NCBI GenBank assembly: GCA_964106915.2
Contig: OZ066917.1
Origin: Podarcis gaigeae
Taxonomy: Eukaryota
Strand: one strand, 5' to 3'
Length of the DNA stretch: 64,000 nt
Shown: positions 1-64,000 of the stretch, in pieces
How positions within the stretch are numbered: the first letter of the stretch is position 1
How the letters are laid out: each line of letters opens with the position of its first letter
The notes under the pieces: generated by a model
What the model saw: only the letters and a program-made list of their open reading frames with translations
Database searches by the model: none
What the model was told of the DNA's origin: nothing
Position numbers and translations under genes: made by a program

Positions 1-688
1 CACTCTGGCTTAGCTTTCTTCATTTCAGCAGCCCAATTTAGGTAGGAAAAATTGTTTTGTTGCTGCTATTGTTAAACACTTGAGGAAAAACCCTGGCCGA
101 TCTACTGTAAACCATCCAGAGATCTTCCGGTAGAAGCTGATATATCTTCTTCCCAACCCTGCTCTAAACTGTTAACAATCCATAAAGGGAGCTGCTTTAA
201 CAATATGTCTGATGCAACCCAGAAAAAGTTGTGTGTATTTAAATCCAATTGTAAGCGATGGTTTAAGTTTGTTTATTTGGATGGCATCCTTTGTATTTGG
301 TAGCACGGGTGTCTTGCCTTACCTATTTCTTCAGCATAGGATATTAAAGTCATCATTTGTGTCTTAAAATTATATTTAAAGGTCTTTGAGGCATGCACGT
401 AGGTGTTTGATATAAGTCGGTGGAGTATTCAGTTCATTTCCCATTGTTGAAATAACAATGAGAAGCAATGACATTTATCACAGCCTCCTGGTGACCAAAA
501 TCACCCAGCCATTTAACATCGCAAGCGGCTCCCACTTTCTGCTGTTGAGCAATGCAGAAAGGAGAAAGGGAAATGGCATTCTGGCCATACAGACATTGCC
601 CTTCTGTAAAAGGGAGGTTATCAAATTGCTTATTTTAAATAATAATAATAATGAAAGAATGCAATTAATATATCTCTATTCATAACTT

Positions 689-1153
689 TCTGTATAGTTA
701 AAGCTATGGTTTTCCCAGTAGTGATGTATGGAAGTGAGAGCTGGACCATAAAGAAGGCTGATCGCCGAAGAATTGATGCTTTTGAATTATGGTGCTGGAG
801 GAGACTCTTGAGAGTCCCATGGACTGCAAGAAGATCAAACCTATCCATTCTGAAGGAAATCAGCCCTGAGTGCTCACTGGAAGGACAGATCCTGAAGCTG
901 AGACTCCAATACTTTGGCCACCTCATGAGAAGAGAAGACTCCCTGGAAAAGACCCTGATGTTGGGAAAGATGGAGGGCACAAGGAGAAGGGGATGACAGA
1001 GGACGAGATAGTTGGATAGTGTTCTTGAAGCTACCAGCTTGAGTTTGACCAAACTGCGGGAGGCCATGGAAGACAGGAGGGCCTGGCGTGCTCTGGTCCA
1101 TGGGGTCACGAAGAGTCGGACACAACTAAACAACTAAACAACAACAACAACAA
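689..1153 (+). mobile_element. Bov-B (RTE clade) LINE, 5'-truncated 3' end
   Basis: ORF 706-996 MVFPVVMYGSESWTIKKADRRRIDAFELWCWRRLLRVPWTARRSN... is the Bov-B ORF C-terminus. (CAA)n tail. Probable TSD attcataactt (678-688) / attcagaactt (1154-1164). Confidence 0.95.
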
Positions 1154-1621
1154 ATTCAGAACTTATCTAAAAACGTCTGCGACATAGACCTATTTGCATG
1201 GCAGCTGCTTAGTTTACTCTTAGGTTGCATGATCAGGAGCATAGGAAATATTACAGGGAAAGGTAGATGCTTTTTTACCTTAGGGCACCTCTTATGCAGA
1301 CAGTAGTAAGCTGTCTGGGCAGATCACTCTGAGCCTTCTCTGGACACATACATCACTCTGCCAGATGCAGGAACAAGCTGGGGACAGGCAAATGTCCCAG
1401 CATATGCACACTACAAGTGCTGCTCACGCATCATGCACAGATCCAATCACTAAAAAAAAGGAGATCAATGTGTTCATCACAATCATAGTATATAAACGAA
1501 GCACCATTCCAATTGTGCTCTTAGGAAAAACTGACAATTTTTTATCTTCGCAGTGACAAAATCACTAATAAAACCACAGAAACTCATTAACAGATGATAG
1601 AACCTATTGTTACCAGTCACC

Positions 1622-1812
1622 TATGGCTGCCATACATCCAGAATTTCCCGGACATAGCCAGAATATGGCAGTCGTAAGCAGTGTCCAGGTGGAAATCACT
1701 GAAATGTTCTGAAGTCTAGATTTGGACGAATTTCCTTAAAAAAAATTGGCTCAAAAACTTCTCTTTTGAGATTTTGTGTCCAGATTTTCACTTTTTGAAA
1801 TATGGCAACCCA
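1622..1812. mobile_element. hAT-like MITE, degenerate
   Basis: Termini tatggctgccata ... tatggcaaccc resemble tagggttgccata TIRs; no clear TSD. Confidence 0.45.
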
Positions 1813-2679
1813 ACCTCTGCCGGTCAGTACAAGGTTTCAGGGGTCTTGGCGCCTAACCAGGGTTTGTGTTTCCTTTGGGAAAAATGAGGCGCAGTGGAGG
1901 CTGCAGTGTCTTTATGAAATATGGTTCATTTGCACATACTTACACCTGAGGTTGGATGGCAAGAGGGTTCTAAGCATCACATTTCAAGAGGGGCTTGCTC
2001 CCCACAACGGCATAGCATTGGATTAAAAGGCAGCCAAAATGCCATCTCTGTGTCTCCTCCACACAACTTGTCCATCTCTCTGGCCACATGGCATCTGGCC
2101 CCACCCTTTTTCTTCCCCCAAAACCTTTGCTAAAAACAAAACCCAAGCTTCATGTAAAAAGGACATTTTTTCCTGCTGTGACATCATGCCCCCTGTAACC
2201 TGGCAACCTTTCCCTTCCATTTACACCATTGTCCACTGTCACCGTGACAACCTCCATTTGCCCAAGCTCCACGGTCTTCCTTTGATGTGCTGATGACTGG
2301 CCATCAGAACCTTTGTACTTCTTAACAGCTTCCCCTCAACCCCCAGGCAATGTCAGGCTGCCAGAAAAGCCCTGGCTGCTACCTGAAGCTGTAATCGGAA
2401 GCAGGCAAGCAACATGGCAGTAATTAATTTTATTGTTCAACCATCAGGTAGTCAGCATACACGCACATGAATCAGATAAGCAAGTCAGTTGCAGAAGCTG
2501 AGGTTCTGGACCTCCTCACCTTACTTATGACTCCCGTCTTGAATTCTTCTGCTGTGACTCAGATTTCCTTAATTGTTCAGTCTTTTCTCGGCTATACATT
2601 CCTGCATTGAGAGAGGAAGAGGGAAAGGAGGTGAAACAGGACTGTATTGCAGAGCAGGAAACACAACCTCTGCTCCTTC

Positions 2680-3230
2680 TCTTTTTTTATAATAATTGTT
2701 ATTAAGTTTTCCATTTTAACAATCCAATCAAATCACATTAAATATTCCAAATTATAAAAATACATATCATAAAATCCAAATATTTTGCCAAATTATAAAT
2801 TTTTGTTGGGGCTTCCCATGCTTCAAGTTCAGTGGGGTCCAATAATTTTATGTTTCTACTGGCTTAAGTTTCCAAAAGTTCCTTCTTTGAGTCCTCCTGT
2901 TGTTATCCTCCTTTCTTTCACAGCCCCTGAGTTATTTCCACAGGCGAGTTGGAGTGAACAATAATATACTTCTGGGTGAAATTTGTGTGACTCTCTCTCA
3001 CCCCCCCCTTTTTTTTGCAGCTGGTAAGTCTGTTATTAGCAATATGTCCTCACATGCTGGTGTTTATGCCGAATCAATCCAAAAGTCCTTCTCTTGTGGC
3101 AGACGCCATCTTCTCTCAGTTCCGATGAAATAAAATCTAAGCGTTTGCTCATTAATTTTCTCAGACAGCTTGGATCAAACATTAGTCTTTCCAGAAGAGG
3201 TTTGCCAAATCGGACTTGAAATACAGATAT
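2680..3230 (-). mobile_element. Probable L1-like non-LTR fragment with poly(A) end
   Basis: T-run at 2682-2688 followed by a 3' UTR-like AT-rich segment similar in style to the L1 tails at 13913 and 16500; no recognisable protein motif. Confidence 0.35.
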
Positions 3231-3233
3231 ACA

Positions 3234-3588
3234 GGGATGTGGGTGGCACTGTGGGTTAAACCACAGAGCCTAGGACTTGCCGATCAGAAGATCGGCGGTT
3301 CAAATCCCCACAACGGGTTGAGCTCCCGTTGCTCGGCGCCTGCTCCTGCCAACCTAGCAGTTCGAAAGCACATCAAAGTGCAAGTAGATAAATAGGTACC
3401 ACTCTGGCAGTAAGGTAAAGGCATTTCCGTGCACTGCTCTGGTTCGCCAGAAGCGGCTTAGTCATGCTGGCCACATAACCCAGAAGCTGTACGCCGGCTC
3501 CCTCGGCCAATAAAGCGAGATGAGCGCCGCAACCCCAGAGTCGGCCACGACTGGACCTAATGGTCAGGGGTCCCTTTACCTTTCCTTT
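3234..3588 (+). mobile_element. Sauria SINE (Squam1), full length
   Basis: tRNA-like head with A/B boxes (ggtggcactgtgg; ggttcaaatcc), Bov-B-like 3' part (gagtcggccacgact) and (ACCTTT)n tail. Near-identical to the copies at 53734, 58255, 59236 and 61053. No TSD seen. Confidence 0.93.
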
Positions 3589-3889
3589 AAGAGCTCGCCT
3601 CCCCCTATGACCATTTATCTCTGCAACACAGTCTATTGCATAATGGCAGATCCCAAAGAAATAGTGCATCACAGGAGAGTCTTTTATCTTCTTCCAAATA
3701 TTTCAAATACCTCTGCTCCTTCTCTATCAGTGTCCTTGGCTACGTCAAGCCTCTCTCCTTCACCCCCACTCTCTGCTGAAGATTCCTCCCTTTCCCACCT
3801 GTCTGAACCTGGTTCAAAATCCCCTTCCCCTTCAGGGGCCTCCTGAACCTGGCTGCCACCACTTTTCCTCATCCAGCCAGTCCCTGACA
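3589..3889 (-). mobile_element. Truncated LTR-like fragment
   Basis: Minus strand starts TGTCAGGGACTGG at 3889 with a purine-rich body; the other end is lost at the SINE. Confidence 0.4.
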
Positions 3890-5231
3890 GGAGATGATGT
3901 ACAGTAGTCTGGAAAAGAAGCTTAGTCTGCATTTTTGCACTGCTAAATCCAACACCTGTTAGCTCACCTCAATTCTCTAAACACTGATTAAACCCCAGTA
4001 ATCTAGGGGAACACTGGGCACTCACACATCCATAACAATATCATTTATAGAAAGTAGCATAGGTGAAATATGCATGCTAAAGTTAAATTGTCTCTGGGGA
4101 GCACTGTTTGAGTGAATATGCCGACACTCATTTTGAAGGCAAAGGAACTGTTCTACGCTCAAATGTCAAGGAATGTGTTAATAATGTGCATCACTTCAAG
4201 TTATCATTTCAAGTGTTAAGTACATTTTATCCCTTTGTGAGATATTAATTCATCGTCGTGCTAACGTCCTGTACAAATTTAAACAACTTGGAAACATCTG
4301 CAGTTACATCTTGCAAATTATTAGGCTTATTTCTCCACACCTACAGAGTGCCTGTCTGCAGGCCCAGAAATGTTTACATGGTAATTACTTTATAATCGCA
4401 CATACTCGTATGAAATTGACCACAGTAGTAGGGCAATTAGAAATATGTTTTCCTAGGATTTTATTTTTCATTAAATTAAAATGGATATGCTTTACATTGC
4501 AGCCTTCTATTCTGGCTTGTTTTAGTAGAACTGCATTTCCCTTTGTTTTGCCAAAATCACCAAATGGTTTTACCAATTCTTCACAGAATTATGTGGCACA
4601 AACCAGAGCAGGGAACCTTAGGCCAGGAGGTAAAATGCAGCCCTCCTTGGGACCACACCTCTTTCCAAGTCCCACCCCTCCTTGTCCTTGCTTCACATCC
4701 TCCGTATGGATTTTTGCCTGACTGGAATGCCTCCTTAAACTCTGATAATAACTCTAGCTTGGCCGAATGGAAGATAGAGAGGTGTGTTTGAGTGAATGTA
4801 GAAGCTTGGGGGTTCCAGCTGGCAACCTGGGTTTAAGTAGCAGAGTGCCTGCTCCCCAAGCCAGGGCCTAGACATAACGTAAGATCCCAAAAAGGGGGAG
4901 GAGGTGTCCTCTCTAAATTAAATATCCCAAACAATGACAGGCTCAGCACCAACCCTACCTACTGCAGCAACCAATCCTGAAGCATAGACTGGAGATTTTC
5001 ACAATATATACATTGTTGCTTTCAAGAAGTCAGCCATGCCTTGCTGAAAAAAGTCATGGTGCCCATTTGTGATGGCAGGGTGATGAAGAATTAAGCCGCC
5101 ATGCAATGAAGAGGAACAATGCTTTGTTCACCTTGTGATGTGCACTGTCCACTTTTGCAGGCTCTGCTGTGTCCCACCAAACACATCACTGCAACACAGT
5201 TGACCACCCAAGGGTCATGCCAGGATAAGCC

Positions 5232-5372
5232 CAGGGCTTTTTTTCAGGGGAAACTCACAGGAACTCAGTTGTGGCACTTCTCAGGTGGGTGCCATTGCCA
5301 TTCTATGACAATGAGGGAGGTGTTCATGGTTAGTTTCATTACCTCTTTTTCCAGAAAAAAACAACAACACTG
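5232..5372. mobile_element. hAT MITE
   Basis: cagggctttttttc ... acaacactg termini; perfect 8-bp TSD gataagcc (5224-5231 / 5373-5380). Same family as 46478 and 54233, in opposite orientation. Confidence 0.85.
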
Positions 5373-5766
5373 GATAAGCCTGTGGTGAAGTGGACAGATC
5401 TCTCTTGACTGCCAGCTCCAGGACCCAAGTCACTCCCCCACAGCTGTGCTATGAGGAGATCCAGGGTACTGCAGCACTTGATCTGCTCTTCCATTATGGA
5501 CTGCATCTTGTGCCATTTCATGCCATGTTTTCCTAACCAGAAGATCTGGAATGGCAGGGTCAAGAAAGAGATGGAAGCTCCACAATGTAGACCTTGAATG
5601 ATGGTGTGCCCAAGAGATGGTGCCATACCTGCAGATCCTCCTGGTTTCTTTTATCTGGAAAATGCAATCAAGGGCACATCTGCTGTCTGAATGTAAGCCT
5701 TAATGGCAGCCAATCGGTTTCAAGATTTAGATGAGATAGTGTGAAAGGAGGCTCATTGGTTTAAAG

Positions 5767-5904
5767 CAGCAGTTCTCAACCTGTGGGTCCCCAGATGTTG
5801 TTGGACTACAACTCCCATCATCCCTGAGCTCTGGCCTTGCTGGCTAGGGGTGATGGGAGTTGTAGTTCAACAACATCTGGGGCCCCACAGGTTGAGAAAG
5901 GCTG
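5767..5904. mobile_element. hAT (Charlie-like) palindromic MITE
   Basis: Long TIRs cagcagttctcaacctgtggg / cccacaggttgagaaaggctg; TSD gtttaaag / gtttaagg. Confidence 0.85.
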
Positions 5905-6590
5905 GTTTAAGGGATACCAATAAACTGTTAAAGGTTGGCAAGCACAATGTCTTCTCTATAGAATGTGTTTCCTGTAGAATTTTGTTTCCACACCTCCTGA
6001 AGTGGAAGGTGGGGAGACTTGCTGGTGGGGACATTTTAAAAAAGCCTCAAGAGCATATAGCAGAACATTTCAAAGTGTCTTCCTTTTTAAAAGGAAAGGG
6101 TCGAAGCAAAAAAGAAAAAGGAAAGGAAATCCCAAATGAGTACTATATGTCACAGTTGGCTGGGCTTTGTTTATTTGTTTTAATTCCATTTTCATTGAAC
6201 AAGGGACTTTTATAACACATCTCCAATACAATGTTAATTAGAAAGGGACTGCTCTTGATGCCATACTCTGCTTTGTTTATCAGAGGCAAATATGAGAAGC
6301 ATGACATCTGTCACTCTTGTGTCTTCTGTGCTTTGCTCCCTGGATTTGTAGCAGCAGAAAAGTACAGGTCACAACTTGGAGAATATGACTTTTGAAAAGC
6401 AATTCAAATGTAATCCAGAAATAAAAAAAAATAGCACTATGCTATATTCTGATGGTACAATTTGAGGCTATATGAAACCCCACTGAGATATTTTTCTTGT
6501 TGTTGTTTTAACTACTTTTGTTTCCCTTGAAATGTCTTGGGTGCTTTGCCCAAGAAGGAACCAAAAAAAGATTCTTTCAGAATTTGATGG

Positions 6591-6828
6591 TAAAGGTAAA
6601 AAGGTAAAGGACTCCTGGACAGTTAAGTCTAGTCAAAGGCGACTATGGGGCGTGGTGCTCATCTCGCTTTTCAGGTCGAGGGAGCCGGCATTTGTCCACA
6701 GACAGCTTTCCAAGTCATGTGGCCAGCATGACTAAATTTCTACTGGTGCATGGAGAACCATTACAGAAGCTAGAGCACATGGAAACACTGTTTACCTTCC
6801 TACCACAGTGGTACCTATTTATCTACTT
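6591..6828 (-). mobile_element. Sauria SINE, older subfamily, 5'-truncated
   Basis: (aaaggt)n tail on the left, diverged body with gtacctatttatctactt; TSD atttgatgg (6582-6590 / 6835-6843). Confidence 0.85.
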
Positions 6829-6959
6829 CCAATGATTTGATGGCCACTGTGTAACTAGCTGGATTTCCTTGGGTTTGTTGTGTGACAGTGGAGGATATGG
6901 AAAAATAGGGCTGGGGTGATGGGAAATAGGGTTCAGGTGAAACTGCAGGATGTTGGATT

Positions 6960-7135
6960 CTACCACATCAGACCATTGGTCCATCTACCTCAGTATTGTC
7001 TACACTGACTGGCAGCGTCTCTTCAGGATTTCAGGCAGGTGTCTTTCTCATTCCTACCTGGAGATGCTGGGGACTGAACTTGGATCCTTCTGCATGCAGC
7101 ACAGAAGATCTAACACAGAACTATGGCCCTTCCCC
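6960..7135 (-). mobile_element. Squam3-like tRNA-derived SINE with CR1-like tail
   Basis: Minus strand reads gggaagggccatag...tgcatgcagaagg..aagttcagtcccc...gccagtcagtgtagacaatactgag.tagatggaccaatggtctga. Confidence 0.75.
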
Positions 7136-8123
7136 TAGTTTTGAATATCAATGCATTGAGATCTGAGATCTATAGGTATAGGGCGGTATACATATTTAAT
7201 AATAATAGCGCAACCTGTGGCTCAAATTTAGCTCACCTTAACAACACCTGACATCACACTACTCAAGGGTGGGCAATCCTGCTACTTCTGAAGTAAGCCT
7301 TTTGTTTTCTCACATCTTTAACAACTAGGAAAGTAGTAATTAACAGGAAAAATCATATTGTTTTGGAACAGAAATATCACAATTTGCCTTCTTTCAGCAG
7401 TTGATTTGCTGTCCTTCCAGAGAGTATAAAACTATATAGGGCTGATAATGCAGGGTATTGTTGATTGATTTGCCCAGAAGGCTTTGGAGGAGAGTAAAGT
7501 TGGAGGAGGAGAATATCATTGAGCACACAATGTCCCAATTATTTTGCACCTCCAAAACAGTCTGACAGAAAAAAGCAGAGGGAACTTCACATTTCTCGCT
7601 CACATTCAAAATGCAGAATGGTTGGGCAGAAATCCCTGTCATGCTCAGGAAGCTTCTTACAATAGGAGAAAGGATGGCATTTGACAATGACAATCAGAAC
7701 AGCACACAGCTGCAGTTGTCCTTTCACAGTCGTCTGAACCATTTATAAAGAGAGCAATAAATATTGCAATACCTTGACAATTATTCTGCAAGAGATTGCC
7801 AAAAAGGCAGGGCTAATGTTAATTCCAAGTTTTGAGGTAGTTGTGAATTGTAGTTTGGGTAGGTTGTGGACAGTTATCAGAAAGAGAGCAGCCATTAGGT
7901 TTGGGGTGTATCTCTGCAGCCTTGCCCCCATTTCCCTGAAGCAGATGTTTATTGTGGTTGGTAGAAGCTATTCTGAAAGAGCATCCTTCAATCATTTTTG
8001 AAGAAATGAGGGCCGCAGTCACACATTACATTTAAGGCACTATGATACCACTTTGAACAGTCATGGCTTCCCTCAAAGAATTCTGAGAGGTGTAGTTTGT
8101 TAAGGGTGCTGAGAGGGTGCACT

Positions 8124-8707
8124 GTCATCATTGAAGTTGAAAATAGTAGGCTAAGTAGCAAGAAAGGTATAAACCTGCCAAGTGTTGCAATAGTTCACCC
8201 TGCTGTTTCTGAGGACATCCAGGATCTGAAATTTGGTGTGGAGTAGGATATAAGCATGGTGTTTGCTTCTTTTATCCAAAAGGCAGACGATATTCATGCT
8301 CTCAGGAAGGTGCTGGGAGAAAAGGGAAAGCACATCAAGATCACTTTCAAGATAGAAGACCACAAAGGTGTAGGTAGGTTTGTTGAGACCATAGATAGTC
8401 GTAGTTGTAGGTAGGTTTGATGATACCATTTTGGCATCATGGTAGCTTGTGGTGGTCTTGGTATTGAGATTCCTGCTGGAAAAGTCTTCCTTGCCCCCAA
8501 AATGATAATTGGTTGATGGAAAGGGTCTGGCAAGCCAATCACCTTTGCTACTCAGATGTTGGAGAGCGTGATTATGAAACCACGGCCAACATATGCAGAG
8601 GTGAGTGATGTAGCAAATGCTGCCCTGCATGGAGCTGATTGTTCTACCTCTCCAGAGAAACCACCAAAGGAGGCCACCCTCTGGAGTCTGTCCACATGCA
8701 GCATCTT
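8124..8707 (+). pseudogene. PKM: Pyruvate kinase M retrocopy fragment (exons 6-8, spliced), disabled
   Basis: Degenerate translation follows PK: EVEN..L.SKKGINLP...PAVSEDIQDLKFGVE*DISMVFASFI...RKVLGEKGKHIKI..KIE.H.GV...GIMVA.G.LGIEIPAGKVFLAPKMIIG*...[36 protein letters not shown]...[10 protein letters not shown]. No introns at junctions 8377/8378 or 8555/8556. Stops at 8244 and 8514 plus frameshifts. GEKGK and PLE..MQHL favour PKM over PKLR. Confidence 0.93.
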
Positions 8708-8820
8708 GTGAGTTATAACCATTTGATGTTAAGTGACAGTACCTGTGTACCTAGAAATATTTGCACAGCTCATGCTCTCCTACTTAACTTTCTATCTTCT
8801 CAAATACCCTCTAGATCTGG

Positions 8821-9046
8821 TTACAGATAGGTAGCCGTGTTGGTCTGCCATAGTCAAAACAAAAAAAAAATTCTTCCAGTAGCACCTTAAAGACCAACTA
8901 AGTTAGTTCTTGGTATGAGCTTTCGTGTGCATGCACACTTCTTCAGATACAGATACAGATTCAGTGTGCATGCACACGAAAGCTCATACCAAGAACTAAC
9001 TTAGTTGGTCTTTACGGTGCTACTGGAAGGAATTTTTTTGTTTTTG
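8821..9046 (-). mobile_element. Penelope-like element pseudo-LTR fragment with inverted 5' segment
   Basis: Arms of about 80 bp (about 8857-8939 vs 8964-9046) are inverted. TSD cctctagatctgg (8808-8820) / cctctagatatgg (9047-9059). Contains a hammerhead motif. Same family at 35222 and 48405. Confidence 0.82.
8913..8950 (-). ncRNA. Minimal type I hammerhead ribozyme motif
   Basis: Minus strand: GUAU-CUGAAGA-A-GUGUGC-AU-GCACAC-GAAA-GC-UC-AUAC. This gives stem I (GUAU/AUAC), the CUGANGA box, stem II, GAAA, a palindromic AGCU stem III and a CUC cleavage triplet. Confidence 0.75.
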
Positions 9047-10309
9047 CCTCTAGATATGGCTTAATGTTTTATACATGGCATGTGGCTGCCTTCTTACTAT
9101 GGCTTGCATATATGCCATAAGTCTCTCAAGCTGCCATAGACTTTTCCCCCATTAGCAGTGAAAACAAAGTGCACTGTCTACAAGTATAAAACATGGGTTT
9201 ATGCAAAGTGAGTGTGGAGCAAATTCTGAACTTTAGGGACTAGTGGTTTTGACAGCCTTATGTGGGTTCCTTCCTACTGTAGTATCTGAATTGTCCAGCT
9301 TAGAAAATTTTTATTTTGAGAACTTCAGATATCCTTGGAATTCCAATTACTGAATTGCATTAATTGTTTTGATGAATTTGTTGTTGTTTGCTTTGTTTAT
9401 ATGCTATAGTGTTTGATATTACAGTGATTGCAGTGCATGCTGTTTTTTATTACTACTGTGGTTTTTGAGAGAAGCTTTGAGCTCAACATTTGTTCTTGGG
9501 AAAGCAGAATACAAATATTAAATGAAATCAAATCCTTTCCCCCCTCACTGAGCTATAATTCCCAGAGTTCTCTGGGAAGAGGGATTGATTGTGAAACCAC
9601 TCTGGGAATTGTAGCTCTGTGCAGGGAATAAAGGTCTTCAGCTCCTAGACATCTTTGGGGAAAACCATGACTGTTTAAAGTGGTATCATTGTGCTTTAAA
9701 TGTGTATGTGGCCCATATGTGTAGGTAAAAGGGGTGTTGCATAAGCTTTGTGAGCAGCAAGCAATTGCTTGTTAATTACTTGAAAATGCCTGATCAGGCC
9801 AGTACATGAAGCTGTATGCTCATTCAGTGTTCACCATCTATGGAAACCTGCTGACTGGCATATTGTCAAGTCTACAAATGTTAGTGGGATGGATGATAAT
9901 TATTATGGTTTTTACTAAGGGTTGTTATGCTACCCCCAAAATATGGGTTTGCCCTGAAGAGCCAACCTTAAGATGCTTGTTTAAATCGCAAGCAAACGTC
10001 ACAAGAGGGGACTATTGTTACTTGAAGGAGGCAGGGCAGAGCCACACAACAGAAAAAGGCAGACGCACACACGCAGCCAGTAGCTAGGTAAAAGCAGAAT
10101 GTGGAGAGCAACAGCTGGAGAGAAGGTCCTTGGGAAACAAAGCAATAAAAGGGAGCAGGGGAGCTTGAGACACAGTCAAAAGGGAGTGTAAGTGAAGCTG
10201 AACATTTCCAGAGAGAATCTCGGATAGCTAGAAAGCAGGCAGAGGCAAGAGGCAAAGGAGTAGGCAAACAAAGACGCTGAAGGAAGAAACAGAGATAAGA
10301 GAGTGTGTG

Positions 10310-10363
10310 GGAAGGAAGGAAGGAAGGAAGGAAGGAAGGAAGGAAGGAAGGAAGGAAGGAAGG
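10310..10363. repeat. (GGAA)n microsatellite
   Basis: About 13 tandem ggaa units. Confidence 0.97.
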
Positions 10364-10836
10364 TGTGGAGAGAGTTGAGGAGGCAGGGAAACAGAAGTAA
10401 TTGAGCAAGCCTCAAAGGGACTTTGGGCAGGTTGGAGAAACAAACAAAGGAATTCTGAGGGATGACATGAGCCACCTCAGGCATGAGCAGAAAGGTGAGA
10501 AGGAGCTGAGCTAGGGGTATGCTATATAAGTGAAACTAGCTGGGGGTGGATTTCAGTTGAGAAGGGATCTTGTGATGACAAGAACTCCAAAGTCCATCTG
10601 AGGGCAAATTTCAGCAGGAATCTCTGGAGAGAAAGGGCCTCCTGCAGTTCTGAGGATCCTCAAGACACGGGGAAAGGGTTTGCATGCTCCAGAAGGCCCG
10701 TTTAAAGTGCCTGTATATTATGCAGCTATTCACTTCATCCACAGTTCAAAAGTAAATCCCATACTTGCCTTACCTCAGAATTTGGTGGAGCCTCTCTCCT
10801 TTGTAGACGATGCAGTAAATGAACCATGGACTCATT

Positions 10837-11188
10837 CCTGAAGGTATGAGTGTCTCCACCCGCATAATTCTGCCCGGACACTGAGGTCCAGCTCCAAGGG
10901 CCTTGTGATGGTTCCCTCACTGTGAGAAGTGAGGTTACAGGGAATCAGGCAGAGGGCCTTCTTGGTAGTGGTGCCCGCCCTGTGGAACGCCCTCCCACCA
11001 GATGTCAAGGAAATAAACAACTATCTGACTTTTAGAAGACATCTAAAGGCAGCCCTGTTTAGGGAAGTTTTTAATATTTGATGAATTACTGTATTTTAAC
11101 ATTTTGCTGGAAGCCATCCAGAGTGGCTGGGGAAACCCATCCAGATGGGCGGGGTATAAATAATAAATTATTCTTATTCTTATTCTTA
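10837..11188 (+). mobile_element. L2-clade LINE 3' end
   Basis: Highly similar to 54480-54850; ends gggcggggtataaataataaattattc... Confidence 0.85.
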
Positions 11189-11198
11189 CCAAAATGCA

Positions 11199-11340
11199 AT
11201 GCTTCTTCCTGTGTAACAGAGGCCACCCTCTGATGTCCACCATGCAGTTGATGTGACATGGTTTCATGTGCTGGGTTTCATGTCATATCAACTGCACGGT
11301 AGACATCAGAGGGTGGCCTCTGTTGCACGAGAAGAAGCAT
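11199..11340. repeat. Foldback inverted repeat (about 62-bp arms)
   Basis: atgcttcttc...aacagaggccaccctctgatgt...tgcagttgatgtgacatg is the near-perfect reverse complement of 11279-11340. Confidence 0.9.
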
Positions 11341-12645
11341 CTCCCCAGGCAACACCTAAAGTGGAGTCTGGTTTCATTTCAATATATGAATCATACCCTA
11401 TCAGAACAATGGGTGTATTTGTCAGGAAAACGATGATACACCCATCATATGAGAGAAAATGGGAACGGGATCTCTCAAAATTAAATTTAATAGTCTCGCA
11501 AGCAAAATAGGAACAGATGTTTCAAAATGTCCTATCAGCATTATTAAGTGCAAATCTCAAAAGAAATTTTGTTCAAGGTCATATTTCAATGGTATCTAAC
11601 TCTGCATAGACTGAGCAAAATTTATAGTCAGTGCATGTACGGCTGGAGGTGTAAAAGAACAAAAGTAGATTTCATACATATCTCTTGGAGCTAGAGCAAA
11701 GAAAAACAATTTTAGTCCATAGATCTGAACACAATAAAGGAAATGACAGGATTTGCTTTAATCGGGAATCTCCGGTCCATGGCCCCAAATGTTGATCTTC
11801 AACAGATAGAGGAAAAACTCTGGTCACTCAGTTTTGGAAAAGTAAAAATCCTTTGGCAATGAATGATAGAATAGCTGGAGAAACCTGGAAGACTGTTTTG
11901 CTGATAAAACAAACATATAATAGGAAAGCAACATATATAAATTATCATAACAAATTTATTGGAAGATGGGTCATATTTATGGAATTTTGGAATGGCAAAG
12001 TAGTATATGATATCTCTCCTTAGGATACATGTACGTCTATTTAACTCTATCACAGCGTATTATTTTTACCAGTCCTGTAACCTCTTTGCCTTATTACTCT
12101 TTATTTCCTATTATTTCCTATTAATCATAAATTCAATAATAATACATATATTCAAACTAGAGAACAGTGTCCTCCGCGCCCAAGGGCCTTTCTTGGGCTA
12201 ATTGAGACAGCTTATGGAGGATGTTCTTCTCCAACTGCTTTTATTTGCCCTTTCACTCACAAAGTCATTTCAAGATTCATACTGATTTGCTTAATAAGGT
12301 TCTGCAGGAAGCCGTATTATATGGCGAGAGAGGGAGAGGTTACGAGCACACGCTCCCATTCTAAATGGGTTCCTTGGCATTTCCAATGTGTTGCTTTCTG
12401 TGCAAGTTCCCAACTCCCCCCCCCCCCCTTTAAAAAGCTTTTATCATTATGAAATATGTCTCTTTATTTATTTTGTCTCCCTGTCATCCCCACCCCAAGG
12501 GATTCATATGCAATATATTATTCATTGACATTATTGCATGCACAGTGGGCCCTAGCTAGCAAAGATGTAGCTAGTCTTGCAAATGATAAAAATGGTTTCG
12601 AATCTAGCAACTGATGGGGGCCACTTCTCTGCCTATTAAATATTA

Positions 12646-12898
12646 AAGGTAAAAAGGTAAAGGTACCCCTGCCCGTACGGGCCAGTCTTGACAGACTCTG
12701 GGGTTGTGCGCCCATCTCACTTAAGAGGCCAGGGGCCAGCGCTGTCCGGAGACACTTCCGGGTCACGTGGCCAGCGTGACAAAGCTGCATCTGGCGAGCC
12801 AGAGCTGCACACGGAAACGCCGTTTACCTTCCCGCTGGTAAGCGGTCCCTATTTATCTACTTGTACCCGGAGGTGCTTTCGAACTGCTAGGTTGGCAG
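12646..12898 (-). mobile_element. Sauria SINE, distinct subfamily, 5'-truncated
   Basis: (aaaggt)n tail; perfect 15-bp TSD gcctattaaatatta (12631-12645 / 12899-12913); CpG-rich, so probably young. Confidence 0.92.
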
Positions 12899-13616
12899 GC
12901 CTATTAAATATTACTTCGATTCAAAGAATAAAAAGTACTCCACCTCAAAGCTGAATATCTAAGTGTAACGCAAACACATTGAGTTGCAGCATTGGCTGAG
13001 CACTTGGTTCTGGGTTGGTACTTTAATGAGGGACTCTAACTTGCACTTGGCTAGCACTCTGCTTCTTTCAGATTGGAAAGAGCTAGTTTTCAATGGAAAT
13101 CAGGTGCCTTCATGCTGTTCTATCATTTGCAAACCTGCCAGACGATGCCATTAAAAGTCAGCAGGAATATAGCTCCCACTTCCATTCCCTTTGTTATTTT
13201 GCAGCAAGATTTTAAACAGAATGAGATCGTTGTATGCTAGGTTTTATGCAGTGTTAAAATTGAGGCGTAATATCATCCAGGATGCACACACAGGAAAAAT
13301 GCATGTGTTCAAATTTTGCACTAAACAGGAATCCTAAAAGGTCCAGACTTGGTGCTCAAATTGTAAAACTAAGAATATTTGCAAATGACTATCCATACAC
13401 ATTTTGAAATCAAGTGTTCCAATCAGTTTTAGGGTAGAATTCTGACAATAGCAGAAAGGAGAATGGACTAGGTCTCCACTTATTTGTCCCATGTCTGAAA
13501 CGGAAATCAATCTAGCGAATATGATTGGTCGTTATTGCTTTCAGCTTGCAAGAAATATGCAATTGATTACCTTTTATTTTCCCATCTGCATTGTACCAGT
13601 TCAATTAAGTTATGGA

Positions 13617-13683
13617 GTCATAAAATTGTAGAGCTGGAAGGGACCAGGAGGGTCACCTAGTCCAACCCCCTGCAATGCAGGGC
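13617..13683 (-). mobile_element. 3' fragment of the SINE family at 31141 (CR1-like tail)
   Basis: ctagtccaaccccctgcaatgcag is the reverse complement of ctgcattgcagggggttgaactag (one mismatch). Confidence 0.65.
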
Positions 13684-13689
13684 TATTTC

Positions 13690-14763
13690 ACATTACAAGT
13701 GTCATTGTATCCCTGCTAATGATTTTTATTGTTTACAGTAGTCTTTTAAGGATATTAACAATTTATTCCAGTCTTTTAAAAATACTTGATCTTCCTGGTT
13801 TCTGATATTTCCCATCAATCTCGCCATCTCTGCATACTCCATTAACTTAGTCTGCCATTCTTCTCTGGTCGGCATTTCTCCCTCCATCCATCTCTGGGCT
13901 AGAAGCATTCTCTTTTCTTTGCTTTTTAATAATATTTATTGAAGTTTCAAAAAATTACAAAAGTAAAGAAGAAAAAAATAAAAAAGAATAAAAACAGAAA
14001 ATAGAAACAATTAAAAAACAACAAGTTTATCTTTACATAACTTATCTTTCATTTGCTTGTTTCCTTGACCACCTCACACCTCCCTTTTTTGTATTCTAGT
14101 TCAATTAGCTATTTCAGCAAATCCTTTCCATCTTTGTTTTTGTCTTAATAATTTATCTTAATATAGTGTAACTTTACATTCTCACCAATTAACAATCCAT
14201 TTTTACTTAATCCTTTATAACATTACTGCTAAAACCACATAACTTCATTCCAGCATCCTTCTAACATTCCTTAATTTTCCAATGTTTCTGTAAATAAACT
14301 TTAAAATTCTTCCAATCTTCTTCCACCGACTCTTCTCCCTGGTCTCGGATTCTGCCAGTCATTTCTGCCAGTTCCATATAATCCATCACCTTCATCTGCC
14401 ATTCTTCCCAGGTGGGTAGATCTTGTGTCTTCCAGTACTTTGCAATAAGTATTCTTGCTGCTGTTGTAGCATACTGGGCTAGAAGCATTCTCGCTGCCGT
14501 CATTGCGTACATGAAAAGTATTTTATCGTCTTTTGGTATCTCTTCACCTATTATACCGAACAGAAAATCTTCTGGTTTTTAAACAAAAGTTTTCTTAAAC
14601 ATTTTCTTTAACTCATTATATATCCATTTCCCAGAAACCTTTTACCACTCCGCATATGGTAGAAGGTACCCTCTTTCCCTTTACAATTCCAACACAGATT
14701 TGAACTAGCTCTATACATTTTCGCAGTTTTATTCAGTGTTAGATACCAATGGTACATAATTTC
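13690..14763 (-). mobile_element. L1-clade LINE ORF2 C-terminal fragment (host; about 13690-13912 plus 14474-14763)
   Basis: Minus strand encodes WYLT..KTAKMY....LCWNCKGKEGTFYHM (zinc-knuckle region) ... YAMTAARMLLAQRWMEGEMPTREEWQTKLMEYAEMARL. Confidence 0.88.
13913..14473 (-). mobile_element. L1-clade LINE 3' end inserted in another L1
   Basis: YATTAARILIAKYWKTQDLPTWEEWQMKVMDYMELAEMT...*, 3' UTR and A-rich tail; perfect 19-bp TSD ctgggctagaagcattctc (13894-13912 / 14474-14492). Confidence 0.92.
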
Positions 14764-15891
14764 CGGGAGGGATTAATGTTCATCTGCATCAGAGCACTGG
14801 GCTATGTTGACCCCAGTGCTGGGCAGCATTCAAAAAATGCAAGCATGAGTACAATAATTTCTGCTTCTGTAATGGGACTTTCTCCTCTCTCCTTCCGCCA
14901 TGTTCAGCCATGGCCATCACAAAACCTCTCCAGAGGGTTAGGGGAAATGCCTAGAACATCCTTAGGGGCCGTGAGGGGGATGGTGAGAGAGAGAATGTTC
15001 CATTGCACAAGCAGAAATTCTGGTGATAATGTAACACTCATATAGCACTACATTGGATACAGCCTTGAATCTACTTTCTTTATCTTTCCTGTTGCTGCCA
15101 CCCAAATTAATATGGTCTTGGAGGCTCAGAAAAATTGCCTTGTTGAGTGGGGGGGGGGGGAGAGAAATCAGGCTCCTGAACTGGGGTTTCGCCACTCCTG
15201 ATATACAATCACACACAGCCTGGCACCAAACGAGTTTTTCCTTTTTCTATCCAGTTCATTTTCCATACCCATTTTCTTTAGGGTTCTTTTTTGTTGATTC
15301 CCACCCCCCAATCTTCCATTTTAAAGGAGTGCTTCCACTGAACCCATTGATGTGGACCCATTTGTAATAAAGACTGCTATCTTTACTTTGGTCTCAGCAA
15401 TGAATCCACGAAGAGCACTGCCAATTATCTATAAAAGTCGGTTATCCTTAAGTGGGAATATCTTTCTGAGGGCAGGCTGGAAGCTGGAAGTAGGTAATTG
15501 CCTTGGAAATTGCATCGCATACGAGAAGGGATGTATGCTGCTGCATTGTGAGAGGTAGGCCAATGCTTCTCATTATGACCTGGTATGTAAAATCATGTGC
15601 AGCAAAGAGGAGAGCCCATTTTAAAAAAAGAATTTCCTCTTTCCCTATACTGTATATCCCTTTTGTTCCTAAATCTAAAAAAAAGTCCATAGGGGCATAC
15701 TCGTTTTACTGTTAAATGACAATACTTTTCTGCCAAGTTCAAACATCAACTTGTCCTTCAGTTACAGTCAAGTGTCTCAGAAATCCATGCCTATTATAGA
15801 TATATAATGTCAGGGATAGTTCTCCAAATTTTAATGTATTTTTTTTAAAAAAAAATCTGTTAATTTGTTCCTGCTTCTTGCTCTGCTTCTA

Positions 15892-16133
15892 CAGTGGTAC
15901 CTCAGGTTACATACGCTTCAGGTTACATATGCTTCAGGTTACAGACTCTGCTAACCCAGAAATAGTGCTTCAGGTTAAGAACTTTGCTTCAGGATGAGAA
16001 CAGAAATCGTGCTCTGATGGCACGGCGGCAGCAGGAGGCCCCATTAGCTAAAGTGGTGCTTCAGGTTAAGAACAGTTTCAGGTTAAGAACGGACCTCCAG
16101 AATGAATTAAGTACTTAACCCGAGGTACCAATG
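15892..16133. mobile_element. Tc1/mariner-pogo (Tigger-like) MITE
   Basis: TA|cagtggtacctcaggtta ... taacccgaggtaccaatg|TA; internal cttcaggtta repeats; second copy at 63690. Confidence 0.9.
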
Positions 16134-16206
16134 TATAAATCTAGGGTCAAACACGTGGTTTGCTTTGCAGAACGTTCCAGGCCCATATGTTAATAACAGT
16201 ACACGC

Positions 16207-16563
16207 GAAACTTATGGAATATGCAGAACTGGCAAAACTAACAGATAATCTACATGAAAAGGACAACAAGGAGTTTAAAAGAGAATGGGAACCATTTACA
16301 ACATATATGGAGGCAACATAAAGAAATGGACTCATTGGCAGGGTTTGAGTAAACAATCACAACTGTATACAACAAAAAATAAGACTAAATGTATTGGGGG
16401 AAATTTGGGGAAACAATACGCAGGATGAACAATATGGAAATAAAACAAAACGGGAGTATGAGGGAAGTCCAGGGGAGGAGGGTGGGCAATATGAAAAATT
16501 GTTAAAGATATATCATTAGAAGAAGTATACATGGAAAAATCAATAAAAATATTTTTAAAATAA
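16207..16563 (+). mobile_element. L1-clade LINE 3' end
   Basis: KLMEYAELAKLT...EFKREWEPF, aataaa and A-rich tail; TSD taataacagtacacgc / taataacagtacatgc (16191-16206 / 16564-16579). Confidence 0.88.
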
Positions 16564-16812
16564 TAATAACAGTACATGCTATAAGGTCAGAGGAATGGGG
16601 AATGACTCAGCTTCCATCATTAGCACTGTGGAAATGGAAATTATGGGATATTACGTGCTGTAAATGCCAGTGGGCAGGATAATCTCAGACTACAAATACT
16701 TCTAGAGAGAATTAGGCTCTTTATTTCCGACTCTGGTCAGAACTGGTCATTCATGACGTTTCAGCAAAATCTTAGCAACCTTTATTCAAGGAGTGGACAT
16801 AAAAATTGCCAT

Positions 16813-17229
16813 TAGGGATGGATGGAGCAGGGGAGATTAGATTTAGTTTCCATTTAAAGCTGAACCTACCTGATTCTCACTTTCAGAAACTATACGAGAA
16901 TTGAAACACAGCCACCGTTCAAAATCCCCACGTCTTCAAATTTTGTAGCAAAGCTCTCCGGCTAAATAATATGTACTGAAATGCATGTATGCTGAAACAA
17001 AGTATGCACAAAAATTCACACATTGGTGACAATACAGTGCATTATATTAGGGGAAATTGCTTTGAAAATGTGCATATTAGGCCAAAATGTATATATGTAT
17101 TAGGAGAAATTCACACAAACATGCAGATGATTTTTCATAAAGACTTAAATTAGGTTTTTATCACAAATCGATATATAAAAGTGAAGAACCCAGGAAAAAT
17201 GAGAGAAAATGAAGATTTGCCCATCCATA
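16813..17229. mobile_element. hAT-like non-autonomous element, degenerate
   Basis: Termini tagggatgg ... cccatccata; AT-rich interior. Confidence 0.5.
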
Positions 17230-18070
17230 GTTACTGAAACACCATCAAATTGGCTATGAGAAATGGGCTAGTTTTCCAACCTCTTAATTTTTGGGGGCTG
17301 TTTTGCTCTTACATAGATTCGAGCATTAAAATTTTTATTTGGTTTCTGAGTACTCCTTGCCATATATTATATATGCAAATATCTATCTTTCTTTTTTAAT
17401 GCCTGAGGCAAGTAATTGTAAAATGCATGCTGTGATCCTTAGGTGCTTTTTGGAATAGGTCTGCAGAGACGCGTGTAAGAACCATCTGCCATCTAACATT
17501 TTGTCCTATACCAATATGTACATTTTCGTTTACAAGATAAAGATATGAATTCAAAAAGCCCATATGACTCAGAAGCCCATTATTTATTCCTGTTTCTCCA
17601 CTACCCTTTACAACCTTGACTAATATGAAACATAATTGCACACCAATTATTCTGGCTCCCTTGATGTCGTAACTTATTTCTGCAATCTATTTTTAAAAAA
17701 AAACAACTGTGATCAAATCTAACGAAATGTATTTCTTTTTTTAAAAAAACCCTCCCATATTTCAATTATTTCCTGTACTAAATGGTGCAATTTGGTGTAA
17801 ATGTAAACATTGATAAGCGAGATGGGATTTGCAAAGGATGTTTCTCTGGGCTTGTTGCCTTGGTGATTTGGTGCCCCAAACAACAAACCTCAGCTTTTCC
17901 AAAGAGTACTTTTTCCAAAGATCTGGGCTTTCTTCTTTTTGGAGTTCTTAGGAAAGGGGAAGTTGTGACACAGAAATGATGGAGCTTATAGTTCAAAGCA
18001 CCAAGCTGGTGGCATCTGAGCTACTGTGCTGCTGAGCTACTGCCTTATGAAATGCTTGTGAAAGTGAGAC

Positions 18071-18390
18071 GAAGAACAAGAAGAAGAAGAAGAAGAAGAA
18101 GAAGAAGAAGAAGAAGAAGAAGAAGAAGAAGAAGAGTAGTAGTAGTAGTAGTAGTAGTTTGGATTTGATATCCCGCTTAATCACTACCCGAAGGAGTCTC
18201 AAAGTGGCTAACATTCTCCTTTCCCTTCCCCCCCCACAACAAACACTCTGTGAGGTGAGTGGGGCTGAGAGACCTCAGAGAAGTGTGACTAGCCCAAGGT
18301 CACCCAGCAGCTGCATGTGGAGGAGCAGGGAATTGAACCTGGTTCCCCAGATTACGAGACTACCGCTCTTAACCACTACACCACACTGGC
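18071..18390 (-). mobile_element. Squam2-like tRNA-derived SINE with (AAG)n(AGT)n microsatellite tail
   Basis: Minus-strand head ccagtgtggtgtagtggttaagagcggtag...ggttcaattccc (A/B boxes); compound microsatellite at 18071-18157. Confidence 0.85.
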
Positions 18391-19922
18391 ATGAGGACAT
18401 GAGGACATGAGAGATAAGTAGTAGGCGTTGTAGATGAAAGTCAACTTGATTCAATCTGTCTGTGGCACTAAATGAGCTGAATGTGAATTTTACTTGATAA
18501 CATCACAGTAAATTGGAGGGACGTAATTTCCCACCCAACTCAAGGCTCGCCAATCAGACTTAATCTTTTAGACATGATGGCAAAGCACTACCCAAGTGTC
18601 TTTTTCGGAATTCCTGCCTCCGAAAAGCATTTAAAAATGGAAAGAAAAGAGTGTGTGTTGATTATGAAGTCAGTTCCATTGTTTCAGTTACTGAAATAGA
18701 GCTGGCTCCCAATCAGTCCCATTCATTCAATAAATTGTTCTGAGGAACAATTATGCATTATTACAGTCAGTGTCTGGTAATGCCATTCAGGAAAGAGTCT
18801 AGCATGGTTCAGATTTCCCCTGCATATCAAGTGAAGATTCTCATAGCATAGTTGTGTATTCTGAAAAGAGTTGGAGTTTGGAGCCAAAGTATGTGATTGA
18901 TAATTCTGTTTTCTTGTCTCATTTTTATTTTTCTGGACCAGTATTGCTAGCTAAATCCTTCAGGGATAATGCTATATAAACTTTATTAATGGCTCTGATT
19001 CACACAGAGCACTCACTACGCATGCTGAAATGTTGAATGCAATTTCTCCCACCAACATTTCCCTGTCTATATAGAACTTTTCTAATGCTTTGGAGACAAA
19101 ATGTGCTTAGATGGTTTTCAGATAGGTATTACAAATGAAATTTCAGATGCTGCACACTACAGCAGCTGTATAACACCAACAAGCCTTCTTTCTACCATTT
19201 TTCAGAGAGGAACATTAATCCCAAGCCCCCTTATTCAAGGTTGAGCTGGCCTCTCACCAGCCACTGAAGGTATGAGTGGGTGGGAAGAAGAGTGGTGAGA
19301 TCCCAACTTGTGGAGTCCAAAGGAAAGACCCAAAATAGGGTATTCTGAGGGTGGGTTAGGGGCTAGTTTGGGATCCCAATCCAGCATCACAGCCATTCAC
19401 AGCTGACATTGGGCCCAGTTTGGTCCTGATAGTCTTTTGGCAGGCATAATATCCCAAGTTTTCTTCCAAATGCATATTCAGTGAAGATGGACTATTTCCT
19501 TATTGGTAATCCACTCCTGAGGGCTGCAAATCTTCCAGAACAGTGTGATGGGCACTGTGGAGCACTGCAGCAGGAAGGAAGAGTCACTTGTGTGAGTGAG
19601 TGCAGTTCTGCTCACACAACTACACTGTTGGATCAAAGGCAGTGCTTCATGGAGGTTGAACTAGGAATGGCTTGTGAGGAGGGAGAACAACGTGCACCTG
19701 GACTCCTGGCAGGACTGTTGCTTCCACTTACCAGAAGGAAGAGTAGGAAGGGAGAGGCGATGGGGATGTTGAACATGAAACCAATCCAGTGCTCTCACAA
19801 GGGTGCCCATACAATGCTAACCTCCCCACCACTTCAACAACACACTTACCTTCAGCAAGCAGCAGTGAAACTGATGCTGGGAGGCCAGTTATGTGCTACC
19901 ACCCCTCCCTGGCAGTCACTCC

Positions 19923-20185
19923 AATAATAATAATAATAATTAATAATAATAATAATAATTATCAGAAAACTGGGCTCAGGGCGGCTAACAACAAATTTAA
20001 AACACTTAATTGGTGCAACAAAAACAGCATAAAATACAGTATAAAACATTTGGGGGGAAATCCATCCTATAAACATTATATGATCACCAGGGCTAGCTGG
20101 CTAAATTAGTCCTATTTAGGCAACGGAGGAGACCAGGGGAGAATTAGCTGTGGGATCCCAGAGCGGGTAATCTTCATAAAAAGGG
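19923..20185 (-). mobile_element. Probable L2-type 3' UTR with (AAT)n tail
   Basis: (aat)n at 19923-19958 followed by ctcagggcggctaacaac, typical of L2-like tails. Confidence 0.5.
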
Positions 20186-22789
20186 CATTATACAATAATC
20201 TAGTATATGCTAAATATTATCAAGGTTCCAACCCCCCAACCCCCATGGAGAGAAGTCACCTATCTGCCCAACTTATCCACTTCTACAGAGTATCACAAAA
20301 ACAAGGAAATCAAAGCAATCTTGGTTGCTTCAATTGAAGAAAGAGAATAAAGAGACTCTGTTTTCAATAGTTTCTATAGAGACAGAAAGCTCATAGATTC
20401 CTTGTTGTAGCTATAAATAGCTTGAGAGTACGGCACAGAAATGGAGTTCAGCTGTAGCTTCTACCTTTGGGTAAAATAGGTTATACTCTTGAGGAGGGAA
20501 GGACAAAATTATATGCTACATTATTATTGTCACTAATAATAAATAAGATCCACGCTTACAAAGGGGCAAATATTCTATGAAGACTTGATTTATTAATCAA
20601 TGCATGGCTTTCTGTAGTTGCTACTAATAGATCTTAGTAGCAGCTATAATATGCCATAATATGTGCATTATAGCGCAAATTGTCTGTGCTCATATTGCAG
20701 GTTTAACCCGTGAAGCTCATATAGAAATAAGTACCCTGAACACTGATAAATAATTTCATGTAACATTTCACCTCACGCTGCAATTTAAGTTCTATGTGAA
20801 TCTACCCTATTTCAATTTCATATAAAATGTACTACCTATAATATGGCAACACAACTTCATTGAGACGTGTTTTCTTTGCAAATATGGATGTCAGGCAACT
20901 TTAATGAAGAGCTCTTGCAACTGGCTTAGGGGTTGAGAAAATGCCATGGCTTCAAATTAGCATCGGTAAAGCAAACAATAAAACTGATTGGATACCAGGA
21001 GATCCATCATGCTGAGCCTCCGGAAATTTCAGATGAGCAAGCAGTTCTTCACAGAGTACTCAGCTCACAGCATTTATCAGACCTTTGTTGTACTGCTTTC
21101 TGCCTTTTTAATTTGTTATGTTTGCTTGTTTATTCAAGATTTTCATATCCTGCCCTTCAGCCTCATATCCTGCCATTTCTTAGGGTAGTTATGGCCATGC
21201 CTTCCTCAGGATTGGAGTACCGAAGGGCTGCTAAGTAAGAACTCAGAGCTCACCCAACTGGCCATCCACCAGGAATGCATCACAAATACTATGGATGTGT
21301 AATGACAACAGTATTTGCCTTGTGCCAGCATCTGGAATGTTTGGAAGCAGTTCATTCTGTTTAGAATCCACTCTGCCTTGTTCCAATTCGTTTTGTTATT
21401 CAGTTCCAGATGTGATCGGTTAAACCTGAAGCTTTCCCATTGAGTATAATGGGGAATTTTAAAATGGCTATAACTTCCCCCCCCCCTTATTTACATGAGG
21501 AGATGAAATTTGCATAAAGAGAAAAGAGTGAACAACATAGTTTTTTAGTTGTTTGTTAGGAAAAAGGACAGTTGAGAAAGAGGCAGGCCACCCTAACAGT
21601 CTATCTCTACTATTTATGCCTCACACTCACAGCCAAAACTCAGAGGAGAATGACAACCCATGTGAAAAACAACTCTGCTTATTCTTTCCACCCCAAATCC
21701 ATGTGATTGGTGCACACTTGAATGTTGTTGGGTTTTTTTTAACTGTGATTAAAAGTTAGACTTGCCTGTAAAATGAATGATTCTCTACTCCCTCCCCTCT
21801 TGTCTTCACTCCTCCCATCTCAAGCTCTAGGCATTGCCCCAGTCATCTGGGTTTTGTTTCTCAAAAACGCAAAAGGGATTAAAACCAACCATACACACAA
21901 CTTTTTAAGAAAAAGTGAGGGAACAGAGCTTCTCAGAAGGTTAGGGACACCTCGATCTGCCTCAACATACCTTGTTAACTACATACACAGCCCAACAAGA
22001 CAACAACAAGAATCCCCCAACAGCATACAAATCAATCTGGCTAACCCAGGCTTCCTCAAACTCGGCCCTCCAGATGTTTTGAGACTACAATTCCCATCAT
22101 CTCTGTGCACACAGAATAGATGCACATCCCTAACAAATACCCACTTTAAAATAACAGTCAATTATGAAATCACTCAGGACTTACTTTTCTGTTGAAATAA
22201 GCAATACAGTATTTTATCACTGATACATACGGATTTGTGAATAACATAAAGCATTTGCACGTTAATTATTTTATATTTTTCAATGATCTTCCCAGCAGCT
22301 GCATGGTTGCCTTTGCTGGAAATCTAGATAGAATAAGTGCTGTGTTTGCTAATGCTCCAACGAACCATTTCAGCCGGAAAGTAATGCTGACAATAAAATG
22401 AATGGTAAAAATAATAATTTCACAGAACCATAATCTTACTGATAAAGTGTCACACATTTTGCATTTCATCAAGGAACTAAATTCTGGGCAGTGTACAGTT
22501 TAAAATGTTACTTCATCTGGACCTCCAAATGAGCAATCGTTGCTGCTGTTCCAATTCATTTGCATGTCATTTGTTCCATATATTGATTGTTTTCCTATTA
22601 GAATATTAAAATATAACAACAATATGCTACACCACAGTGTCCATATGTTTACAATTCCAATATGGCTAAAAGGAATCTATTTCGATTCAAAACTAGTCTT
22701 TCTTCAGAAGTCCTTTTTGGCACTGGGCTGATAGCAGCCACACAGCCAGAAAAAGAAGAAGCAGGGAATATTGTTGCTGCCAGGACAAA

Positions 22790-23820
22790 GTCTCAGAACC
22801 TGGGTAGGTTTGTAGGAGGAAATACAGGATTTCACATAACTTGAACCTAACCCACAGAGGGCTTTATAAGTCATAACCAGCACTTTGAATTATGCCCAGA
22901 AGCAGACTGATGGCCAAGTGGAATTGTTACAACAAGGGAGTTGTGTGCTCCTTAAAACCAGCCCCAGTCAACAATCTGGCTGCAACTCTCTGAGCCAGCT
23001 GAAGATTTTGAGCTCTTTTCAAAGCCAGACCCATGTAAAGCATGTTTGTTGTTGTTGTTGTTTAGTCGTTAAGTCGTGTCCGACTCTTTGTGACCCCATG
23101 GACCAGAGCACGCCAGGCACTTCCGTCTTCCACTGCCTCCCGCAGTTTGGTCAAACTCGTGCTGGTAGCTTCAACAACACTGTCCAACCATCTTGTCCTC
23201 TGTCATCCCCTTCTCCTTGTGCCCTCCATCTTTCCCAACATCAGGGTCTTTTCCAGGGAGTCTTCTCTTCTCATGAGGTGGCCAAAGTATTAGAGCCTCA
23301 GCTTCACAATCTGTCCTTCCAGTGAGCAATCGGGGCCGATTTCCTTCAGAATGGATAGGTTTGATCTTCTTGCAGTACATGGGACTCTCAAGAGTCTCTT
23401 CCGGCACCATAATTCAAAAGCATCAATTCTTCGGCAATCAGCCTTCTTTATGGTCCAGCTCTCACTTCCATACATCACTACTGGGAAAACCATAGCTTTT
23501 ACTATACGGACCTTTGTTGGCAAGGTGATGTCTCTACTTTTTAAGATGCTGTTACAGTAATCCAAACAGGATGTAACTAAGGTACGTGTCACTGTGGCCA
23601 AACCAGACATCTCAAGGAACGGGCACTAGCTGGTGCACTAGCTTTAACAGTGCAAATGCACACCTGGCCATGATCAGGCATCCATGCTCAGGGCTGAGCG
23701 CAGGAGCACACCCAAACTGTGAACCTGTGTCCTCAGCAGCAGTGTTACCCCATCCATCACAGGCAGAATCCCAGTTCCCTTTTCTGCCTTCTGACTGACC
23801 AAGAGCACCTCTGTCTTGTC
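22790..23820 (-). mobile_element. L2-clade LINE fragment (host; interrupted at 23045-23552)
   Basis: Minus strand DKTEVL (23820-23803) ... LATVTRTLVTSCLDYCN | continuing atgctttacatggg on the far side of the Bov-B. Confidence 0.82.
23045..23552 (-). mobile_element. Bov-B LINE, 5'-truncated
   Basis: SILKSRDITLPTKVRIVKAMVFPVVMYGSESWTIKK...; (ttg)n tail at left; closely similar to the reverse complement of 689-1153. Confidence 0.95.
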
Positions 23821-24587
23821 TTATTTGTAATTTGGAGTTGGCCTATGAGTAGTAGATGAAATGCTGTACTAACAACAACTGCGTGGCAATAAGCATCGGT
23901 ATATGTTAAAGAGACCAGTGTACCTGACTATTGGGTGATGCAGTGCATTGCTTTGAAGTTTTAAGAGATGTCGATGGAAGAAACATAATGGAAGAGAGCA
24001 TCTGTGCCAATTCAATTATTGAAATAGGATTCACATAGGAGATGATCTTGGCGAATTGCACTCCAGCAAACACTTTCAGGATGTTTATTAGTTTTCAAGC
24101 AACTGTAAAGCTTAAACCAGATGAAGGTACTAAACCGTCAGATTGTGAACAGTTCTCATAAAACTATTGCATAGACTCATTTGGGGAAATGTGTCAACCA
24201 TCAAGCACAAATGGTTATTTGCATGGGGTAGCTGTCATGACCAGGTGTCAGTTGCATAAATTAGTGAACTGAACTCCCCCCCCCCAAAAAAAAAAAATCA
24301 TCTTTGGGTGCCTCTGGAATCTCTGTCTTCATTTTCAGGGTGGGTTGAGCCATCCAACCTCCCCCCCCAAAAAAAAAAAAACTGTTGTGTTGGAGTGGAT
24401 TTGGATGGGTCAGAAATGTTCTTCCACCCAGCCCTGCCTAATTCTGCAAGCATAAGAGCTCTGCTTTCATTGGAGAAGTGTCACTAGGAGGAAACACCCC
24501 AATGTGCCCATCAAATGGTGGAATGGTAGAATCTACTGCTGGTGGCAGTGACCACAAAAGTCATGAAATGGGTGGGGGCAGGGCCTG

Positions 24588-24885
24588 TGAAATATACTTG
24601 GAGTCGAGAGTGGATTTCATGCTCTTTATTCAGCTCAAAGTGGTGAGGAGGAATGGAAGTTCCCCCAGAATGTCTGCCTTATATACATTATTTACACAAT
24701 GGGCCCCACATGATTGGCTAATTCCGAGATTCTCCTGTAGACCAATCAGGTTGCGGATTCCCTTCCACCTGGAGCTGGATTGGGTGGCTCCTGTGGACCA
24801 ATCAGACTGCTGCATTCTGAATCCTATTGTTCTAGGACCAATCAGACTGCTGCTTTTTGGATCCTATTCAACTCAATACATAACA
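24588..24885 (-). mobile_element. Solo LTR
   Basis: TG...CA ends; TSD gcctg / gtctg; minus-strand TATATAAG (24685-24678) and AATAAA (24630-24625); repeated ccaatcag units upstream of the TATA. Confidence 0.78.
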
Positions 24886-26583
24886 GTCTGGGTGGCACAG
24901 GACCTGCTGCCACCACAACAGATTTTCTCTGCCCATCCTCTGTTTTGGCTGGCCCAAACTCTGGCTGCACTGCTCCATCAGGTCTTGCCACTGCCAGCCA
25001 GTGGCATACAATGCCATGGTCTCCACGCCACCCCAGTGCAGAATATAGCAATTGTCGTTTGAAGTGTGCTATCAGACTCCTAATGTAGATACCCATATTT
25101 CAAATCTTCGCCGCAGAAAGTAAATGAGCGCTGTAACTAAGTATCCTCATTCTCCAAATTTGTTTCTTATTACAGACAAATAGCTACATAAATAGAACGT
25201 GAAGGGTGCATGAATAAACAATCAAGTAAGAAAATGGCAAAGTTAAGACTGGGCGCACACCATTAACTCAGATCTCTGGTGGATATATGGCTGCACTTTT
25301 AAATCCTGACTGCTAATTCCGAAAGAATATGTCAAGTAATTCAATCTATCATCGCTGCTCTCGAAATGCAGACACAAGTAGCTGTAATTTCCCTCCCACA
25401 TGTTCCTTTGATGGCCTCAGCCTAGTGGCAAGGAGTTCAGTATAATAGTGCACTTTAATAACGCAATGTGCAATGGTACAGCTCTTTCTCACCAAGGACG
25501 ATTGTGGAATGGCTGAGCCAGCTTTATGTACCAGTTAGCTGGTGGATCTGATAACCCTGACATCGACACCCACAAAAGACAAACAGTATTGCAGCTTGCA
25601 ATTCAAACCTGCAGCTACTTGATAAAGGGCACGAACAACCAACACAATTCAGATAAACAGAAGCGATAAAATCAGACAATTTTTGCCTGTAATGGAAATG
25701 CTGAAGCCAAACTGATTAGAAATCGTTATCATAAGATGAATACTTGTATATAAAGCCAATCAAATATTAGGTGGAGAAACAATCAAGGGGATGGCAGAAC
25801 AGAATCATTAAACTGCACTTTGAAACCAGGCACCTGGCTCTTTGTAATTCCAGAGATAAACACTGTTACTACAGTGTAGAACATTTTAAAAAAAGAAGTC
25901 TAGACCATAAAGAAATGCAACTTTTCCCTTTCTTTCAGTGTTCTAATATCTCACAATGTCTTTGTGGATCTGAACTTCATTTTTTAGAGACTGATATACA
26001 TCAGAATGTTCAAACCATTTCATTTAGATTTTCAGTCCATTTTTGCCCACCCCTTTAAAAAGCACAGAAGAGGTACTACTACATTTAAAGCAAACACACC
26101 GAGCGAATGTGGATTAGAACCAGGTGCATGTACACTGCCAGATTTCTACTAGAACTCCTGCCAGATAGTCCCCTGAAACAGGAAGGTTTAAAGGTAAAGA
26201 TGAGTCATATTGCTGATAGAAAGGAGAATATGGTTGATTCTGGAGTGGTGTGAAACTATATTACCTGTCCACCTGGGCATAAAATGTTGGGCAAAGTGAC
26301 TTTTCAAAGGCAGCATCCTCTAGTCCAGGATGGGTACCATATGGTCCACCATATGTTGTTGGGCCAACTCACATCAGTCCTTGCCAGTAAGGTTGGTCCA
26401 GGATGATGGGAATCATAACAACACCTTGAAGGCCACAGGCTCCCAGCCCTCTCATACCCAAACTAGATACGATGTTACACAATTAAGTGCAATTAACATG
26501 CAGTTGTTGTTGTTTTATATCCAAATAGCACTAGAAGCAAAAGCAAGACCCCTCATGACCATACCCTCCCAAAGCTGGAATTA

Positions 26584-26890
26584 TTTATTTTTCAGAATCA
26601 GTATTCCACCCTTCATCATGACAACAGGATCCTAGAGAGATTTCCAAGTTGTACAAAAATCCAACGAGCAGAAGATGTAAATGAATGTTCCAACAATGCA
26701 ATTTATAAAACCATAGCAGAGTAACAGCCCGAGGCCAAACAAGCACTGGTGGTTACAAGTTAACTCCAGAAAGAAGGATAATAGAATTGTTTTTAACCCA
26801 TCAGTGGGAGTCACTGCTGCCCAGACTTCCAGAGGAAAAGAATTCTAGAGCCAGGGTGGGGCCGCTACAGAGAAGGCCTTGCAACATGTC
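26584..26890 (-). mobile_element. Old L2-type 3' fragment
   Basis: tttattt tail-like start and ggggccgctacagagaaggcc, a motif shared with the other L2 copies. Confidence 0.5.
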
Positions 26891-27020
26891 ACTGTTTGCA
26901 CAGAGTGGGAAGCCTCCATAGTGCCTCAATTTCAGAATAAACGGATACAACATACAGCAGGCAGAAAGGAGCTTTCAGCAATGTGTAACAGGGTGAGAAG
27001 GAGAAGGCAGTGATCCTTAG

Positions 27021-27200
27021 TGGAAGGCGGTGTGGTATAGTGACTAGAATGTTGGACTACGATCTAGGAGACCAGCGTTCAAATTCCCATTCAGCCATGA
27101 AGCACACTGAGTCAGTTTCTCTCTGTCAAAAACACCCCACTGGGTTATTAGGAGGATACAATGAGGAAAGTAAGGCCATGTAATTCCACCCCAGAGCTCC
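27021..27200 (+). mobile_element. Old tRNA-derived (MIR/Squam2-like) SINE
   Basis: tggtatagtgactagaatgttggact...gttcaaattccc A/B boxes, followed by cattcagccatgaagc. Confidence 0.65.
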
Positions 27201-28653
27201 CTGGGGGATTAGTAAGAAATGAATGTTCTAAATAAGTTTTAGGGGGTGCTACAATCACACAGATCCCTGTTTGTTGTTGTTGTTGTTGTCTGTAAAGCAC
27301 CGGAAGGTGCGAGCTTTATAGATTGTGCTTCTGAGAATTTTGAAAACCACTGGTTTGAAATGCTATCCGGAAGGACTCAAAAGGATCCACAGGGCAAAGA
27401 CAAGATGAGTGCACTCAGTCAGTGAGATGGGGTAACCGGCTGGAAAATAAGAAGATGTAATGTGAATCAAACAATAGTTTTGGGCTTTCTTATGTACAGA
27501 ATGAAGCCTGCATGAAATGGATTACCAATGAAGCCACAGCAAGTGCAACTGAGAATGAATTTTAAAGCAGTCGAAAGAGTGTCTTTACGAATACAAATGA
27601 TGGCTTGTGACGATTGTCTGTGAGAAACAACAAGGAAGAGCAAGGCTGCATATGAAAAAGATGCACCATTTAGCGGAGGAAAAAGTCTGCCATAGCCAGC
27701 AATCTGTCATGCCAGAAACTCTTGGCAGCTCTTGTCTAAAGAGATGGGGGCAACTTGTTTCAGCTAAGGGCTGCATTTCCTTCTAGGCCACACCCCATCT
27801 TCCCAAGACACAACCCTCACTTTTCCCTGAGTGAGTGAGTGAGTGAGTGAGGTGAGTGAGGTTAGTTAGTTAGTTAGTTAGTTAGTATGCCATCCTTCAT
27901 CTGAAGATCACAGAGCGGGGACTTCCAGGGGAGGAGCATGGCAGGCTAAATACCTTCTGTCAACAGCTCATTGACAAAGATAATTACATGGTTATTAAAG
28001 ATAGCCAAGTCATTATTCTTGCCTGTCAAATTTGCTCAAGGAAAAGAGAGTGTACAAGGGATCAACCTCTGATGTTCTGTAAAAGCCGCTTTCTATGTCA
28101 GGAGATTGAGAAACTTGGGCTCCTAGAAACTTAAGTTGGGAGTGAGTGACTTAGAGCGGAGGAAATAAAATTGTTTCCCCAAACCATGCATCAGCCCTCA
28201 AGGCATAAGGGCAGCAGGCCTCCATTTCTCTAACAATCTTTATGACACCTCGCCTTGTGGGAAAGGAACATGGATTAATAAGGAAAGCTGTGAAGACCCT
28301 AAGGTGGAGACGGGAGATGGAAGTTCTTAAAGTGGAGTTGAGCTGTTAATAAGACCAAGAACATCCAATATGGCAAATACCGGTACATCCTTGGACACTC
28401 TGTTGACTGTTGGCATCTTGCAGCAATTATTCGAGGAACAAATAAAATAGATCAGAGCTGGGATTGATGAAATGGTGAATGAAAATGGACCACAGAAGGA
28501 TAAAATGGAAAGTGGATTTAAAGAAGACACAGAGAACTTTGGAGAACGTTATTGATAAAGGATTGCCAGTACAGGAGAGTGAAATGGTAGTGCTGGAGGC
28601 AGCAGATGATGAAATGGAGAAGTCCTTCACACAGGTGTCTACAGCAATGAAAC

Positions 28654-29080
28654 TGTCACGGTCCGGTCTATGGGCGATCAAAGTCCCGGCTGAGGACGTC
28701 GGGACCGGGGGCAAGATGGGGGTGGGAGCAGGAATGAGAGTCTAGAAGTCAGGGGTCTGAGGGTCAGGAAGCAAGGAGTCATGAAGTCAAGGGTCTGAGG
28801 ATCAAGAAGCAAGGAGTCAGGAAGCCGAGGTCCGAGGATCAGGAAGCAAGAAGTCAAGAAGCCAAACGCAGCAAGGCAGGAAGCATGTTGCTGTGGCAAA
28901 GAGCCAAAGGGAAATGCTGACCTTATATCCCTTCCTGGCTCTTGCCACCAGGTGCTGTGAGTTACCAATTGGCCTCACCTGTACAGCCACACCTTGCCTC
29001 TTCAGAACAAACTTAGGAAGGCCCCAGTCCTGCAAAGTCCTACTGGTCACAGGGCCTGGCTCCTGCACGCACTCCTGACA
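28654..29080 (-). mobile_element. Solo LTR (Gypsy-like)
   Basis: tgtca...tgaca termini; TSD gaaac / gtaac; minus-strand atataagg near 28921; internal tandem units of about 36 bp (gaagtcaggggtctgagggtcaggaagcaaggagtc). Confidence 0.75.
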
Positions 29081-29101
29081 GTAACAACCAAATGGCAGAG
29101 C

Positions 29102-29536
29102 TGTGATGTTGGAGGACTAGGATGAAGCCATGGATGGAGAGGTGAAGATACATACTGAGCTGGCTGTCATGGGCAGGAGTCGGCTTCACCTGCTGAGCAG
29201 CAGCCTGCTGAGCAGAAGGCGAAGTGACTCCACCTGCTGCTGATCAGCCTTCTTGCTCCTGATGAGAACCAGCTGGCTCCAGCTTTCCCAGCCTCAAGTC
29301 AGTTGCTGGAAACAACATTTGTTATTACTGCTCAGACCTTGCTGCTTCTTGCTTCTCGTGACCTTGGATCCTTGGCTTTCTTGACTCCTGGATCATCTGA
29401 CTACATGAACTGAGATACTCCTGACCTTAGAACTGGACCTTGTATACGGACTCTGCCTCCAGGCAAGTACCTCCCTGAGACTTGGGTGGTTGGCTGGCTT
29501 CTCCCTCCACAGAGTTCTGCTGTGACTGGCAGCACA
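29102..29536 (+). mobile_element. Solo LTR-like element
   Basis: tgtgatg...cagcaca termini (6/7 inverted); 4-bp flanks gagc / gaac; pyrimidine-rich tandem region mirrors the neighbouring LTR in opposite orientation. Confidence 0.6.
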
Positions 29537-30857
29537 GAACTACAACATGGACAGAGTTAGAGTTGAGAGAGAAAGGACTCTGTGTACAATTTGGATTAAA
29601 TTTAGAGGAAAAAGCTACCAAGCTTTTCTTGGGGAAAGAGTGGAAGGAGCATAAATGGAAGAGATGGTTTTTTAAAAAATGGAAAACCACAGCAAATAGG
29701 ACTGGAAGATATGGAACTGGATGTGAATTAATGAATACACAATAAGTAAATAACTACAAAATATTATTTTAACATATGACCACAATGGAGACACCCTTAT
29801 GTGAACAAAGACAAAAAGATTTATTATTCTTTAATATGGAGACAAGGTTGCTGAAGCTACTGGAGGCAAAGTTGTTAGGTATGGATAGAGAAAAATATTG
29901 TTGATAGTTATTAATAACTAGAGAACCCCTTATGGACTTTTTGTGTGGAAAGAAAAATTAATGTATTTGAATGACATGGGTGTACAAAAAGCAAATATTC
30001 AGCTCACAGTCAACTAATAGTTCTGTAGCTGATAGTGAGCTAAATGAACATCTGAACACAATCCTATATGTGCCTGATCAAGAGTAAGTTACATTTAGTT
30101 TTATTATGATGATTATTATTATTAGTTTAACAAGGCTTCCTCTCAAGCAAGTGAACATGGGACTGAAGATATAGTGGATTTGAGCTGAATTTGAGCCTCT
30201 ACTGTTCACAACTCTGAATTTTTTTGGTCGTTTTAAAAATCAGATTCTTATATTTTCCCTGGATTCTTAGCACTCTCCTTAAGTCTTTGTCCTGAACTGT
30301 TATGCAGATAACAATTTCTTGTATGGCTTTCATCAAACTGCTTTTGTAAGGAGATGTTGCCCATCTGTGATGAGACACTAAATTCAAGTCTCTGAAAGGC
30401 GCAGAGCTGATTTTGCAATGTATTAGTATATTTCCAGTTCTCATTTGGGACAACAGGTGCTTGGCTTTAATCACTGGCTTTGATTTGATTGTTTTCCATC
30501 CTGATAATTCGGTTGGTTGGCTTGCAAGGTGGTATGTTATCATCTTGATAGAAGTTTGTACCAACCTCCCACTCTAATCCTTCACTACCACCACCCACAG
30601 TATTTGGAGCTGTTTCTGTTTGGACTGTACATTGATGCTGCATGCTAATCCTCAAATCAAAGACATCAGAGGACAAATGGCTTAAAAAAATTTAATGTGA
30701 TGGGAGAAAAATATTCCCCAAATAATTAGCCCAATGAGCAGCCTACTGGCCCAACACCAATTATTGCTCCACAGGCATCTATATCCTCAAGCATAGGCGC
30801 CTGAGTGTGATACTAGTACGGTGCATGAGGTCAGATTCCAATAGCTAGCAAAGTTCA

Positions 30858-31002
30858 AGGGTGACCACCAGATGCAAAAGAGAACAGGGCCCCTGCTTCC
30901 TTAACAGTTGCAGGGATGAGATTTTTCCATTTACTGAAACTTCATTTTCTCAGGATCTATTTGAAACCCAGGACTCTTGTTGTCCTTTGAATCTGTTCAC
31001 CC
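30858..31002. mobile_element. hAT-like MITE, degenerate
   Basis: ggggtgacca ... tgttcaccct termini. Confidence 0.5.
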
Positions 31003-31140
31003 TGCAGAGATTGTCAAAAGCAACCTGTTAGTTGTATTTTCGGGCTGTGTACCCGCTATGCCATTTGTCACACAACAATGCAGTTTTTTCTCATTCCAAA
31101 AGAGTTCACACTCATCTTCAACGTGCTGCTTTCAGTCTAG

Positions 31141-31281
31141 ATTGATCGGTAGCTCAGTTGGTTAAGAGCGTGGTGTTGATAACGCCATGGTTGCAGGTTT
31201 GATCCAGTTGCATATTTCTGCATTGCAGGGGGTTGAACTAGATGATGCTCAGAGCCCCATCAAAATCTATGATTCTGTGAC
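31141..31281 (+). mobile_element. tRNA-Ile-derived SINE with CR1-like tail
   Basis: tagctcagttggttaagagcgtggtgttgataacgccatggttgcaggtttgatcc matches the vertebrate tRNA-Ile body; acceptor stem absent; 3' part ggttgaactagatgat...ctatgattctgtga. Confidence 0.8.
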
Positions 31282-31427
31282 TTCTACATCCTGCCTTCTA
31301 TAAGGGTGGGTGTGGTCACTTGGTACACATTTGAAAACTCCCCTTGATCAGGTTACCCATGCCTTTTCCTCCCTTCACATACCCCAGGTGAGAGAATAAG
31401 GAAGTGGGAATTGTGAGCTTGTCGTAC

Positions 31428-31868
31428 TGTATTATTGGCAAAACCTATTGCTGTTTCGCAACTTTCCAACTAGTTGCAGGACCTTAGCCAGACCTAGCAG
31501 AGTAAACGCAAAATCCACGGAAGCAATTGGCAACTTGTCTGCAGACAGGATAGACAAAGCAGGAACCAGGAACTTGTAGTTAGGTGTTTTTTATATACAG
31601 TGGACTATTTACAGGAACAGAACACGGATCTTTAGCTAGCTCTCTCATACACAACTCTCAACCTCCAACTCCTACACTGACACTCGTACTAACACACATT
31701 CCAGTTAGTAGGACATTAATCATTATTCCCGTAAGAGCTTGACCAATCATGGAGCTGTCTCCATGCCTCTGTATCACCAGGCAGACTTACTCCTTCACAT
31801 TGCTTTTTGGCTGTCTGCCAAACCTTAATTGACTGTGTGAGTAGCTGCACGTATTCAGTTTCCCAACA
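31428..31868 (-). mobile_element. Candidate solo LTR
   Basis: tgt...aaca termini; flanks cgtac / tgtat (3/5, transitions only); contains ccaatca. Confidence 0.45.
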
Positions 31869-34800
31869 TGTATGCCTACTCGCAACATCATTGGGCAGTT
31901 GCTGGATCCACCTGCATCAATTTTCATTGGTTTTTAAATAGACACACAGCAGCCTAATGCAGAATTAATCTCCAATGAGCTGTTGGGGACAAAAAAAAAA
32001 GCAATGGATCTTCGTTGGGTGTGGACTATGTAGAAAAAACAAGTACGCAGTCTCCATTGATTCTGGAATTAAATGTTGCGTGTACATAGCTGCAGTCTAA
32101 CCTTTTTAGAACCATCTAGTCATTTTAGAATTGCAAAGATTTTAATAGCGGGCCACTGAACTTCACCTCTCTATTTATTGCATTACCTAATCTCAGAAGT
32201 TTGGTACAAGTTACATTCAATATGAAGCATAGATAAAATGCTGTTAAATCATTGCATTAAATATGGATCCCATTTGGCAAGTCTCCCAGGGATGGGAATT
32301 TCATTGCTGGAAGGCAGCCAGAGGGGACACCTTTCTGTGAGTCCTTGCTGTGGAGAGTTAGTGCAGAGGTGGCATTACGAAGGGAAGCCCTCTTGGCTGA
32401 TCTTTAAAATGCGACTAGGAAACTACGATCAGAACTGGTGGTGATTTTCCAGGAGAAATAACAGACTGCATGTGTGAGGCCTGGGCTAACGGTGTGCTGT
32501 CAATTAGACAAACCTGAGCTAGGTTTCCTAAATTAGAGTTGGGGATAGGGTCAGAAATCCAAGTAGGGGTACTTGGCTATATGAGCACTTTTGCTCAAAT
32601 GAATTACAAGAATAAAAAGCATAGTGGGCAAACTTCACCTTGATCAGACGCCCCCGTTCCTTCAGCCTTGAGCTTTACTTCTGCTATCCCTTCCCTTCAA
32701 CAAAGGGAAAAGGGAAACCTCACCTTAAAGAAGGGAAAGTGAGTGGCAGGTGTCAGAAAGCCTCCTTGGGAATAAATGATGCTCTGAACATCTTTGAGAG
32801 TTTCTCCTCAGGCAATATTCTTCGGGAAGGCAGGGGAAATTCAGTTAAATTTCTCAGAGGTAACCCTCATTATTTCTTCTGCTAAGGTATGGGACCACCT
32901 TCTGTTGCCATCAGGAATGGGTGGATGCTAGAGTTATCTTCAAAAGTTACCCATTATCTCATCAGTGATTATGTTTCTTAAATAGTAATAATAATAAATA
33001 AATAGAGTTCTGAGAGAGCTTTCATGTAGTGCCAGGAACTGCCATTTGAAGAGGTGTGTTGCCTCGTATTTAAAGTTGCCCCTGAGATCTGTCAGAGCAA
33101 CAGAGAGCATTTTGAAGCATTAATATGGAATAATGGTCTCCGACAGCCATAATAGACTCCATGCTGCAGCCACAAATACTGGGCCAAAGTATGTTGCTTC
33201 CCTTACAAGGGCAAAAGGAAAACACTTGAATTACAAAATACAACCAAAACACGAAGACGTTCTTAGAGTTGATTTTTTGATTTTCTCAAGAGGTTTGACT
33301 AATGGGTAAATCAGGACAATTTCTGACTGCTGATTAAATTTACATTTACCTTTGGTGTTTGTATTTGGTTAGAGCTGGAGGGCTGCAAGACACGAGGCCA
33401 TAATGGGTAGAGTTAGAATCAATTCAAGCAGTTGCACAAAGTTACTTAATTGTGAATTCAGAGCTGGCAGCCAATTTTAAGCTGCACCAGTCCTTTCTTC
33501 TGACTTTCCACAGGTGTAGCAGCATCCTCTGTGGTGGATTTGGCAGAGGGGCACTTCCACCGCATCCAAACACCTTCCAGCCAATCAGTCTGCAGATTAG
33601 GATTGCACTCTTGAAACCACCAGGGTTCTCTTATTCTCAGCAATCACTTGGAGTATTTTAATTGGGATAAGCTATGATGTTGATAATAGCTATTTATCGA
33701 ACCTAATCTAGATTATCTGAATATTGAGCATTCATCCTGATTTGTTACAGAAAGTTTGCATGGAAGTTATGTGGCATTGACACATTCACTGACCCATTCT
33801 AATTTGTTTGAAAGGAGACTATACTTTCCTCTTTATCTATCCATCACTTTCCTTAAGGTTTTGTTTTCCTTTGCTTTCTGAAGCAGGTTTGTTGCACAAG
33901 AGCACCAGGTGCCCTTTAATTGCGCAACCTGAGTTTGCTCTTCTAGTCCTACTGAACAATTGTGTGCAAAATATCCTTGTATTTTTAATGTAAATCATAT
34001 TGATCCAGTAGTTAGAAAACCATGTTGCAAGTCTCGTGATTGATTTGGAGCAAAATGGGCTTAAACCAGGCATAAAATGTATACTAGAGACGAGCAGTAA
34101 TTTTGAAACTAGCCTCATGCATCTGTGTTTTTACAGATTCCAACTAACTGCAGCACTGGTACAGGCTAACTGGGCAATCCACTGTGTGATAAATTTGCAC
34201 AAGACACACTTCTAGGAGATTCCAGTGTCATGTACAGAGATTGTCATCAGTGGCAAGGACCAGATTCTTCAGTATGGAGAAAGAACAGTGGCAGTATTGT
34301 AAAGAGGAGCCTGTTGTAATATGTTTCTATAGCAACTGAGGAAACTGTTGCTGTGATAGAAGGGGGGGAGTTACTATGACAACAGATGGTAACTTTTGTA
34401 ATTTGGGGAAGTCGGAGAGAGCATTGCTATTACCTCTAATGTCATCCAGGTAATTAGTGATGGGAAGGAGCATTTCTATGTGTTTTATTGCCAACTGTAT
34501 TTTTTAGAAATAAAGAAATTATTATTAAGTTTGCATAATCTTTTTCCACATGAATTATACTCCTTATTTTGCTTCCAAGGAGTTCTGTGTTTTATAATCT
34601 GTTTGTGTGCATGCATACATGCAAAAAAGGCAGAGGGGATGTTCAAGACCACAAATTAAAATGTTTCTTAAATATTTTGCACTACATGGCAGCGTTTCTT
34701 GAACAGAGGAGTTGTGGGGTTTGCACTGTGCACAGAGAGCTGCTTTGGCAGTTTTAGAATCAGGAGAAACAATCCAGTAAACTGGTCTTCTCCCCAAAGC

Positions 34801-34920
34801 ACCACTTTAACAAATGGAGATTGTACAGCAGAAACATTGAGTGAACTCTTGTAAACATATCTTAACATGTTTTCAGATAATGGTTCTCACAGCAGGGGCA
34901 TCACCAGAAAGCATTATAAC

Positions 34921-35097
34921 CAGTGATTTTTTCTGGGGGACGCAGGGGTATGCAAACCCCTAAACATTTTGTGAATCTTTGTACTTTTGTCCATTTATTG
35001 TATTTATTTTTCCTGATTTGAACTACAAAATGGTATTTTCTTGGTACTCTCAAAATGAGAGTACCCCTAAACATTTTTTTGGAAAATAAAAGCACTG
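34921..35097. mobile_element. hAT MITE
   Basis: cagtgatttttt ... aaaagcactg; perfect 8-bp TSD attataac. Confidence 0.88.
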
Positions 35098-35221
35098 ATT
35101 ATAACTATAAATGGAAAACATGATCTGTTGGTACAAACCAGCTGCCCTGGTTCCTTTTGGGAATACTAAGGAACAAGGCAATCTTGAGAACGGAACAGTT
35201 ACAGTGATATAATACTTATAT

Positions 35222-35410
35222 CAAAATAAAAGAATTCCTTCCAGTAGCACCTTAAAGACCAACTTAGTTAGTTCTTGGTATGAGCTTTCGTGTGCATGCA
35301 CACGAAAGCTCATACCAAGAACTAACTTAGTTGGTCTTTAAGGTGCTACTGGAAGGAATTCTTTTATTTTGTTTTGACTATGGCAGACCAACACGGCTAC
35401 CTATCTGTAA
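35222..35410 (+). mobile_element. Penelope-like pseudo-LTR fragment forming a 150-bp palindrome
   Basis: 35222-35296 is the reverse complement of 35297-35371 (1 mismatch); perfect 13-bp TSD ataatacttatat (35209-35221 / 35411-35423). Confidence 0.88.
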
Positions 35411-35827
35411 ATAATACTTATATGGCGGCCACTGGAAGTGGGTGTTTGTATATGTAATGCAAATTGTGGTCTCCCCCCTCCAGAATACCATCACAGTCCT
35501 ATTATTTATGTATTTAACAAAATTTATATACTGCAGAATCAAGCCCACCCTCAATTGAGAAAGTAGAGAGAGGTTGTGAGGCAGTTTCTGCTTTCAGACA
35601 AAACCAGTTTGCACTCAGCCTTTCAGCATTTTTTTGCAGATTATTGTTATCTATTGATAAAGCTGTGGTACAAGTTAACCCAAGTATATTACCTCTTTAT
35701 TTTGGGAATGGGGGAAGGGCAGAAATAAAGGATTGTTTTAAGTGAAATGTGAATATATTTACAAACTGGTGATCTGTTGTTGTTTTTTCAATTGTAAATA
35801 ATTAGTTCTAATCTGCTTTCATTGCAG

Positions 35828-36051
35828 GAATACCAAATTGATATTTTTTTTGCTCAGACATGGACTGACAGCCGCCTTCGTTTTAACAGCACCATGAAAA
35901 GAAGTCTCACCCTGAACAGCAATATGGTCGGGTTAATATGGATCCCAGATACTATCTTCAGGAATTCTAAAACTGCAGAAGCTCATTGGATTACTACACC
36001 TAATCAGCTCCTGAGAATATGGAATGATGGGAAGATCCTGTATACTCTAAG
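35828..36051 (+). CDS. GABRG3: GABA-A receptor gamma-3 subunit, internal coding exon (exon 4 equivalent, extracellular domain)
   Basis: ttgcag acceptor and AG/gtagga donor. Translates [74 protein letters not shown](R). The motifs [20 protein letters not shown] and NQLL/GKIL match gamma-3 rather than gamma-1 or gamma-2. Length 224 bp. Confidence 0.96.
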
Positions 36052-36092
36052 GTAGGAAGTTAATGTTTGTCCCTTTCACGTCAGTTAAACTT

Positions 36093-36900
36093 TGCGCGTC
36101 AAGGTCCCCAAGACACCCCCCCTAAAAAAAAAAACACAATGACACTTAATTTTTGTTTTTGGCATAATTTTGGCCACAACTTTATTAAAATTACAGCAGT
36201 GTGAGTGGTTGCTTAGGCATTGGTAGCGACTAACTGACCCCGCACGGGGACAGCTCTGACATTCGCACCCCCTTCAAAGTCAGAAAGGGTAAGTCACCTG
36301 GGGAGAGAGACGGGATTGGGAACCATGCCTCACCTCTCCCCCAGAATGCTCCCAGGGGCTCTTGCGTGGCCCTAGCCCCTTGCCAGGGGGTTTCGGACAA
36401 AAGCATGGTGAGCCCCTGGGTTCTTTTAATGTAAAACCCTTGCAGCAGCAGCATTTTGGAGGGGCAGGCACAGCCAAATCCATACCCCTCCACCAACCAA
36501 TTCCCAAACCAATGCCTAACCACAACCTTACAAGTTGTGACGATTTGCTACACAGTAGGCAAAAACCAAATGGCACCAGCCAATCAGCCAAATGGACAAA
36601 ATTCCTACTGGGCCCCTGCCCCAAAGTAGATGACCCCATGACAGGCATAGCAAGGTCAAGCAAACAGCCTAACATTAGGGAGGGAGGGAGGAAGGGCGGG
36701 TGATCCGAAGCACGCAGCGAAAAGAGGAAGTTCGTCGCTGCGTGCAACGTATTTAACAAATCAATAAATGGCAACATATAAATTTCCCCAGTAACAGCCC
36801 ATCCCTGCTTAAAAGATGGCCAAACTCTTTTGCCTAGTAACAGTGAGGTGTCTCGTCAGCCCCCACTGCAACACGTGTTCTCCACAAGGGAGAACACGCT
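36093..36900 (-). mobile_element. Unclassified GC/CpG-rich repeat in intron 4 (DIRS/LTR-like?)
   Basis: Minus-strand aataaagttgtggcc, internal inverted repeats and retained CpGs; boundaries approximate. Confidence 0.35.
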
Positions 36901-37954
36901 TTATAAAATAATGTCTGGAGGCAGGCAGACTTTGGCTTAAATTTGGCATCATCCCCGAGATCTTGACCTAGATCTGGAATGAGTTAAACTCTTTGGGCAA
37001 CCTGTTCCTCTAGAAATGTGTTAAGTTGATCTGATGACCCACATAATGGGTTGTGCTGATGCACACAGCAGCATCTTTGTGGTCAGATATGACAAGGTTT
37101 GCTATCCTTCATATAAATTGCAGTCCCAAAACTAAACCAAAACCAAACTTGCAACTGTTAGCCTTTAATGCTCTAACCAACCAGTTGCCAACGTTTGTAG
37201 GGTAATGACATTATTATTAATTTTATTTGTTAAATGTGTTTACCGCCCTATACCCTTAGGTCTCAGGGTGGTTCACAACATAAAAACACAAAATACATAA
37301 TAAACATGGAAACAAGAACAACCCAATAACCCCCCTCTGACCTTGAATATTTGCCAGTTGCTTCAGTAGAGGGGGTATTACTGGGCACATAGATACATGT
37401 GCAGATTGATGTGCACACACAGATATGGATATGGGTAATAAAGTTGTGCATATCTTATAGCTTGGTAGAAGCTGAAATGCCTTTATGATGCAGCATAGAT
37501 GATCCTTGTGGTCCATCCATGTCTGGCTCCTTCATTTCCTTCTCTAGCATGTGGTGCTATCATGTAGCTTCTGAAGACCCAACCCCCATTCACTATCATT
37601 AGATACTGTTTTTTTAAAATGGTCTGTATCTTATCTGTGGTGGCATCCCCACATGCAAAAGAACTTCCTCCCAGGTGATATCAGGTTTGTCCCCAAAGCA
37701 TAAATATTTAAATGAAGACTAAATGCTTTTTTTTTTTTGTTCATCTGGGCATTTGGATCATAGCTGGAATTGACTTGCAGGAGGGGCATTATTTGTTATA
37801 GATGCTGCTCATTTTATTTTGATTTTAACTATGGTTTTTATTGTTGCATATTTGTTTTATTTAGTCAGTATCTTCTGTTTGGGCCTTTCTATGGTGCATT
37901 CTTGATTGAATTCACTATTCCCTCCTTGGTTGATAGCGTACATATTATATCCTA

Positions 37955-38365
37955 GCTCAGGGGTGGGGTGGGGATCTTGGTTATGGGGCCTGATTACAGT
38001 CCTCCAGACCTTTCTATCTGGCCCTCAGGAATCTCCCTAGGCCCACACCCCACTTCAGTCCGCATCTCTCTCTGGCCCTACTTGACTGCTAGAATCAGTC
38101 CCTCCACACCCAACTATCTCCAAATCCTCCTAGCTGGAATCAGTCACTGAACTAGGATAATAGCTCTTGTTTGTCTGAGTGGAGGATGGGAAGGGGTGTG
38201 TGAGCAGAAACCACTGACTTTTGCATGGCTGGAATGGAGCCTTGTTCTACAAAGATACGATACATCCATTGTATTGCCCTGTTTTTGTCTGGCCCTGCCC
38301 ATGGCATGAAGCTCCCAGAAGGTTCCTCATAAGGGATTTTGTGTCCCTCAGACTGGAGGAGGCTG
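37955..38365. mobile_element. Old hAT-like non-autonomous element; related fragment at about 4603-4810
   Basis: Shared motifs (ggcccacacccc / ggaccacacctc; gataatagctcttg / gataataactctag; ggtgtgt). Confidence 0.45.
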
Positions 38366-39666
38366 GTGGAGCATGTGGTCAGCGGACTGGGGGGACTAGG
38401 TTACCTAAATGTTCCTGGTAAATTAGAGTATTAAAGTCTGGTGCTCCTTCCCAAAGTTTCTGCCTGGCTTAAGAAGGGAGGCGTGATGCTCATGCACACA
38501 ACATCAGCCCCCGCCCCCAAATCTCCCTCACAAGCTGAAGCCTCTGGCCCTAACTTTTGCCCTACAAAAAAATTGCTGCACACCACTGCCTCACTCTTGT
38601 AGATCTTCCCAAGACTGGCTTCACATCTCCCTGCTGGATAGTATCAATAATCTTGTTTAGATTACTTCCTTGAATCTGGAGCATTTTCTCATTGTATTAA
38701 GTTATATTTCATTATTTGTAAGCTGCTTTCAGTGCCAAGTGATAGAAATGGTCATAAGCTTTAGAAGCTACAAAACCAACCAATCAAATGAACATAGTCA
38801 GGGACCTCAGGAATACTAAACTTTACTTTTTTCCTGTTAAGCTCATGTGTCCTTTTCTGATTTGGGTGAAAAATTATATAATTGAGATGTATCATAACTT
38901 CCTTGAAAAGGTCACTTTCTGGTTCTCTCCCCGAGTGAGCTTCTAAGGTACTATCAACTTCTCAACTGAGTTCATAAACTCTCAAATGCTGTTGCAAAAT
39001 TTGAAGTGAAATTGCTCAGCAATTTACTGTAGATATTAACAAATAAACTGTGTCCCAATTCACCCATTGCTAGCTGCAGAAGCGACTCTCACATGGAGAA
39101 AGAATGCAGCCCCACCACAACACCTCTCACAAAGTGCCTGGTTCACTGCTCATCCTTAGCAGGCTGACATTGTGCTTCTAACATAGAAGATGGGAGTTGG
39201 CCAGCTCCCTAGTCTGTCTAAATAGTTGTGTCACAGCTTGGACTGACCCTGGTACTGGAAGCTGATATAAGCTCCTTCAGCCAGCTCCTGGGGATGGGGC
39301 CTAAAGGCATGGACCAAAGGGAAAGATTGTCTCCTCTGGTCAATGCCGGGGTTTTCTCTATGTGTCAAACTATTTTTACACATTTCTAAGGAGAATGTGC
39401 CATACTTTTCCTTTGAGGTTATGCTACCTACCAGTTCCTCCACCGTCCAAGTTTCTTTTGCTCCCACTGGTAACACATGAACCAGAATTATATTACTGAA
39501 AACTGCATAGATCAGCAAATACATACAACTAAACCTACACCAACATCAACTTTAAATAAGCATTTTAAAGAATTTCACCGTTGAGCATTTGAAATGCCAC
39601 CAGATATTGTCTTGTTTTAACTTGTCATCATACGGAGACAGTAATAGCTCCCTGGTTTCCCTCCAG

Positions 39667-39749
39667 GCTTACTATCAACGCTGAATGTCAGCTGCAGCTA
39701 CACAACTTCCCAATGGATAAACATTCATGCCCACTGATATTCTCCAGCT
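39667..39749 (+). CDS. GABRG3: GABA-A receptor gamma-3 subunit, Cys-loop exon (exon 5 equivalent)
   Basis: ctccag acceptor and gtaagt donor; 83 bp. Phase is compatible with the previous exon (AG|G = Arg). Translates (R)[27 protein letters not shown](Y) with the C-x13-C Cys-loop. Too short for the ORF track. Confidence 0.96.
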
Positions 39750-41180
39750 GTAAGTAACAGTTTTGGTGCATATCTTCTAAAAGAAAACTTTGACTATACA
39801 TATATACATGTATTTGCTTCTCATTTTGATAGATGGTTCAGATTCATTACAATGGCACTGTGTGTGTTTCCCCATCTTTGTTTGTGACAGGGGGTTTTCC
39901 AACCTGCAGCACTGTGGCAAAAGACAAGAATTGTTGCATTGTGTTTAGTTGTGGCCCCAGTGACTACCGAACCATGAACTGATTATGGGTATCTAAGTGT
40001 ATATGAATGTATATAATAAAACACAAATCCCCCTTCCTAAAATGTGGGTGACTGTGATTCCCATTCATATTCAGATGTGTTAAAAGTTTGTGATAACTTA
40101 CACAGAAGCAATACCAGTTCATAAGTCAAAGTTCTATAGCATCATTACTTGAAGAATGTTATACTTTCACCATTCAGGGGGTTTGCCAGTTGAAGCTGGA
40201 TGGTACAACTTTTTGTACTTTTAAGTGCATATATGAACATGTGTGTGTGCAAATGTGTTAATAAATCTTGTCATTGTTGATAAGAACCTACCAACAGGAA
40301 CACATGTGAGACAAGGAGCGGCACCTTTTAATTAACATGTCAGATCAGCTCCAGGATGCTAATACAAGTATTATCCAAATCTGCTTAACAGTGCTTCAGA
40401 TGTTTGTGTGGCAATTTGTTTATCCTATCTCTTTCTCATGTGAGAGATTTGCCTGGGTAAGATGCATGAAAAATAATTGCAGGAAGATCATTTGCAACGT
40501 GACAGTATTCTTTCCCCAAGCTGTAATGCAGTGTTCAACATTCCTTAGCACTCCCATCTTGTTTCAATATGCTTTGTGCAAAGGAGCAGAAGTCTTGACG
40601 GATTGCAGAAGTCCATGTGTCTCTAATTTGGAGAATCATATGCATTATTTCAGGCTATCCAAGTGCTCTGGTACATGTTGACAGGATGCTCAAGGCCACA
40701 TTGGTCCTCTGCTGAAGCACATTGTTGCCAAGGACTCATGCAGGACAACCATGTGCAATGTGGCTTACTTGGCTAGGTTTTTGTTTGCATTTATGTATAT
40801 TTTGGGATGCTTCTCCATTGATACTTCCATTGCACTCCCAACTGGGTATCAACATGGGCCTGATTCCGTGATAGGTTCTTCATCCCAGCTCCATCATGCT
40901 CTTGTGCATCTCCCATTCATTTCAATGGGGCTTGTGGAGATGAACTTCTTAGAGGATTGTGCCCATTCTGTGCGGTCGGTGGGTACAAGTACCAGAATCT
41001 CTACCAGCATTCAGTTTTATGGTTTTCAAAGTTCATGTGAAGAACCAGTATGAAAATGTAAAATCCTTGAAGCAGTCAGCCGTGAAAAGCCTGCCATTCT
41101 AGCTCACCATGGGATATAACAGACAGTGTCCTGAGCCAAGAGAAAACAGCTAGAGTGGTGGTATGGCTCTGGTGTTGTAG

Positions 41181-41541
41181 ACATCTAATGAAGCTGAGTG
41201 TTGGACGATTTGGGACAGATAAAAGAAAGCAGTTCTTCATGCAGCTCATAGTTAAAACTATGAAACTTGATTGCATGGGAGGCAGTGATGGTCACCAATG
41301 TAGATAGCTTCATAAGATTAGATAAATTCATGGAGGAGAAGACTATTGATGGTTCTTAGCCATGATGGGTACACCTTGCCTTCACGGTTGGAGGCAGCTA
41401 TGCTTCTGAATACCAGTTGCTGAAAACCACTGGAGGGTAGAATGTTCTTATGCTTAAATCCTGTTGGTTGGTTTCCTAGTGGCATCTGTTTGACCACCAT
41501 GGGGTGGGGTGTTGGACTCAAAGGGCCCTCTTCTTATGTTA
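41181..41541 (+). mobile_element. CR1 LINE 3' end
   Basis: ORF2-end-like aatgaagctg...ggacagataaaagaaag..ttcttca...gattagataaattcatggagg and 3' UTR ending ctcttcttatgtt. Confidence 0.8.
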
Positions 41542-42617
41542 TTATATCCCCTGACTGCAGCTGGCTTCTTCTTCTTCTTGAAGGGCTTCTCTCTCTCTCT
41601 CTCTTGACCACCCCACAAAACCAAGAACATTCAGTGCTCAGTTCAAGACTGCTGTGAAACTATCAGCAGAAACTCCAAAGACTATTTCTAACTGTGAGAA
41701 GCTGACCTGACAGAAACCTCACACTAGCGGGCTAAATATTTCTAAACTGAAAATTATATTCAGCTAAGTATTTAAATGATGGTAATTGGCTGCCAACCAT
41801 CGCTTTAGTGAAAACAGGAGGAAAATCAAAGGTAACTCAGGTATTTTATGTCTCTGCCACATATACAAAAGGCGAGAGAAAAGGAGAGAGACTGTGTGTT
41901 CTTATTAAAAGTACATGGGCATACAAAGAATGGTACCTCTGTGTATTATAAAAGCATCACAATACAAAGCACATTCAGAAAGCCCTCTGAATGGCAATTT
42001 TCTTTTTTGCATAATGAGAGCTCCCCAAAGCTATGGAGAAGGTTGACATGGGGTCTCAAGTCTCCAGTAAACAGCATCTGAAGTCTCTAGTAAACAGCTC
42101 TGAAGAGGAGGGGGAGCCTATCATTGTTTTATTTGTGCCACAAACTTTTCCTGTATGACAGGAATAGCCAACGTTGTGCCCTCCAGATGATGTTGGATTA
42201 CCACTCCTGGCCCTTGACTGTGCTGGCTAGTGCTGATGGGAACTGTAGTCCTAAACAGGACACCAGGTACTCCTGCATCTATCTTTCAAGCTTTCCAGTT
42301 GAAAACAATAGATTGATTTACTGTGGTTTAGCACACAGTTCATGAAAGGACTCTGTAACAGTGCAATATTGAGATTGGCTGTGGTTGTAAACTTCTACCG
42401 GGCTGTTGTTGATTTATAAACTATCAGTGTGTACCTTACAGAGTGAGCAAACTTGGTATTCCATAAGGAAGTATTTTGAGAGTTCAGTAAAATGCAGTCT
42501 AATGTATAATAGCTGCATTTGTGCTATGCAACCTCAAACTGCCACCCTCAGGCTGCAGCCTTACACACACTTACCTGGGAGTAAATACTACTGACTGCTT
42601 TGGGGAGCTCTCCCAAG

Positions 42618-42766
42618 CAGTGGCATAGCATGGGTTGTCAGCACCCGGGGCAAGGCAAGTAATTTGTGCCCCCTAACCCATGGATTTGCGCCCCCTAACC
42701 CTAACCCCCAGGTGCTGCGCCCGGTGTGGCCGGGCCCCCCCCTGCACCCCCCATGCTACGCCACTG
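42618..42766. mobile_element. hAT MITE, GC-rich
   Basis: 17-bp TIR cagtggcatagcatggg / cccatgctacgccactg (16/17); perfect 8-bp TSD ctcccaag. Confidence 0.9.
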
Positions 42767-44995
42767 CTCCCAAGCATGCAGATGATTTAACTGTCAGAAT
42801 GATTTCACAATATGCTTCCTCCTTATGTTTCTGTGATTTTTCATTGAAAATTAACCTAACAACAGGGGATCTTCTCATGTTGGTGTCTCATCTGTTTAAA
42901 CACGATTTTATCATTGTTAACCTCATTTTATTTCAATAAGTTCAGCATATTAATTGCACATTTAACAGAACCCTTTTATCTGTTTTTAGCACAATCTTTT
43001 TTTAAAAAAAATCTCACCAGGTTCCCTCCATCTTGTGTCTGGTAATAGACAAAGGAGTTTGAAATTCCTATTGTGCCACATATTCCTTCATAAATCTTCC
43101 ATTCCTCCTTTGATTCTTTGTGTCCTTTATTTATCAGGGTACATTGCCTTTCAAATGCTCTCCCCAGGGAAACTTGCCTGATGCCCACACTACAATTTTT
43201 CTCAGCTCTAGGAAAATACTTTTCTTTTATCTCCCAGGCTTTTTAGCAGTTTTGGATCCATAGGAATGATGTAACTCATTACAAGCAGAGTGGAAAACAG
43301 AAATACCGGCCAGTTGTGGTTCTTGCTTCCTTGTTTTTATCTATGGACCAGAACTGACTCTCACATTTTATTCCTCTCTCTGCCTTTCTCATTCAACTGG
43401 GTCTACTCCCCTGAGCAATGTATCGTGTGAACTGGGAACTCAGTTGCAGCAAATCCTGTGATCAAGGAAACAGCGAAACGTCCCTGAAGTCACATTTGCC
43501 ATAATGAATGAGTTCCCAGATCGCTTGTGTTCCACTGCTCCTGTAAGCAGACTTGCACGAGTGGAGAGGGAATAAGTACCAGAAAGCATTTTATGAATTG
43601 CCTCTTCAGCTTACATTCAAGAAGATCTGAATGAGCTTGTTGCAAGTAACAGTACAATCCTATGCATGTTTACTCAGAAGTAAGTCCTGCTAAAACAGTT
43701 TTTTCCCTACTTACCCTGGCCAAATATCTTGATCTCCAGCTCACCCACTTTTTGTTTTAATTATTCTTGCTTTGTTATATGATGTATCTGTATTTCTTAT
43801 GTAGCTTTGTTGTTTTAAATTTTCATACATTTTGTGAAAAGTGATATAGAAATACTTTAATAAATCAAACCACTTTCATAGAAGATCTAGGATAATTTTG
43901 ATGGTGCTGGGTGTGGTTATTGACAGAAACCCATCTTGTTGCTAAACAACAAATTATATTCTCACAAAGTTTAAAAGTTGCCATTTACTGGAGATGAGTC
44001 ACTTTTGACCACAGGTGTCCACCGGTAACCACATCTGTCCCACCTAGCATGATTCATCCCAGCGAAGACTGTTAGCTCTTTTTTGTCTTATTTGAAGATG
44101 AATGATCTGAGGAGTGGGAAATTAATTAGCATGCACACTGCATCTTGACGACAAGCTATTTCCACTGTTCACCTGTCTTTTGTTACTTCCTCAGAATTAA
44201 TTTAAAGATGTTCTCATTGTGTTCCTAAGTTAACATGGTTAAGAACAGGATTGCACCAAATGTTTACTTGCAAATGTATTCAGAGGGAACATTGTCCTTT
44301 CCAGGAAGGCAGAATAGTTCCTCTAAACCCCCCTTCTTTTTAACTTTTGTGGGATTATTATTTGACATTTTCACAGCCACAGTTTTCTTTGGTTGCTACT
44401 TCCTCCTCCATGATGTGATCCCCGTCAATTAGGGAACACGGCATGAATATGATGCATCCTAACCAACTAGGATGCCTCATTGCTTCTCTTCTAAGCCAGA
44501 AAAATACTGGCCAATTGATGGCAAAGGGAGAGATTGCACGGCACATGGCTTTGCTCATTCAAAGGATGTGATGTGCAGCATAATTGCTCTACCCTCTCTG
44601 GTCAATTTGTAGATTATCATCTTCAGCCTTGTAAATCAACCGGTTGAAAGCAGTGGTCAAGAGTGAGATCCCTATCTGCAAATCACTCCAACATAGAGAG
44701 GGATCCCCCCCCCCGCCCTTTGTAGTGGCGTCCAAAGAATCGCCTGTGTGCTCTTTGCATCAAGCAAAAATGTTCACCCAACTCTTTCAGCCAATTCCCA
44801 GCTAAGGATCTAACAGTGCAGTCCTATACAGTTCTACTCAGATGTAAGTCCTGCTGAATTCAGTGAGGCTTACTTGCAAATAAAAAGGTACAGGACTGCA
44901 GTCTAAGGGTACGTTTGGGGGCAAGTAGGAGGCCAGCTCAGCTGACAGAGCCAAACAGAGGGATGGCTCCACCAAATCTCTCCCACTCAATGCGC

Positions 44996-45001
44996 CACAC
45001 A

Positions 45002-45056
<55 letters not shown>
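44996..45056. repeat. (CA)n(GA)n compound microsatellite
   Basis: Direct reading. Confidence 0.97.
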
Positions 45057-45058
<2 letters not shown>

Positions 45059-45231
45059 TGGTGTGTTGAGCATTTCAATTTCTTTGCCAATTATTCACTC
45101 CAAAGATATGGTGAATTAGTTCTGTTGTCAGAAACTACTGGGTAATATATGATATTGGGGCTCTGGTCTGCTTTTGTGAAATATTATCTATTTATACCCC
45201 CCCTTTTTTAAAAAAGCCACCATTCTCATTC

Positions 45232-45283
<52 letters not shown>
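45232..45283. repeat. (TTA)n microsatellite
   Basis: Direct reading, about 17 units. Confidence 0.97.
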
Positions 45284-46477
45284 CTTCTGAAATGGCTACA
45301 CAGTTAATAGCTGTGGGCTTTTTAAATTGCACAATGTCCCAAATTCAGCCCCTGGGGCCACTGCTTTTTTCTTTCTTTTTAAAAGAAAGTGTACTAAGTC
45401 TGCACAGCTTCCTTTTTTAAAAAAAAAATAGGGTTTTGATAAATCAAATCAAAGTAGCAGAGATCACATGGTATTACTGAGCTGCGTAAACTTAGATGTA
45501 GCTATAGAAGTTTATTCCCTGCAAAAATCCACCTGGGGAACCATATGAAACTCTCAACAGAGAATAATAGATGAAGGGTCTATAATGTGATCATGCAGAG
45601 CTTATCTGAAGCAGCGGGTGTTTCTGCGGGCATCTGCTGGTCCACCCTCAGCTGTGGAGTTGAAACACATAGCAGCTTTGCAAACTACATGGAAAAGGAC
45701 CACATGCTAATTTGTGCATGTGCTGGTGGTGACAGGGAAGGCTGTATGCAGGTTTTAACTGCAAACATCACCAATGACTCGAGGCAGGAATTTTGGGAGA
45801 GGCCAAGGGAGGCTGATTAATTCTCCTGGGGGCTGGGGAATGCAAAAAGTTTTAAAGGCAGTAAAAACAATGTTCAATGAAGCTAGTCCAAAAGTAATAC
45901 ATGTGCCAGAGAGACCAGCTGCACTGTCCCCGAAGCTCATAAAATATTCCAAAAGTGTCATCCGTATCGGTTGCTATTAATGTTATCAAGATGTGGGCTT
46001 CTTTCCAAGTTCCAAAAGGCAATGTTAAAACATTTAGCAGTATATTGTAGTATAGGGCAGGTAGGGAGAACCTTTGCCTCCCCATATTGCTGAATTACAA
46101 ATCCCATCATGGCCATTGGCCGTACTTGTGGGGGCTGATAGGAGGGGTACTTCAGCAGCAACAAAGCTTGCACGGGGTCTAACTTTTTCTTTCAGGGTGA
46201 TGAGAAGAATCAGGGTTTCCCAGTTCCCACCACCACCATGAAGGTGGGGTTTTTCTGAAATAGTTAAGATCTATTGTGTAGCCCCTCTCACAATGGCCGT
46301 GTGGTGGAGCCTTTTGATGGTCTTTGAAGGTTTGCAAGGCTGCCTGGGGTGAGGCTGGGTAGGACTTGTGAACTGTTGCGTGTCATCACCAGGTTGCCAT
46401 CCTATATCCGTTTACTTGGGAGTAAGTCTCAGTAGATGCAATGTGATTCATCCTAGACACATCTATAGGATGGCATC

Positions 46478-46614
46478 CAGTGCTGTTTTTCTAGAAAAAG
46501 AGGTGCCAGAACTCACCATGAATGCCTCCTTTTTTTCTCTTATCGTGGCAAGGATGCCCACCTGAAAGTTGCCAGAACTGAGTTCTAGTGAGTTCCTGCT
46601 GAAAGAAAGCCCTG
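46478..46614. mobile_element. hAT MITE (family of 5232)
   Basis: cagtgctgttttt ... aaagccctg; flanks atggcatc / atgatatc (6/8). Confidence 0.8.
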
Positions 46615-46630
46615 ATGATATCATATAGAG

Positions 46631-46766
46631 CAGGCATAGGCAAACTTGGCCCTCCAGATGTTTTGGGACTACATCTCCCATCATCCCTAACTAACAGGAC
46701 CAGTGGTCAGGGGTGATGGGATTTGTAGTCTCAAAACATCTGGAGGGCCAAGTTTGCCTGTGCCCG
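46631..46766. mobile_element. hAT (Charlie-like) palindromic MITE
   Basis: Long TIRs; perfect TSD atatagag. Confidence 0.9.
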
Positions 46767-48404
46767 ATATAGAGATTAGAACAGCAGATCTAAACTTAGT
46801 TTGACAAATCTCTCCTGCAAGTTAAAAGACACACATTTTCAACATTTTAAAAAGTTTGCATTGGCTAAGACAGTGGAGGGTTTTTCTTTATGTCGTTGTT
46901 CCAAATTACTTCAAAATCTCTTTTAAGTCTTCTTTTTTTGTGTCTGTGCCCCAAGAGATACATTGAAGTAAAAGTTATTAGCTTGCTCCCATCAGCTTAG
47001 AAACCTGAGGCTTAACTTGGGAATTTGCACTAAGGGATTGTATTGATTGAAACCAACAAACAAAGCAGTTGTTTCCATCAAAATTGCAGCCAGACAACCT
47101 CCTTCAGTGGCCAGGTCAGATTTCTTAAGCTGAGGAGGATAAGCCTTAGATGGTGCTCATACCAGATATTTACAAGAGATGTGCACAGCCCTAAAGTCCC
47201 AGTGATAATTCTCCCTCTCTATTTTTAGTGACTGTTCAGTGACCACCTCTGTTCATTTCCACACCAATAGAAAATGGAATAATATACAATTCATAGTATA
47301 ATACTTTCTTAATATTCAGTGAGAGAATTAGATGCTGAATCTAGCATTCAGCTGGTCTTTAGATGCAAAAATAAGACCAAAATCTCTCCCCTCTCCCCTA
47401 TCAGAAGCAGCCAATGACTGGTAATAGTCCTGGGAGCTGTCCGATGTGCTGAACTAGCTTTTTTTACTGTGTTTATATCCTGGCTAATAGTGGCAATCTT
47501 AATGTTTATGGATGAGCCACATAAATGCAAATTCTGCTATCAGGTACTGAATATCCTGAGACTTCTGTTTTATATAATTGTTTATTTTTAGGGGGAAAGT
47601 GCTTTCTAGACTATTATTATTATTATTAATATTATTATCGTTCATTTCATTTCTATACAGCTTTATATTTTTAAGTAAAAAAATCACAAAGTGGTTTACA
47701 AGACATGAAAACATCAAACAAACCAGAATAAACAGTACCAAAGGTAGTCAAAGATAAAGCATGCCTTCAAAGCAACATAATTAACAGGAAGCTAAAATAT
47801 TACCTTAAGATGTTCAGAATAACACATTGCAAAGGAAATCAATTGCAGAATGCACTTTTAATGCACAAAAGTTAACCAAAAAAAAATTATCTTAAACATT
47901 TCAAAAGAAAACATTACTAAAGGAAGACGAATGTAAAATGCAGTTTTAAAACAGCATAATTAAGAAGATAATAAAATAATATGATATGGGGGGGGGGCTA
48001 AGAAAACAAACCAGTTCCTCCCATGCATCAAGAAATGAACTTAGAGTTTTGCAATGTGTAGAACCAAACAGTGAAAGTGTACTAGAAGGCATGTGAGTGC
48101 CATCTTGGTAGTCAAGATAATTGTTAGTTGCTGCAATAATAAGCTCATATATATATTTATATGCTTTGAAGCTTTGAAGCCCTCGTTTTGGTTTAGTTAG
48201 TTGGGAGAGGAGAGGCTTCTCATGCTGGCTGTCAACTATTCCCTGGTCTGAGAGAAAGATGAGAGTTGGGAAGGGGCCTCTAAGCCAGGGGTGAGTTAAT
48301 TGGGCAATTGATGCCAGCTTATACAGCTTGCTTTGTGTATAAGTAATGCTTAACATATTCGCACCTCACGGACAAGTCATAATTACTACTTACTGCTTCA
48401 GCAT

Positions 48405-48516
48405 GCACACGAAAGCTCATACCAATAACAAACTTAGTTGGTCTCTAAGGTGCTACTGGAAGGAATTTTTTCATTTTGTTTTGACTACGGCAAACCAACA
48501 CAGTTACCTACCTGTA
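48405..48516 (+). mobile_element. Penelope-like pseudo-LTR fragment, 5'-truncated
   Basis: Same sequence as 35297-35410; perfect 20-bp direct repeat actacttactgcttcagcat (48385-48404 / 48517-48536). Confidence 0.87.
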
Positions 48517-48594
48517 ACTACTTACTGCTTCAGCATCTATCCTGAGCCTGTAAAGGCAGCAGCACTCTGCTGCTGTGTTGTAAGTTTGTACCAT

Positions 48595-48820
48595 GGGGAC
48601 CGGATCTGGCCCAATCACCTTCTATATCCAGCCTGCGGACGGTCCGGGAGTCAGCATGTTTTTACATGAGTAGAATGTGTCCTTTTATTTAAAATGCATC
48701 TCTGGGTTATTTGTGGGGCATAGGAATTCATTCCTTTTTTTATTTCAAAATATAGTCCAGCCCTCCACAAGATCTGAGGGACACTGGACCAGCCCCCTGC
48801 TGAAAAAGTTTGTTGACCTG
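48595..48820. mobile_element. hAT-like element fragment
   Basis: Ends ccagccccctgctgaaaaagtttgttgacctg; internal ggcc/ccgg motifs. Confidence 0.55.
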
Positions 48821-51800
48821 GTTTATACCTTTCTTTAATAAAGCACTAGAACTGGCCATCCTGTCATTTCTCGCTTCCTCCTTCGGTATCCCTGCACCAA
48901 ATGACTCATGCAAGGCCCTCCTTTGGGCCTGTGGATCAAGACTTACATATGCACACTTTGCTCTAGAAGCACAGAGGCAGGACACCAGTATGAGGATCCC
49001 TAACTAGGCCGAAACATTTTCCCCAAAGTACATAGGAAACCTGCACCATGCCCCTGGTTTGGTTGGAACATTTAAAGTCAAACGATGGACATGGGTGAGT
49101 GTTTCAGCTGTCAATGTGTTCTTCTTGTTATGTTAATGCTCTTCCCTGCCTCAGCTGGGAATCTAACCAATCATAATTTTTGTAGCCGTTGGAAAACATG
49201 GATCTTGGAAATGGAATAAAGACTGCAAGGTAGTTATATTCAAATTAGCTGGAACTCCTGATGCCCCTGGTGTGATTGCTGCCCTTGAAATAGACATCCC
49301 TCACAAGTGATCCAAGATCAATCAATTTTGTGAAGAGTCTTAGATGTTGAAAACCCAAGTGTCTTATCACCCCTATCATAAATAGAGTAGCCTGGAAGTT
49401 AAGTGCTATTGATTTCAAGAGTTTCCATTTGTCCTGCTTTTTAGTACCAAGAAGACAACGCATCAGCAGCTATAAACACTCCTAAAGAAGACTTAAACCA
49501 GTTTTCTTTCTAAGTGTCAAAATGTCCTTCCTTCAAGCACTTTCATTTGTTATGGAAAGCTTTCATTTTCAGTCCTGTCAGGCTGTGAGCAACTGGACCT
49601 TAGAGTGAAGCCATTAATGTCTAGGGAGAGTCACTGATACTGAGCAGAATGGTTGTGCCACACCACTGTGTCACACACACCAGCTGGCTGATATATTGTT
49701 TATGTATAGGCATAAGTAAATAAAAATGATAGGCAAAACAAACACCAGCATAGATTTATTTAATCTAATGTTTCAGTCAGAACCCTCAAGCTGTTAGATT
49801 TTTAAGATGAGCAGTGGGAGCCAAGGAGACATTACTGAGAATACAGAGACGTGGAGAGAAATTTCAGAAAGAAATGTATTTGTCATAAGAGGGTATGTGA
49901 ATGCAAGAAAGGTTTAAAATAGAACTAAAGTATGTGTAACAACCTTTTCTTAGAAATACACTTCTGATGCATGCTGAAAACCTATATGTGCATTTCCTGG
50001 CACATATGGCTAGTTACTGGGGTGTATTATGGTGTATTTTGCTAATGGCTATTTTTGTGTGTGGAGTGCCTGTGGTGTGTGTTAGAAATGTCTGAGGGCA
50101 GTCCTTAGAGGGAAAGAGCATTTCTAAGGGAAGGTTGAGAGTCTTGGGTGTGTGAGAGTCTGAGTGAGTGAGTCAGATTGCTGTCTAGGACACTACATCT
50201 GTGTGACTGAGGCATAGCACTTTGTTATGTTACTGTATATGGTTCTGTCAGTGAGTGGTTTTGTCATCTCCAGGTATTTTTGCAGTATATTTTAGCAGAG
50301 TAGGTGGAGTGATTGGTGATTAGTGGTGTGGGGAGTGAAATATATTTGAGCAATTAAGTGGCTAGAGTGCTATGTGTTTTGGTGCATGCAGGTGAGAAAT
50401 GGGAGTAGCATGGGATGAGAGTGATTGGATAAGCAGAGGGTACTATCTGATTAAGTCCTGTCTTAGGGAAAGTGGTTGTGGTAGACGTAAGAAGGAATGT
50501 GGACCTCCCTTATGCTGCTTTTGTAAAGAATGAATTATTATTCTGGAATCTTATAATGGCCAACTCTGAAAGGGTGAGCCAAGAGCTATGGTTGAAACTC
50601 CTGCTTGCACCTGATGAGCAAACAATCCCATGGTGTGTATGTGTTAGTGGGGTAGGTGTTGCATACTGTAAGTCAGAATGTGTTTTGGCCGGGGTGAGGA
50701 GGGATCCCTTGCTCTGGAGATATTTTTGAAATGTGCTGCTATGCTTTACTATTCCATTTTATTTGACATTGTAATTTTTCAATTTTATTGTTTGATACTG
50801 TGTGTGTGTGTGTGTGTGTGTGTCTACCATTTATTGTTCGAGCAAACCACTGTTTGAGTGGCACTAAAATGAATGAGGAGGCTACATGGGTAGGTTCCCC
50901 TGTATAGATGATTCATAGGAACACTGCTGCTACTTCCAATGGTGGCAAAGCAGAAATAGAAAAGGAAAGGAATTCACCCTGAACGTATTTTTTTTAATAA
51001 GCCCCTTAAAAATTGATGGTGGTCCCTCCTTTTCCTGTCCCATCCATCACAATTTTGAAGAAGAATTCATTCAAACCCCCTCCAATGAAGTCTTTTGAGT
51101 CAGTGTTCTCAGAATGGATGGCCCAGGCAACATATACATGATTCAATGGCAATATAGGTGCATTTGTATGTTTGGGTTGGCCTCTAGCCACATAATTCAA
51201 CACTGCTCTACAAAACCAATTTCCAGTGTGCTGTCTTTGCCTGCATAGCAACATCCTGTGTAGGTTTCCATGCATGGAGCAGCTGTTTCATACACCCATA
51301 GTCTTCCTGTGTGGGCAAACTGATTGCTTAATGAGCATTTGTCTTCCTCTTTGGAAGCCATAAATGGCCCAGAAACATTTAGAATGATCTTCAAGTGTTG
51401 TTGTTTTAATGATAATACACACACTTTGGACCTAAATGGATCTGACAGGTTTTTTCTTGATCACAGTTGGTTTTATATTAAATACTCCGAGAAAACAAGG
51501 CTCAGAGCATACCTTATGCATATTGATCATTTGGGGACTGCCATATGTCATGGATTAGTTGAGCCTTTAGGAATATTATATTTTGAGCAGAGCAGATGTG
51601 AAGCTTTCAGAAGAGGATCCCCCCCCCAATCCCTGAGGGGAGGTATAAGAGGAGAATAGCCGGAATACTTTGGGGAAGGAAAAGTGCAAGTGGGAAAAGA
51701 GCAATTGATGGGAGTTGGATGGTGCCTGTAGCTGCATGCTGCATGCCATTAGATGACTTTTTTTGGAGGAGGTGTAAAAAGCTTTGCCAAACGTTGCTAG

Positions 51801-52117
51801 AACACATTGTCAGGGTGGCAGCAGCTTCCTGCCCACAGATATTCATAGTGAGAAAAGTTGGACAAACCAAGCTGTCTGGATCAGAACCCGACACTGGCAA
51901 GTGAGGGCAGAGAGGCTTTTTAAAAAATATTTGATCCTCAAATGACCTGAGATTCACCAACCTTGGCCAGCAGCTGTGCCTTGATCAGTACTGCTTATGC
52001 CTACTTTGTAAAGGCACAACCAAATTGGGTTCGGCATCGGGAATGACCTCAAGAATTTCCAGCACTCCTTATGGAAACCCACACCTGACTTTGAAAAAGA
52101 TGCCATCCTTATATAAC

Positions 52118-52201
52118 CAGTGTGTGTGTGTGTGTGTGTGTTTTCTGGGGGTACTCGAGGGTACACAGGTCCAGCACCTTTTTCCTAGAAGAAAAGTACT
52201 G
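52118..52201. mobile_element. Short hAT MITE with (TG)n expansion inside the left TIR
   Basis: cagtg(tg)n ttttctgggggtac ... aaaagtactg; TSD tatataac / aatataac; related to 34921. Confidence 0.75.
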
Positions 52202-53733
52202 AATATAACTTTCTGATTTCACAAAGGATGTAGTGGATGTATGCGATGCAGTGACACTTTGAAACCTTTGCGCCTGCTTTTCATTACTCTAATCTTTAAA
52301 GCCTTTGGCCATTTCGATGACGTAGATTTGCTCTTTTGATCTCTGCTTTGTTTAGTCGGTGGGATACAGCGTTCCGATGCGGAATATTTTTTTGAGTCGA
52401 GCCTCAGTTTCGAGCAATTAATCAGGGACGTGGGAAAGGGAATGCTTCAGTACGCAAAGGCAGTGATTCCAAAAAGCAGCATTAACAGGTTAAGGATGGC
52501 TCTCTGGCTATCACAACCCCTGCTAGGATGCTTCCTATATTTGCTCGTCTTCCTCCTTCAACAGCTCACATTTGTAGCGGTTTTCATTGCTTCATATCAG
52601 TTGCCAGGACTGCATGTTCCAAATGAAAGGCTTTGCTGGTTGCCACCGGGCTGTGCAGAAATTGCAACATTATTATTTTTTTACCCTCGCTCCAGGCCAT
52701 GGCTAGGCTAGATACTTAGCTCTGGACTGAAAGTCATGTTGATGCCTGAAGGTGACAAGGGAATGAACAGGGCTATGAAACTATCGTCTCCTTCACACTT
52801 CTGCGCCTTCACACTTGTGCCCTGTGGGCTCTGGTGTCAAACCGCCGAGCCAGCTGTGTTTAAGGTGGTAAGGTTTCAAAACGTGTTTTTTAATTCTCAC
52901 CTTTTTTGTGTGTGTGTCTCTTTCTTTTTGAGAATCTTAACTAGATTTCTCTGCATTTTTATTTCATAGGCACTTTTTTTTTAATGACCTGATAAAAAGA
53001 TGACAGCTGTGAGTCCCAACTCTCAGTACAATTAGCTTTTTCTTTTCTTTTTTTTAGTGGGGGCGGGGATAAGACCCTGATATTGAGATTGTGTGGCTTT
53101 TGTTAGAAAAGCTCTACCGCAGACATTCAATGTCATGTAAAAAGAAGTGAAGAAGATAAAGAAAGAGAGCCTGTTTTTTTGTTGTTTAGTAAGTTGTCAA
53201 AGACAATTGATGTCTCTTTGCCAGTAAAAGTCCCCTGCAGTGAAAAATCAAAATATGAACACGTAGTTCACATATGAGCAAACATTTGTAAATTTAAACC
53301 CACAGGTACCCCTTGTTTCAAGTGGTGCTTACTAGCTGTAACTTTCATCCCCTCCCACCCTCATTTGTAGACTGTTCTTAATGCTGCATTTGGATGGGTC
53401 AAAACCCCCCACAAAGCTTACTGCAGGTGTTTTAGGATTCAAATTTCTATTAGTATAATGTTTTCAATGTTCATTAAAAATAAACTAAGAGGGCAAAGCA
53501 TTACTGAAAGATGCTATTCACTGTTGCAATTCTCTCACCTCCTATTGCACAGGCTGGGAAGTGGACACTATCTTGCCCTCCCGGAACATTTTCTGATGCT
53601 GCAACATAACAGCAGCCTATTGGAAGGGTCGGAAAGTTTGGCAACCTAGTCCCGCCTGCAGAGTAGGGAATCTGCCATACCTCTGGCTCCTTTCCAGTTG
53701 GGAAGCATATTTATTTGGAAGCTACTATTGACA

Positions 53734-54083
53734 GGAACCCGGGTGGCGCTGTGGGTTAAACCACAGAGCCTAGGGCTTGCCGATCAGAAGGTCTGCGGTT
53801 CGAATCCCCACGATGGGGTGAGCTTCCTTTGCTCTGTCCCTGCTCCTGCTCACCTAGCAGTTTGAAAGCACGTCAAAGTGCAAGTAGATAAATAGGTACC
53901 GCTCCGACGGGAAGGTAAACTGCGTTTCCGTGTGCTGCTCTGGTTCACTAGAAGCGGCTTAGTCATGCTGGCCACATGACCCGGAAGCTGTACGCTGGCT
54001 CCCTCGGCCAATAAAGTAAGATAAGCACCGCAACCCCAGAGTCGGCCACGACTGGACCTAATGGTCAGGGGTCCCTTTACCTT
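53734..54083 (+). mobile_element. Sauria SINE, full length
   Basis: A/B boxes and (ACCTTT) tail; direct repeat tactattgacagg (53723-53735 / 54084-54096). Confidence 0.95.
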
Positions 54084-54232
54084 TACTATTGACAGGTGGT
54101 CTCCACCAATGGAAGAGGTGAGCCTTTGGGGTTTCTTATGGAGGGTGAAAAAAGGTTAAGGGAACTCCCCTACAGGTGACTGGCTTTAATTTCTCTTTTG
54201 TGTGCTGGCTGCTAGATAACAGATAGATGACA

Positions 54233-54914
54233 GAGTGCAATTTTTCTAGAAAAAGTGGTGCCAGAACTCACAATGAATGCTTCCCTCGTTCTCTTAAAAT
54301 GACAATGGCACCCACCTGAGAGGTGCCAGAACTGAGTTAGGCTGGTGACTGTGAGTAGCTGCTGAGACCATACAACACTGGTCCTGAAAGACCTACATTG
54401 GCTCCTAGTATGTTTCCGAGCACAATTCAAAGTGTTGGTGCTGACCTTTAAAGCCCTAAATGGCCTGGGCCCCAGTATACCTGAAGGAGCTTCTCCACCT
54501 CCATCGCTCAGCCCAGACACTGAGGTCCAGCTCCAAGGGCCTTCTGGCAGTTCCCTCACTGTGAGAAGTGTGGTTACAGGGAACCAGGCAGAGGGCCTTC
54601 TCGGTAGTGGCGCCCGCCCTGTGGAAAGCCCTCCTATCAAATGTCAAGGAAATAAACAATTATCTGACTTTTAGAAGACATCTGAAGGCAGCCCTGTTTA
54701 GGGAAGTTTTTAATGTTTGATATTTTGTCATGCTTTTGATATTCTGTTGGGAGCCTTTCAGAGTGGCTAGGGAAACCCAACTAGATGGTGTTGTAAACAA
54801 AATTCCTATCACAATGGAAGGGGGTATAAATAATAAATTATATTATTATTGTTGTTATTGTTGTTGTTGTTGTTATGATGCGTTCTGGTGAGTTCTGGCT
54901 GAAAAAAAAGCCAT
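54233..54914. mobile_element. hAT MITE (family of 5232/46478) split by an L2
   Basis: 54233-54338 plus 54885-54914 reconstitute the 46478 element. Confidence 0.82.
54339..54878 (+). mobile_element. L2-clade LINE 3' end
   Basis: DHTTLVLKDLHWLLVCFRAQFKVLVLTFKALNGLGP corresponds to the L2 ORF2 C-terminal HITPVL..LHWLP..R..FK motif; (tat/tgt)n tail; flanks tgagtt / tgcgtt. Confidence 0.88.
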
Positions 54915-57083
54915 AGAGATAGATAGATGTAAATATGTAGAGATAGATATAGAGATTTATTTATTTCATAAACTTTATACACTGCTTGATAGTTGTTGCT
55001 TTTTAAAACCCTCAGAACAATTCTGTACAAAATTGGGAAATATTCCTGCACTTGAGGGTGGGAGGCTTTTTGTTCTGATGTTGACAGTTTGGGGACATGG
55101 GTAGTAAAAGCCTTTCTGAATCCTTTAATTTGCTGCATATAGGGCTGAAAGAGTGACCAATCATATTAGTAGTTTTATTTTGCTGTTGGGAAAATAATTA
55201 GAAAGCAGAGCAGGTTTGAGATTGTTAGCAGAGATTATGATTTGGAGGAGAGATACAGATGGACTTCATTTGTTGATTGAAGAAAATCCCAGGTGGCAGT
55301 AGATTAGACTTTATCAGTTTTCATTCATCTGCTTGTGAAAAGTGGATAACGCTTGAATCTTTAGCAGTCTCACTTGAAAGGAATCCAAACTCCTGGCTTG
55401 AGAGGCTTGATTAAATTTTACTCAGGTAGTTGGATTTAATTTAGGATAGAACAAAAACCACCTGGATACCTGAGAGGAAGAAGGATGGGCGTACAGACAC
55501 TAGTGAAAAATTCTGAGCCATGCTATTGTCTAATTAAGACATAAGCTACGTATATCTATCTGCATGGTTTCAGTTGTTTCTCTTCAGAGTCTGATATTTG
55601 GATATAAATTAGGTTTAAATGATAAAAATTGGGGAACTTTCGTTTTTCCAGAGGTATAAACTGTCCTGCCTGCTTTAATTGATCTGGAATATATATATCC
55701 ATATCATCTATATCATCTATATCTCCATCCCTAGGTGTTTTCTCACAGCTATGTGAGAGCTATGTGTTCATTTATTTACTCTGTTCTGTATTATGGGCTT
55801 AGAGCTTCTTACAGCCACCCCTCCTAAATGTCAATAATCTTGTCCATTAGGCAACCAGATGGTTTGGGAGATAAAATCTATTAAACTGAAACACCCATAC
55901 TATACCATAAAGATAAATAACCAGTTGAGAAAGCTACCTGTTAAATACCTGTGTTGAAAGAGGAGCTGTGCTGCACGGTGAAATGGAATGGATGAAGTCT
56001 GTGCAGGAGAGAGAGGGCTTGTCTCCCAGATTCTATAAAGTCTCACTCTTCCAATACTGAAGACGCTTCCATTCCTAGGGGCAACATATAAGCCCTGCTC
56101 ATTGCTATCTCATGAGCACCTCAAATTCTGCAAAGTGGTGGAAAGTGTCTACTGGATATTGGTGTGTACTGGGTATACAAAAATCCTAATGCAAACTTGT
56201 GCAAAACTATGTGCAAGTGATCTTCATACCTTTCTCTGCATGGATGAATGGAAATGCTTCACATGTTGAAAAGCACCATGGGGGTATAGTTTGCTTCATC
56301 CATGGGCAAGGTATAAAAATATGCATCTTTTACTACTCTTTAAACACCTGTTCGTGACTAGTACAGGCTGTTAAAGTATGTTAAAAGGCAACAGCTCTCT
56401 CTTAATTGATCTTGACCCTATGGATCAGGAAACCTTTGAATTGGTATCCCACACACCTCTAGGTTAAAAATGCTTTGAGGCTTCCATTGTTATAGCACAT
56501 ATACAGTCTACCTGCTCATACGCAATTAATGATTTGAAGGGATCTAAAAGCTATTGTAAGGACATTTATGGGATCAGTCATTCAGTGGAATATCAAGTTA
56601 TTTGTTCAACAGATAGAATGTTTGTGGCGGGTGAAGCACCTCTTGAGTATTACCGAATTGTAAAATGGTCTTATTTTAGATCTCTCCCCTAAAGTACATG
56701 ACTTGAAGTCTACTTTCTTATTGTGTGTAACTCCACACCTTATCAAATCTTATTGAAGCTACTGCTTTTACTTAACCTTCACTTTGCATTGTAAGTCTCA
56801 TATGCGTAATCTCTAGGAGCCTCACTCAGATCAACTGATAGCAATGAAGGTAGAGTCACTGATCTGTCTTACTTCTGCATCCCAGGTGTATCTGTTTCTA
56901 ATGCCAGAGAACACAAGAAGTGGCAAAAACCAAAAAGCACTTTCAATGGGCCAGTAAAAAAGTGTGAACTCCAAATAAAGCCCTATCAACCAGACATAGT
57001 AGAAGCGCTGTTATTTCAGTTTTGTCCCAAATGATCACTCTTGTCACCTCAGTAATATTATAACTTGCCTATATACCCTAAAT

Positions 57084-57218
57084 CAGGCATCCCCAAACCT
57101 GGCCCTCCAGCTGCTGTTGACTACATCTCCCATCATCCCTAGCTAACAGGACCAGTGGTCAGGGATGATGGGAATTGTAGTCCCAAAACAGCTGGATGGC
57201 CGAGTTTGGGGGTGCCTG
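57084..57218. mobile_element. hAT (Charlie-like) palindromic MITE
   Basis: Same core as 46631 (ctaacaggaccagtggtcaggg); TSD ccctaaat / ccctaaac. Confidence 0.88.
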
Positions 57219-58254
57219 CCCTAAACCTTAGAGTAAATTTATGTGAATCTCTAGGCAAATGAAAATAGAATGGAACCTCTGTATTCTTGAAGCATTGCTA
57301 GAGTGCAGCCTAGTTTAAATAGAAGTTTCAGCTTAAATAGGGATTTGCTGCCACTATGGAGTGAGCAAATTCCCCTTTGAAATGCACCTATGTGCATGAG
57401 CTGAAGCTGTACAGGTAGTTCCTAATCCTTGGTTGTGATGAAATGCATACATGATCAGTGCTGACAATTTTAGCAGACCAAATCTGCTGCTTAGCTGCTT
57501 TGTGGGTTTATTGGGGAAGGTACTTCCCAAGTCTTGTTGGACTATGTATAATACACAAAATGCAGTCAAGATCTGCACATTCCTCAAGGTTTGTTGGAGA
57601 TTATGCATAATGGCCAGATAATGTACATAATTCAGCAAATACATGCACACCCCTACCCCTAGTTGTTAGTTATGATGTGTCACTGGGAGATAGTTAAAGG
57701 CTCATGACATTCAGAAGCATCTGCTGTTGTGTGTGTTTGGTTACTTACGGAAAAGCTTCTTAATGAAAGTCTATTGCCATTTATCTCTTACCATCTTTCA
57801 GTTTATAGTTAATAGCCCCACAGCTCCACATATAGAATAATGGATGTGCCACATAAAGTAGCTAGAGTATTCCAAAGAGAACAATTGGATTTGTTTTGAC
57901 ATAGTGTTAGCTGCTGTGGGCTGGGCACATAGCAAATCACAGATGGTAGAATAAGCATAATATAATTATAGAGACTCCCAGGCTATCCAGATGGTCATAT
58001 ATGTTTGGCTTGTTGGAAAAAAAGCCTAAACTATAGGTTCATCACACTTTTTTATATTTTAGTCCAGATTGAGAAGTCTGAATTCACTCCCCGCCCCCTC
58101 CTTGATTGTTTGAATATTTACCATATGGGCTGCCAATCTATTTCTGTAGTTCCTTTTTGAATCGTACTGGAAGTGTCTGAGACGTTCTATTACACTGTTA
58201 CCAACAGATTTCAGTGTAATGGCGTGAGAATTTTGGACATGCTACAGTTCTCCA

Positions 58255-58612
58255 GGGGATGCAGGTGGCGCTGTGGATTAAACCACAGAGCCTAGGACTT
58301 GCCAATCAGAAGGTCAGCGGTTCGAATCCCCACGACGGGGTGAGCTCCCATTGCTCAGTCCTTGTTCCGGCCAACCTAGCAGTTCAAAAGCATGTCAAAG
58401 TGCAAGTAGATAAATAGGTACTGCTCCAGCGGGAAGGTAAACAGCATTTCCGTGCGCTGCTCTGGTTCGCCAGAAGCGGCTTAGTCATGCTGGCCACATG
58501 ACCCGGAAGCTGTACGCCGGCTCCCTCGGCCAATAAAGCGAGATGAGCGTGGCAACCCCAAAGTCGGTCATGACTGGACCTAACGGTCAGGGGTCCCTTT
58601 ACCTTTACCTTT
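58255..58612 (+). mobile_element. Sauria SINE, full length
   Basis: As above; TSD tacagttctcc / tacagttatcc. Confidence 0.95.
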
Positions 58613-58834
58613 TACAGTTATCCTATTGTACAATCTCAGTGGAATATATTGCTTGCAAACTTGAGGGTGGCACAGGTTCCTCAGTAGCTTCTTTCAAACA
58701 GCAGTGCAAATAGAACTGAGCACATCCAAGAATTCAGGTGGAATGTTGCACTCCATAATTCTAAAGCTGCATGAGGGGAGGCAAAACTACATTTGCTATT
58801 CTGAGCCTTTCAAAAGATTCTCACTGCCCTTTTG

Positions 58835-58835
<1 letters not shown>

Positions 58836-58882
<47 letters not shown>
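58836..58882. repeat. (AAT)n microsatellite
   Basis: Direct reading. Confidence 0.97.
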
Positions 58883-58883
<1 letters not shown>

Positions 58884-59235
58884 TAGATAATGCACAAATG
58901 TCATGAAGGCTATCTGGGCTTCCAGTGGAAAAGATGAGTCTACTAGCACCCCCAACTATATACCTGCTCCTTCAGAGGGAGAGCAACCTGGTCCAGAACT
59001 GGTAAGCAACTCTAACATCTGGACCTGGGAACCACTCGCTCACAAAGTCTCCAGCTTAACAGGATTCATTCTCAGCTCATTCACTTTCTTCCAGCCAATC
59101 ACTGTATCCAGACACTGACTGAGAATAATCATGTCTAATCCAACTCACAGGTAACAGAGAAATAGAGATGGATGTGGTCAGCTGATGATACTGCATTCCA
59201 GATCTCCTATTGACCTTTCCTAGCAACTCCATCAA

Positions 59236-59585
59236 GGGACACGGTTGGCGCTGTGGGTTAAACCACAAAGCCTAGGACTTGCTGATCAGAAGGTCAGCAG
59301 TTCAAATCCCCGCAACGGGGTGAGCTCCCGTTGCTCGGTCCCTACTCCTGCCAACCTAGCAGTTCGAAAGCACGCCAGTGCAAGTAGATAAATAGGTACC
59401 ACTCTGGCAGGAAGGTAAACGGCATTTCCATGCTCTGCTCTGATTCGCCAGAAGCGGCTAAGTCATGCTGGCCGCATGACCCGGAAGCTGTACGCCGGCT
59501 CCCTCGGCCAATAAAGTGAGATGAGCATCACAATCCCAGAGTCGGCCACGACTGGACCTAATGGTCAGGGGTCCCTTTACTTTTA
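59236..59585 (+). mobile_element. Sauria SINE, full length
   Basis: As above; TSD cctagcaactccatcaag / cctagcaacttcatctag. Confidence 0.95.
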
Positions 59586-59869
59586 CCTAGCAACTTCATC
59601 TAGATCACAGGTGGAAACCTTGAACTAGCCAATGGGCTATATCCTTCCCACTGCCGCCCCCCCCCCCCCACGGGCCAACTTTGACTGGCTACCATGTTAT
59701 TATGATGTTTGGTGACAACTTGAAAGGTCACTGGCTGACAACACTGATCTGCTATGGGTGCTGAGAGAAAACCCCTTTGAAGTTCATTTGCAAATGGTTG
59801 ATGCAAATTGTTGTGATATGAACAGACTTCAAAGGGATGGCTCTTGGCATCCGTCAACTGAGAGCCCCT

Positions 59870-60016
59870 NNNNNNNNNNNNNNNNNNNNNNNNNNNNNNN
59901 NNNNNNNNNNNNNNNNNNNNNNNNNNNNNNNNNNNNNNNNNNNNNNNNNNNNNNNNNNNNNNNNNNNNNNNNNNNNNNNNNNNNNNNNNNNNNNNNNNNN
60001 NNNNNNNNNNNNNNNN
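59870..60016. other. Assembly gap (147 N)
   Basis: Run of n. Confidence 1.
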
Positions 60017-61052
60017 CTCAGTGTCATTCCTGAGAACGATCTACGACATCTTTACCCAGGAAGTCTTACTGTGACATCAGAATAGCTCATCAAAGCCAGT
60101 CAAAATATATGCATAGCCTTCCGTGCTGTGGAGATATTAAATAGGTATTATGTATTAACAAGTGTGATACAATATTCGTTGAAATCTTGATTTGTATGCT
60201 GATCTGAAATATGGATTTTCCCATTAAAAAATACTTGGGAAAGTGTCCTTTATCTCCCCTGTGCAATAACAGATGGTGCAAGAAACATGGCCCAATCAGC
60301 AAGTATATACGATAGGCAAGAAAAACATGGTGATAATTACAGCAGGCGTTTCTGAATAAGTCTAATGTATGTCAGGTTCTGATTAACTGTAAATCTACCA
60401 GCCCCAGATGATAGCAGGTGATAGGCAAATCTTGGAACCCATCATAAATTTGTGAAGAAATTAATGTCAGAGATTACATAAATTCAGGATTTGGCTGTCA
60501 CAATCTTGTCAAAACGCCCACCTCATATTCAAAAGAGGAAAACTGGCATCTGAGGAAAAGTAACTCCACATTCTCTAGAAATAAATAAGAAGCAGACAAG
60601 CCATTTTCACCTTTCAGCTGCCACATCTAAGCTGCCTCCCTGCCCCTTCAGTTATTTTGATGACAAGTTGGTGTTCAAAGTAAACAGAAATGGTACGACG
60701 AGTCCTACAATGCCTCAAGACAAACAAATGTATCATAAACTAGGGTTTGGAGAACTTGTGGTCTTTCAGGTGTTCTTGGACTCCAGCTCCAGCCAGCATG
60801 GCCAAATGCCAGGGATGATAGGAATTGTAGTTTCCCTACCCCCTGACATAAGCTTTCATTTGCATGCTTCCTAGCATCTCGGGGAGTTTGAAAAGGAAGA
60901 GGTGAGTGGTCAGAAAGCCACTAGGCCTCTTTGTATGAATGCATGTTTACTAAAGGACTCCCTCCAAAGGGGGGGGGGTCACTAAATTTCCCACCACCTT
61001 CATTGGAAAGAAAGGTACATAAAAGTGGAGGGAGGACCTTTTTCCAACCATA

Positions 61053-61391
61053 AAGGAAAGGGTAAAGGGACCCCTGACCATTAGGTCCAGTCATGACCGA
61101 CTTTGGGGTTGCGGCACTCATCTCGCTTTATTGGCCGAGGGAGCCGGCGTACAGTTTCCAGATCATGTGGCCAGCATGACTAAGCCGCTTCTGGCGAACC
61201 AGAGCAGTGCACAGAAACGCCGTTTACCATCCCGCCAGAGCACTTGCACTTTGACATGCTTTTGAACTGCTAGGTTGGCAGGAGCAGGGACCGAGCAACG
61301 GGAGCTCACCTCGTTGCGGGGATTCAAACCATAGACCATCTGATCAGTAAGCCCTAGGCTCTGTGGTTTAACCCACACGCCACCTGTGTCC
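61053..61391 (-). mobile_element. Sauria SINE, full length with small internal deletion
   Basis: Reverse complement of the 58255/59236 copies; TSD cctttttccaaccata / cctttctccaaccata. Confidence 0.95.
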
Positions 61392-62259
61392 CCTTTCTCC
61401 AACCATAGTTAATGTTTTATCCTTAGGTGGGGCACACTGTACTCTACTGGCATGGTTGGGGCAAGGCAGGGGGAGATTAGTGTGGTGCAAACACACCAGT
61501 AGAGTCAATCTACTCCATCTGCCAATACATTTGCACTGCGCCAATATGCTTGCTGCCTTGCCGCCCACTCCCTCCTGGTAACCAATAGCAGCCCTCCTTC
61601 CAGAAACCCAGTGTGGCAGCTCCATTCCATTGAATGAGCCGCTTCTGGTCCTTACGAATTCTAAGCAGTAACCTCAGGTGTTAAGGCCATCACATACAGT
61701 ACTTCCCAAAATTTCACAGGACTAGGGAAGAAAAGGTACAGAAGCCTGTCCTTTCATCTTCCAGATGCTCGGGATGTTTGAGTTTATTCCAGGTCATCTT
61801 TTTCTTCATTTAATGGCTGATGTCCAAAGTGGTTGCCATGAAAACAGCTGCCAGGGCAATCTTTCTGACTCAACTATTTTGAATAAAAAGGCACATTTTT
61901 TGGTATGTTTTTGGGGAAGATTTGTTGCTTACATGGCTTCCCCCCCTTTAAAGCACGCCTTGCAAATATTAAATTATTCATTGGGAAATGAAATTTTGCA
62001 TCTCCTTCACTCTCCACTACACTTCAGGTGGTTACATGTGATGTTCTAATTAGAACTGATCCCCATCAGAATGTGTGGGTGGGAATGTACATCAAAGCTC
62101 CTCCAGAATCAGTCTTTTCTTTGCCACCTCCGGACCTGCGCCAAGTTTACTGTGCAGCTTCTGCAGTAGCCCCGACTACAAAAATAACATTGAAAGTTCC
62201 GTCGCACCATGGATTTGTTGCATGCTTTCTGTATTTCGTTTTGCTAAGAACCCTGAGAT

Positions 62260-62396
62260 CATACCCTCCAACATTTCTCTGATGAAAATAGGGATGTCCT
62301 AAAAACAAGAGGGACATTCTGGGATCAAATCAGAAACCAGGGTGGCTTCTGTAAATCCGAGTCTGTCCTGGAAAACAGGGGCACTTGGAAGGTCTG
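62260..62396. mobile_element. hAT-like MITE
   Basis: cataccctccaa ... ttggaaggtctg termini; no TSD seen. Confidence 0.6.
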
Positions 62397-62896
62397 TGAT
62401 GTGGGATTCATGAACTTCCTGCCCTGGGAGAATACCATTCCCCATCTTGAAGGGAAAAGCTGGTTTGCCAGAACCTCCTCCCCAGAGGAAAATGAGAGTT
62501 GGGTCTTCCAGGGGAGGACTGTGACATAGCATGTGAGTGCTTTGCCCAGTGGGGAAGAGAAGGAGACCAGGCTATTTAAGTCGACTCTGCCCCACACTCT
62601 TCCCTCTTTTTCTTTTGGCCCCTACACTTCTGCCCATTTCTGTGTGAGCTTTCCTACTTGCTCTTTTGGGGGACCAGGTAGATTTCTTTTTTAGGGGGGG
62701 GCCTGATTGGCCCTTAGTACTCCTCCCCTCCCCTTCTACTCCATACTATTGGGTGTTGTCTGTGTAACTGGAGCATTTCTAGGTCTGTGTCCTTTTTACA
62801 TATTTTTGCTCATAATTTTGTGCTCCATTAACCAGTGGGTTTATTAAAAGAAAAATCCTTCCCCTGAACTCATCCATCCCATGGATCATTTTCACA
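62395..62896 (+). mobile_element. Candidate solo LTR
   Basis: tgtga...tcaca inverted termini, tatttaag near 62573, attaaa near 62843; no TSD found. Confidence 0.45.
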
Positions 62897-63689
62897 TGAA
62901 GTGTCAATCATCTGACAGCACAGTGGTGTCAGGTGACCAAAATATTCTTCCCTTGTGGGTGCAGAAGAATATCCTTCACAACTGTGGCTTGGATGCAAGC
63001 CAGCAATTCAAAGGAAGAATGGGGAGCACACTCTAAATGCACTTCTGATTTTTCCTTTCCATTAAATAGCTGTTGTCATTTTAATTATGCAAATCAGTTC
63101 TTGGAGACTTCTAACTAAATAGGTGCTCAGGAATAGTGCTACCTTTGGAGTGAGATTTAACCACCTAATAACTGACTAGTGTGTGTTTTAAAAGTCAGGT
63201 TCCTTGTATAGATGGAAATAAAATGTTAGGCAGTTCAAGATACTTATGAACAGTGTATTCATAAAAATAAAAGACTCTGGAAGGTGAATGTGAAATAAAA
63301 GCATTGCAAAATGTTAATATGTACTTAGTACGTTGGTGCTTTTATAGAATTGCATTATTTGCCAGAAGCAGGAGACAAACAGGAGTAAAGAGCCATAAAG
63401 GCAAACTCATTCCCCAACAAAAGCTTTGATAAGTCAAGGGAACAGTCAACTGATTATGTCTTGGTTGACTTGAACTTTGAGAACTATATATACCCAAAGT
63501 ACTTTATACTGAAAGGTATTGGAAGGCTTCAGTAGAGAGAAATATTTAATAGCAAAGCCTGTTGATAAATTGGAAATGATAGATCCCTTCCAACCATGAT
63601 TGATCAAATGATCAGTAACTTCATAGAAGCAAAATGGAGGGCAGACCTGGGGAAATCATTCCCTTTGGGGGGTCCAGAAAGAGCTGGTA

Positions 63690-63904
63690 CAGTGGTACCT
63701 CGGGTTACAGACGCTTCAAGTTACACACTCCGCTAACCCAGAAATAGTATGTTGGGTTAAGAACTTTGCTTCAGGATGAGAACAGAAATCGCACGGTGGC
63801 AGCGGGAGGTCCCATTAGCTAAAGTGGTACCTCAGGTTAAGAGCAGTTTCAGGTTAAGAATGGACTTCCAGAACGAATTAAGTTCTTAACCCGAGGTACC
63901 ACTG
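63690..63904. mobile_element. Tc1/mariner-pogo (Tigger-like) MITE
   Basis: TA|cagtggtacctcgggtta ... taacccgaggtaccactg|TA, perfect 18-bp TIR. Confidence 0.93.
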
Positions 63905-64000
63905 TATTTTGATCTTATGTCCGTGATATGCCCTCTTCTATTCTTCTTACCATGTTGGAACTGTACACAGTCGACAGACTGTCGTACACAGCAGCAGGCT

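What the first reader, a model, noticed from the sequence alone, without database searches (positions are those of the whole stretch)
8116..9533. Semi-processed PKM retrocopy: exons 6-8 spliced, then apparently retained intron 8
Seen: PK homology is intronless across two junctions but stops exactly at ...ATG CAG CAT CTT (8707). It is followed by the canonical donor GTGAGT and about 0.6 kb of non-coding sequence (excluding the Penelope insert), ending in an A-rich stretch (acaaatattaaatgaaatcaaat, 9511-9533). The block sits between two halves of one MITE, which defines the insertion limits. Known: MQHL is the end of PKM exon 8, just before the mutually exclusive M1/M2 exons 9 and 10. Inference: this is a fossil of a germline splicing intermediate or an intronically polyadenylated PKM RNA, primed at an A-rich intronic tract. 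It would record that intron 8 is removed late.
Basis: partly seen in the sequence, partly recalled or inferred. Interest (0 to 1): 0.78.

Follow-up and report, generated by a model that had tools for sequence, protein, structure and literature searches.

The report
Half-spliced PKM retrocopy keeping intron 8
A dead copy of the pyruvate kinase M gene in a wall-lizard genome was made from an RNA that had lost introns 6 and 7 but still carried the start of intron 8; this is a clear example of a known, uncommon kind of pseudogene.

Summary

- **What it is:** Window 8116-9530 is a single-copy, disabled PKM retrocopy.
- **Spliced part:** Exons 6, 7 and 8 are joined exactly at the parental splice junctions (8377|8378 and 8555|8556).
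- **Retained intron:** After exon 8 (ends 8707) come about 0.58 kb that are colinear with the first ~560 nt of PKM intron 8 in Podarcis lilfordi, Zootoca vivipara and Lacerta agilis. BLASTN E-values are 1e-65 to 1e-103. Parental-locus contigs from the window's own species and a close relative show the same colinearity.
- **Hairpin insert:** The 226-nt hairpin at 8821-9046 is a later insertion with a 13-bp target duplication. It is absent at the same site in two sister species.
- **Ends of the insert:** The copy ends inside a parental A-rich tract. It has no poly(A) tail and no target-site duplication, and about 10 nt of the host MITE are missing. I favour internal priming on an unspliced pre-mRNA (about 0.6) over intronic polyadenylation (about 0.3).
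- **Living counterpart:** The transcript-based P. lilfordi annotation holds a 415-aa PKM isoform that reads through exon 8 into intron 8.
- **Age:** The copy is older than the Podarcis/Lacerta/Zootoca split.
- **Limits:** Semi-processed retrocopies are a known kind. "Intron 8 is removed late" rests on one molecule.

The parts
8007..8115 (+). Left half of the host MITE (pre-existing target). The terminal inverted repeat arm is 8028-8095.
   Evidence: Inverted repeat I2, 82% over 68 nt. Hundreds of other copies in DNA runs continue from 8115 with a consensus beginning TTGTTAGGAGACC (table 7).
8116..8122 (+). 5' junction letters GGTGCAC. They probably represent the first bases of exon 6 (GTGC...) after a small deletion, but this is ambiguous.
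   Evidence: Alignment to L002 36338-36350. MITE flank 8105-8112 (GGTGCTGA) is identical to the first parental bases; about 0.3% of shuffled or sampled 30-mers reach an 8-nt match.
8123..8377 (+). PKM exon 6, disabled. It carries an in-frame stop at 8244-8246 and 3-nt deletions.
   Evidence: BLASTN to L002 36349-36617, 84%, E 1e-70. Pfam PK hits. Translations.
8366..8429 (+). A tandem duplication with 37-nt spacing that spans the spliced exon 6/7 junction. The junction therefore appears twice, at 8377|8378 and 8414|8415.
   Evidence: Direct repeat D1. Comparison with the parental exon ends.
8415..8555 (+). PKM exon 7, disabled. It has a deletion of about 9 nt and a TGA at 8514-8516.
   Evidence: BLASTN to L002 37046-37169, 89%. 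The mRNA loose end at 8432 gives the parental sequence.
8556..8707 (+). PKM exon 8 (152 nt, with a 1-nt deletion that shifts the frame). It ends in ...ATGCAGCATCTT.
   Evidence: Exon 7/8 junction at 8555|8556 and exon 8 end compared with L002 37961-38113.
8708..8820 (+). Retained intron 8, part 1. It starts with the donor GTGAGT. Its last 13 nt are the left target-site duplication of the hairpin insert.
   Evidence: A continuous alignment of 8539-8821 to L002 37944-38227 crosses the exon/intron border, 82%, E 5e-71. A parental contig of organism C aligns 8554-8775 (record 13). MAFFT alignment.
8821..9046 (.).
   Evidence: Inverted repeat I1, 83-nt arms, 94%. Other copies lie in the window. Orthologous contigs of organisms C and D join about 8817 directly to about 9057 (records 12 and 19). 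The region is a gap in all parental introns.
9060..9530 (+). Retained intron 8, part 2. It ends in the parental A-rich tract, which contains ATTAAA at 9517-9522.
   Evidence: BLASTN of 9059-9527 to L002 38233-38673 (76%, E 7e-87), L004 (78%, E 2e-98) and L005 (79%, E 8e-103). Same-species parental contigs cover 9075-9530, and record 7 runs on unaligned after 9530.
9531..9717 (+). Right half of the host MITE. The terminal inverted repeat arm is 9636-9703. About 10 nt of the MITE consensus are missing at the insertion point.
   Evidence: Intact copies carry 19-20 nt between 8115 and 9541/9542; only 10 nt remain here.

Best explanation
This is a semi-processed PKM retrocopy. A PKM pre-mRNA molecule had already lost introns 6 and 7, and probably intron 5, but still carried intron 8, the intron that precedes the mutually exclusive exons 9 and 10. 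A retroelement reverse transcriptase copied this RNA in the germline of an ancestral lacertid. Copying did not start at a poly(A) tail. It started inside intron 8, about 0.57 kb downstream of exon 8, at an A-rich tract, probably through a few bases of pairing (AAUC) with the broken target DNA. It stopped or was joined at the exon 5/6 border. The cDNA was integrated into a MITE with loss of about 10 nt of target and no target-site duplication. The copy then decayed, acquiring stops, frameshifts and a 37-nt tandem duplication, and in one lineage it received a hairpin repeat insertion. Shown here: the RNA origin, the retained intron 8 segment, the absence of a tail and of a target duplication, single-copy status, and sharing among four species. 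Inferred: internal priming, the enzyme involved, and germline timing.
For: Two introns are removed exactly and the sequence continues colinearly into intron 8 in three lacertid PKM genes. Parental contigs from the same species and from organism C show the same: record 13 aligns from the first base of exon 8 through the border into the intron, and records 4, 5, 7 and 14 cover 9075-9530. There is no hit to exons 9 or 10. The last letters of the insert match parental intron sequence (ATTAAAT.AAA..), after which the MITE resumes, so no A-run is present. The MITE consensus from hundreds of copies shows a deletion of about 10 nt and no duplication. Depth of 15-24 equals the locus plus the parent only, so the composite element was never amplified. 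The P. lilfordi isoform P0297 ends in MQHL followed by 39 residues, which is the exact read-through of intron 8. That annotation added its isoforms from RNA-seq and Iso-Seq transcripts (PMC10214862). RNA reads with parental letters reach into 8732-8795 at about 15% of the exon 8 depth.
Against: An original poly(A) tail could have been lost in the tens of millions of years since insertion. ATTAAA lies 8-12 nt before the end, so a polyadenylated intronic isoform is not excluded. The inferred nick site (GATT/CT on the bottom strand) is a poor L1 endonuclease site, so the enzymology is open. The 5' end sits at the exon 5/6 border and repeats an 8-nt match with the target. A simple truncation model does not explain this.
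Confidence: 0.6

Rival explanations
1. The copy has the same RNA origin, but the template was a truncated PKM transcript cleaved and polyadenylated inside intron 8 after ATTAAA. It was inserted by ordinary poly(A)-primed reverse transcription, and the tail has since eroded.
For: ATTAAA at 9517-9522 is shared by the retrocopy and P. lilfordi. A published human case has this architecture: TMF1 exons 1-8 with part of intron 8, an alternative poly(A) signal and a 100-nt tail (PMC4151081). The annotated intron 8 read-through isoform P0297 could end there.
Against: No A-run is left, although substitution divergence is only about 17%. The copy ends about 7-12 nt after the hexamer, closer than usual cleavage. 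The hexamer is altered in Zootoca and Lacerta. There is no target-site duplication. No RNA read ends or loose A-runs were reported near 9530, although mapping is weak there.
Confidence: 0.3
2. The block was captured at the DNA level into the MITE, by Pack-TIR-type gap filling or template switching during break repair, from a semi-processed PKM copy that already existed elsewhere.
For: The block lies between the two halves of a TIR element, without a target duplication and with a small deletion, as in the single-copy Pack-TIRs formed by gap filling (PMC8277862). There are short identities at both junctions.
Against: No third PKM-like copy is seen. Depth over the exons equals this locus plus the intron-containing parent in three species. 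The parental gene has introns 6 and 7, so a direct genomic donor is excluded. This reading only moves the retroposition step to an unseen locus.
Confidence: 0.05
3. The retrocopy is an ordinary processed pseudogene truncated at exon 8, and the downstream DNA is unrelated. GTGAGT is then chance or a remnant of exon 9/10.
For: None after testing.
Against: There is colinear similarity over about 580 nt to intron 8 of three lacertids, with E-values down to 1e-103, and weaker colinearity to Phrynosoma.
Confidence: 0.01

Closest known systems
Human TMF1 semi-processed pseudogene inserted in CYBB (as reviewed in PMC4151081)
   Same: It is 3'-truncated relative to the full mRNA. Upstream exons are spliced, and the copy ends within a retained intron (by coincidence also numbered intron 8). 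It was made from an incompletely processed transcript.
   Different: The TMF1 copy has an alternative poly(A) signal and a 100-nt tail, begins at exon 1 and also retains intron 7. The lizard copy has no tail and no target duplication, begins at exon 6, and is ancient and fixed.
Rodent preproinsulin I (Ins1), the classic semi-processed retrogene (PMC4151081, PMC3449122)
   Same: It is a retrocopy of a partly spliced pre-mRNA that keeps one parental intron.
   Different: Ins1 is complete, has a tail and flanking repeats, and is functional. The lizard copy is an internal fragment and is dead.
Mosquito Mhc3/Mhc4 'partially processed' copies of a gene with mutually exclusive exons (PMC2257972)
   Same: In both cases a gene with mutually exclusive exons left a genomic copy that was read as a snapshot of the order of splicing.
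   Different: In the mosquito copies the alternative exons were resolved first and the constitutive introns were kept. Here the constitutive introns were removed and the intron before the alternative exons was kept.
Pack-TIRs / Pack-MULEs (PMC8277862)
   Same: A gene fragment is flanked by the two ends of a TIR element, and it is single-copy.
   Different: Pack-TIRs are DNA-level copies, and that study's pipeline deliberately discarded intronless captured copies of multi-exon parental genes as retroduplicates. Here two introns are removed exactly, so an RNA intermediate is required and the MITE is simply the target.
Endonuclease-independent or otherwise non-canonical LINE-mediated insertions (my own knowledge, not tested here)
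   Same: No target-site duplication, a small target deletion, no poly(A), and short identities at the junctions.
   Different: The enzyme and the state of the target DNA cannot be determined from sequence. Canonical insertions with target deletions also occur.

Membership tests
Semi-processed (partially processed) retrocopy | Derived from a multi-exon parental gene at another locus | tested here: met
   The PKM genes of P. lilfordi, Zootoca and Lacerta carry the same exons with introns. In DNA runs the parental contigs are distinct from the contigs of this locus.
Semi-processed (partially processed) retrocopy | At least one parental intron removed exactly at the splice junctions | tested here: met
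   Introns 6 and 7 are absent, and the junctions at 8377|8378 and 8555|8556 match the parental exon ends base for base.
Semi-processed (partially processed) retrocopy | At least part of one parental intron retained, colinear with the parent and starting at its donor | tested here: met
   8708-8820 plus 9060-9530 correspond to the first ~560 nt of the 3389-nt intron 8.
Semi-processed (partially processed) retrocopy | Poly(A) tail and flanking direct repeats (features of the textbook scheme) | tested here: not met
   There is no A-run after the parental letters. The MITE consensus shows a deletion of about 10 nt and no duplication. These features describe the usual insertion route, not the RNA origin.
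Canonical L1-type processed pseudogene | All introns lacking, 3' end at the mRNA poly(A) site, A-tail, 7-20 bp target duplication, TT/AAAA-like target | tested here: not met
   An intron 8 segment is kept. Exons 9-12 and the 3' UTR are absent. There is no tail and no duplication, and the target reads GAGAG...AATCC.
Pack-TIR / transduplicated gene fragment | DNA-level copy of the parental locus (introns kept), often amplified together with the element | tested here: not met
   Two introns are removed exactly. Depth of 15-24 contrasts with about 60,000 for the MITE arms, so the composite is single-copy.
Endonuclease-independent LINE insertion / cDNA capture at a break | No target duplication, target deletion, 3' end not at poly(A), junction microhomology | tested here: inconclusive
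   The first three features are present. The microhomology is suggestive only: AATC at the 3' junction, and an 8-nt identity 4-11 nt upstream of the 5' junction with p about 0.003, found post hoc. The enzymology cannot be tested with these tools.

The most novel reading that the evidence does not exclude
The copy may not be a product of ordinary LINE target-primed insertion. It could be pre-mRNA-derived cDNA captured during repair of a DNA break inside a MITE, with both ends set by short identities to the target: GGTGCTGA at the exon 6 start and AATC in the intron 8 A-rich tract. Together with the annotated read-through isoforms, it would then be a fossil tens of millions of years old showing that the introns around the PKM mutually exclusive exons have long been the slow ones in the lacertid germline.
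Probability: 0.2. Interest if true: 0.45.

Novelty: new member of a known kind. Interest (0 to 1): 0.3.

Why it matters
Semi-processed retrocopies are rare natural snapshots of splicing order in germline cells. This one captures PKM, a textbook case of mutually exclusive splicing, with the constitutive introns 6 and 7 gone and the intron upstream of the regulated exons still present. That matches intron 8 read-through transcripts annotated today in a congener. It is also a clean reptile example of a tail-less retrocopy without a target-site duplication, which is useful for surveys of non-canonical retroposition outside mammals. It is a single dead copy with no sign of expression or function, so it has value as an illustration and a dating marker rather than as new biology.

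Tried and rejected
- **Anolis comparison:** Comparing first with the Anolis carolinensis PKM gene (L001) gave only 17 nt of similarity past exon 8. This was uninformative because the species is too distant. Lacertid loci were needed.
- **Failed locus look-ups:** Six look-ups by exact protein found nothing.
- **Other copies in the window:** No second copy of the MITE or of the intron segment exists in the window.
- **Rfam:** At E up to 1, Rfam finds only hairpin-driven sub-threshold microRNA-like matches on the insert and no hammerhead family.
- **Coding read-through:** I considered a conserved coding read-through of intron 8. The frame stays open for 39 codons in lacertids and 31 in Phrynosoma, to a homologous TAG. 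However, the reading frames differ across the indels, so I found no protein-level conservation and rejected it (my reading of the alignment).
- **Circular RNA or lariat templates:** Rejected. There is no back-splice junction and no intron 5 tail upstream of exon 6.
- **Pack-TIR capture:** Rejected (see rival explanations).
- **Earlier scan notes:** They held nothing on PKM.
- **Method notes:** The 147 N in the window were not touched.
Full report
**1. The observation**

Window 8118-8711 translates into four stop-free pieces. All four hit the Pfam pyruvate kinase barrel domain in order, at profile positions 146-312. A 55-residue piece scores 60.7 bits against solved PKM structures and 41 bits against PKLR, so the parent is PKM.

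The terminal inverted repeats of a MITE flank the block at 8028-8095 and 9636-9703. The 8820-9058 region is a hairpin repeat with other copies in the window. The rest of 8708-9533 is unique within the window.

**2. Getting the parental gene**

A profile-free search with one pseudogene piece returned a full-length vertebrate PKM. A word search with that protein listed squamate PKM proteins, and their cluster members were named. Exact look-ups returned five PKM genomic loci:
- Anolis carolinensis, L001
- Podarcis lilfordi, L002
- Phrynosoma platyrhinos, L003
- Zootoca vivipara, L004
- Lacerta agilis, L005

tblastn places the coding exons on L002 as follows:
- exon 6 at 36339-36610
- exon 7 at 37017-37169
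- exon 8 at 37961-38113
- the two tandem homologous exons 9 and 10 at 41503-41670 and 42194-42361

This confirms that MQHL ends exon 8, just before the mutually exclusive pair.

**3. The decisive comparison**

BLASTN of window 8000-9720 against L002 gives these matches:

| Window | L002 | Identity | E-value |
|---|---|---|---|
| 8123-8385 | 36349-36617 | 84% | 1e-70 |
| 8432-8555 | 37046-37169 | 89% | 7e-35 |
| 8539-8821 | 37944-38227 | 82% | 5e-71 |
| 9059-9527 | 38233-38673 | 76% | 7e-87 |

The third match runs straight through the exon 8 / intron 8 border. The fourth continues colinearly on the other side of the hairpin insert. Zootoca and Lacerta give the same picture, with E-values down to 1e-103. 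Phrynosoma gives a weak colinear match (61%). Anolis gives only the first 17 intron bases.

The junctions match the parental exon ends base for base. Introns 6 (406 nt) and 7 (791 nt) are absent. Nothing matches exons 9 or 10.

The multiple alignment of the contiguous exon 8 plus intron 8 block shows the hairpin as a clean gap in all parents. Homology ends at about 9529/9530, inside the parental tract containing ATTAAAT.AAA.

**4. Evidence from the same species**

Four coded species labels hold the 8116-9533 stretch at 0.57-0.82 of its sampled words. Contigs of three of them (organisms A, C and D) were laid on window 7900-9800 at 80% or more likeness. They show the following.

- **(a) Sharing and the hairpin.** Orthologous contigs carry the retrocopy with about 1% difference. 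In organisms C and D these contigs join about 8817 directly to about 9057. The hairpin is therefore a later, lineage-specific insertion. Its 13-nt target duplication lies at 8808-8820 and 9047-9059.
- **(b) Parental contigs.** A separate set of contigs, about 80-88% alike, comes from the intron-containing parent. Record 13 of organism C aligns only from the first base of exon 8 (its upstream 209 nt are unaligned intron 7), crosses the border and goes 68 nt into the intron. Records 4, 5, 7 and 14 cover 9075-9530, and record 7 continues unaligned for more than 2 kb after 9530.
- **(c) Copy number.** Depth over the PKM part (15-24) equals this locus plus the parent. The MITE arms reach about 60,000 and the hairpin more than 10^6. 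The composite is single-copy.
- **(d) MITE consensus.** Other MITE copies read ...GGTGCTGAGAG, then TTGTTAGGAGACCCCTATT, then CCCCTCAC.... The host MITE has therefore lost about 10 nt at the insertion point, and there is no target-site duplication.

**5. RNA**

In one stranded RNA run of organism C, all reads over the exons carry the parental letters (for example 313 of 314 reads at 8228). They are PKM mRNA, and the retrocopy itself is not seen to be expressed.

Reads with 14 or more differences, and therefore parental, extend into 8732-8795. Their depth is 5.6, against 37-53 over exon 8. This is weak evidence that intron 8 is present in some RNA molecules. No control intron could be measured on this stretch.

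Independently, the P. lilfordi protein P0297 (415 aa) ends in MQHL followed by 39 residues. These are the exact read-through translation of L002 38114-38230. The retrocopy has the homologous read-through frame. That annotation added alternative forms from Illumina and Iso-Seq transcripts through PASA (PMC10214862). Two 432-aa isoforms stop right after exon 9 or exon 10, which suggests read-through into introns 9 and 10 as well. That last point is my inference.

**6. The ends of the insert**

*3' end.* The last letters are parental intron sequence and then the MITE resumes at AATCC. There is no A-run. ATTAAA lies at 9517-9522, only 8-12 nt from the end, and it is altered in Zootoca and Lacerta. 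I therefore favour internal priming on the A-rich tract, possibly with AAUC pairing to the target end. Loss of a tail over this time span cannot be excluded.

*5' end.* Certain homology begins at 8123, which is exon 6 base 11. The seven letters before it (GGTGCAC) can be read as exon 6 bases 1-4 plus a small deletion. The copy therefore starts within 0-10 nt of the exon 5/6 border.

The MITE flank 8105-8112 (GGTGCTGA) is identical to the first parental bases. About 0.3% of shuffled flanks or of window 30-mers reach such a match. This is a post hoc observation. It suggests joining assisted by microhomology, but the observed junction is not the simple product of that model. I leave it unexplained.

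**7. Age**

Substitution distance from the retrocopy to the lacertid parents is 0.16-0.18, both in exon 8 and in the intron segment. The three parents differ from each other by 0.034-0.045 in the intron.

A maximum-likelihood tree of the contiguous block places the retrocopy outside (Podarcis,(Zootoca,Lacerta)). Bootstrap support for that clade is 85, the retrocopy branch is 0.18 and the parental stem is 0.038. The insertion therefore predates the split of these genera. It is several-fold older, which means tens of millions of years; I have no calibration.

The parental side evolves about three times more slowly. This fits the wide alignability of PKM introns between Podarcis and iguanians.

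**8. What is known**

- Semi-processed retrocopies are an established class. Examples are Ins1 and the TMF1 insertion in CYBB, which holds exons 1-8 with part of intron 8, an alternative poly(A) signal and a 100-nt tail (PMC4151081; PMC3449122).
- A partially processed copy of a gene with mutually exclusive exons has been used before to argue for an order of splicing (PMC2257972).
- Gene fragments inside TIR elements are known as Pack-TIRs, but those are DNA-level copies, and that study's pipeline discarded intronless captured copies of multi-exon parental genes as retroduplicates (PMC8277862).

This case is a new member of the known kind. Its unusual features are the missing tail, the missing target duplication and the small target deletion.

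**9. Verdict**

| Claim | Assessment |
|---|---|
| Observation | Confirmed |
| Retained intron 8 | Supported; core claim about 0.95 |
| Internal priming | About 0.6 |
| Intronic polyadenylation | About 0.3 |
| "Intron 8 is removed late" | Plausible and consistent with annotated read-through isoforms, but not established by one molecule |
| Interest | Low to moderate |

Noticed in passing
window 8821-9046 (target-site duplication at 8808-8820 and 9047-9059): This hairpin repeat is present in the window's species (organism A) but absent at the orthologous site in organisms C and D, so it is a recent, lineage-specific or polymorphic insertion. Its summed k-mer depth exceeds 10^6 against about 10 for single-copy DNA, so the family is extremely abundant. 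It carries a CTGAAGA...GAAA core on the minus strand, but Rfam reports no hammerhead family at E up to 1.
   Followed up: partly
window 8366-8429: A tandem duplication with 37-nt spacing spans the spliced exon 6/7 junction, so the junction occurs twice. It arose after retroposition and adds a frameshift.
   Followed up: yes
window 8105-8112 versus L002 36338-36345: There is an 8-nt identity (GGTGCTGA) between the MITE flank, 4-11 nt upstream of the insert, and the first bases of the copied segment at the exon 5/6 border. About 0.3% of controls reach such a match. The retrocopy 5' end coincides with an exon boundary to within 10 nt. No simple joining model reproduces the observed junction.
   Followed up: partly
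L002 (P. lilfordi PKM), proteins P0297, P0294, P0295: The transcript-based annotation holds a 415-aa isoform that reads through into intron 8. It also holds two 432-aa isoforms that stop right after exon 9 or exon 10. This suggests that all three introns around the mutually exclusive exons are retained in some transcripts.
   Followed up: partly
L002 35000-45540 versus L003 and L001: PKM introns are widely alignable between Podarcis and the iguanians Phrynosoma and Anolis. The best block is L002 40408-42645, covering the 3' part of intron 8, exon 9, intron 9, exon 10 and the start of intron 10. It is 72% identical over 2.4 kb to Phrynosoma. It is a candidate set of conserved splicing-control sequences.
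   Followed up: no
window 8007-8115 and 9531-9717: The host MITE family is very abundant (summed depth about 60,000 against about 10 for single-copy DNA). A diverged relative lies in an upstream intron of the 569-aa PKM gene model of P. lilfordi (L002 8235-8380).
   Followed up: partly
window 8130: The best DNA holder of the window's species (run X1) reads T where the window has A. That run is therefore either not from the assembled individual or the site is polymorphic.
   Followed up: no

Follow-up and report, generated by a model that had tools for sequence, protein, structure and literature searches.

Minimal hammerhead ribozymes in the repeats of Penelope-like retroelements, and 5' inverted arms in these elements, have already been published (PMC4209133, PMC8557442). 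As set out in PMC4209133, an extra nucleotide separating positions 9 and 10.1, a G10.1-C11.1 pair and a palindromic 15.2-16.2 are criteria for the minimal class in metazoans, whose monomers are inactive and whose dimers are weakly active; according to the review PMC6765202, dimer cleavage is likely but slow. For an anole element, PMC11167929 describes in vitro reverse transcription that begins internally at two sites, with uncut RNA as the main substrate and a hammerhead that cleaves only with protein present. The account in PMC3846280 favors self-priming on an antisense template. A CX2-5CxxC linker between reverse transcriptase and endonuclease is described in PMC8557442 as common to the Neptune and Nematis clades, and the Penelope-like clades listed for the vertebrates surveyed in bioRxiv 10.64898/2026.07.22.740005 are Neptune and Poseidon.

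The window analyzed here is a 64,000-nucleotide stretch of Podarcis gaigeae DNA, and it holds a new instance of this known kind, a Penelope-like hammerhead stub. With a probability of about 0.9, we take the focal insert to be a Neptune-type Penelope-like hammerhead in a 226-bp head-to-head stub within a GABA-receptor gamma intron; folding predictions put it out of action there, and it is probably an inert passenger. The features are as follows, with the evidence for each in parentheses.

8821..9046, no strand: whole insertion, 226 bp, head-to-head Penelope-like stub (arm comparison, family alignment)
8808..8820, plus: target-site duplication, left copy, 13 bp, 12/13 identical (sequence)
9047..9059, plus: target-site duplication, right copy (sequence)
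8821..8951, minus: main arm; it begins 5 nt upstream of the core, spans hammerhead and T-run and reaches the 3' end common to the family (family copies)
8821..8856, minus: one-sided 36-bp tail, in which the element's ORF begins (its first 31 nt, with the ATG at 8851-8849; tandem copy L096, arm limits)
8913..8950, minus: hammerhead motif, minimal type I, with C3 at 8946 and a predicted cut at 8917^8916, next to C17 at 8917 (sequence)
8952..8962, minus: junction filler, 11 nt, with one extra copy of the main arm's 5'-end 6-mer (sequence)
8963..9046, plus: inverted, 5'-truncated mirror arm that begins right after CUGAAGA, has no catalytic core, ends in the T-run and has no tail
35828..36055, plus: host GABA-A receptor gamma-type exon, approximate limits (Pfam PF02931, E 8e-17; best PDB match gamma-2)

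On the minus strand, positions 8950 to 8913 read GUAU CUGAAGA A GUGUGC AU GCACAC GAAA GC UC^AUAC. The full set of hammerhead core nucleotides is intact, including the CUGANGA and GAAA boxes and the NUH triplet, and the motif has one extra A between positions 9 and 10.1, the G10.1-C11.1 pair and a palindromic 15.2-16.2, which is G-C. Stem I has 4 bp, stem II is in practice 5 bp with a CAUG loop, its whole 14 nt forming a perfect palindrome, and stem III consists of AGCU only. The original prediction had given these minus-strand letters with a complete core, had taken the AGCU palindrome as the whole of stem III and had placed the cut after CUC between 8917 and 8916. The sequence bears out the first two points, and C17 indexes to 8917, in agreement with the predicted cut.

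A pattern for the hammerhead core has 16,546 matches in the genome, compared with 158 for a reversed control. Of two candidates in the 64-kb window, only the focal core has a stem II of more than 3 pairs. Because of these two results, we do not regard the motif as a product of chance. A search with hammerhead models had been proposed alongside the original prediction; here Rfam gave no match at gathering score in the window, and none of the 29 matches at E<=10 around the locus was to a hammerhead model. The sub-threshold Rfam matches are mostly miRNA models, which score any long hairpin, and we do not count them as evidence for a miRNA. The isolated 38-mer folds no better than its shuffles (z -0.44). 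At the level of its sequence, 8913-8950 is confirmed as a real hammerhead motif.

The inverted arm, which went unseen in the original prediction, forms an 83-nt repeat (8857-8939 with 8963-9045) of 94% complementarity. The mirror arm stops in the T-run, and therefore the last 36 bp, the tail, are one-sided. Reiterations like the 6-mer in the focal filler are present at the junctions of other family copies. At C1:3,150,798-3,150,837 and at other junctions, the 5'-most 6-13 nt of the leader are reiterated, which suggests repeated re-priming at the 5' end of the RNA. The focal copy is young, being 95-99% identical to the best-matching family copies. The best matches as a group show 95-100% identity, too little variation for covariation in the stems to be informative.

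We scored 40 of 1,155 candidate loci for relatives of the insertion, and the best 30 of these (29 distinct sites, the focal one included) have a common 3' end. Longer copies extend upstream into a single ORF with reverse transcriptase (PF00078, E 1e-9) and GIY-YIG (PF01541, E 1e-5) domains, and between the two lies a CX4CxxC linker at residue 619 of the protein P0002; four long copies are about 98.5% identical to one another. In L096, a natural tandem copy, the order is ORF end, TATA-like box, hammerhead, T-run, ATG and long ORF, and the focal tail is the beginning of this long ORF. The hammerhead thus sits in the pseudo-LTR of a Penelope-like element, as the long and tandem copies show, and these copies together with the features of the motif uphold the original assignment to the minimal type I hammerheads of Penelope-like pseudo-LTRs. 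A single ORF with reverse transcriptase and C-terminal GIY-YIG, which defines the endonuclease-bearing (EN+) elements, is found in the longer family copies and not in the stub. Pseudo-LTR tandems, an inverted 5' copy, a one-sided tail and a target-site duplication are all present across the family and the focal insertion. The longer copies thus have the features of endonuclease-bearing Penelope-like elements, as judged from their domains. The linker motif, rather than a tree, points to a Neptune-type clade, and we prefer Neptune to Nematis because bioRxiv 10.64898/2026.07.22.740005 gives Neptune and Poseidon for vertebrates.

Several other members of the family differ in form. Two loci, L003 (C1:85.325 Mb) and L007 (C21:67.023 Mb), are retrozyme-like arrays in which three units, of 133 and 182 nt respectively, follow one another head-to-tail, each with a full core; every unit begins again from the same position, a little upstream of the core. 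The window itself contains a second family stub at 35223-35410, a nearly perfect palindrome whose turning point is exactly the stem II palindrome, with no CUGANGA on either strand and a target-site duplication of about 12-13 bp. A third stub, on the plus strand at 48401-48518, is more diverged (88-91% identity), is truncated within stem II and has an unusually long target-site duplication of about 21 bp. The copies at C1:2,595,165 and C1:2,610,520 have the same core but share another upstream sequence, possibly that of a second subfamily. The flank of L083 (C8:82.80 Mb) carries a 602-residue open frame, which resembles the end of an LTR-retrotransposon polyprotein.

The gamma-type exon lies on the plus strand, and two upstream exons of the host gene lie at C8:34.903 and 34.928 Mb, with the motif at C8:35.039 Mb. 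The motif is therefore intronic, in an intron of about 137 kb, and antisense to the gene. Two more receptor genes, one on each strand, are found upstream of the host gene, and they fit what we take to be the gene order GABRB3-GABRA5-GABRG3. The original prediction had placed the motif antisense to GABRG3: its antisense position relative to a GABA-A gamma-type gene stands on the strand of the exon, and we infer the name gamma-3 only from synteny. The link to GABRG3 looks incidental, because 254 kb of the locus contain three full cores, two antisense and one sense, and the genome contains about 16,500. The host exon encodes one residue more than the aligned gamma-2, near the exon start. At about 8046-8708 on the plus strand of the window is an intronless pyruvate kinase pseudogene fragment with stops, recognized by four PF00224 pieces, which ends about 110 bp from the insertion.

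Could the focal copy fold and cut? In a minus-strand transcript, the mirror arm is made before the hammerhead, and by prediction its pairing takes in stem II, GAAA and AGCU as well as the cut site, in a hairpin of about -150 kcal/mol. By thermodynamic prediction, adopting the hammerhead fold costs 43.8 kcal/mol with the arm and 1.4 without it, and 27.8 kcal/mol at the moment when the 3' end of the motif just emerges. The predicted probability of stem II in the insertion's own minus-strand transcript is 3e-16, and thus an accessible hammerhead fold is not expected there. CUGANGA is absent from the plus strand of the insertion, the one that corresponds to the host pre-mRNA. The focal copy has no tandem partner, and one must go about 31 kb, to the opposite strand, to reach another full core. 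Because of the cost of escaping the arm, the coreless plus strand, the distance of some 31 kb to the nearest other core, the published inactivity of monomers and the protein dependence of the anole hammerhead, the focal motif is most likely inactive at this site. The description of the motif as potentially active at this locus is therefore not supported, since the 83-bp inverted arm is predicted to lock it and the nearest other core is so far off. A minus-strand transcript that begins at 8962-8951 would escape the arm; the stub has no upstream TATA-like box.

Burial of this kind is common in the family. In a sample of 100 arms (defined below), 65 have a full core, and of these 33 carry a mirror arm on their upstream side, 28 should by prediction be buried (stem II probability <0.01), and two have a same-strand partner within 1 kb. 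In the same intron as the focal copy, L077:8157-8243 (C8:35,008,160, plus strand) has a full core on the host-sense strand with no mirror arm, although it is without the first base of stem I and without a tail. If either of the two copies affects the pre-mRNA, this core is the stronger candidate.

We compared four RNA runs with the same species label to L096, sampling 6-12% of each. Each run gave 507-988 matching reads, on both strands, and 85-90% of these continue into unlike sequence, as expected if scattered stubs are read through. Depth over the start of the L096 ORF is about 10 or less. Across the four runs, no pile-up of read starts or ends was found at the cut site on L096, in libraries of a kind that shows cleavage ends poorly, and none was found at the putative transcription start in bulk and single-cell reads.

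To describe how such stubs begin, we started from 15,088 exact matches to the 19-mer just downstream of the cut site and examined the first 100; these all come from the first 5.3 Mb of contig C1, and both arms of one insertion were counted. Relative to C3, 42 of the 100 arms start at -12..-2, 30 of them at -6..-4. A further 27 run at least 20 nt further upstream, 14 start in or beside the stem II palindrome (+5..+13), and only two start exactly at the cut site. Junctions in the hotspot spread over -6..-2 with main peaks at -6 and -4, and on L096 position -6 is 30 nt behind the TATA-like box. Arm starts upstream of the core, and rarely at the cut site, fit reverse transcription of an uncleaved leader RNA. 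At -4, a G precedes 8 of 13 junctions (p 0.03, post hoc), partly from the arm's own end, and we do not rely on a cap-derived G. A spliced-leader idea was rejected, as the copies have no constant upstream exon and the reads sampled from the four RNA runs show no skipping joint.

Starts at the cut site were also counted by hand. Matches without C17 gave 52 junctions in the first 100 of 155, compared with 23 in the first 100 of 112 at a comparison site four nucleotides downstream and 39 of 72 at one nine nucleotides downstream. These hand counts correspond to totals of about 80, about 26 and 39 junctions among 15,088 arms, an excess at the cut site of about 2-3 times, and after allowing for the pattern's filters, cut-site junctions make up about 1% of arms. 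The excess is weak and ambiguous because about 13 of the 52 junctions join through the 4-nt stem I microhomology and three through the AGCU palindrome. A small share of copies may nevertheless come from cut RNA.

Family membership, the target-site duplication, the inverted arm, the one-sided tail and copy number are direct observations, and the mechanism behind them would run as follows. Judging from the DNA junctions, the element's transcript would start 4-6 nt upstream of the core, next to stem I of the hammerhead and 30 nt behind the TATA-like box. Reverse transcription would start internally, about 125 nt into the RNA at the end of the tail, and run off the 5' end. A second, short cDNA, begun at the T-run, would then be joined head-to-head to the first, giving the mirror arm, and most of the RNA copied would not have been cut by the ribozyme. 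Arms end at two points, the tail end and the T-run, which agree with the pair of internal start sites, separated by a tail, that are described in PMC11167929.

We also weighed several other readings of the locus. The core nucleotides are intact, and the motif might cut an antisense RNA from the host locus, whether by itself, in trans with further copies or aided by protein; without the arm its fold is within 1.4 kcal/mol of the ensemble, but the 83-bp arm is transcribed first and carries a predicted penalty of 28-44 kcal/mol. A related hammerhead, that of the anole element, does cut in the presence of its protein (PMC11167929), whereas monomers are inactive as described in PMC4209133 and the focal copy has no tandem partner. 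Likewise, the family sequence is found in RNA reads of both strands, mostly as read-through, yet the read ends on the family copy do not pile up at the cut site, in libraries poor for showing this. We consider such activity extremely unlikely. It is also very unlikely that the 83-bp hairpin acts in the host pre-mRNA as double-stranded RNA, as an editing substrate or a source of small RNAs, with the ribozyme irrelevant. The plus strand does fold alike (-153.8 kcal/mol) and a mirror arm accompanies about half of the full-core arms (33/65), but the copy is young and lies deep in a 137-kb intron, and the scores it receives from miRNA precursor models, all below gathering, come from any long inverted repeat.

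Three further readings concern the origin of the stub. The 226-bp hairpin could itself be spreading as one unit, in the manner of a MITE-like or retrozyme-like non-autonomous element, as its own target-site duplication, its terminal inverted arms and the great abundance of short hairpin copies would allow. Arm lengths and junctions vary by locus, however, and none of the other compared loci repeats the focal junction, which fits independent formation of the hairpins; retrozymes are moreover described as tandem repeats (bioRxiv 10.64898/2026.07.22.740005), and the focal copy is a head-to-head monomer. We give this reading a very slim chance. An unlikely but more serious rival is that the 5'-end hotspot marks a splice acceptor instead of the start of transcription, with the short copies made from spliced RNA; in the Drosophila virilis Penelope, an intron 75 bp long (PMC2377424) ends at the 5' end of helix I (PMC4209133). 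Long copies of the present family do have a pyrimidine tract and an AG ending at -6, but splicing predicts one common upstream exon, and the letters before the junction vary between copies; the junctions also spread over -6..-2, the sampled RNA reads show no skipping joint, and the TATA-like box lies 30 nt upstream. Finally, the family's hammerhead, at the extreme 5' end of the RNA, might serve mainly as a dimerization signal and not as a cutter, its stem II palindrome pairing leaders and bringing two templates to a dimeric reverse transcriptase, with head-to-head stubs as the outcome. In fold predictions, whose nearest-neighbor energies leave out tertiary contacts and protein, two copies of the motif pair through the stem II palindrome at -30.6 kcal/mol compared with -11.1 for the classical double hammerhead, which is disfavored by 21.5 kcal/mol in the natural tandem. 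This proposal is speculative and unlikely, but if true, thousands of stubs would form a genome-wide record of the start site and both reverse transcription start points.

We thus return to the inert, head-to-head Neptune-type stub as our reading of the focal insertion. For the locus itself this has little consequence, as many thousands of such copies exist and this one should, by prediction, be folded out of use. The junction census, on the other hand, bears on the function of the Penelope hammerhead, and starts that fall just upstream of the motif and rarely at the cut site agree with the in vitro uncut-template result of PMC11167929. With its youth and the near-intact long copies in one genome, the family is also a convenient system for studying the origin of head-to-head insertions.

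Among described systems, the focal motif most resembles the minimal hammerheads of metazoan Penelope-like pseudo-LTRs as presented in PMC4209133, with the same short stem I, extra 9/10.1 nucleotide, G10.1-C11.1 pair, palindromic 15.2-16.2 and no real stem III. Those motifs, too, occur as thousands of single copies tied to truncated elements, in reptiles among others (turtle, snakes), and in opposite-strand pairs. In contrast to them, the focal stem II is a perfect 14-nt palindrome and a coreless mirror arm covers the motif. The roughly 16,500 pattern matches here exceed the 4,000-9,000 given for coelacanth and Xenopus in PMC4209133, where the descriptors differ. The EN+ Neptune elements of PMC8557442 and PMC3846280 share with this family a single ORF with reverse transcriptase, Cys linker and GIY-YIG, heavy 5' truncation, partial tandems, an inverted 5' copy, a one-sided 30-40 bp tail, a target-site duplication and a TATA-like box in the repeat; compared with them, the focal insertion is an extreme short form whose ORF is limited to 31 nt. 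The PAc (Poseidon) element of Anolis carolinensis, as described in PMC11167929, is alike in its hammerhead near the repeat-ORF junction, in two 3' end points a tail apart and in little sign of cut RNA as template, but it falls in the Penelope/Poseidon clade and has an ORF that begins at stem II, whereas the long ORF here begins about 95 nt downstream of the core. The non-LTR retrozymes of bioRxiv 10.64898/2026.07.22.740005 are likewise non-coding, derived from Penelope repeats and equipped with a type I hammerhead, and the head-to-tail arrays L003 and L007 resemble them. As defined there, however, a retrozyme has two or more head-to-tail units in a row that carry a full hammerhead, and the focal copy has instead a single core and a head-to-head arm.
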